IMG/VR virus record: IMGVR_UViG_3300020045_005585
Span: 1-26,709 of that record
Strand: one strand, 5' to 3'
Source of the DNA: a virus
Lineage: Duplodnaviria; Caudoviricetes
Length of the DNA: 26,709 nucleotides
A program made the translations under genes and the position numbers. Positions 1-26,709 of the stretch are shown here, one piece after another. Each line of letters opens with the position of its first letter. Positions within the stretch are counted from its first letter, which is position 1. The notes beneath the pieces are model-generated. The model saw only the letters and a program-made list of their open reading frames with translations, ran no database searches and had not been told where the DNA came from.

Positions 1-2
1 GT

Positions 3-3000
3 TTGGCTCAGAAGTTTCGTGACGATCTAGACTTTATTCTTGACAATATTTACTCGTCGTCGCCTTTCTTTAAGAAGAAGACTGACGCGTGGTTAGAAAA
101 GAATACGGATGGATATTCGGATCTCACGGAAGGTGAGCGCCTCACTAGAGCTGCTGAAGAAGCCCTCGCAGAGATGTCTGAGAAGGGTCGCGTCCCTGCC
201 TCTTACACTAACAAGATTAAGAACAAGATCAAAGAATACGCTAGGGAGCTTGGGATCAACCTGAACTTCTCCGAAAGAGAGATCAGAACTATTCTCGACC
301 AAGCTCATGCTGCTGTGATCAACGGCAAGAGGGGTGACGTCTCGGGCAACGGCTTTAAGACGATGTCTTCTAAATCTGAAGAAGTCGATGCTGTCATCAA
401 CGATACTGCAAGACTCTTTGGTGTCACTAATATTGAAAAGGCTCTGACTGAACCTGACTTCCGGGCACAAGTTAAGATGTCTCTTGCGCAAGCGGGTATT
501 CCCACTTCTGCACTAGAGTCTAAGGCTTATCGTCCTATGGTTGTCTCTGACCTTCATAGTAAGCGTATAGCAGAGTACGAGAAACTCACCGATAGTTCAG
601 ATACTAAAAAACTGAATGACGCGATTGATTATCTTGATGAAGCTTACGCACAAGGTAGAAAAGATGTCGACGATCTTCAAGATACTCTTATTGAGCGTCT
701 AAGAAAAGTTGAAGAGTCTAGAAGCTCTTCGAATGACAATAAACCTGAAACCCCTAGAGAAGCAATCAGACGCCTTGCTGAGGCAGCAGATGTTCGAGCT
801 CAAAAAGTAGGGTTTGAAGATGAAAGACGTTTTGCTAATCGGAATACCAAAGTTTACAAACAATGGTTAGCTGAAAGCGAAAAGCTTGATAAAACAAGAG
901 ATAGTCTTTGGGAACAATATCAGACGATGAATAGTGACGGCTCTCCGGCCGGATCTAAGAGGCCTATGAAAGCTTCTGGAACTGGCTCTGAGGGGCCGCT
1001 GCAAGGTGGGACTCGTAGGGAAGATCCTGACGGGGTGGGCATTGGTCGTGTTCGGTCTAATCGTAATATCGACGATATCTTGAAGGAGAATGCTCCTGAA
1101 AGAACCAAGAAGACTTGGAACGATTGGATTGATGACGCTGGTCGTATCAAGATGACTGGCAAGGCTGCTCAGAACTTGGCGAGAGGCGCAGACGTACCTG
1201 AGCTTTTGGCCGCTGAAGAGTTTGCTATCAAAAGTGCTAACCGCATTTATGATCTGTCTAGAAAGACGGGCACTCTTACGGCCCGTGAACGTTTCGTCCT
1301 AGGACAGGAGCAGGAACGTCTTCGTAACGTCATTCAAAGCGTTAATGATTTGAAAGCTAACGCCGGACGTATTCTCAATGCTAGTAAGATCGAAGTCGGT
1401 ACTGATGCTGCGATGACTGATGCGATGCGGAGGATGCTTGCTACGGCTGATCTTACGACTCCTGCAGGTCGTGCCTCGGTAACTGCCGATATCGAGAAAG
1501 CCAAGGTGTCTGTGAAGCAGAAGCAGCGCTTGAACAAGATCAAGGACACAATAGGCAATATCCTTAATCTTCCTTTCGCCATGATGTCTACGTTAGATCT
1601 CTCGGCCCCGTTCAGACAGGGAAGAAGTCTCGTTCATACGAAAGCATTCTGGAAGAGCATTCTTCCTATGTTCGCTATGGCGGGCAGGGCTGAGAATTTC
1701 AGAGCTGTCATGAGAAGTATTCAAGACCGCCCGACTTTCAAACTGATGGAAGACAGCGGTTTGTTTCTTGCAGACGTGGGCAAACAACTTAACAAGCGTG
1801 AGGAACGCTTCATGTCTTCTTGGGCTTCTAAGATCCCGGGTTTCGGCAGAGCAGTACGTTTCTCTGAAAGAGGTTATGTAGGTTTCTTGAATAAGCTTCG
1901 TGCGGATACATTCGACGACCTCCTTCGTAAGATGGACGATATCGATCCTGCATTTAGACTTGATAAAGACCGTATGGAGAAGTTGGCTTCGTTTGTCAAC
2001 AACGCTACTGGCAGAGGTGACATTAAAGGTCTAGTAGAAGCTGGTCCTATTGTCAACGGGCTGTTCTTCTCTCCGCGGCTCTTGGCTTCGCGTCTCCAAT
2101 TGCTTAATCCTGTCTACTACGCCACCCTTCCTAAGGGGGTTCGTAAGGAGGCTGTTAAGTCCTTGCTGGCTACTGGCGGGCTGACTGCCACTCTGGGCGT
2201 TCTTGCTACGATGATGGGCGCCAATGTTGAAACTGATCCGAGATCTTCTGACTTTATGAAGATCAGAGTAGGTGACACAAGGTACGATACTCTAGGCGGT
2301 TTTGGCCAGTATGTTACACTGGGGGCTCGTCTCTATAGCGGTGAGACTAAGAACGCTAAAAAGGACATCGTAGAGCTCGGTAAGAAGTTCGGTAGCGATA
2401 CCCGTTGGGACGTTGCTATTGATTTCATGGCTAATAAGTTCTCTCCTCTCGCCAGCCTTGTAAAGGATTGGATGAAGGGGAAAGACTTCGAAGGTAAACC
2501 GTTTGAAATGAAGAAGGAAATCCTGAAAAGGTTTATTCCTCTTTTCGCACAAGACGTCATCGAAGCTACTGAAAAAGAAGGTGTCACTGGCGCAGTTAAG
2601 ACTGCTCCTGCTTTCTTCGGGGTCGGCGCTCAGACTTATCCTTCTCCTGACGGTACTGACGTACTAGGAAGATCTTACGAGGCTGAACGGGAGGAAACTC
2701 CCGGGACTGCTGAGATCGCTCGCCTCGAAGAGGTAATGGGTAAGCCTATCGTCAATGCACCTAAGAAAACTATCGGCGATAAAAAGCTGACTGAAGAAGA
2801 GTTCTTGCAATACCAAGAGCTTGCAGGTGGTTGGATTAGACAATCCGTAGAGGAGGAAATGAATACTCCCGAGTGGGAGACTTACTCTGATGAAGAGAAG
2901 GTCGACATCATCCGGGATATCGCAAAAGACATGCGGGCCAATGCCCGTGACGAACTGTTCTCACAGGAAGAGGAATCGGAGGCGGAAGCCGAAGAGGAGG

Positions 3001-3020
3001 ACGAATGGGAGAATTTTTAA
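3..3020 (+). CDS. Large virion protein, probably an internal/ejection protein; likely truncated at the window's left edge
   Basis: Open frame of over 1000 codons from the window edge, largely helical and charged, with one hydrophobic stretch (LLATGGLTATLGVLATMMG) and an acidic tail. It is the last gene before the lysis cassette. Function is inferred from size and position. Confidence 0.55.
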   Translation: MAQKFRDDLDFILDNIYSSSPFFKKKTDAWLEKNTDGYSDLTEGERLTRAAEEALAEMSEKGRVPASYTNKIKNKIKEYARELGINLNFSEREIRTILDQAHAAVINGKRGDVSGNGFKTMSSKSEEVDAVINDTARLFGVTNIEKALTEPDFRAQVKMSLAQAGIPTSALESKAYRPMVVSDLHSKRIAEYEKLTDSSDTKKLNDAIDYLDEAYAQGRKDVDDLQDTLIERLRKVEESRSSSNDNKPETPREAIRRLAEAADVRAQKVGFEDERRFANRNTKVYKQWLAESEKLDKTRDSLWEQYQTMNSDGSPAGSKRPMKASGTGSEGPLQGGTRREDPDGVGIGRVRSNRNIDDILKENAPERTKKTWNDWIDDAGRIKMTGKAAQNLARGADVPELLAAEEFAIKSANRIYDLSRKTGTLTARERFVLGQEQERLRNVIQSVNDLKANAGRILNASKIEVGTDAAMTDAMRRMLATADLTTPAGRASVTADIEKAKVSVKQKQRLNKIKDTIGNILNLPFAMMSTLDLSAPFRQGRSLVHTKAFWKSILPMFAMAGRAENFRAVMRSIQDRPTFKLMEDSGLFLADVGKQLNKREERFMSSWASKIPGFGRAVRFSERGYVGFLNKLRADTFDDLLRKMDDIDPAFRLDKDRMEKLASFVNNATGRGDIKGLVEAGPIVNGLFFSPRLLASRLQLLNPVYYATLPKGVRKEAVKSLLATGGLTATLGVLATMMGANVETDPRSSDFMKIRVGDTRYDTLGGFGQYVTLGARLYSGETKNAKKDIVELGKKFGSDTRWDVAIDFMANKFSPLASLVKDWMKGKDFEGKPFEMKKEILKRFIPLFAQDVIEATEKEGVTGAVKTAPAFFGVGAQTYPSPDGTDVLGRSYEAEREETPGTAEIARLEEVMGKPIVNAPKKTIGDKKLTEEEFLQYQELAGGWIRQSVEEEMNTPEWETYSDEEKVDIIRDIAKDMRANARDELFSQEEESEAEAEEEDEWENF

Positions 3021-3032
3021 CTAGGGGTAACT

Positions 3033-3248
3033 ATGCCGATGAGAGAAATCGAAACAGCCGAGAGAATTGCAGTGCTTGAGCTACAAGTCAAACTCTTACA
3101 GCTTACTGTAGAGAGTACTAATACTAAACTAGACGAGCTCTTGACGCTGCGATCTAAGGGGGTGGGGGCCTTTTGGTTGGCCTCCGCTCTCTTCGGGACT
3201 GGTGTAGTCGGTGTTCTAACCGCGTTTGTTTCGTGGGTGAGAGGGTAA
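3033..3248 (+). CDS. Putative holin (coiled-coil plus one C-terminal transmembrane helix)
   Basis: 71 aa; N-terminal coiled coil (ERIAVLELQVKLLQ) and C-terminal hydrophobic segment (GAFWLASALFGTGVVGVLTAFVSW); directly upstream of the endolysin; AGGGG RBS. Confidence 0.6.
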   Translation: MPMREIETAERIAVLELQVKLLQLTVESTNTKLDELLTLRSKGVGAFWLASALFGTGVVGVLTAFVSWVRG

Positions 3249-3259
3249 GGAGATGATAG

Positions 3260-3730
3260 ATGTCTAAGCGAAAACCTATTGCAGCACTAGCTGCTACACT
3301 TCTTATCGCCACTCCCTTCATTGGAACTTGGGAAGGAAAAGTAAATGATCCCTATAAAGATATTGCGGGTATTCCTACCGTTTGTTATGGAGAGACTCGT
3401 GTCCCTATGCGTCGATATACTGACGCCGAGTGTAAAGAAATGCTCGAGGAAGCTGTATCGGAATTTGCGGCTCCGGTACTTAAAGCGACTCCGACGCTCG
3501 CGGACAAGCCCTACGCTTTAGCTGCGGCTACTAGTCTGGCGTATAACATCGGAGTAGGAAGCTATAACGGTTCAACCGCGAGGAAGAGATTCCTCAAAGG
3601 CGACATCAAAGGGGGTTGTTCTGCCCTACGGTTTTGGGATAAGGCTAGAGTAAATGGTAAACTTCAAACAGTCAAAGGTTTGGCTAATAGAAGGACTGCG
3701 GAGTACAATATCTGTGTTAAAGACGTATAG
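3260..3730 (+). CDS. GH24 lysozyme, probable SAR endolysin
   Basis: Catalytic E-x8-D-x5-T triad in WEGKVNDPYKDIAGIPTVCYG and C-terminal GLANRR motif. Basic residues followed by a weakly hydrophobic Ala-rich N-terminus are typical of SAR anchors. AAGGAG RBS. Confidence 0.9.
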   Translation: MSKRKPIAALAATLLIATPFIGTWEGKVNDPYKDIAGIPTVCYGETRVPMRRYTDAECKEMLEEAVSEFAAPVLKATPTLADKPYALAAATSLAYNIGVGSYNGSTARKRFLKGDIKGGCSALRFWDKARVNGKLQTVKGLANRRTAEYNICVKDV

Positions 3731-4187
3731 TGCATATATATTAGCTGCTGCGCTGGCAGCTAGTTCATTAATGTTGTACGTTACAAACTTAAAACTTGAA
3801 ACGTCTAAAGCGCAGGTCGTAGCGGAGAGACAGAAGGTTGAGACTGTCACTGCTAATTGTAAAGCCGCGGCCAGTGAGGCTAAGGCTAAGAATATTGAAG
3901 AGGTAAAGAAAATTGAAGATGGTTATGAAAAGAAGGCAGAAGAATCTGACGTTCGGCTTGCTGACTTGCGTAAGCAGTTTAATGCTAATCTCTTGCAGTA
4001 CGCCAGCAAAGCTAGAGGTTCGTCCGGGAGTGTGCGTCTATCCAGCATTTCCCCAATTGCCGCAAGCGGCTACATTGCCGGTGACAGTACCGAAATTTCT
4101 ATTACCTTCGAAGACGCAGGAATCTGCGCAGAAAACACTGCCCGGCTCCAAGCCGTAAAGGAATGGGCAGATAAAATTAATCAGTAA
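3714..4187 (+). CDS. i-spanin (Rz-like)
   Basis: N-terminal TM segment (AYILAAALAASSLMLYV), then coiled coil and Cys residues. GTG at 3714 with upstream GGAG is preferred over the ORF-track start at 3654. Confidence 0.75.
   Translation: MLKTYSAYILAAALAASSLMLYVTNLKLETSKAQVVAERQKVETVTANCKAAASEAKAKNIEEVKKIEDGYEKKAEESDVRLADLRKQFNANLLQYASKARGSSGSVRLSSISPIAASGYIAGDSTEISITFEDAGICAENTARLQAVKEWADKINQ
3925..4158 (+). CDS. o-spanin lipoprotein (Rz1-like), embedded in the +1 frame of the i-spanin
   Basis: MKRRQK basic N-region, hydrophobic core, lipobox LISC and Pro-rich mature part; fully nested in the i-spanin, as in lambda Rz/Rz1. Confidence 0.7.
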   Translation: MKRRQKNLTFGLLTCVSSLMLISCSTPAKLEVRPGVCVYPAFPQLPQAATLPVTVPKFLLPSKTQESAQKTLPGSKP

Positions 4188-4191
4188 ACAC

Positions 4192-4245
4192 AAAAAGCCG
4201 CTAGAGGAAAGGATCACTCCAATCTTCTAGCGGCTTTTCTTTTAT
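4192..4245. terminator. Bidirectional rho-independent terminator between the two genome arms
   Basis: AAAAGCCGCTAGA...TCTAGCGGCTTTT inverted repeat with an A-tract before and a T-tract after, between convergent stops at 4187 and 4246. Confidence 0.9.
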
Positions 4246-4659
4246 TTATTCGACATTGCCGATCGCGTCTTGCCAAAGAAGATACAACTCGTTATCGGTT
4301 GCATTGTTCTTTAACATATTTGCTCGATAAGAAATAATTCGAACATTACCGGGAATGTATCCTTTAGAACTGTCTATTCGATCAAGAGAAGGTTTAATCA
4401 TACGTGTTTTCAACACGGGACAAATATCTGGAATTTCAGGAATATCTTCAAGAGTTATTGTGACTTCCCATTTGCCTCTGCTGCGAGCCCTGTCAAGCAT
4501 CTTTCTTTTGTAAGATTTCTGCTTCCAATCTTTTCTAGACCGGGGAACACGACAAGACTTGCAATGAGGGTAGAGACCATTCTTACCGTTTTTGAAAGGA
4601 GAGAAGGCCGAAGCCTCCTTATACCCCTCGCAAGATTTACACACTCGCCCCTCAGTCAA
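4246..4659 (-). CDS. HNH-like (His-Me finger) free-standing homing endonuclease
   Basis: N-terminal CxxC...CxxC; core CPVL...PSLDRIDSSKGYIPGNVRIISYRANMLKN. Confidence 0.75.
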   Translation of the reverse strand: MTEGRVCKSCEGYKEASAFSPFKNGKNGLYPHCKSCRVPRSRKDWKQKSYKRKMLDRARSRGKWEVTITLEDIPEIPDICPVLKTRMIKPSLDRIDSSKGYIPGNVRIISYRANMLKNNATDNELYLLWQDAIGNVE

Positions 4660-6586
4660 CTATGTGCCCGATCGAAACCACTTCGCAGATTCCGGCACTG
4701 CAACTAAGCTCTTGCGATCCTGTAGTCGCATCTTCCTTCTCATAGAGCCGTAGGTCGTCCCAATTGATAGCGGGTGTTGGGTGTGCTTCGACCCATGCCT
4801 TGTATTCGACCTCTGATACCTCCGTATACGGGGCCTGCTTGTAGGAACCTCCGTCGTAAGGAAGGAATGAAACACCAGATAGCGTATCAAAGTTTTTATA
4901 AACCCAGGCACCAACTTCAGGCCACTCCTCTTCTTTTACGTTAATTGTAGCGGAAGGCTTGTGCTCACACCAGTTATCTTGGAGATGTTTCCAGAGCTCG
5001 AGAGCCTCTAGGGCAGTCTGGTCGTGCCGGGTGACTGCGCTAGCAGGTGCGGCCTTGGGGAAGAAGAAGACACTAGTATTGAGTGGGGACATGACGTCTC
5101 CCTCCCAGTAGACTCCCGCATCTTTGAGAAACATCGTGAGAGGGTCTTTGTTATCCGCACGGACAGTTCGAATATAATAAGGACTGTGCCGAGTATGAAG
5201 CCCAGAAGCAGAATCAACCAACTGAGAGACAGTACCAGAGGGCTTAACACAAGTAGTGGCAACAGACGGGGCCACGCCAAGACGAGCCGCCCATTCGACA
5301 TTTGTTTCAATGACGACTTGCTTAATGATAGCGAGTGTGTCAGCGTCTCCAAGGAGAGAGAGGTTATCGCAGACACCGGTGAGGCTAACCCCGAGAAGAC
5401 GTTCTTCATTGCATGTATCCTGCCATTTCTTTCTTAGGTACTTGAAGTCTGTGAAAGAGCTTTGTATCGTTCCAAGTATACTTGCAACTCGTGCCTTTCT
5501 TTTGAGGCTATCCAAGCTATCTGTTGATCTGACAACAATTTCGGTAAGGTTGCAAAACTGGAATGGCCTAAGGATAATTTCACTGCAAGGGTTTGTGCCG
5601 AACTCATGCGTCGGGTCACGGCGTCCATTTCGTCCAGCAACAGCTTGACAAGCATAGCGTGAGAAGAGACCGGGCTCTCCTGAATGCGACTCATATATCT
5701 CTGTCCATTTGTTCATGAAGAAGCCAACATCTGGCCTACGGTTGTCGTAGACAGCAGAGTTATTTGCCAGACGGCGGTGGCCATTTTGTTCCCACCATGC
5801 TCCTGACTTTGCTTTCGAAAGGCGGTCGTCCGTACAGTCGAACAAAGAGATCATGGCTGAACGGCGTACACCACCAACCACCACGATGTCTGCAATCTTG
5901 CACATCAGATCGTGGCATTCGAGAGGCGTTAGCCTTCTTCCGGCTGCCGTTCTAAAGAGGCGAACAGTGAACTCGAAAAGGTCCTCCAAAGGTCGGGGGC
6001 CTGAAGCACGTCCACCAAAAGTTTTGAGTCTCGCTCCGGCAGGGCGTACTCGAGACACGTCCCATTTGGGAACGCGACCACCAACAAGGAGAGAGATGAG
6101 CTCTCGGAAGCTTCTTGCCCATCCTTCTTTACTGTCTCCAACCACAATTGTAGTATCGGTTGATTCGAGGGATTCTGCGATTCGAGGGAGTTGGTCAGTA
6201 TATTTACTTTCTACAGAGAAGCCGACGCCGGTGCCACACATCAGAATCAGCATGCATTCGTCGAAGCTTCGGAGGGAATCTACCGGAAGGTAGGCACAAT
6301 TATAACTACAGACGTCATTAGCGTCTAGAGCTTTGCCAGCAGTCATCAAAGATCTCATGCTTGGCATTGTTTCTAGGTTGTGAATTGATACATAAATATC
6401 AATCCAGTCTTGTTCAGTTCCAATCCAGTTTGTTCTTTCGCCGTAGTAATTGACGAGACGACTAACTGTTTCAGGCCACTTCTCTCTACGGCCTTCTTTC
6501 TCGATCCATTTGGAATAACGAGAAACAAAGATGAATTTTTCGTAGTCAGACGGGAATGGATCAGGAAGTTCTGGGAGCTTAATCAA
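4652..6586 (-). CDS. nrdJ: Class II (adenosylcobalamin-dependent) ribonucleotide reductase
   Basis: Motifs SYNCAY, VGGVRRSA, finger loop TNPCSEI, TTCVKPSGTVSQL and C-terminal CSAGIC redox pair; no small subunit nearby. Confidence 0.92.
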   Translation of the reverse strand: MIKLPELPDPFPSDYEKFIFVSRYSKWIEKEGRREKWPETVSRLVNYYGERTNWIGTEQDWIDIYVSIHNLETMPSMRSLMTAGKALDANDVCSYNCAYLPVDSLRSFDECMLILMCGTGVGFSVESKYTDQLPRIAESLESTDTTIVVGDSKEGWARSFRELISLLVGGRVPKWDVSRVRPAGARLKTFGGRASGPRPLEDLFEFTVRLFRTAAGRRLTPLECHDLMCKIADIVVVGGVRRSAMISLFDCTDDRLSKAKSGAWWEQNGHRRLANNSAVYDNRRPDVGFFMNKWTEIYESHSGEPGLFSRYACQAVAGRNGRRDPTHEFGTNPCSEIILRPFQFCNLTEIVVRSTDSLDSLKRKARVASILGTIQSSFTDFKYLRKKWQDTCNEERLLGVSLTGVCDNLSLLGDADTLAIIKQVVIETNVEWAARLGVAPSVATTCVKPSGTVSQLVDSASGLHTRHSPYYIRTVRADNKDPLTMFLKDAGVYWEGDVMSPLNTSVFFFPKAAPASAVTRHDQTALEALELWKHLQDNWCEHKPSATINVKEEEWPEVGAWVYKNFDTLSGVSFLPYDGGSYKQAPYTEVSEVEYKAWVEAHPTPAINWDDLRLYEKEDATTGSQELSCSAGICEVVSIGHIVD

Positions 6587-6920
6587 TGTGTGTTCTTATC
6601 CTATGACAGTTAGCGCAGAGAACTCTGCATTTTCTTATTTCGTGGAAGAGGCTTTTAAGAGTTCCTCTATCTGTTCGATGAGAAATCGTAAACTTCTTCG
6701 TGCTTGGATCTATGTGATCAAAATCAAGAGCTACTGCATGTTTATTATAACTACAATACTCACAGCCTTTGGCAACCTTATATTTACTGATCCAGTATAA
6801 ACGCCGCAGACGACGAGGTTTCCAGAAATCAATATGTTTCTGTATCCTCTCTTCTCTTAGCCTTTCTTTATGCTTTTCTCGCCACGCTCTTCCATATTCA
6901 GTTGAGCAAGCTGCCATCAA
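6579..6920 (-). CDS. HNH endonuclease
   Basis: GCEYC...LDFDHID...KCRVLCANCHRIRT. Confidence 0.85.
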   Translation of the reverse strand: MMAACSTEYGRAWREKHKERLREERIQKHIDFWKPRRLRRLYWISKYKVAKGCEYCSYNKHAVALDFDHIDPSTKKFTISHRTDRGTLKSLFHEIRKCRVLCANCHRIRTHID

Positions 6921-7083
6921 TTCGCCTAATCTGTTTATCGCTTACAATCATCTGGAAGTGTTGAGGAAGAACCTCTACAACATACCGAGTCTTGCCTGCT
7001 AGGGTTTTATAGACACAAACGACGATACCCTCGTAGAGAGCATCGCCGCTGTATTTTTCTACTTTATCGCCAACTTCAATCAC
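6898..7083 (-). CDS. Small SH3/KOW-like hypothetical protein
   Basis: 61 aa; VGDKV...YEGIVV...RYVVE beta-barrel pattern; overlaps both neighbours. Confidence 0.6.
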   Translation of the reverse strand: MIEVGDKVEKYSGDALYEGIVVCVYKTLAGKTRYVVEVLPQHFQMIVSDKQIRRIDGSLLN

Positions 7084-7451
7084 AGACCGGACATATCCGC
7101 TTTGACGTAGTTGTCAGGCTTTAGGATCTTGCCGTCATGTCGGTACTTGATTACACCGTCTACGACCTTAGTCATGTTATTCTCAGAGACTCTACGGAAG
7201 GCCTCTTCGAGATTGACTTGATAGCGTACAGCCAACTGAGAGAGAGTGTACTGTACGTCAGCCATCTCCTTGATGAACTCTGCTCTTGTTTCTACGGAAG
7301 GGTTCATCATGTAGGCTGTGCCCGCCTCGTACATTTCGTCTGTCTCTTCGTCGAAACAAACCCAGGCTGTCTTCTCAGCCAGCTCTTTGGGATTGGCGTC
7401 TACGAACTCTTGTACGTAGTCTTCTCTTGTCTTAGTCTTCATAAAGCTCAT
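7080..7451 (-). CDS. All-alpha NTP pyrophosphohydrolase (MazG/PRA-PH/DR2231-like)
   Basis: EETDE...KEMADVQY metal-binding motif and AFRRVSENNMTK...DGKILKPDNY; start moved to ATG 7451. Confidence 0.8.
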   Translation of the reverse strand: MSFMKTKTREDYVQEFVDANPKELAEKTAWVCFDEETDEMYEAGTAYMMNPSVETRAEFIKEMADVQYTLSQLAVRYQVNLEEAFRRVSENNMTKVVDGVIKYRHDGKILKPDNYVKADMSGL

Positions 7452-7578
7452 CGGTATACGGGTTGTTGTCAGGATGGCTCCGGCCCTTTCTAGGGTACCG
7501 GAGATCCTTTTCTTGCTTAGTCTCACGACGAATCTTTCGTCGCTCTTTCTCTTCGTAGGCGCGAATGCCCTTAACCAT
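7432..7578 (-). CDS. 48-aa hypothetical protein absent from the ORF track
   Basis: MVKGIRAYEEKERRKIRRE...DELYED*; ATG overlaps the upstream TAA (TAATG) and the ORF fills the gap. Confidence 0.55.
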   Translation of the reverse strand: MVKGIRAYEEKERRKIRRETKQEKDLRYPRKGRSHPDNNPYTDELYED

Positions 7579-7814
7579 TACAGACTTTCATTATAGTCAA
7601 ATTTAGCCAATAGTTTTAGATAGTGGATGGCTTTTTTAAGGTCTTCGAGACCTCCCTTGTCGCGAAAGCGTACAGTATATTTTACTACTGACGCTTGGCA
7701 TTGGTCAAGTTTATTAGCCATGGAAAACTCGATAGGCTGAATCGAGTATCCTTTGTAATGATCACCGCCTTCCTGAATGTCAAGAGGATTAGTTGTAACC
7801 AAGTTCAGCCTCAT
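7578..7814 (-). CDS. DUF3310 / T7 gp1.7-like nucleotide kinase family protein
   Basis: QEGGDHYK...IQPIEF...VVKYTVRFRDKGGLEDLKKAIHYL signature; start is ATG 7814 or TTG 7802. Confidence 0.8.
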   Translation of the reverse strand: MRLNLVTTNPLDIQEGGDHYKGYSIQPIEFSMANKLDQCQASVVKYTVRFRDKGGLEDLKKAIHYLKLLAKFDYNESL

Positions 7815-7959
7815 AAAGAGTGAGGTCTTCTTTATCGTCATAGACGACATTGAGGTAATCGTTTTGGAGTTTACGTTTAGCCTCGTACAATTGATTGAAC
7901 TCTTCTTCGGTTACGGAGATAGTGTCTTCCCCATTTCCAATCCAAAAGTAAAATCCCAT
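7789..7959 (-). CDS. Small hypothetical protein
   Basis: MGFYFWIGNGEDTISVTEEEFNQLYE...; fills the gap between neighbours. Confidence 0.5.
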   Translation of the reverse strand: MGFYFWIGNGEDTISVTEEEFNQLYEAKRKLQNDYLNVVYDDKEDLTLYEAELGYN

Positions 7960-7966
7960 TTCCAGA

Positions 7967-8173
7967 TTACTCTGTTCCAACTTCGTCTTCTTCCTCGGGG
8001 TCGTACCCGGCATGTTCTAGCAGTTCGTCGAGACGGTCCTCGACCATGTCTTCAAAGGCGTCTACAATAGCCTCTGTATTGATCTCTAGTAGGTCTACTA
8101 GATCCCAAGCATCAAAGTAGTCAGTCAAGACCTTTTTGATTTCATCGTTCATTTTCATCGGATCACCAAACAT
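7967..8173 (-). CDS. Small acidic hypothetical protein
   Basis: DLVDLLEINTEAIVDAFEDMVEDRLDELL helical acidic pattern; ends EEEDEVGTE; start uncertain (8173, 8158 or 8152). Confidence 0.65.
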   Translation of the reverse strand: MFGDPMKMNDEIKKVLTDYFDAWDLVDLLEINTEAIVDAFEDMVEDRLDELLEHAGYDPEEEDEVGTE

Positions 8174-8199
8174 TTCATGTCACTTCTTTCTCGTTACCC

Positions 8200-8922
8200 T
8201 TAGACTTTGCTACGCGTTCCTTCAAACCAACTTCCACAACTTTGGCAGTGGAGACGTTGTATCTTGAAGCTACGAGTTCGGCGGAATCCTCTAGACTGCA
8301 CCCTTGTTGAACCGCAAGCTCCACACGAAGTCTTGTCAGTCTTTTCTCCAAGGACCGGATGGTTGGCAATAAACGGCACGATTCGTTTGTAGAGCTGTTC
8401 CGTGAGGATGATGTCTCCAACGTTGTATTTCTCCATTCGTTTCTGAGCTTTGCCGTCACCTTCCATGACCTTAACCCAAAGAGAGAAACCTTCGTTGGCT
8501 ACCTTCTTACCGATCTGAAGCAACGGTCCGATATAAGCGAGCTTGTTGCTTTGGAACCCTAGCTTCCTTACGGCCTTCAAAAGGTCGATAGAGGTAACAG
8601 GAGGAGGAGGTGACAAACCTGCGAGGAGGAATTCACCCATCAGTTTTCGTAGATCGAAAGAGTCTCCGTTATAAGAGACGACTGCATCGGCTTCGGAGAT
8701 CAGTCTATGGGCTGCTTCAATCATTCCCTTGTGACCGTCGGTCCAATCACTATGGAAGTGGATCTCCTTCTCACCTAGGAACTTAGCAGCGAAGCAGATA
8801 GGGGCAGAAGGAGCCACAATCTGATTGATACCAATATTCTGTTTGAACAATCCGAATGTATAGACTAGGGCAGGCTTAGTCTCAATGTCGATAGTGAGGA
8901 TACGCCCTGTTGGCTTACTCAA
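8200..8922 (-). CDS. RNase H-fold (DEDD) 3'-5' exonuclease with C-terminal Zn ribbon
   Basis: ExoI TIDIET, ExoII SYNGDSFD, ExoIII YNVGD; CGAC...CQSC. Confidence 0.85.
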   Translation of the reverse strand: MSKPTGRILTIDIETKPALVYTFGLFKQNIGINQIVAPSAPICFAAKFLGEKEIHFHSDWTDGHKGMIEAAHRLISEADAVVSYNGDSFDLRKLMGEFLLAGLSPPPPVTSIDLLKAVRKLGFQSNKLAYIGPLLQIGKKVANEGFSLWVKVMEGDGKAQKRMEKYNVGDIILTEQLYKRIVPFIANHPVLGEKTDKTSCGACGSTRVQSRGFRRTRSFKIQRLHCQSCGSWFEGTRSKV

Positions 8923-9248
8923 GTAATTTTCCCTTTAGGTTTCGTTTTCCTCTTACGAGGGGGTCGCGGAGGAACGAACCAACCAGTTCCTCTATCGAGA
9001 TACTCGGCCATTCGTAGGAGGAGCGAACTATCCGTGTGCCGTCCGATGATTCGATGATTACAGTAGTTGCAGAGAGCCCCCCTGACTTCCCCGGTTTTGT
9101 GATTGTGATCGACTGCAAGGTTTGTTTTGAAGTCTGTAGACGGTCTAAGACAGATCGCACAGCTTCCGTTTTGGCGTTCCAAGAGTTCATTGTACTGGTC
9201 TAACGTGATCCCGTAGAGTCTTTTTAGATGTCTTTCTCTTGGTGTCAA
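8919..9248 (-). CDS. Endonuclease VII-like protein (resolvase or homing endonuclease)
   Basis: YGITLDQY...QNGSCAIC...LAVDHNHKTGEVRGALCNYCN. Confidence 0.88.
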   Translation of the reverse strand: MTPRERHLKRLYGITLDQYNELLERQNGSCAICLRPSTDFKTNLAVDHNHKTGEVRGALCNYCNHRIIGRHTDSSLLLRMAEYLDRGTGWFVPPRPPRKRKTKPKGKIT

Positions 9249-10108
9249 TCACTTTCTGCCTGTATCCCATTGAAGATCTCATGGACTTCGGGTAGCTTTG
9301 CCACAGTCGTCAAATAGCGAGGACCTGTGCTGTAAGCAAAACCACGGAGGCCAGGCCAGCACCGAAAGCGATGGGCGCAATAACTACAGCCAGTGCTGAG
9401 TTTACGGTTTCCGCTTTTTCCGTCAGGTACGTCTTCGTAGCAGCGGGTAGGGACTTCTTCATTTTCTATGACTTCTTTTAAATGAGTGATTCGTTGTTCA
9501 GGCGGGTGGTAAGAGATGCTGTTTGCAGACAGAGACGTTACACAGAGGGCACCAGAGACCTTGTCAAAGGCGATCCAAGCAGCAGGCTTGTCAGGGGTCA
9601 GGACAGACGCATAACCCGCTAGCTGAGCCACATATCCGAATGGATCATCCTCTTCTACGGCCCCTTTACGGAACTTCTGGAAGCCGAAGGGGGAAGCAGA
9701 TTTCACATCGACTACGACACCATCTACGATAGCATCTATGTGCCCGAGGACGCCGTCGACTTCAACTTCTCTCTGTTCATCTGTGACAGTGTGACCTGCC
9801 TCTTTGACAAGGAAGAGGACAAGCTCTTCAATGACATGTCCGTAGAGGAACTTAAAGAGTGTCTGGTTGCTTAGCTCTTCTTTTGTTCCGTCTTCTGGGT
9901 GGGCGTCGTACCAGATTTGTCTGTCGGGCTTTCCGAGGGCAGAAAATCGTAGAGGGGATCGTCCATCTGGCTGCTTGGACAGAGATGACTTGAGAGTGTT
10001 TCGTAGGTTATCACAGAAGGTATCAAGATTTTCTTCAGAAACTTCATGGTGTTCGTTCCTATCAAAGAGGTTGTATACGTCGTCGACGAGAGTGTTAAGA
10101 GTTTTCAA
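9245..10108 (-). CDS. PD-(D/E)XK Cas4/RecB-like exonuclease
   Basis: GHVIEE, GHIDAIVDGVVVDVKS, QxxxY and C-terminal CSYC...C. TTG 10108 with GGAG 6 nt upstream is preferred to 10120. Confidence 0.85.
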   Translation of the reverse strand: MKTLNTLVDDVYNLFDRNEHHEVSEENLDTFCDNLRNTLKSSLSKQPDGRSPLRFSALGKPDRQIWYDAHPEDGTKEELSNQTLFKFLYGHVIEELVLFLVKEAGHTVTDEQREVEVDGVLGHIDAIVDGVVVDVKSASPFGFQKFRKGAVEEDDPFGYVAQLAGYASVLTPDKPAAWIAFDKVSGALCVTSLSANSISYHPPEQRITHLKEVIENEEVPTRCYEDVPDGKSGNRKLSTGCSYCAHRFRCWPGLRGFAYSTGPRYLTTVAKLPEVHEIFNGIQAESD

Positions 10109-10310
10109 TAGGGTCTCCAATAAAGGGCTGGAAGCTCCATTTAGTCTCAGAGAGATCTTCCTGTGTTACTACGAAGTGCGCGAAGTCGATTGATCTCAGT
10201 TTGTCCCCTATCTCTACAGGATCGGTCGGGTCGAGAACATCGACAGAACAAGTCCCCATTTGAAGGAGGGAGCTTTCACGGACGAAGGCGAACTTAAGGC
10301 GATCAGCCAA
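10095..10310 (-). CDS. Hypothetical protein
   Basis: 71-aa ORF overlapping the exonuclease start, in operon orientation. Confidence 0.55.
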   Translation of the reverse strand: MADRLKFAFVRESSLLQMGTCSVDVLDPTDPVEIGDKLRSIDFAHFVVTQEDLSETKWSFQPFIGDPIENS

Positions 10311-10382
10311 TTAACCACACCCATTTGTAAACATGTCTGAAAAGAATTTCTTTAGTTTGTTCCACATAGGAAACTTTCTTGT

Positions 10383-10450
10383 TGGCACCCGCTCTGGAAT
10401 CTAACCAGTCCCACCCCTACGGGGCGATGCTACCATTACACTAAACGGGC
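10383..10450 (-). ncRNA. 68-nt tRNA-like RNA with encoded CCA and truncated anticodon arm
   Basis: Minus strand: GCCCGTT TA GTGT AATGGTA GCAT C GCCCC GTA GGGGT GGGA CTGG TTAGATT CCAG AGCGGGT G CCA. It has a 7-bp acceptor stem, a D arm with GG, a 13-nt anticodon arm and a 4-bp T stem. Confidence 0.8.
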
Positions 10451-10466
10451 GTACTTATGATAGATT

Positions 10467-10497
10467 AGGCGAGGCGGTCGACATGACCACCCCACCC
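10467..10497 (-). other. 13-bp RNA hairpin between SSB and the tRNA-like RNA
   Basis: GGGTGGGGTGGTC-ATGTC-GACCGCCTCGCCT; four G.U pairs make it minus-strand specific; no U-tract follows. Confidence 0.6.
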
Positions 10498-10525
10498 TTC
10501 TCTCTTACTCGAAGCGTTGCTTCTC

Positions 10526-11092
10526 TTAGATGACGTCGTCGATGTCGTCGTCAAGATCAAAATCCTTCTTGAAGGTCTTGGCCTCCGTGCTACCGATCAG
10601 GTCAGCCTGCTGAGCCTCGTCAAAGAACTCATCAGTCTCGTCAAGAGCGTCAAACTCACTACGAGTGAAAGGAACCAGTTTCAAGACGCGGATCGAGCGA
10701 GGGTAGACACCCTTCGGCTTTGCCTTACCGTTGTCGACTACAGCGAACTTCAGATCGATATCGGAGAGATTGCCGATCTCTACGTCCTGATCCCAAAGGG
10801 CTCCCTTGATATCTACGACCTTGATAGGATCGTTCTTGGTGCCGTCACGACGCTCAGCAGCCTGCTTAAACGTCATGTAAGGAGCACCATCGAGGTAGTT
10901 ATCCTTCTGCTTGATCTTGTTGCCAATACCCAGTGCCTTGGCTTCCTTGACAGTGTCAGGGGTCAGGACGAGATCAATCGTCCAGTTCAGATTGTCGTCA
11001 AAGGGATTGCCGATTGGCTTGCCGAGGATCTTAGCATACATTGCTTTGCCACGGAATACTACTACTTGCGAATTACTCAAAATATTACTCAA
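10526..11092 (-). CDS. Single-stranded DNA-binding protein (T7 gp2.5-like)
   Basis: GKAMYAK, WTIDL, PIKVVD, IGNLS and acidic tail DFDLDDDIDDVI; has its own strong promoter. Confidence 0.75.
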   Translation of the reverse strand: MSNILSNSQVVVFRGKAMYAKILGKPIGNPFDDNLNWTIDLVLTPDTVKEAKALGIGNKIKQKDNYLDGAPYMTFKQAAERRDGTKNDPIKVVDIKGALWDQDVEIGNLSDIDLKFAVVDNGKAKPKGVYPRSIRVLKLVPFTRSEFDALDETDEFFDEAQQADLIGSTEAKTFKKDFDLDDDIDDVI

Positions 11093-11133
11093 ATTAGATT
11101 GTTAAAAGCATAAGGCCTCATACCTTATACATA

Positions 11134-11162
11134 ATTATACCACAAAACGTGGCATTTGTCAA
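11134..11162 (-). promoter_or_regulatory. Consensus sigma70 promoter for SSB and downstream genes
   Basis: TTGACA-17 nt-TATAAT with extended -10 TG. Confidence 0.9.
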
Positions 11163-11169
11163 GGATTAT

Positions 11170-11379
11170 TTAATTATAATTTTGATACTCTCCTGTATAC
11201 AGGTGCGGCCAAAATTTATCAAATCGTTGCTCTATAAATTCGGCTAGATGATCAAAACCTTCTTCGTCGCTTTCGTAAACCATAGGATGCGTCATTAGAA
11301 AGTCGTGTACTTCAAGACAGAAAGAGGAGACATCTTCTTGGTAGATTTTAGTCATCCGGGGATCCATCCGAAAATACAA
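11170..11379 (-). CDS. Hypothetical acidic protein
   Basis: 69-aa ORF in operon orientation; start uncertain. Confidence 0.55.
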   Translation of the reverse strand: MYFRMDPRMTKIYQEDVSSFCLEVHDFLMTHPMVYESDEEGFDHLAEFIEQRFDKFWPHLYTGEYQNYN

Positions 11380-11397
11380 TTGTAGTAGAAAGACGCC

Positions 11398-11622
11398 TCA
11401 TGTGTCGCTGAGTCCGTAGGGAAGCTGGGCGTCTTCTCGGAACGCGGGCTGGGTTTTTCCAGTGAACTCGGCGATGGCCTCGTGGCCCTTTGGCGTGACG
11501 AGACCGAAGTCGTCAATACATCCGTCAGCATAACATTCCATTCCTACGTCGTTGTAAACCTTTGGTGAAAGGCAGGGTGAGTTGGTCAGAAACCAGTATT
11601 GATCAAGTGTTAGCATTGTCAT
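11398..11622 (-). CDS. Hypothetical protein
   Basis: 74 aa; VTPKG motif reminiscent of a winged-helix wing. Confidence 0.55.
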   Translation of the reverse strand: MTMLTLDQYWFLTNSPCLSPKVYNDVGMECYADGCIDDFGLVTPKGHEAIAEFTGKTQPAFREDAQLPYGLSDT

Positions 11623-11983
11623 TATACTTTCTCATGTACTCTACTAATTTTTCTAGTTCTTCAAAAGAAGCATCATTCTTCAATCGATTAGCTCTCCAAG
11701 AAATTATTTCAATATTACCTTTGACGTAACCCTTTGCAGGAATAACTCGATCAATAGAAGGAGTGTTGTTAGTACGGCCCCGTTGACTAAAGAATAACGG
11801 TATTCCCAGAATGGGACAAGTTTCAGGAAATATAATATCTTCCGGTTGTAGGTCAAACGGAACATCTTGGCGATTTGCCCGACCTTTCGCCGCTAACACG
11901 TAACTTCTGGCAGGATTTCCTCTATGCCACTTAGCTGTTCTTTCATTACGTTTGTCACGATCCTCTCTGAACATTTTTACCAT
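11603..11983 (-). CDS. HNH-like homing endonuclease, paralog of 4246-4659
   Basis: CPILGIPL...PSIDRVIPAKGYVKGNIEIISWRANRLKN; ATG overlaps the polymerase stop (TAATG). Confidence 0.78.
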   Translation of the reverse strand: MVKMFREDRDKRNERTAKWHRGNPARSYVLAAKGRANRQDVPFDLQPEDIIFPETCPILGIPLFFSQRGRTNNTPSIDRVIPAKGYVKGNIEIISWRANRLKNDASFEELEKLVEYMRKYNDNANT

Positions 11984-13818
11984 TAATGAGTTTCTGACCA
12001 CGTAAGACCAACGTCTGCTGAGCATTCAATAGGAATACGGTAGTTGAAGAACTCGCCAGCTTGGCCGAAAGCTATTGGCAGTAATTCTAAAAACGGGTCG
12101 ACGTGTTCAACTAGAACATCGTATTGATGCTCATCGTGTACATCACAAACTTTAAGAACATCTAATCTGCGCCTACGAATTTCTCTGTCAGTGAGGATAG
12201 CAGCCTTCTTCATGATTCGAGATTCATCCCCTTGAAGAAGGTATCCGAGCCTAGTGTGGGGCTGCTTGACGATGATAGGAGTGCCGTCGATAAGCCGGAT
12301 ACGTCCAGTCCTTTCGACTTCTCTTTCCAAGCGAGAGAGCAACTCCTGCAATCCAGGAAAATTGTTGACAAATCGTGACTTAATTTCCTTGCCGTCTCTT
12401 GTAGAACCTCCGATGATGGAGCCGACTTTTGCATCTCCTGCTCCAAGAAGGAAAGCATAGATGAAAGTTTTGCTGATTGCGCGGCTAGCGAAGCCACCAA
12501 TTTCTTGGTTGTAGGAATGAGGGTCTCCATCGAGCACCGCCTCCGTAAATGCGGGGTTATTTAGGTAATGAGCGAGAACACGTAGCTGTATACCTTTTGC
12601 GTCAACACCGACCAGCCTACGCCTAACGCGATCCCTAGTAGTCCAAAGGTCACGAGCTTCGTAAGTGTAAGCCCCCATGTCTTCCATGAGAGGGTTGCCA
12701 TTATGTCCGACTCGAACAGCCGGGATGTTAGCAGTATTAGGCCCGCTGTGCTTATACCGTAAGGTATTAGCAAGCCACAGACTACCATGAATGCAATGAG
12801 TATCGTCATTATATGCCTCGATCCAAGTATTGATCATGTTCGCCCGGGCGTTGACTTCCATCCACTTGGCGATTAATGCGGGCTCTGGTCTACCAGACTC
12901 TTGAACAAATCTAACGAGAGTGGGAACAAGTTTCCCTTTGTCTGTTGGCTTGGGGTTTCCTGTATCTGTTCGCTCGTCTGGTCCGGGAACCCATCCAAGT
13001 TCAAGGAGCTTCGCAACTCTTTGGTCTGGGCTTCCAATGTGGAAAGCAACGTACGCATAAGCATCGTATCCTCCTCCATCGGTGATGTCCAGCCTTTCGT
13101 ACTCGTCAAGGTGTCGGAGATAATTGGCAGTAAATTCTCCATCTTTCTTACGAGCTTGCTTGAAGTGCTTGACACATTCGAGTTGTGGGGGCCAATAGGT
13201 GAGGATTTCATCTCGTATTTCATTCTCTCGGTTACGTAGGCGAGCGTAGAAGACATGCGCCTCTTGGATGTTAAAGTGGAAGCCGTTCTTTTTCTGCTGC
13301 TGAATCAAAGCCCAGGACCTATGCTCAAGCTCGATACCGAGTTCTGTGAACTTAGCAGCCCTCATCTTCTTTACGAGGCTGATATACGTCCTACGGCACA
13401 GGTGAGAGTCGTTAAGACAGTACCGTACCATCTCAGGTGTCAGTTGGGAGAAATCGTTGTATTCGCCTTTAGGGAAGCGAAGGCGCTCGCCCCAAGCTGC
13501 TAGACCGTGACCACCATCAAGACTAGGACTAAACAACATGCTGAGAAGAAGAGTGTCGATAAGGCACCCCACTGTAATTCGTGTATGCAAAACCCGATTA
13601 AGAGTCGGAGCATCATAGCCAAGCCCATTATGAAAAATAAGTTTGCAACCAGTATTAACACGCTCATCGATCCAATCCTTTATTTCTGTGGTGTCAGTTA
13701 AAACAACTTCTTCTTCGGTCTTCACGTTCACGGCGGTTAGGCACCAGATCCTTGTGGAGGGGATCAGGTCGCCTTCAATATCACATGCCCAGTAATTCTC
13801 ATTCGGTGTTAGGTACAA
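11983..13818 (-). CDS. Family A DNA polymerase (T7 gp5-like) with 3'-5' exonuclease
   Basis: Exo motifs CDIEG, HNGLGYD, YCLND; motif A VDAKGIQLRVLAH, motif B RAISKTFIYAFLLG, motif C VHDE. Confidence 0.95.
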   Translation of the reverse strand: MYLTPNENYWACDIEGDLIPSTRIWCLTAVNVKTEEEVVLTDTTEIKDWIDERVNTGCKLIFHNGLGYDAPTLNRVLHTRITVGCLIDTLLLSMLFSPSLDGGHGLAAWGERLRFPKGEYNDFSQLTPEMVRYCLNDSHLCRRTYISLVKKMRAAKFTELGIELEHRSWALIQQQKKNGFHFNIQEAHVFYARLRNRENEIRDEILTYWPPQLECVKHFKQARKKDGEFTANYLRHLDEYERLDITDGGGYDAYAYVAFHIGSPDQRVAKLLELGWVPGPDERTDTGNPKPTDKGKLVPTLVRFVQESGRPEPALIAKWMEVNARANMINTWIEAYNDDTHCIHGSLWLANTLRYKHSGPNTANIPAVRVGHNGNPLMEDMGAYTYEARDLWTTRDRVRRRLVGVDAKGIQLRVLAHYLNNPAFTEAVLDGDPHSYNQEIGGFASRAISKTFIYAFLLGAGDAKVGSIIGGSTRDGKEIKSRFVNNFPGLQELLSRLEREVERTGRIRLIDGTPIIVKQPHTRLGYLLQGDESRIMKKAAILTDREIRRRRLDVLKVCDVHDEHQYDVLVEHVDPFLELLPIAFGQAGEFFNYRIPIECSADVGLTWSETH

Positions 13819-13981
13819 GTTTCCACTCTTTTTTCACATCTTCCACAACAGCAATTATTTGATTGAAGTGTTGCTCTTCGAGAGGGCATCCTTCCAAAAC
13901 ACCCGCAAACCAATGATTAACTTCTCCATCAATTCTACTTAGGAATTGTAAATCTCGTTGTTTACCAGACTTGGTCATCAC
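13799..13981 (-). CDS. Hypothetical protein
   Basis: 60 aa bridging helicase and polymerase; GGAGGAG RBS. Confidence 0.55.
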   Translation of the reverse strand: MMTKSGKQRDLQFLSRIDGEVNHWFAGVLEGCPLEEQHFNQIIAVVEDVKKEWKLVPNTE

Positions 13982-15635
13982 CTATGTCTCCTCCGTTTTC
14001 AAAGATTACTGCGTGTTCGTGTTCAAGTTCCGTCAATCTCGCCGTGTCCTTGTTGTACCAGAGGTACGAGGCCGGTCCAGTATAACCACAAAAGCGGTTT
14101 TTCTCCACGGTAACCTTAGTGATATTGCGACGCCACTCAGAGGGGTCAGTCTTGTTACGCTCAAGACGCATAACGATGTTCGCCAACTGTTCAACGCCTG
14201 CGGAACCACGTATCGAGCCTGCACGGTTCGTATGGATAACAGCGATGACTGCAAGGTCCAGTTCCATAGTGAGTGTTTTGAGCTTCGTTGTAATTTCATC
14301 GAGCTGCTTCCTTTCGTCACCCGCCTGATCGCTCACGATAATAGAAAGGTGGTCCACGACAATATACTTACACCCAAGAGCAGCCATGTGGCGGACTTTA
14401 TCCAAGACAGCGTCCACACTATTGCTGCCGAAATGGTCCCAAATGACGACGCGATCATTATTGAGAAGATCATCGTACGCTTTCCTGAGCTCAGCCTCCG
14501 GCCTATCAACTCCCGGGATATGATAAGGAGTCCGATTGTGGATAGAGAGCAAGCCCAAAGCGGTATCACCGTTAGGCTCTTCAAAATGAAGGAAACCCAC
14601 TCCATAATTCTTCTCCTTAGCTTCTTCGTTAGTCAGAATTGAATGTTCGATATGCTTTAGGATTGAAGTCTTACCGACTCCTGTATCAGCAGTAATAACG
14701 ACGAGTTCAGACAGGCGTAGTCCGAATGTAAGGTCGTTGAGGCCCTGGAACGGGTAGGGGACAGTGAAGCTGTCCTTCCTCTCGATAACCTTCCTCCAAA
14801 GGGCGTCCTCAGAGCCCAGGAACAGTCCGTCAGGCTTGAAGACAGGCGCCTGCCACCACTCCCTGTTGAAGTCTTCTCCTGCCTTAGCAAGGAGATAATC
14901 GTTGGCATCCTTGCCTTTACGCAAGGTAAGAACTTTTACTTTTCCAAGCGCAAATCCAGCTCCAGCACAAGCCTTCGCGGCCTTTCGTCCAATTTCGTCG
15001 TTATCAAACGCAAAGACGATGTTCTCGAAAGAATTGAGATACTCAAAATCCTTTCGGACATCACGTTCAGCAGTGGACGCCGAGTGTACTGAAACCACAG
15101 GATACTTCGAACCCATGATTTGATAAGCTGCGAGAGCATCGTCTTGTCCTTCTACTACGGTGATAAACTTAGCGGAGCCTGCTGGGAACGCGTGTCTCCC
15201 GAACAGACCTGCTGCGTTAGGGTCCCCCTCTTGAAGAAAGGTTTTCTTTTCTACTTTTTCACCGTTCTTTTCTACGACAATAGGAGGCATCCGCACCTTG
15301 TTGGCTACGTGATTGCCTGCTACGTCGTAGAGAGGATATTTAGACACGAAGTCGCTATCCCCCTTGCCGACAGAGACCTTATACCTTTTGACAGTCTCGG
15401 CGGTGAAACCTCTGTCAGGGAAGGGTCTAAAGGTCTCTGCTACAGGGGAGAGAGGAATCTTCGGCGTCTTTTGGGTATTCACATTGTTTTGCAGCGGCTC
15501 TGGCAGGGATTCCCCTTTAGGGGGGAAGTTAGTCCCACAAGAGAAGCACTTGCCCCACCCGTTGTCTTGAATACTGTAGCCATCGCTACTGTTGCAAGAG
15601 GGGGAGGGGCACGGTAGGTTGGTCTTAGTATTCAA
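13962..15635 (-). CDS. Primase-helicase (T7 gp4-like)
   Basis: Zn finger CPSPSC...CFSC, TOPRIM VVEG and FDND, Walker A ADTGVGKTS, Walker B VVDH, RGS and KNR motifs. Confidence 0.93.
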   Translation of the reverse strand: MNTKTNLPCPSPSCNSSDGYSIQDNGWGKCFSCGTNFPPKGESLPEPLQNNVNTQKTPKIPLSPVAETFRPFPDRGFTAETVKRYKVSVGKGDSDFVSKYPLYDVAGNHVANKVRMPPIVVEKNGEKVEKKTFLQEGDPNAAGLFGRHAFPAGSAKFITVVEGQDDALAAYQIMGSKYPVVSVHSASTAERDVRKDFEYLNSFENIVFAFDNDEIGRKAAKACAGAGFALGKVKVLTLRKGKDANDYLLAKAGEDFNREWWQAPVFKPDGLFLGSEDALWRKVIERKDSFTVPYPFQGLNDLTFGLRLSELVVITADTGVGKTSILKHIEHSILTNEEAKEKNYGVGFLHFEEPNGDTALGLLSIHNRTPYHIPGVDRPEAELRKAYDDLLNNDRVVIWDHFGSNSVDAVLDKVRHMAALGCKYIVVDHLSIIVSDQAGDERKQLDEITTKLKTLTMELDLAVIAVIHTNRAGSIRGSAGVEQLANIVMRLERNKTDPSEWRRNITKVTVEKNRFCGYTGPASYLWYNKDTARLTELEHEHAVIFENGGDIGDDQVW

Positions 15636-15646
15636 TTATTCATTCG

Positions 15647-15690
15647 TTAGGTTAGTAGTTAGAGATTAGAGATTAGAGGATAGTGATTAG
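15647..15690. repeat. Short TTAG-based repeat array upstream of primase-helicase
   Basis: TTAG at 15647, 15652, 15659, 15666, 15673 and 15687, including tandem TTAGAGA-TTAGAGA-TTAGAGG. Confidence 0.6.
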
Positions 15691-15953
15691 AACTGGTCTA
15701 TGTCGTCAGCCCAAGGTTCTACGGCGTCATCGGGATCGTCTTCAGGGAAATCCTCATCAGCTTCGTCCCAGAGTTCCTCAGCGTCTTCTTCAACTTCAAC
15801 TTGAGCAAACGGAGCAGGGCCTTCGATACCTGCATTGAAAATCGGCAGTATGGCAGGTTGGCCCACGGCATTTTGGAGAAATATTTCTTCAAGGCGTGCC
15901 CTCTCAAAGAGAGGTCTTGTACCGCCTAATTTCCAAGGCGGCTTAAAGGCTTC
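15687..15953 (-). CDS. Acidic coding frame overlapping the nucleotidyltransferase 3' end in -1 (frameshift extension, or 59-aa gene from GTG 15866)
   Basis: 88 sense codons ending EVEEDAEELWDEADEDFPEDDPDDAVEPWADDIDQF*; no ATG; absent from the ORF track. Confidence 0.6.
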   Translation of the reverse strand, partial: EAFKPPWKLGGTRPLFERARLEEIFLQNAVGQPAILPIFNAGIEGPAPFAQVEVEEDAEELWDEADEDFPEDDPDDAVEPWADDIDQF

Positions 15954-16720
15954 TTAGGTCTCGTGTCCTTTACTGTGAAAGTCGGCACTCCGAACTTACC
16001 TATGAAAGAATAAGCACGAGTTTTAGGCCTGTCGTTGTCGACTTCGATAACCTTCGAGTTAACCCCCTCCATAAAAGAGTCAGACAGTTTGTACTGAGAA
16101 GTCTGAGGGTCGTAGAGGCAGCGAACCATGTTGTAGTCGAAACCATCTACGAAGGAGATCGGATCCTCCTGCGACAATCTTTCGTCACGATGTCCGATGA
16201 ACTGTATCCGCAAGAAGATATACTTATTCTCTATCTCCGTCCAGCGAGGTTCTGCATAACCTCCCGGTTCCCAGAACTCCAAGTTATACGCCTCTACCGC
16301 GTCAGGATTGTACTCCCCTGTTTCGAACACAAAGAAAGCTCCCGCCCCTTGCTTGGCAGAGCTACCCATGTAGTCGACGGAGTTGACTCCTCGAAGAGTG
16401 TTATCCTTTATGGTGCGGAATCGAGGGTCTTTCTGAAGAGCGTCGACGACACGGACACCGAAGAGAAGGACTACGTCTTCTTGTTCATCCTCAGGGATTT
16501 TAGAGATATCGAGAAAGACGTCGTAGTCATTCACAGGCAGGCCGTACATGGCGTCTCGGATTGCGCCTCCTGCGATGACAGGTGTGCGTAGGGCAGAGAA
16601 GGATTCGTCTCGTGCTTCCTTTATCGCAATACCAAGGGCTTTGATGACACCGTCTAGTCTCTTCGACTGTTTGATGTTTGTAGATTCAGAGAAGTTCAGG
16701 ACTTCTTTTTCAGTTTTCAT
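15926..16720 (-). CDS. Nucleotidyltransferase (CCA-adding/poly(A) polymerase head-like)
   Basis: IAGGAIRD...NDYDVF motif A, IQFI strand and FDY motif. ATG 16720 has AGGAG upstream and follows a promoter, so the track start at 16804 is rejected. Confidence 0.8.
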   Translation of the reverse strand: MKTEKEVLNFSESTNIKQSKRLDGVIKALGIAIKEARDESFSALRTPVIAGGAIRDAMYGLPVNDYDVFLDISKIPEDEQEDVVLLFGVRVVDALQKDPRFRTIKDNTLRGVNSVDYMGSSAKQGAGAFFVFETGEYNPDAVEAYNLEFWEPGGYAEPRWTEIENKYIFLRIQFIGHRDERLSQEDPISFVDGFDYNMVRCLYDPQTSQYKLSDSFMEGVNSKVIEVDNDRPKTRAYSFIGKFGVPTFTVKDTRPKKPLSRLGN

Positions 16721-16741
16721 TTTAACTACCTTACTCCTAGT

Positions 16742-16770
16742 AGTATACAGCAATTTAAGCTTATTGTCAA
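16742..16770 (-). promoter_or_regulatory. sigma70 promoter for the nucleotidyltransferase and replication genes
   Basis: TTGACA-17 nt-TATACT. Confidence 0.85.
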
Positions 16771-17000
16771 GTCTTTTCTGATACCAGTTCAGAGACATTT
16801 TCATTATCTTTCTGATAAAGCTCGAAGAAAATTCCTTCCCCTACGAGCTGTTGAGTTATCTCTTCGTCGGAATCGTCGTTGAAGAGCTCTCCGATGACCT
16901 CGAGACATCGTCCGCAAGGGGAGAAACCTCCTCGGCCATACTCAGGAGTCATTTTGATTTCGTCGGGGGCGAGCTGAGCGTCGCAACAATGGCAGTGCAT
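16767..17000 (-). CDS. Small Zn-finger protein
   Basis: CHCC...CGRC with acidic tail; TAATG coupling to the upstream gene. Confidence 0.7.
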   Translation of the reverse strand: MHCHCCDAQLAPDEIKMTPEYGRGGFSPCGRCLEVIGELFNDDSDEEITQQLVGEGIFFELYQKDNENVSELVSEKT

Positions 17001-17230
17001 TAAATATCCAGATTTTCAGAAAGATTGAAGTCGAAGCTTGAAACGTCACGAGTAGTCCTCGAGGTATCGACGACCTGAGCAAATCGGCAGTTCTCGTGCA
17101 GAACAATATTCTTGCCGACGGGAACGTCTTTGTCAGAAAAGGCAGAGACATTGACGTACTGGCGACCTCGATTAAGATCGAAGGGGAGGTATTGGTCGAC
17201 AGGGATTCGTAGGGAAATAGCGTATGGCAT
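17000..17230 (-). CDS. Hypothetical protein
   Basis: 76 aa; TAATG overlaps at both ends. Confidence 0.65.
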   Translation of the reverse strand: MPYAISLRIPVDQYLPFDLNRGRQYVNVSAFSDKDVPVGKNIVLHENCRFAQVVDTSRTTRDVSSFDFNLSENLDI

Positions 17231-17337
17231 TATTCAGTTCCTTCTTGTTCGTCTTCACCGGTAGCTCCGAGACGGGCAAGGAAGCCTGCGTCAGTTTCAC
17301 CGTGTTCGTCATGGAGAGTAATGTCTTCGTAACTCAT
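17230..17337 (-). CDS. 35-aa acidic peptide absent from the ORF track
   Basis: MSYEDITLHDEHGETDAGFLARLGATGEDEQEGTE*; GAGGTAGGA RBS; ATGA overlap upstream and TAATG overlap downstream. Confidence 0.7.
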   Translation of the reverse strand: MSYEDITLHDEHGETDAGFLARLGATGEDEQEGTE

Positions 17338-17489
17338 TTCTTTCCTACCTCTATAATGCGTTTTAGAAGATCAAGAGTTCTTTTGGAAGTATGTGGACTA
17401 GGATTTCTTATAATATCCTCAGCCTCTTTAGACCACCAAGCCTCAAGCTCCTCGGGACAGGGATCAGAGAGCCCGGAAGAAGTTAGCAT
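17334..17489 (-). CDS. 51-aa hypothetical protein
   Basis: MLTSSGLSDPCPEELEAWWSKEAEDII...; overlaps the ATP-grasp end and is coupled to the next ORF. Confidence 0.5.
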   Translation of the reverse strand: MLTSSGLSDPCPEELEAWWSKEAEDIIRNPSPHTSKRTLDLLKRIIEVGKK

Positions 17490-18219
17490 AGTCTTCGACG
17501 GTTTGACCTTCGAGGCCCGGGGCAGTGTTGATTTCGAGGACATATGCTCGCTCCTGTCTACTGTTCCAGATTACGTCGACGGCTCCGAAGTCGAGCCCAG
17601 AAGCCAAGAGTGAGCGTGATGCCACATCCGTGACTGCCACTGGTGGATTGATTCCGTTTCGGGCGAAGACGAACCCATTTCGGTGATTACGTACTTGCCA
17701 GTTGACTTCCGCGTCTGGCGTATCCGTGCGGCGCGCTTTCTTTTGGACGGCGATGATGATAGATTGCCCTGCTCGCATTCCGACATGGACACGATACTCC
17801 TCCTGTTTCTTCACGTACTGGACGTACAACGGAGCCCGTACGAGAGCAGTCCGAGTGTCAGCAATAACAATCCCGTCCCCGCTGTGGCCAGCAAGTACAG
17901 TCCGACATACAATCGGAAAAGCTTCGTCAGGGATGTCGGCTGGATCAGTCCAGAATCTTGGGATGAGATCAGCGAGGCCGCGGTCGGACATGGTGCGGAA
18001 GAAGTTGAGCTTGTTGGTTGCATGGGTGAGGTTGACTCCGTTCATGGTACACTTCTGATACTGTCGAGCATCCGTGTTGCCGTAGTTAATGATAACGTCG
18101 GTGGGACGAGGAATGAACCTCGAGCCCTCCAACTTCAGTACGGCTCCGTCTAGGGCTTCGGCCAGAGCTCTTGCTGCTCTGCTTCCCTGTCGGTAGGGGA
18201 GGACTCTGTAACGTGGCAT
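17464..18219 (-). CDS. RimK-like ATP-grasp ligase (phage type)
   Basis: ATNK, GHSGDGI, EYRVHV, VRNH, GLDFGAVDVI and VLEINTAPG motifs. Confidence 0.9.
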   Translation of the reverse strand: MPRYRVLPYRQGSRAARALAEALDGAVLKLEGSRFIPRPTDVIINYGNTDARQYQKCTMNGVNLTHATNKLNFFRTMSDRGLADLIPRFWTDPADIPDEAFPIVCRTVLAGHSGDGIVIADTRTALVRAPLYVQYVKKQEEYRVHVGMRAGQSIIIAVQKKARRTDTPDAEVNWQVRNHRNGFVFARNGINPPVAVTDVASRSLLASGLDFGAVDVIWNSRQERAYVLEINTAPGLEGQTVEDYANFFRAL

Positions 18220-18235
18220 CTTACTTCCTTCCTTG

Positions 18236-19345
18236 TTAGTTAGGGCGGGCTGTGACCCAACCTAGGCCAGCGGGAGGGGCGGGTTCCCAAGCATCGATGG
18301 CTCTGCGAGGTTGCGCTCTTCCCGCTTCACGAGCCATACGAGTTAAGGCCTCAGCATCTCTTAGAGACATCGCAGGCTTAATCTTCTTCGGCTTCTCGAA
18401 GGGGTTAGGGATGTACTCCTTCTTGATCAGCTCGAGCCAAGCTCCCCAAGGGAATCCGAGCACCAGCGGCTGAACGATTCGGAAACCATCGAGGCACCGT
18501 TGATTGAATACTTCTTGGTCTCCGACGACTTCGGAAAGGAAGGTTGGAAGTCCCTTGCAGATGTCGGAGAAGATGGCATATCCGCCGCGTTCGGACAGGT
18601 CAGTCGCGATTGCAGTCGGGTCAGCATAGTTCTTGACGGCGTATTCGACGAAGGTGTCGACGAAGGTAGCCCATGTCGTGACGGTATCGGCAGCATTGGG
18701 AGATCCCCCGCAACGGATTTCGAAAGAACCCTTCGTCCAGAGAGGGAGGATGTTAAACGCCATATACTTCAAGCCGTTACGGGTCTCGCCCATACCGGGG
18801 AAATGGCCGTAGCGGAGATACTGTTCCCACGCTTGGACGAGAGAGAGGGAGTTCTTGTTGGAAAGGCAGAAGTGATTCGTGACCCGTTCTTCCCCGTTCC
18901 ATTCGATCAGCATCTCTTCGAAGGTACACCACAGAGCTATGATGCTCGTGAGTTCGTTCACCGTCCGGCCCTTCATATTGATGTGGACGTGGGTGGAGCA
19001 GCGATTGCTGTTGTCTACTCCTGACTTCAAGTCCTTGAAAGATTTGAAGAGAAGGTCTACGAGAGCGGGGACTTCCTCTCGCTTAGCCGGGCCAGAGAAG
19101 ATATACTCACGGGACTCACCGCGAAGAGACCCGTCTGCGACACCGACCCAGCGAGTCTTCGTGATAGGGGAGGCGTAATCGAGATGGCCGTCGCGCGGCA
19201 GGGGGTTCTTGGCCTCGATCTCCAACTCAAGGCCGATGGTGCCTTCGAAGGCGTTCTGTACAATAGGCTGGTTCATCGTGACGCCGGGGATGCCGACAGC
19301 CTTAGCCTTTGCCTTGTTGTACTTAGAAAAGAATTCTTCATCCAT
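18236..19345 (-). CDS. Amidoligase (COOH-NH2 ligase, glutamine synthetase/GCS fold)
   Basis: IGLELEIE, DGSL, RCSTHVHIN, KYMAFN and SFEIR motifs. Confidence 0.85.
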   Translation of the reverse strand: MDEEFFSKYNKAKAKAVGIPGVTMNQPIVQNAFEGTIGLELEIEAKNPLPRDGHLDYASPITKTRWVGVADGSLRGESREYIFSGPAKREEVPALVDLLFKSFKDLKSGVDNSNRCSTHVHINMKGRTVNELTSIIALWCTFEEMLIEWNGEERVTNHFCLSNKNSLSLVQAWEQYLRYGHFPGMGETRNGLKYMAFNILPLWTKGSFEIRCGGSPNAADTVTTWATFVDTFVEYAVKNYADPTAIATDLSERGGYAIFSDICKGLPTFLSEVVGDQEVFNQRCLDGFRIVQPLVLGFPWGAWLELIKKEYIPNPFEKPKKIKPAMSLRDAEALTRMAREAGRAQPRRAIDAWEPAPPAGLGWVTARPN

Positions 19346-19544
19346 TGTAAATAAGTCCTTTGCTCCGAAGAAGGTTAAGAACCTCTTCTGCTATTTCATC
19401 TGCTTCTACAACAGTGTGTTTTTCTGCGTCCCAGATTACGTCTGAAATTGCTCCCAACACTTGGTACTCAAGGAAGTCAGAACTCTCGGATGGTGTTGAT
19501 GGTGAAGGCTGCGTCATCCATGATCTCCTCTCGTAGGAAGGCAT
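19338..19544 (-). CDS. Small hypothetical protein
   Basis: Bridges neighbouring genes; ADEIAEEVLNLLRSKG helix; true start may be ATG 19517. Confidence 0.5.
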   Translation of the reverse strand: MPSYERRSWMTQPSPSTPSESSDFLEYQVLGAISDVIWDAEKHTVVEADEIAEEVLNLLRSKGLIYNG

Positions 19545-20160
19545 ACTTGGTCAGCAGGTTCAGAGTGTCGACTCCGGTGAAGAGACCTACGCAGTCAGTA
19601 TTTCGATAGAGCCAGCGGATACCTCTCGCGTCACGCATGACAGCGAACTTCGGACTCACTGCGATAGCCGATGCTTCTGCGATATTGTTCAACGTCCCTT
19701 CCAGCGAGGGATACTTCCCTACGGCCTGCTGCATAAACCCTTCATCGTACATGAAGTGGGCGAAGTTATAGTCACCCCCGTCACGAAGAAGAGGGTTGCC
19801 GTCGTCGTCACGGCTGCGGAAGTACTTCACCAGAGTGTTCTGAGCGGTCAGTCCGTGCTTGGTAGTCGTGTGGGCCCTACGGGATAGGAACACAGCCCCT
19901 GAGACGCGTCCTGAGGCGTTCATCCACCCGAGGGTAGGTAAGTCCCGGAAGCGCTTGAACTTGGGGCTGTTGAGCTTCTTACGAACCTCTTCCTGCTTCT
20001 CCCCGCACTGGCGAAGAGAAGCCCGGTGGTCTCCGTCAGGAAAGTCTGCCCCGTCAAGGAGATTGTTGACGTAGTAGGGAAGCCCGTCATAGAGGACTAC
20101 AGTATGGAGGAGGCGCTCCGACGCCTGCCTCATGTCAGTCCAGAAAATATCCTTAGCCAT
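19477..20160 (-). CDS. Hypothetical protein of the ligase cluster
   Basis: 227 aa with AAGGGG RBS, between the two COOH-NH2 ligases; LGWMN...VFLSRR motif. Confidence 0.75.
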   Translation of the reverse strand: MAKDIFWTDMRQASERLLHTVVLYDGLPYYVNNLLDGADFPDGDHRASLRQCGEKQEEVRKKLNSPKFKRFRDLPTLGWMNASGRVSGAVFLSRRAHTTTKHGLTAQNTLVKYFRSRDDDGNPLLRDGGDYNFAHFMYDEGFMQQAVGKYPSLEGTLNNIAEASAIAVSPKFAVMRDARGIRWLYRNTDCVGLFTGVDTLNLLTKYAFLREEIMDDAAFTINTIREF

Positions 20161-20170
20161 GTCATACCCC

Positions 20171-21082
20171 TTACGCTGCGACTTCGGTGACTTCTGCTTC
20201 TGTGACTGCGACCGTACGCATCGAATCCACGATGTTGTTGAAAGCAGTTTGCGCCGGGCCGTTGCCGTATAGCTGGTTAGCCACGATCATTTGAGCCGTT
20301 CCGAAATCACCTTCGTTGATGATGCGTTCGATATGTTCGGGTGAATACCCTCCCGTCATCCGGGCGACATCCCAACCTGCTGTCATCTTAGTAATAGCGT
20401 AGTTGCTCAGCGTGTGGATGACGAAGCGGCGGTCCTTCGTGCTGATCCAAGCGTTGGAAGGGGTCCGGTATTCGACGCCATAGGGCTTGGGTCGGAACGC
20501 CCCTGCCTTGCCGTACAGGTCGCGGCGGCGGGGATCGCGGTCGATGAAGCACATGAACATGCCAACGGTGGCGTCGAGAGCCTTGATGAAGTTGGCGCAG
20601 ATTTCGATGTGGTCTTCGTTGTCGACAGGAATATCGGCACCCCAACCATAATGGATGTGGCCAGCGCCGCTACGAAAAGCTCGATCACCATCGGGGCGTG
20701 GATTAGCTTGGAGAGTGTACGCGTTGAAGTCAGGGTCACAGCCGAGTTCCTTCACGTGAGCTGGCATCGAAGCCATGTAGTCAGGATCGAAATCCATGAC
20801 AGGCTGGACGGCAAGGTTGTACGTCTTGCCGTTGCGGTTGAGCTCTTCCCGGATATCGGCGATGGTCTTGACGATATTCTGGTTGAAGCGATCGAAGTCC
20901 CAAGATGGAACAGGGTCGATGTTGAATTCAGCAGCGAAGCCGTCCTGCTGGACAGCCCCTACCGAAGTCTTGAACGGAGCCTTCTTGTCACCCCTGAGAC
21001 CCGTCTCATAGACAGAGACAGGCTTGCCTTTGTACTTGACAAAGACTTCGGGATCGGCGCCAAATGTGAAGGAAGTACTCAT
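20171..21082 (-). CDS. phiEco32-like COOH-NH2 ligase type 2
   Basis: FGADPEVF, QQDG..AEFNI, LGCDPDFNAY, RSGAGHIH and RRRDLYGKAGAFRPKPYGVEYRTPSN; start at ATG 21082 (AAGGA RBS). Confidence 0.9.
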   Translation of the reverse strand: MSTSFTFGADPEVFVKYKGKPVSVYETGLRGDKKAPFKTSVGAVQQDGFAAEFNIDPVPSWDFDRFNQNIVKTIADIREELNRNGKTYNLAVQPVMDFDPDYMASMPAHVKELGCDPDFNAYTLQANPRPDGDRAFRSGAGHIHYGWGADIPVDNEDHIEICANFIKALDATVGMFMCFIDRDPRRRDLYGKAGAFRPKPYGVEYRTPSNAWISTKDRRFVIHTLSNYAITKMTAGWDVARMTGGYSPEHIERIINEGDFGTAQMIVANQLYGNGPAQTAFNNIVDSMRTVAVTEAEVTEVAA

Positions 21083-21121
21083 TATTAGATCCTTTATAAA
21101 GTTTTCTATTGACAAATCGGT

Positions 21122-21149
21122 TGCGAAGCCTAGTTTAACAAACTTCGCA
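21122..21149 (-). other. Hairpin spanning the amidotransferase stop codon
   Basis: TGCGAAGTTT...AGGCTTCGCA, 10 bp including two G.U pairs; possible processing or pause site. Confidence 0.4.
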
Positions 21150-22610
21150 GAGAGCATCGTTACCGGGTTCTTGTAGACAGTCAGTGCAGAGGACGTTATG
21201 CTCGTCTACGAACTCTGCAATATCAGTGATGTCCATCAAGGTAGTTTTACAGAAAGTGCATCGACCTTTCGTGTTAGCCATAACAGTGGCTTCGTCGAAT
21301 TCACGACTCGTAGCATTCCACGTAATATATGGAACACCGGCTACATTCCTGAAAGAGACACCGTCAAGCAACTTCCTGCTATAGTCGGTCTTCGATCCCG
21401 GACAATGTTCGGATTGCTTTCCTTTGGAGACCATTGGAAAGACGTTCGAATTGTTCGATGGTAGGGATAGAGTACTCTTTTTGGAGCTCGCCGTAGAAGT
21501 CGGCACCATCGGTGAAGCCGAAGGATTCACAGAGTTTCTCAAGAATTCGACGTTGTGTAGCTGAGAAGGTATCCCATCGGCTGGAGTTTTGGGCAGGCCT
21601 GCGAGGGCGCTGATCTTTTTGGACAGGTCCGAGGGCACTTCCAGCTTCTTTGTTTCGGCGTCTGGACTTCCGATTATGAAAGGGTTTGTTACAGTTCCTA
21701 CAGCCCCGGTAGGTTCCCGATTCCCGCCAGTTGTGAAGCCAACAGGGTTGGCCGACCTCTCATGGACGCCGGGAGAGGTTTCGACCCAGCGACCTTGCTG
21801 CCACTGGCCATACTGCCCGTCTCGGTTCCTATGCAGACCCCCACCAAAGTGCGTAGGAGTCTGATAAGACTTTTTTTCGACATGGATCTCCACGATAGGG
21901 CGGAGGGACATGACCTTTTCTTCGCCCTTTGCATCGGGGTTGATACGGAAGGACCACAGCGTATGCGGAGGAAGCTCATGATAGATCTCCCCCTTGTCGC
22001 CACCGTTCCAGAGCTTCTTCTTTCTGGCGACCGCGCCGAACATCCAGATTTCTGATGCCCAGAACATCGTCTTGAAGTCTTCCGACCATGTGAACCAGAG
22101 GGGGCGTTCGTTGTTGCGGAAGAAGTTCAGAGTTCCCGCGTCATTGTCCCACCATACACAGGCGTAAGCACCTTCTGCCTTCTTAAAGGTATCTTCGACA
22201 CCATTCTTGGCCATGTGGCCATAGAGGACTTCGGAGTCAACCTTGCCGTGATGGTAGGTGTCGAGAGAATGCTGGTTCCGAAGAGTCCCGTTATGGACGC
22301 CGATGATACCCTGTTCAGGAAAGTCGAAGGGGTGAGCGTTCTTGACATTGACTTCCCCAACCGTTTTGCTACGGCAGTGGCCAATCAGTGCCTGTGACTC
22401 ACCCTCGATGTGGCGATCCCATTGCTTGCTATCGTAGAGATAGGCAGGAGGGCCGACCTGCTTTGCGAAGTCGTAACCCCCGTGCTTCTCCACCTTGACG
22501 ACGCCGGTGCTGTCACGACCTCGTACGGCACAGACATCCAACATGTCCTTCATTATTCGATTGCGGAGCTCGTGATCGAGGACTCCCGCCATTCCGACTA
22601 AACCACACAT
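21135..22610 (-). CDS. Class II (Ntn) glutamine amidotransferase with long linker and C-terminal Zn finger
   Basis: N-terminal MCG nucleophile, RGRDSTG, GHCRSKT, NAHPF, HNGT and VDSE; C-terminal CTFC...CTDC. Confidence 0.92.
   Translation of the reverse strand: MCGLVGMAGVLDHELRNRIMKDMLDVCAVRGRDSTGVVKVEKHGGYDFAKQVGPPAYLYDSKQWDRHIEGESQALIGHCRSKTVGEVNVKNAHPFDFPEQGIIGVHNGTLRNQHSLDTYHHGKVDSEVLYGHMAKNGVEDTFKKAEGAYACVWWDNDAGTLNFFRNNERPLWFTWSEDFKTMFWASEIWMFGAVARKKKLWNGGDKGEIYHELPPHTLWSFRINPDAKGEEKVMSLRPIVEIHVEKKSYQTPTHFGGGLHRNRDGQYGQWQQGRWVETSPGVHERSANPVGFTTGGNREPTGAVGTVTNPFIIGSPDAETKKLEVPSDLSKKISALAGLPKTPADGIPSQLHNVEFLRNSVNPSASPMVPTSTASSKKSTLSLPSNNSNVFPMVSKGKQSEHCPGSKTDYSRKLLDGVSFRNVAGVPYITWNATSREFDEATVMANTKGRCTFCKTTLMDITDIAEFVDEHNVLCTDCLQEPGNDALCEVC
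21379..21759 (-). CDS. Start-less -1 frame nested in the amidotransferase (alternative C-terminus)
   Basis: 126 sense codons between TGA 21760-21762 and TAG 21379-21381, ending RWDTFSATQRRILEKLCESFGFTDGADFYGELQKEYSIPTIEQFERLSNGLQRKAIRTLSGIEDRL*. Confidence 0.55.
   Translation of the reverse strand, partial: EVGQPCWLHNWRESGTYRGCRNCNKPFHNRKSRRRNKEAGSALGPVQKDQRPRRPAQNSSRWDTFSATQRRILEKLCESFGFTDGADFYGELQKEYSIPTIEQFERLSNGLQRKAIRTLSGIEDRL
21834..21891 (-). promoter_or_regulatory. Programmed -1 ribosomal frameshift signal
   Basis: GGAG, 11 nt, in-frame A_AAA_AAG (21876-21870), 6-nt spacer, then 11-bp hairpin CAGACTCCTAC/GTGGGGGTCTG. Confidence 0.75.
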
Positions 22611-22654
22611 AATTCTTTCCTTTGTTTACACATACTTAGAAGGAAGAGATAGGA

Positions 22655-23026
22655 CTAAGTACGCTCGTTGAGCAGGTGTTGAACGCGTTGCCTTGACAGC
22701 GAAACACGTTTGGCGATTTTATCAGGACTGTAACCTTCCTCACGTAACCGCAGAATGGCTTCAATCTTGTCGTCTAAGACACCTTTACCTTCTGTCTCCA
22801 TCAGATAATAAACGTCTTTGTGAGGTTTGAACCACTCACCCATCAACCTATGCTTGCGCAAACGTCTGTGGAAAAGCATTTCATCTTCACGTGTTCCTTC
22901 AAAAGATTTGATAATCTGAAGAAGATATGGGTATCCTGTTTGGATAGCCGTTAGCCGACTCTCTGGATTTGTTGAGAATCCAATTTTTATTGGCCCTTTT
23001 TCAATGTCTTGTATAAAGTAAATCAT
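22655..23026 (-). CDS. GIY-YIG (T5orf172/MUG113-like) nuclease with C-terminal HTH
   Basis: IYFI...IKIGFS...RLTAIQTG...E...H...GEWF; HTH GYSPDKIAKRVSLSRQRVQHLL. Confidence 0.82.
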   Translation of the reverse strand: MIYFIQDIEKGPIKIGFSTNPESRLTAIQTGYPYLLQIIKSFEGTREDEMLFHRRLRKHRLMGEWFKPHKDVYYLMETEGKGVLDDKIEAILRLREEGYSPDKIAKRVSLSRQRVQHLLNERT

Positions 23027-23033
23027 TTTTCTC

Positions 23034-23062
23034 TTGACAACATGGTCATTTCATGGTATAAT
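23034..23062 (+). promoter_or_regulatory. Consensus sigma70 promoter on the antisense strand
   Basis: TTGACA-17 nt-TATAAT with extended -10 TG, pointing against all surrounding genes. Confidence 0.8.
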
Positions 23063-23179
23063 ATCGTATAGGATACGAGGTTGATAAGCCCTAGAGTATA
23101 TAACAGAAGTAGCATACAGAGGGCCGACCTCAGGAGGCCCTACCAACATACATTCTCTTGATACCCAATACCTACTACC

Positions 23180-23962
23180 TTACATCAAAGCTGCTGCCCG
23201 CCAGAGTTCGATCTGGGATTCGATATCCTCCCCTACGGATGGTTCCTTGCCGGGCTCTTCGTCGAACATAGAACCTTCCATGAAGTCATACAACTTCGAC
23301 ATGCTCCACGAGCGATACTCTTTGCTGCCAACCTCAGGGTGGCCCTGTACGAAGAGACACTTCGTGTCCTTGTAGTAGCCCGCCTCGATCTCGATCTCGA
23401 CATCGCCCGGCGAAGCCAAGGTCAGCTTGAACGTGTCGCTCTCGAAGCGGTGAGAAATCTGATCCTTGCAAACGGCGAGGACATTGATATTCTGGTTCAG
23501 ACACAGCATCTGGTGATGGTATGAAGTCGCTTTGACGAAGACATCGTCTTCACAGTCGTAGATGAAATGGTCCAGACCAGCATGTCCGTCTACGTCCTGC
23601 CAGAGTTCGCCCCCGTTCATGACGTGAAGGAACTGCGCCCCACGGCAGATGCCGAACATCGGCTTGCCTTGTACGACACATTCGTCATAGACAGCCTTCT
23701 CGTACTCGTCACGCTGTTTGTTAGGTGATTGGGTCTTAGGGTGAGCAGAAGCCCCGTAAAGCTCTGGGTCGACGTCTACGCCGCCATTGAAGACGACTAC
23801 ATCAGCGTCCTCTACGGTAGCCGCACGGGAGAACCCACACTCGGCGAAAAGACTGACGACAGACCCGAAGAACGCACCGCCAAGGATAAGAGCCTTCTTG
23901 CCAGCGAAGTCAGGCATTGTCGTAAAGGAGTATTCCTTCTCTACGGTGGTTAGATTCATCAT
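23180..23962 (-). CDS. Class I glutamine amidotransferase / peptidase C26 (gamma-glutamyl hydrolase-like)
   Basis: GGVDVDPELY, RDEYE, GICRGAQ (Cys), SYHHQ and QGHPE (His-Glu). Start moved to ATG 23962, one nucleotide after the upstream stop. Confidence 0.9.
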   Translation of the reverse strand: MMNLTTVEKEYSFTTMPDFAGKKALILGGAFFGSVVSLFAECGFSRAATVEDADVVVFNGGVDVDPELYGASAHPKTQSPNKQRDEYEKAVYDECVVQGKPMFGICRGAQFLHVMNGGELWQDVDGHAGLDHFIYDCEDDVFVKATSYHHQMLCLNQNINVLAVCKDQISHRFESDTFKLTLASPGDVEIEIEAGYYKDTKCLFVQGHPEVGSKEYRSWSMSKLYDFMEGSMFDEEPGKEPSVGEDIESQIELWRAAALM

Positions 23963-23963
23963 G

Positions 23964-24926
23964 TCAAGTCCGATCCCAAAGGTTGGAGAAGTGTTGGTTA
24001 AGGAAGGGGGCGAGGACTTCGACGGCCTCCCTATTTGTGATCTCGTCCGCCGCGGTCGGAATAAAACCGACAGGCTTTGGCGCGAACGGGTTCGGAGGTT
24101 TGTAAAAAGACTCTTCATTGCCATGGCGGAATTCCTTCAAAGCGGAAACAAAGGCCGGAAACTTCAGACAGTCCTTTACAAGACCATACTCTTGGGTGTA
24201 AATCGAAGACGGAACGTCGAAATCCCAGAAGATAGAACGACCACCCAGATAGTCTCGTCTGGTACGGTAGTGTTCGGAGGGCTTGTTGATGTCCTTCTCT
24301 GTAGCCTTACCCGGATTTCCCGTGAGGAAATTCTGGAACGCGGAGAGATTGAAGAGGTGTGTCACCCGATGCGAGTAATAGCTCTGGAACTTCGAGTTCA
24401 GCAGCGACTTCGTAGACAGCGAAGAGTTAAATGCCAGAGCGTAAGCAATGTCAGGGTTGATCCCTTTCTCTACGAAATCGTTGAAGGTCTTGAAACCGTC
24501 CTCGTGGACCTCGTAGAAGTGACGGGTCATGATCATGATATTCTGCAGAAGAGGTGCATAGATATCCGCAGACACTACGAAGCCGTCGTCGATGTCAGAG
24601 AAGACGATGTAGGGTGCGAAAGGTGAAGTCTTCGTCAGAAAGTCGAAGTAAGGTTGGAAAAGCTCTTTCGACCCCTTCCCGATTGCCTGACGTCGACGTG
24701 ACCACCCGCATTCCGTCGCCACGAGGGAACGGTCAGAGCGAATCTCATAAGAGATTTCCCGGTGGCACGGCTGGGACATACACTCCCGTTGGTCTTCGCG
24801 CGCCAGAATCATGAAGTTAGCTGCGTAACCGAAGTGCTTCTTGTTGTCACGAAGCCATGAGACACAGGTGGCGACCTGTTCCTCAGTATGCTTTGGGTTG
24901 AAATCCAACCCCTTGATGAAAGCCAT
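23964..24926 (-). CDS. Hypothetical protein
   Basis: 320 aa with AAGGG RBS, coupled to the class I amidotransferase; no family recognised. Confidence 0.75.
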   Translation of the reverse strand: MAFIKGLDFNPKHTEEQVATCVSWLRDNKKHFGYAANFMILAREDQRECMSQPCHREISYEIRSDRSLVATECGWSRRRQAIGKGSKELFQPYFDFLTKTSPFAPYIVFSDIDDGFVVSADIYAPLLQNIMIMTRHFYEVHEDGFKTFNDFVEKGINPDIAYALAFNSSLSTKSLLNSKFQSYYSHRVTHLFNLSAFQNFLTGNPGKATEKDINKPSEHYRTRRDYLGGRSIFWDFDVPSSIYTQEYGLVKDCLKFPAFVSALKEFRHGNEESFYKPPNPFAPKPVGFIPTAADEITNREAVEVLAPFLNQHFSNLWDRT

Positions 24927-24939
24927 GATAGATTACCCC

Positions 24940-26103
24940 TTATTCTTGAACGTTGCGGACCCAGTTGACCGAGCCATCCGACAGAATATCCCTGCGGTCA
25001 AGCTGGCCAGTAGGACGATTAACCCGAGCCTGCTCGATAGTGTCATATCCAGCGCCGATACGATCATCACGGTAATGACCATGGTAAGTGCGAAACAGGA
25101 CGGTGACCTCAGCGGGTACCACCTCTTGGACTACTACCGGAGGCGCGGCCGCAAGGAAGACCTCTGCGTTTTCGTGACGGTGAAGGGGTATTTCCGCTGC
25201 GACAGGGGGCTGGATGAACGGCACGATATTCTCTGTCGGCATTTTGAGATACTGTGCGTGCATCACACGGTGACGGTCCTCAGGAGTCCTGTCGAAGATT
25301 AAAGAGATATTCGGCCAAGTAGTAACCCCTGTAACCGTGGCGTATTCACCGTTATTCCAGTTTCCTGAATAGGTGTTCTGACCTACGTACTGGACCCGAT
25401 CACCTACAGCAGGTCGCCAAGCTTCAGGAACTACGGGTTGGTTTAGGTTCAGAACTTCGAACGAGGCCCTGGTAAGAGAGAATTCGATACGCTCCTGTTG
25501 ATCCAAGAAGACATATCGTCCGTCGTAAAACCGAAGTACGGCGAAATCTCTCCCGAATCTGCGAGAGTTCCTGTTCGTGACACGGACTTCCGTCCCGACG
25601 GGAGGATTCACACCTCTATGACCGCCGCCTCTTGTGAAGACAGTTGAGAGGCCAGCGGGAATAGGTCGTGTGTAATGAGCTCGGAGGTCTGTCTGAGCGC
25701 CGATAGGAGGCAGCAGGCCAGTCATCCCCGCTGTCATCACCATGCCGTTCCAGCGGCCTTCTAAAGGCCCTGAGAGGAGATCCTTCCGGCGGTCCATTCT
25801 CGTGAACCTATAGCAGTGGCTTCCGAGATCTCCCTCTGTAGGGTTGACAGGTAAGTTCTGAGTACCGTGATTGCCGTTATGCCAGTGGCCATCAAGGACA
25901 AAGCCAATCTCTGCCATCTTGCCGAGAAGCTCTGGCTTGGCTGCTACCTGTGTCCCGTTGAGAATGATCTCGATGGCCTGTCCCTCGACGACAGCACCAA
26001 CACTCGTGAGCAGATCAGTGACGTCTACCTGTGCCGTAGAAGAGAAACCGTAGATATGTTTTGCACCGCAGCAAGAGCCGCCGTGAATTGCTTGACGTGC
26101 CAT
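24940..26103 (-). CDS. Multidomain hypothetical protein with two SH3/KOW-like modules
   Basis: AAGGAG RBS; N-terminal CCG motif; PPVGTEVRV and PAVGDRVQY repeats. Confidence 0.75.
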   Translation of the reverse strand: MARQAIHGGSCCGAKHIYGFSSTAQVDVTDLLTSVGAVVEGQAIEIILNGTQVAAKPELLGKMAEIGFVLDGHWHNGNHGTQNLPVNPTEGDLGSHCYRFTRMDRRKDLLSGPLEGRWNGMVMTAGMTGLLPPIGAQTDLRAHYTRPIPAGLSTVFTRGGGHRGVNPPVGTEVRVTNRNSRRFGRDFAVLRFYDGRYVFLDQQERIEFSLTRASFEVLNLNQPVVPEAWRPAVGDRVQYVGQNTYSGNWNNGEYATVTGVTTWPNISLIFDRTPEDRHRVMHAQYLKMPTENIVPFIQPPVAAEIPLHRHENAEVFLAAAPPVVVQEVVPAEVTVLFRTYHGHYRDDRIGAGYDTIEQARVNRPTGQLDRRDILSDGSVNWVRNVQE

Positions 26104-26154
26104 CTTTTTAATCTCCTTGATATTACAGGGTTAATTGAATGTCAAGAGAAAAGT

Positions 26155-26709
26155 TTACCACCCCTCCATAGGAAATTCGAGGTAAACGTTTACCTGATTA
26201 CGAATCTCATTATACTTCGGACGGCCAGTCAAGTACCCTGCGTCCCAAGAGAGACGACCGAACCAACGGAAGCCGCGACCGACAGCACGAGTCCCTTGAT
26301 GGAATGAGTGGTAATCGAAATGGATTAGCTGGTTCGACGGAACAGGGACACGCTTCAAAGAGCCTTCCTTGATGTCCTGCTCCACTATCGGGTGCCACTT
26401 CTTGTAGACGACACCATCGACGTGTGGCATGTCAACCTCACCTACAGCAAATTCCGTAGGGCAGATATCCCCGTTCACCAGCGCGAGGATGTGCTTGCTC
26501 TTGAAGTCCGGGTCTTCGTAGTTGGGTTGCCCGTCACCACGCGTCCGAGGCACATCATCATGGTGCCAGCCGGGAATACACGGGTACCATCCCGGCATCA
26601 GCATGTGGACACGGCTGTCGAAGCAGAAAGAGGAGACGTCGTAATCGTAAAAAGCAGGGAACTGAAAAACTTTCTCTAAAAAGGCCTGCGTGATAGGCCC
26701 TCCGTGCTT
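26155..26709 (-). CDS. 2OG-Fe(II) dioxygenase-like protein, 5' end beyond the window
   Basis: Frame is open to the window edge (KHGGPITQAFL...DSRVHMLMPG); WHHD, distal H (SFHQG) and R (FRWFGR) fit the HxD...H...R pattern. Confidence 0.65.
   Translation of the reverse strand, partial: KHGGPITQAFLEKVFQFPAFYDYDVSSFCFDSRVHMLMPGWYPCIPGWHHDDVPRTRGDGQPNYEDPDFKSKHILALVNGDICPTEFAVGEVDMPHVDGVVYKKWHPIVEQDIKEGSLKRVPVPSNQLIHFDYHSFHQGTRAVGRGFRWFGRLSWDAGYLTGRPKYNEIRNQVNVYLEFPMEGW

Follow-up and report, generated by a model that had tools for sequence, protein, structure and literature searches.

Does the glutamine amidotransferase gene of this phage encode a single protein, or several that differ in their C-terminal ends? 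The window, which is the whole stretch of 26,709 nucleotides that was analysed, carries this gene on its minus strand, and the first-pass annotation had recognised within it a dnaX/IS911-like -1 frameshift cassette, proposing that a catalytic-only form of about 260 aa and a form of 491 aa are made in a fixed proportion. The gene, its domains and its neighbours are:

21135-22610, minus strand, class II (Ntn) glutamine amidotransferase gene (ORF, translation, Pfam, Foldseek)
21876-22610, minus strand, catalytic Ntn domain, residues 1 to ~245 (pLDDT, alignment A1)
21165-21375, minus strand, zero-frame C-terminal folded domain, ~residues 412-482, CxxC...CxxC (pLDDT, motif)
17464-21157, minus strand, downstream cluster (Pfam, PHROGs)
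20171-21157, minus strand, COOH-NH2 ligase type 2 (Pfam, PHROGs)
minus strand, between the COOH-NH2 ligase and the amidoligase, 227-aa protein with no named function
18236-19345, minus strand, amidoligase (Pfam, PHROGs)
17464-18219, minus strand, ATP-grasp (Pfam, PHROGs)

The zero-frame product (491 aa, 54.5 kDa) is a predicted class II glutaminase, with Cys2 in the sequence and an Ntn fold in the model, and matches GATase_6 in Pfam (E 2e-17) and the PurF/GlmS glutaminase domains in Foldseek (E 1e-12); the catalytic-type columns of the Ntn domain are invariant in alignment A1. The AlphaFold pLDDT per 10-residue block is 84-98 through residue 250 and then falls to 55, and this drop places the cassette, which we call site 1, at the end of the Ntn domain, as had been supposed. 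The C-terminal domain reaches a pLDDT of 92-95 over residues 421-480 and is predicted to bind zinc, its CxxC..CxxC being present in 118 of 121 proteins. The COOH-NH2 ligase 2, the amidoligase, the ATP-grasp and both amidotransferases are adjacent in the window, with the gene set and order of the phiEco32/LUZ24/PA11-type cluster, for which a role in cell-wall modification has been proposed, still unproven (Iyer 2009, via the available part of PMC10580990).

The elements of site 1 are:

21888-21891, minus strand, SD-like GGAG, 11 nt 5' of the heptamer (sequence)
21870-21876, minus strand, slippery heptamer A_AAA_AAG, in frame, codons 245-247
21827-21869, minus strand, lineage-specific 3' stem-loop (fold energy)
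21829-21869, minus strand, -1 tail VLSDSYALWWGSA and TAG stop (translation)

The layout described in the first-pass annotation was found in full. The heptamer lies over codons GAA AAA AAG and is followed, after a 6-nt spacer, by an 11-bp upper stem (21863-21853 / 21844-21834, 8-nt loop) of -18.3 kcal/mol (z -4.6), a stability that none of 200 shuffles equalled; the stem gains six further pairs down to the heptamer, in such a way that 17 pairs with one bulge reach -24.3 kcal/mol (z -5.4). Translation of the -1 frame gives VLSDSYALWWGSA and then TAG at 21831-21829, with a predicted product of 260 aa and 29.7 kDa. When the 37 ORFs scored in the window (8,706 codons) were compared with synonymous shuffles, in-frame X_XXY_YYZ heptamers were depleted (7 against 23 +/- 4.6 expected), and site 1 was the sole in-frame A_AAA_AAG and had the strongest 3' structure among the seven. 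Lys-Lys follows an A at 11 places in the scored ORFs, and AAA is the first codon at site 1 only. Site 1 thus has three of the features that define dnaX/IS911-type signals, namely the in-frame heptamer, an SD-like word 9-14 nt 5' and a stable stem-loop 4-10 nt 3'; the fourth, the same heptamer and stem kept in homologues, is absent among 25 homologues. The hairpin was also considered as an antisense terminator and rejected, the plus strand having neither this stem nor a terminator called there. Among the sequencing runs listed as matching the window there was no RNA run, and two DNA runs contain around one tenth of the window's words; a single 151-nt piece from one run, lying over the cassette, has 1 letter different against 7-8 in three other pieces from this run, a sample too thin to be read further.

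A single-sequence search of viral contigs for homologues gave no match, and an alignment-based query succeeded, yielding for the comparison of both sites 25 divergent homologues, less than 80% identical. Within a 12-codon interval around site 1, which was picked post hoc, 17 of the 25 have an in-frame heptamer where 2.85 are expected under a null that keeps the amino acids fixed, a value reached in 0 of 2,000 shuffles. The excess persists when each identity cluster is represented by one homologue, both at 50% (6.6 of 11 against 1.0) and at 45% (3.6 of 6 against 0.38, P 0.002), and is non-significant at 40%, where 2 clusters remain. A positional scan along the gene peaks solely at codons 242-253 (17) and 302-313 (24), the other intervals having 5 at most. 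Four heptamer types are seen across the 17 homologues, with G_GGA_AAC, A_AAU_UUU and C_CCU_UUN among them, and 8 changes are required on the tree; thus, the capacity to slip appears to be retained at site 1 while the motif turns over. An SD-like word, scored by the rule of PMC4066793, accompanies 11 of the 17 heptamers against a background of 17%. The canonical heptamer is missing in the remaining 8 homologues, and no stem is common to the 25. Hence, the conservation check that had been suggested for AAAAAAG and the stem succeeds for the presence of some heptamer and fails for the exact heptamer and stem, which vary, and the pattern named beforehand as contrary to the proposal, homologues with heptamer and stem broken, is present by half. 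The nearest protein relatives, P0002-P0005, retain Glu-Lys-Lys at this place.

The -1 tails that follow site 1 are biased toward aromatic, acidic ends. Their last six positions contain 37 aromatic residues against 11.0 +/- 3.2 expected, by a statistic chosen post hoc, and the +1-frame control gave 0 against 4.0; the tail of this genome, taken singly, has 2 aromatics against 0.77 (p 0.19, non-significant). Because of this bias, the short form, which had been regarded as catalytic-only, may not be merely so.

It could be argued that only a second site located downstream (site 2, below) is programmed, the cassette at site 1 being a chance product of a Lys/Pro-rich boundary that causes low-level waste. 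The 8 homologues without canonical heptamer, the variation of motif and hairpin, the composition of the boundary and the post hoc choice of the interval are in line with this idea, but the null with fixed amino acids still yields 2.85 against 17, heptamers are depleted in the remainder of the genome (7 against 23) and in the catalytic domain, an SD-like word and a hairpin of z around -5 coincide at the site, and the tails are biased in composition, so we regard it as unlikely. From these comparisons, frameshifting at site 1 in this genome quite probably occurs and is selected.

The second site, better conserved and missed in the first-pass annotation, opens a reading frame of its own:

21678-21684, minus strand, slippery heptamer C_CCU_UUC, Asn-Pro-Phe, codons 309-311
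21696-21699, minus strand, SD-like AGGA, weak here, with a GGAGG-type consensus in homologues
21379-21684, minus strand, hidden -1 reading frame of 101 codons, with no ATG/GTG/TTG before its core
21382-21591, minus strand, 70-aa four-helix domain in the -1 frame (alignment A2/A3, codon-position rates, AlphaFold)

C_CCT_TTY is found at site 2 in all 25 homologues, whereas a control His-Pro-Phe of the same gene has heptamer-type codons in 3 of 24. An SD-like word is present 5' of the site in 24 of 25 against the 17% background, around 12 nt from the invariant full heptamer. The SD duplex of this genome amounts to -4.2 kcal/mol, whereas the majority of homologues reach roughly -8 to -12. Folds of 60 nt showed no 3' stimulatory structure (z 0.15 here, no z below -1.8 in the 25 homologues); with a weak AGGA and no 3' structure, the yield of site 2 in this genome may therefore be low. 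The heptamer, the SD-like word and a coding frame devoid of a start, as expected for an overlapping-ORF frameshift, are thus all present, and a 3' structure is not seen in the 60-nt folds. In the accessible text of PMC4066793, UUY codons in the A site are shift-prone, and the motifs that work best in E. coli include A_AAA_AAG and C_CCA_AAG. An SD spacing of 9-14 nt for -1 frameshifting is given in the portion available of PMC5009743.

A change of frame by RNA polymerase slippage, in which a base would be added within the A7 run or at CCCTTT, was considered for both sites. Site 1 consists of seven consecutive A, and A7/U7 runs can cause transcriptional slippage according to the accessible text of PMC4066793, but neither site 2 nor the site-1 motifs G_GGA_AAC, A_AAU_UUU and C_CCU_UUN of homologues form long homopolymers, and the motif keeps both to the reading frame and to a distance of 9-14 nt from an SD-like word, so that slippage of this kind seems very improbable.

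Shifting at site 2 would produce a protein of 410 aa (46.6 kDa). The -1 frame after the site is open for 94-128 codons in 23 complete genes, against expected means of 7-29, and for 88 codons in a 24th, which is cut by the contig end. The substitution pattern of the core tracks the -1 frame, with an identity of 0.30 vs 0.225 in frame 0 and higher values in 91% of 276 pairs. AlphaFold predicts a four-helix domain (pLDDT 92.4) in the -1 frame, and the zero-frame Ser/Thr-rich linker opposite to it is disordered in the model (pLDDT ~40-55). Reading through from site 1 to the helical domain is barred by two stops in this genome and is open in L011 only.

No match worth naming to a known family was obtained for the helical domain in Pfam, PHROG, tblastn in phages or the Atlas; Foldseek returned none at E<=0.001, and the best VIA match (Z 7.1) was among generic bundles. 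When 1.84 billion proteins were searched with a profile, 9 matches were obtained: 2 gene-caller fragments of the same ORF, the fusion P0124, the seemingly unrelated P0125 and 5 weak partial ones. P0124 has the catalytic head and the helical domain in one frame; it stems from a single record that has a single member, and may be an assembly indel. No other in-frame fusion was found, which is weak evidence. The helical ORF is missing from PA11-like and more distant homologues and is therefore specific to this clade, in which alone the domain occurs and whose catalytic head is less than 45% identical to those of cultured phages.

Could the helical domain be a gene in its own right that overlaps the amidotransferase and begins at a non-canonical codon 3' of GGAGG, with no frameshift at all? 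A strong SD-like consensus lies directly 5', gene callers give small versions from internal GTG/TTG (P0122, P0123), and GTG/TTG codons are found ahead of the core in 5 of 24 homologues. However, the other 19, this genome included, have no ATG/GTG/TTG before the core, a stop lies immediately 5' of the CCC of site 2 in 4 of 24, the full C_CCT_TTY heptamer is invariant at ~12 nt from the SD, and the domain is fused to the head in P0124, all of which leaves a separate gene with little probability. Less probable still is that no recoding takes place, that the motifs stem from constraint on the protein (GGEVxNPF), from RNA structure or from an antisense terminator, and that the -1 ORF arose by chance. 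GGxVxxPF around site 2 is kept in the zero-frame protein of 114 of 121, and a T run follows the hairpin region on the plus strand, but codon choice at site 2 goes beyond the amino-acid need (25/25 against 3/24 in the control), the zero-frame segment is disordered in the AlphaFold model, and the -1 frame is better conserved than frame 0 and folds in prediction. The comparative data thus make it very likely that frameshifting occurs at site 2 and is selected.

Since site 2 opens a coding -1 domain besides site 1, we consider it likely that this one gene gives three proteins (260, 410 and 491 aa) with a common catalytic head through -1 shifts at two sites; both forms proposed in the first-pass annotation are among the predicted products, and the 410-aa form is to be added. 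The shift at site 1 would give the 260-aa form with a short, aromatic tail, that at site 2 the 410-aa form with the hidden four-helix domain as C-terminus, and the zero frame the 491-aa form, ending in the predicted zinc domain. By analogy with dnaX and IS911, the internal SD would pair with 16S rRNA 9-14 nt 5' while the tRNAs re-pair one base back, the 3' stem-loop acting as an extra stimulator at site 1, and site 2 appearing to be driven by the SD only. Speculatively, the alternative C-termini could be address tags, each directing the common, ammonia-releasing head to a partner of its own.

Similar signals were found in more distant relatives. The linkers of 60 distant homologues contain 66 heptamers against 22.5 +/- 4.4 expected (55.8 against 19.4 when counted by cluster, 52 clusters), and their catalytic domains 14 against 44; a linker heptamer is missing in 15 of the 60, and CVT22, HP1, StenR_269, 1.208.B, 7-11, A24 and 3H10_20 have no clear slip site. 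The predicted -1 products terminate in DDDIPF in SU10 and KBNP1711, in DEIPF in PAA2/SL4 and in ADIPF in PaP3/phiCHU. An SSB-tail motif (DEIPF/DDDIPF) would form the end of the -1 product in LUZ24-like and phiEco32-like phages, a docking peptide that, speculatively, becomes terminal only after the shift. In phage TL, the head is fused in frame to a LUZ24-type -1 tail, hard-wired by deletion. The resemblance to the C-terminal peptide of bacterial SSB (DDDIPF, defined in PMC5872125) is by sequence only, and the -1 products of this genome end otherwise, in GSA and DRL, in place of acidic residues followed by I-P-F at the C-terminus. A -1 shift in the amidotransferase linker may tentatively be viewed as a general C-terminal address switch in T7-like podoviruses with the amidoligase cluster, although we find this rather doubtful; such a switch would swap or expose docking modules, namely the hidden helical domain, the aromatic tails or an SSB-type DDDIPF end that is silent within the full-length protein and becomes free after the shift, and would guide a single glutaminase head to several partners, among them SSB-binding host proteins of DNA replication and repair. 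If this were true, the uncharacterised cluster would be tied to DNA metabolism, beyond cell-wall modification.

A widespread, uncharacterised phage enzyme gene thus shows signs of selection for recoding at two tandem sites, with ~100 dual-coded codons that conceal an unannotated, predicted folded domain, and a slippery motif that turns over while its position stays. The predicted SSB-type ends in the cultured phages LUZ24, PaP3 and SU10 offer a direct and cheap test of the target of the phiEco32-type cluster. In agreement with what had been stated before, we found no description of recoding in phage peptide-ligase clusters; no frameshift is annotated for the amidotransferase in 25 phage records with the cluster, nor mentioned in the accessible portions of its literature, so that current annotations of these phages probably miss products. 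To our knowledge, nearly all known phage frameshifts are in capsid or tail-assembly genes.

Compared with known systems, site 1 resembles E. coli dnaX (tau/gamma) in its SD-like word, A_AAA_AAG and 3' stem-loop, and in a shorter product that ends soon past a domain boundary (available part of PMC5009743), but it lies in a phage metabolic gene, has a -1 tail of 13 residues instead of one codon, turns over its motif among relatives and is followed by a second site. In the IS911/IS3 family the SD lies 6-17 nt 5' of the heptamer and, as at site 2, an N-terminal part is fused to a -1 frame domain (accessible text of PMC4066793); site 2 differs in its heptamer, C_CCU_UUY, in the lack of a conserved 3' structure, and in a zero frame that stays open across the -1 domain, through ~100 dual-coded codons, and leads to another folded domain at the C-terminus. 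Two proteins of unequal length that share their N-terminus are also made from E. coli copA and from carboxysome cso2, but at a single site; the portion available of PMC5009743 describes no dual-coded domain hidden in these genes. Tailed phages, phiEco32-like ones included, also have -1 shifts on X_XXY_YYZ, such as T7 10A/10B, the capsid genes of phiEco32, SU10 and Privateer, and those of lambda G/GT type (PMC7881722, PMC10885494), which affect virion or assembly genes, whereas here an early enzyme gene of the amidoligase cluster is concerned, at two sites.

Frameshift signals and a coding -1 frame are present in the class II glutamine amidotransferase gene, whose features at the end of the catalytic head (site 1) are as follows:

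21135-22610, minus strand: class II amidotransferase gene, 491 aa
21891-21888, minus strand: SD-like GGAG, 11 nt ahead of the heptamer
21876-21870, minus strand: heptamer A_AAA_AAG, in frame, codons 245-247
minus strand, starting 6 nt past the heptamer: stem of 11 bp

The gene lies in a phage contig of 26.7 kb whose replication module is T7-like, with DNA polymerase A and a primase-helicase, and its minus-strand neighbours encode a class I amidotransferase, a COOH-NH2 ligase type 2, an amidoligase and an ATP-grasp protein. Among cultured phages, the best matches come from Zobellviridae, PA11-like phages for instance (38-43%, catalytic domain only). Immediately upstream of the class II gene, a MUG113/T5orf172 plus HTH ORF (22655-23026, minus strand), unmatched in 30 related loci, is likely a mobile insertion; between it and the class I amidotransferase gene, a perfect sigma-70 consensus promoter (23034-23062, plus strand; 12/12, extended TG) opposes the minus-strand cluster. 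The 188-aa product of an ORF at 10526-11092 (minus strand), with its acidic tail at the C-terminus, is probably the phage's own ssDNA-binding protein.

Alignment-based scans turned up 79 loci in viral sequences, 80 in metagenomes and 4 in genomes, and 162 genes (from the window, three annotated phages and the first two of these scans) were extracted, giving 140 distinct proteins. From 31 genes with bit score of at least 200 and at least 280 aa, 25 were kept at <80% identity as the close set. A second test used a distant set, 60 genes scoring 100-200, with 330 aa or more and <80% identity; L018 and L043 were left out of it, since both loci carry the -1 helical domain. Synonymous re-coding with the protein unchanged was the null model.

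The first-pass annotation had described a dnaX-style cassette at site 1, and sequence, folding and a heptamer census bore this out, each element (GGAG, heptamer, spacer, stem and -1 tail) being found as described. The -1 frame reads VLSDSYALWWGSA, then TAG. The 11-bp stem has a folding energy of -18.3 kcal/mol (z -4.6) and can be extended to 17 bp (-24.3 kcal/mol, z -5.4). In the 37 window ORFs picked as likely genes (8,706 codons), only 7 in-frame X_XXY_YYZ heptamers (Y = A or U) were found vs 23 ± 4.6 expected; two belong to this gene, and site 1 is the sole A_AAA_AAG. Another ORF (23964-24926, minus strand) has an in-frame C_CCA_AAG at codon 11 with an SD-like word and a 3' fold of -19.5 kcal/mol, where a -1 shift would terminate two codons on. 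The AlphaFold model of the 491-aa protein is confident up to residue 250, disordered on to about residue 410, and confident again across the C-terminal Cys domain.

The earlier reading was right in kind but incomplete, as a second site, C_CCU_UUC at codons 309-311 (site 2), had been overlooked. Pro-Phe at residues 310-311 is spelt C_CCT_TTY in 24/24 genes by motif vs 4.2 expected, and with L104, where it occurs at codon 296, the total is 25/25 homologues; as a control, the equally invariant His-Pro-Phe of the catalytic domain uses this spelling in 3/24. In 24 of the 25 the heptamer is preceded, at about 12 nt, by a GGAGG-type word, which in the window is only AGGA, and no conserved 3' structure was found at site 2 in the homologue set. 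Past site 2, the 23 complete genes have a -1 frame free of stops over 94-128 codons, against expected means of 7-29. Substitution rates by codon position in the 70-aa core of this frame track the -1 frame, and core identity is 0.30 in the -1 frame vs 0.225 in the zero frame and higher in -1 for 91% of 276 pairs. The core is predicted to form four helices (pLDDT 92.4), with no family or fold match in sequence-family and structure searches. An independent overlapping gene was weighed as the source of this frame: no ATG, GTG or TTG precedes the core in 19/24 genes, the window included, and a stop stands immediately before the -1 frame in 4/24. Since the zero frame is likewise open in all genes and leads to a CxxC...CxxC domain, found at its end in 118/121 proteins, both frames appear to be used. 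In P0124, encoded on a contig of 46 kb, one frame covers both the head and the helical domain; no further such record was found, and this single case may be an assembly error. Just past site 2, zero-frame residues 290-370 hold an internal SSB-tail-like (L)DDx(L/I)P-type motif in 62/121 proteins (P0001-P0121), degenerate in the window.

Whether site 1 is accidental was weighed across the close set. A heptamer lies within 12 codons past the conserved Ile242 in 17/25 genes vs 2.85 expected, a window selected after the data were seen; scanning 40 such windows gave two peaks only, 17 at site 1 and 24 at codons 302-313, the others being ≤5. With one gene per 50%-identity cluster the count was 6.6/11 vs 1.0 expected, and per 45%-identity cluster 3.6/6 vs 0.38; at 40% the test fails, just two clusters being left. 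The exact heptamer is not conserved: A_AAA_AAR occurs in 7, C_CCU_UUN in 4, G_GGA_AAN in 3, A_AAU_UUU in 3 and none in 8, and the labels require 8 changes on a tree of 24 of the 25 genes. Nor is the hairpin shared, with z < -4 in the window and L010 only. Polymerase slippage was considered at these sites too; an SD-like word, scored by the rule of PMC4066793, accompanies 11/17 heptamers vs a 17% background. At the protein level, Glu-Lys-Lys is retained in the five nearest proteins. In the -1 tails of 16 genes, which are more acidic than expected, the last six positions hold 37 aromatics vs 11.0 ± 3.2 expected, a statistic chosen post hoc, and +1-frame control tails hold 0 vs 4.0; the window's own tail, tested singly, shows no significant aromatic bias. 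L011 was omitted: from A_AAA_AAG at codon 246 its -1 frame meets no stop, passes site 2 and continues into the helical domain (134 aa). L084 and L097 lack a canonical heptamer here; tetramer slips (C_CCU, A_AAG) would yield short tails with aromatic-Leu ends.

From this selection on sequence we infer frameshifts at both sites. SD-stimulated -1 ribosomal frameshifting at two linker points would partition ribosomes among three C-termini, of 260 aa (29.7 kDa), 410 aa (46.6 kDa) and 491 aa (54.5 kDa), a three-product model that we consider probable; no recoding at all was weighed as an alternative. The strong site 1 and the weak SD of site 2 suggest that, compared with most relatives, the window genome would lean towards the short form.

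The helical ORF is absent from distant homologues. The count in their linkers is 66 heptamers where 22.5 ± 4.4 are expected, and in their catalytic domains 14 where 44 are; 52 clusters give the same result, and an SD-like word accompanies 24/66 linker heptamers vs an 18% background. Three distant homologues, L050, L145 and L172 (phiM6), have other long -1 frames, of about 104, 112 and 79 codons respectively, that follow a heptamer in the linker; profile comparison shows no relation between these frames and the helical domain. In 9/25 annotated phage records, a heptamer leads to a predicted -1 product ending in Pro-Phe or Pro-Trp: C_CCA_AAG in PaP3, phiCHU, PAA2, SL4, SCYZ1 and tf (predicted ends ADIPF, DEIPF, LDLPW, VLPW), and C_CCU_UUU with an immediate -1 stop in SU10, KBNP1711 (DDDIPF) and Aeromonas phage 4_4572. 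In SU10 (L169) and KBNP1711 (L179), the embedded DDDIPF is spelt such that, after a -1 slip on C_CCU_UUU, a stop follows Phe directly. The PAA2 tail occurs in 64 phage records, LUZ24 among them; these are closely related phages and do not count as independent cases. In phage TL (L167 1801-2640), annotated as broken yet translating to 279 aa, a deletion joins the head in frame to a LUZ24-type -1 tail ending in DEIPF. P[FW] ends were found in 13/156 heptamer-entered -1 segments vs 19/2,752 off-frame segments; kinship inflates this contrast, and so does the C_CCU_UU motif, which itself encodes PF. Seven of the 25 records (CVT22, HP1, StenR_269, 1.208.B, 7-11, A24, 3H10_20) have no clear site. DDDIPF is the SSB docking peptide (PMC5872125), and the alternative tails might be docking tags, for which the SSB-type ends of relatives are the best support; in the window itself, the tails do not fit that motif.

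A full-text literature search, with subscription journals mostly outside it, found no report of frameshifting in the phage class II amidotransferase family, though an earlier mention is possible, nor of recoding in phage peptide-ligase clusters, in line with the first-pass annotation. In phiEco32-like phages a frameshift has been reported for the capsid gene (PMC7881722), whereas here the amidotransferase gene is concerned; the mechanism is a known one, and what would be new is that a gene for a phage enzyme has tandem -1 sites and hides a dual-coded domain, together with a family-wide tail-switch.

What the first reader, a model, noticed from the sequence alone, without database searches (positions are those of the whole stretch)
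21379..21759. Hidden dual-coding region: a possible third amidotransferase isoform with an alternative helical C-terminus
Seen: a 126-codon -1 frame with no usable start lies inside the gene. From about 21575 to 21382 it reads like a folded helical domain (TQRRILEKLCESFGFTDGADFYGELQKEY...), while the annotated frame turns Ser-rich yet stays open to the Zn finger. A double slippery site, A_AAC_CCT overlapping C_CCT_TTC (21687-21678), could give entry, producing about 410 aa; a downstream C_AAA_AAG is an alternative. Inference: one glutaminase domain with three interchangeable tails, possibly docking on different ligases of the cluster. Caveat: Asn-Pro-Phe codons can create this heptamer by chance.
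Basis: partly seen in the sequence, partly recalled or inferred. Interest (0 to 1): 0.8.

Follow-up and report, generated by a model that had tools for sequence, protein, structure and literature searches.

The report
Three-tailed phage enzyme from double frameshift
A phage glutamine amidotransferase gene hides a second, conserved reading frame behind a fixed slippery sequence, so the ribosome likely slips back one base to give the enzyme a different, predicted-to-fold tail, and an earlier slip site would add a third, tail-less form, an arrangement we found no report of.

Summary
Confirmed and extended. The -1 frame (21759-21379) is under selection. In a clade defined only by the glutaminase domain, 33 of 33 testable genes keep an in-frame C_CCT_TTY heptamer followed by an open -1 frame of 86-144 codons. 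That frame encodes a conserved four-helix domain (AlphaFold pLDDT 92.6, no family or fold match), while the annotated frame there is predicted disordered. Substitutions switch to the -1 wobble position. A Shine-Dalgarno-like element lies 9-14 nt upstream in 26 of 30 genes, and there is no conserved start codon. Best reading: programmed -1 ribosomal frameshifting giving a 410-aa product beside the 491-aa zinc-finger form. A second site just after the glutaminase domain (A_AAA_AAG 21876-21870, with SD-like element and hairpin) would give a 260-aa form. Such heptamers occur there in 22 of 30 clade genes (null 7) and in cultured relatives such as PA11 and VPp1. No expression data exist here, and what the tails bind is untested. 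New variant of a known mechanism.

The parts
21135..22610 (-). Class II (Ntn) glutamine amidotransferase gene, 491 aa in frame 0 (54.5 kDa)
   Evidence: PF13522, E 2e-17; phrog_4736; PurF/GlmS folds, E 3e-12
21876..22610 (-). Glutaminase domain (about residues 1-245), common to all predicted products
   Evidence: pLDDT 81-98 over residues 1-250
21888..21891 (-). SD-like GGAG, 11 nt before the upstream slippery site
   Evidence: sequence
21870..21876 (-). Upstream slippery heptamer A_AAA_AAG; a -1 shift would give a 15-codon tail and a 260-aa (29.7 kDa) product
21827..21869 (-). Predicted hairpin 3' of A_AAA_AAG (11-bp core 21863-21834, 6 nt after the heptamer)
   Evidence: -26.2 kcal/mol, z -4.56, 0 of 200 shuffles
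21829..21831 (-). -1 frame stop TAG ending the short product
21379..21759 (-). The 126-codon -1 frame of the finding (stop to stop)
21696..21699 (-). Weak SD-like AGGA, 11 nt before the main heptamer (GGAGG in most relatives)
21678..21684 (-). Main slippery heptamer C_CCT_TTC; a -1 shift would give 410 aa (46.6 kDa)
21382..21597 (-). Conserved four-helix domain encoded in the -1 frame (72 aa)
   Evidence: (pLDDT 92.6)
21375..21599 (-). Ser/Pro-rich frame-0 linker over the same bases (residues 338-412), predicted disordered
21162..21359 (-). Frame-0 C-terminal domain with invariant C451, C454, C475, C478 (likely zinc finger)
   Evidence: pLDDT 89-95 over 421-480; CxxC..CxxC in 32 of 33 complete clade genes
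20171..21157 (-). COOH.NH2 ligase type 2 (likely start at 21082)
   Evidence: PF14395; phrog_3815
19477..20160 (-). Conserved unknown gene of the cassette (227 aa)
   Evidence: (phrog_11055)
18236..19345 (-). Amidoligase
   Evidence: phrog_7469, E 2e-42
17464..18219 (-). ATP-grasp enzyme
   Evidence: phrog_2599, E 1e-69
23180..24124 (-). Class I glutamine amidotransferase (Peptidase C26)
   Evidence: PF07722, E 2e-24

Best explanation
The gene carries a conserved slippery heptamer, C_CCU_UUY, at which a share of ribosomes likely slips back one base and would make a 410-aa protein whose glutaminase domain ends in a predicted four-helix domain instead of the zinc finger, and an earlier A_AAA_AAG site would likewise give a 260-aa glutaminase-only form. 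Shown in the sequences: both heptamers, the open -1 frame, its conservation, and selection on the -1 protein. Inferred: tandem re-pairing of tRNA-Pro (CCU to CCC) and tRNA-Phe (UUY to UUU), helped by 16S rRNA pairing with the SD-like element 9-14 nt upstream, without a 3' structure (about 0.85); use of the upstream site, dnaX-like in this genome with SD-like element and hairpin (about 0.65). Inferred and weakest (about 0.35): the two tails are alternative docking modules that couple one glutaminase to different partners of the amidoligase/ATP-grasp cassette at a fixed ratio, with the short form as free glutaminase.
For: 33 of 33 testable genes of a clade built on the first 235 residues only (35 rows, support 95/93; 2 truncated before the site) have C_CCT_TTY plus an open -1 frame. 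L097, fetched afterwards, has both sites and the domain. About 254 stops expected, 0 seen. In 9 pairs, differences at frame-0 codon positions 2 and 3 are 0.10 and 0.42 in the glutaminase domain but 0.33 and 0.23 in the core (p 3e-34, 1e-15); around the site only 1 of 69 third positions differs. A -1 stop sits directly before the heptamer in L002, L003, L004, L054 and L061, so entry there cannot be earlier. SD-like 4-mer at 9-14 nt in 26 of 30 against 417 of 6150 background positions, stronger than synonymous recoding gives (0 of 300). C_CC.U_UU.C and H_HH.U_UU.Y are high-level -1 motifs in E. coli (PMC4066793); 9-14 nt is the -1 SD spacing (PMC5009743). The -1 core folds at pLDDT 92.6; frame 0 there is under 50. 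One database protein, P0124, holds glutaminase and this domain in one frame. Upstream site: heptamers in 22 of 30 genes, null mean 7.0, maximum 14 in 1000; depleted inside the domain (7 against 17); A_AAA_AAG in 6 of 21 Lys-Lys pairs there against 3 of 223 in neighbouring ORFs.
Against: No RNA, ribosome or peptide data. The window's own SD-like element at the main site is weak (-4.2 kcal/mol against a clade mean of -9.5), and 4 of 30 genes lack one at 9-14 nt. No 3' stimulatory structure at the main site (mean z 0.0; window z -0.45 and 0.88), so efficiency may be low. In L068 the heptamer sits at a different place. The upstream site is missing in 8 of 30 genes, its heptamer type varies, its hairpin is not general (mean z -1.0), and its test window was chosen after seeing the hits. 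P0124 is a single sequence whose DNA could not be read and may be an assembly indel. Motif efficiencies come from E. coli; the host is unknown. Clade members share ancestry, so pooled p-values overstate independence.
Confidence: 0.8

Rival explanations
1. The -1 frame is a separate overlapping gene started internally from the SD-like element, giving a free small helical protein.
For: An SD-like element is conserved. Gene callers produced two stand-alone ORFs of this domain from GTG/TTG on short contigs (P0121, P0122).
Against: ATG/GTG/TTG occur before the core in only 8 of 30 genes, at scattered places, and not in the window. The Val codon just after the SD-like element is GTA in 19 of 30, which is not a start codon. 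Internal initiation does not explain an invariant X_XXY_YYZ heptamer at the spacing known for -1 shifts.
Confidence: 0.05
2. The frame change is made by RNA polymerase slippage (one base added in the T run), not by the ribosome.
For: It would give the same fusion; the T run is 4-6 bases in 21 of 30 genes; the upstream site lies in a run of seven A.
Against: The run is only 3 T in 9 of 30, the window included; productive slippage usually needs longer runs (own knowledge). The SD-like element and the perfect tRNA re-pairing point to the ribosome.
Confidence: 0.05
3. The main frameshift is real, but the -1 domain is not a ligase-docking module: its basic last helix binds nucleic acid, membrane or an acidic host protein, or the product acts as a regulator of the full-length enzyme.
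For: The last 25 residues have net charge +4 to +10 in 30 of 32 aligned cores; the best-kept residues are a Gln and basic residues on that helix.
Against: The window's own core is slightly acidic (pI 5.3; last 25 residues +1). The gene stays inside the ligase cassette in all clade loci long enough to tell.
Confidence: 0.35
4. Only two products are made: the upstream heptamers are by-products of a Lys/Gly/Asn-rich linker.
For: Absent from 8 of 30 clade genes; four heptamer types; short, unconserved tails.
Against: The excess holds against a null that keeps the protein and codon usage and against the same dipeptides in neighbouring ORFs; SD-like signal upstream (0 of 300); the same excess in 21 of 36 genes outside the clade, null 8.9, maximum 16 in 500.
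Confidence: 0.3
5. The open frame is chance, a by-product of a Ser-rich frame 0, or an assembly artefact.
For: Long off-frame ORFs are common in these genes (+1 frames of 100-200 codons).
Against: Those +1 frames differ in place from gene to gene, whereas this one is kept in 33 of 33 at 26-78% protein identity, with its own conserved sequence and wobble pattern.
Confidence: 0.01

Closest known systems
E. coli dnaX -1 frameshift (tau/gamma)
   Same: A_AAA_AAG with an upstream SD-like element and a 3' stem-loop that cuts off the C-terminal part of an enzyme subunit (PMC5009743, passages): the window's upstream site has this anatomy.
   Different: Here a second site follows in the same gene, and it does not truncate but swaps in a folded domain.
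Phage frameshifts in tail-assembly chaperone (lambda G/GT) and capsid or tail Ig-like extensions (T3, T7, A2, A118)
   Same: -1 shifts giving a longer or alternative product from one phage gene (PMC5009743 and PMC10885494, passages).
   Different: [quoted passage not shown]
IS3/IS911-type SD-stimulated -1 frameshifts
   Same: SD-like element at -1 spacing and a heptamer from the E. coli high-efficiency set (PMC4066793).
   Different: Non-transposase gene; C_CCU_UUY, not the A-rich motifs that dominate IS elements; no 3' structure detected.
Class II amidotransferase of the phiEco32/PA11/RIO-1/LUZ24 amidoligase ('peptidoglycan modification') cassette; Zobellviridae-like phages
   Same: Same gene set, in PA11 order: class I and class II amidotransferase, COOH.NH2 ligase, unknown, amidoligase, ATP-grasp. 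Proposed role, untested: cell-wall modification against superinfection (PMC5498523, PMC10580990, passages).
   Different: The cultured members examined (PA11, RIO-1, VPp1, Pecta, GP100, a PaP3-like phage) lack the -1 domain. No frameshift annotation in the 12 records opened, 2 of which have no annotation at all.

Membership tests
Programmed -1 ribosomal frameshift (bacterial type) | In-frame X_XXY_YYZ heptamer allowing cognate re-pairing | tested here: met
   C_CCT_TTY in 33 of 33 testable clade genes; high-level motif in E. coli
Programmed -1 ribosomal frameshift (bacterial type) | Nucleotide conservation of the site beyond the protein's needs | tested here: met
   control His-Pro-Phe 4 of 29; 1 of 69 third positions differs
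Programmed -1 ribosomal frameshift (bacterial type) | Open, selected -1 frame without its own start | tested here: met
Programmed -1 ribosomal frameshift (bacterial type) | 5' SD-like stimulator at 9-14 nt (optional) | tested here: met
   26 of 30 against 6.8% background; weak in the window itself
Programmed -1 ribosomal frameshift (bacterial type) | 3' stimulatory structure at the main site (optional in bacteria, PMC4066793) | tested here: not met
   mean z 0.0 over 30 genes for the next 45 nt; pseudoknots and long-range pairing not tested
Programmed -1 ribosomal frameshift (bacterial type) | Trans-frame protein detected | not testable with these tools
   no RNA, ribosome-profiling or proteomic data
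dnaX-type truncating -1 site (upstream site) | A_AAA_AAG, SD-like element about 10 nt upstream, 3' hairpin, early -1 stop | tested here: met
   window: GGAG at 11 nt, hairpin z -4.56, stop after 15 codons
dnaX-type truncating -1 site (upstream site) | Conserved across relatives | tested here: inconclusive
   a heptamer in 22 of 30 but of four types; hairpin not general
Class II (Ntn) glutamine amidotransferase | Cys at position 2, Ntn fold, invariant RGRDSTG and HNG motifs (catalytic roles recalled, not from a call) | tested here: met
Class II (Ntn) glutamine amidotransferase | Glutaminase activity | not testable with these tools
   needs an assay
Known domain family for the -1 core | Sequence or fold match | tested here: inconclusive
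   no Pfam, PHROG or PDB sequence match; Foldseek none at E 0.001; best Z 7.2, generic helical bundles
Zobellviridae | Family placement by whole-genome phylogeny | not tested
   only best hits and cassette order point there

The most novel reading that the evidence does not exclude
One phage enzyme gene uses two SD-stimulated -1 frameshifts in series to make three proteoforms (260, 410 and 491 aa): a bare glutaminase, one with a helical domain born by overprinting on a disordered linker, and one with a zinc finger, each wired to a different partner of the amidoligase cassette. The truncating site is an overlooked feature of the whole PA11/VPp1/Citrovirus/PaP3 group.
Probability: 0.35. Interest if true: 0.9.

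Novelty: new variant of a known kind. Interest (0 to 1): 0.78.

Why it matters
The phage frameshifts described in the review passages read are nearly all in virion or tail-assembly genes. This one is in an enzyme and replaces one domain with another encoded on the same bases; one preprint found only five new-domain frameshift products among 18,672 predicted sites in Gammaproteobacteria (10.1101/2025.10.02.679949, passages). It gives a compact natural case of a folded domain overprinted on a disordered linker, a protein family that gene callers miss, and a handle on a widespread phage cassette whose function is still only a hypothesis. The upstream site can be tested at once in cultured phages.

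Tried and rejected
Complex prediction of the -1 core with the three ligases together: no answer (score 0.00); this is no evidence either way. No RNA holder listed. tblastn of the -1 peptide against named phages: one match at E 8, none with the L053 tail, so no cultured clade member was found. Word-index protein searches with the -1 alignment found nothing; the full profile search gave 7 hits, of which P0123, P0125, P0126 and P0127 (short or repeated stretches, E 9e-7 to 4e-4; P0123 is a PPR protein) were set aside as chance and P0125 and P0127 not examined. Atlas searches gave only sub-0.9 hypothetical clusters for the core and no named family for the zinc finger. No fold match for the core. 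None of the 120 listed homologous proteins carries the domain in frame 0. The DNA of P0124 was not found. The first locus search with the single protein found nothing. Short ORFs in L042 and L076-L081 looked like split genes but are tandem amidotransferase genes. The conserved +1 frame idea was dropped: long +1 frames vary in place. The tandem A_AAC_CCT and C_AAA_AAG entries were rejected. A DNA pattern scan gave 22 loci: 8 already held, 14 from one unrelated gene. Earlier scan findings: none.

Full report
Setting. The window is a phage contig with lysozyme, B12-type ribonucleotide reductase and family A polymerase and a cassette of class I amidotransferase, class II amidotransferase (22610-21135, 491 aa), COOH.NH2 ligase, an unknown gene, amidoligase and ATP-grasp. 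Best named hits are PA11-like and other Zobellviridae, at most about 43% identical and over the N-terminal half only; PA11 has the same order. The host is unknown.

Observation. The 126-codon frame 21759-21379 is real and is the -1 frame of the gene.

Relatives. A protein search gave 2867 hits, 120 listed. In an alignment of the query with the best 40, Pro310-Phe311 is invariant inside an otherwise variable linker. Locus searches gave 46 and 38 loci. To avoid circular selection I built a tree on the first 235 residues only: 78 rows, after dropping 10 duplicates and 1 short row and adding the window and 4 named phages. One clade of 35 rows (95/93) holds the window. Two rows end before the site. 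The other 33 all have in-frame C_CCT_TTY and an open -1 frame of 86-144 codons from the heptamer (L064 is cut by its contig end after 88 codons and its tree label missed it). None of the 43 rows outside has the domain: a profile of the core hits only clade loci and L097 at E 1e-10 or better, next best E 0.08. L073, outside, has C_CCT_TTA and a 67-codon frame of other sequence. L097, fetched later, shows the same design.

Selection on the -1 frame. For 30 genes under 80% identical (of 34; pairwise 26-78%), about 254 stops were expected in 3336 tail codons and none seen; synonymous recoding keeps the tail open in at most 0.3% of trials, 0 of 2000 for the window. In 9 pairs of near relatives, differences per codon at frame-0 positions 1/2/3 are 0.15/0.10/0.42 in the glutaminase domain, 0.15/0.33/0.23 in the core and 0.21/0.13/0.41 in the zinc-finger part (tests). 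Position 2 of frame 0 is the wobble of the -1 frame, so the -1 protein rules the core, while frame 0 is kept open to a zinc finger that is itself conserved. The 72-residue core folds into four helices at pLDDT 92.6; frame 0 on the same bases is under 50. No family or fold match was found. A profile search of 1.84 billion proteins returned two gene-caller fragments of the same frame and P0124, a 395-aa singleton with glutaminase and this domain in one frame; it may be a natural fixation or an assembly indel.

Entry. The codon before Pro varies in meaning but ends in C in all 30, and Pro is CCT in all 30; the control His-Pro-Phe has CCCTTT in 4 of 29. These 30 were picked by the heptamer, so the unbiased figure is 33 of 33 from the tree. 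Around the site 1 of 69 third positions differs. Five loci have a -1 stop directly before the heptamer. Start codons before the core occur in 8 of 30, scattered. An SD-like 4-mer ends 9-14 nt upstream in 26 of 30 against 6.8% background and pairs better than recoded controls. No 3' structure stands out. In E. coli C_CC.U_UU.C shifts at high level and H_HH.U_UU.Y and V_VV.A_AA.R are among the best motifs (PMC4066793; passages and one part of the main text seen); the SD spacing for -1 shifts is 9-14 nt (PMC5009743; passages). The ribosomal -1 shift itself is inferred.

A second site. Right after the glutaminase domain the window has GGAG, 11 nt, A_AAA_AAG (21876-21870), 6 nt, an 11-bp hairpin core (z -4.56) and a -1 stop after 15 codons: 260 aa. 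Heptamers ending in an A or U triplet occur in this stretch in 22 of 30 clade genes (null 7.0, maximum 14), as A_AAA_AAR, G_GGA_AAM, A_AAT_TTT or C_CCT_TTN, while inside the domain they are depleted (7 against 17). A_AAA_AAG covers 6 of 21 Lys-Lys pairs there and 3 of 223 in neighbouring ORFs. Outside the clade, high-efficiency motifs occur in codons 205-300 of 21 of 36 genes (null 8.9, maximum 16) against 3 of 36 in codons 5-200 (null 12.2); among 11 named phages 7 have one (null 3.9, maximum 8, so weak by gene count), including PA11, VPp1, Pecta and GP100 but not RIO-1. The windows were chosen after the fact, 8 clade genes lack a site and the hairpin is not general, so I give this about 0.65. 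In L007 the upstream site opens directly into the helical-domain frame.

Function. Class II glutaminase domains pass ammonia to a synthase (own knowledge); here the synthases are separate genes that stay beside it in every clade locus long enough to tell. The simplest use of alternative tails on long flexible linkers is docking to different partners at a set ratio. This step is untested; a basic last helix in most relatives leaves nucleic-acid, membrane or regulatory roles open. The cassette's proposed role in cell-wall modification against superinfection is a hypothesis (PMC5498523, one passage; PMC10580990, passages; the papers they cite, Iyer et al. and Hardies et al., were not read).

Novelty. 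Eight full-text searches (listings seen) showed no report of a frameshift in these genes. The words frameshift or amidotransferase were absent where expected in PMC6209634, PMC10580990 (no 'frameshift'), PMC10885494, PMC5009743 (first 300,000 characters) and 10.1101/2025.10.02.679949 (no 'amidotransferase'); PMC3890496 was seen as passages. Subscription papers are not searched, and the supplementary cluster lists of PMC4066793 and PMC3711429 were not read and could bear on this. The mechanism is a known kind; its use in this enzyme, the internal overprinted domain and two sites in series make it a new variant.

Noticed in passing
L100 (and 13 near-identical loci L103-L109, L113, L114, L116-L118, L121), minus strand 1224-1201: An unrelated phage portal gene (PF06381) has the same GGAGG..C_CCT_TTT signal followed at once by a -1 stop, about 143 codons before the gene's end: a possible frameshift giving a short and a long portal. 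Seen in one phage type only.
   Followed up: partly
L085 (PA11), L089, L090, L091, L092, L093, L094: codons 237-277 of the amidotransferase gene: Slippery heptamers after the glutaminase domain in cultured phages; PA11 and FBPa8 share A_AAT_TTT at codon 240 and G_GGA_AAG at 265-266.
   Followed up: partly
L073, codon 250 of the amidotransferase gene: Outside the clade: C_CCT_TTA followed by a 67-codon -1 frame of different sequence over a Ser/Thr-rich frame 0; possibly an independent overprint.
   Followed up: no
window 23964-24926 (minus): A 320-aa unknown gene upstream of the class I amidotransferase was found by BLAST only in clade loci; a candidate partner of the -1 domain, though closeness alone could explain this.
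   Followed up: no
window 22655-23026 (minus): A GIY-YIG-like (MUG113/T5orf172) plus helix-turn-helix gene sits between the two amidotransferase genes and had no BLAST match in the related loci; likely a mobile endonuclease.
   Followed up: no
window 3654-4187 and 3913-4158 (plus): After the lysozyme, an ORF with an N-terminal hydrophobic stretch holds a nested Cys-containing small ORF, the Rz/Rz1 spanin layout (recalled; no Pfam match).
   Followed up: no
L042, L076-L081: Tandem pairs of class II amidotransferase genes in distant contigs.
   Followed up: no
L097: A clade phage contig filed in a bacterial genome bin; probably co-binned, so no evidence of host.
   Followed up: no
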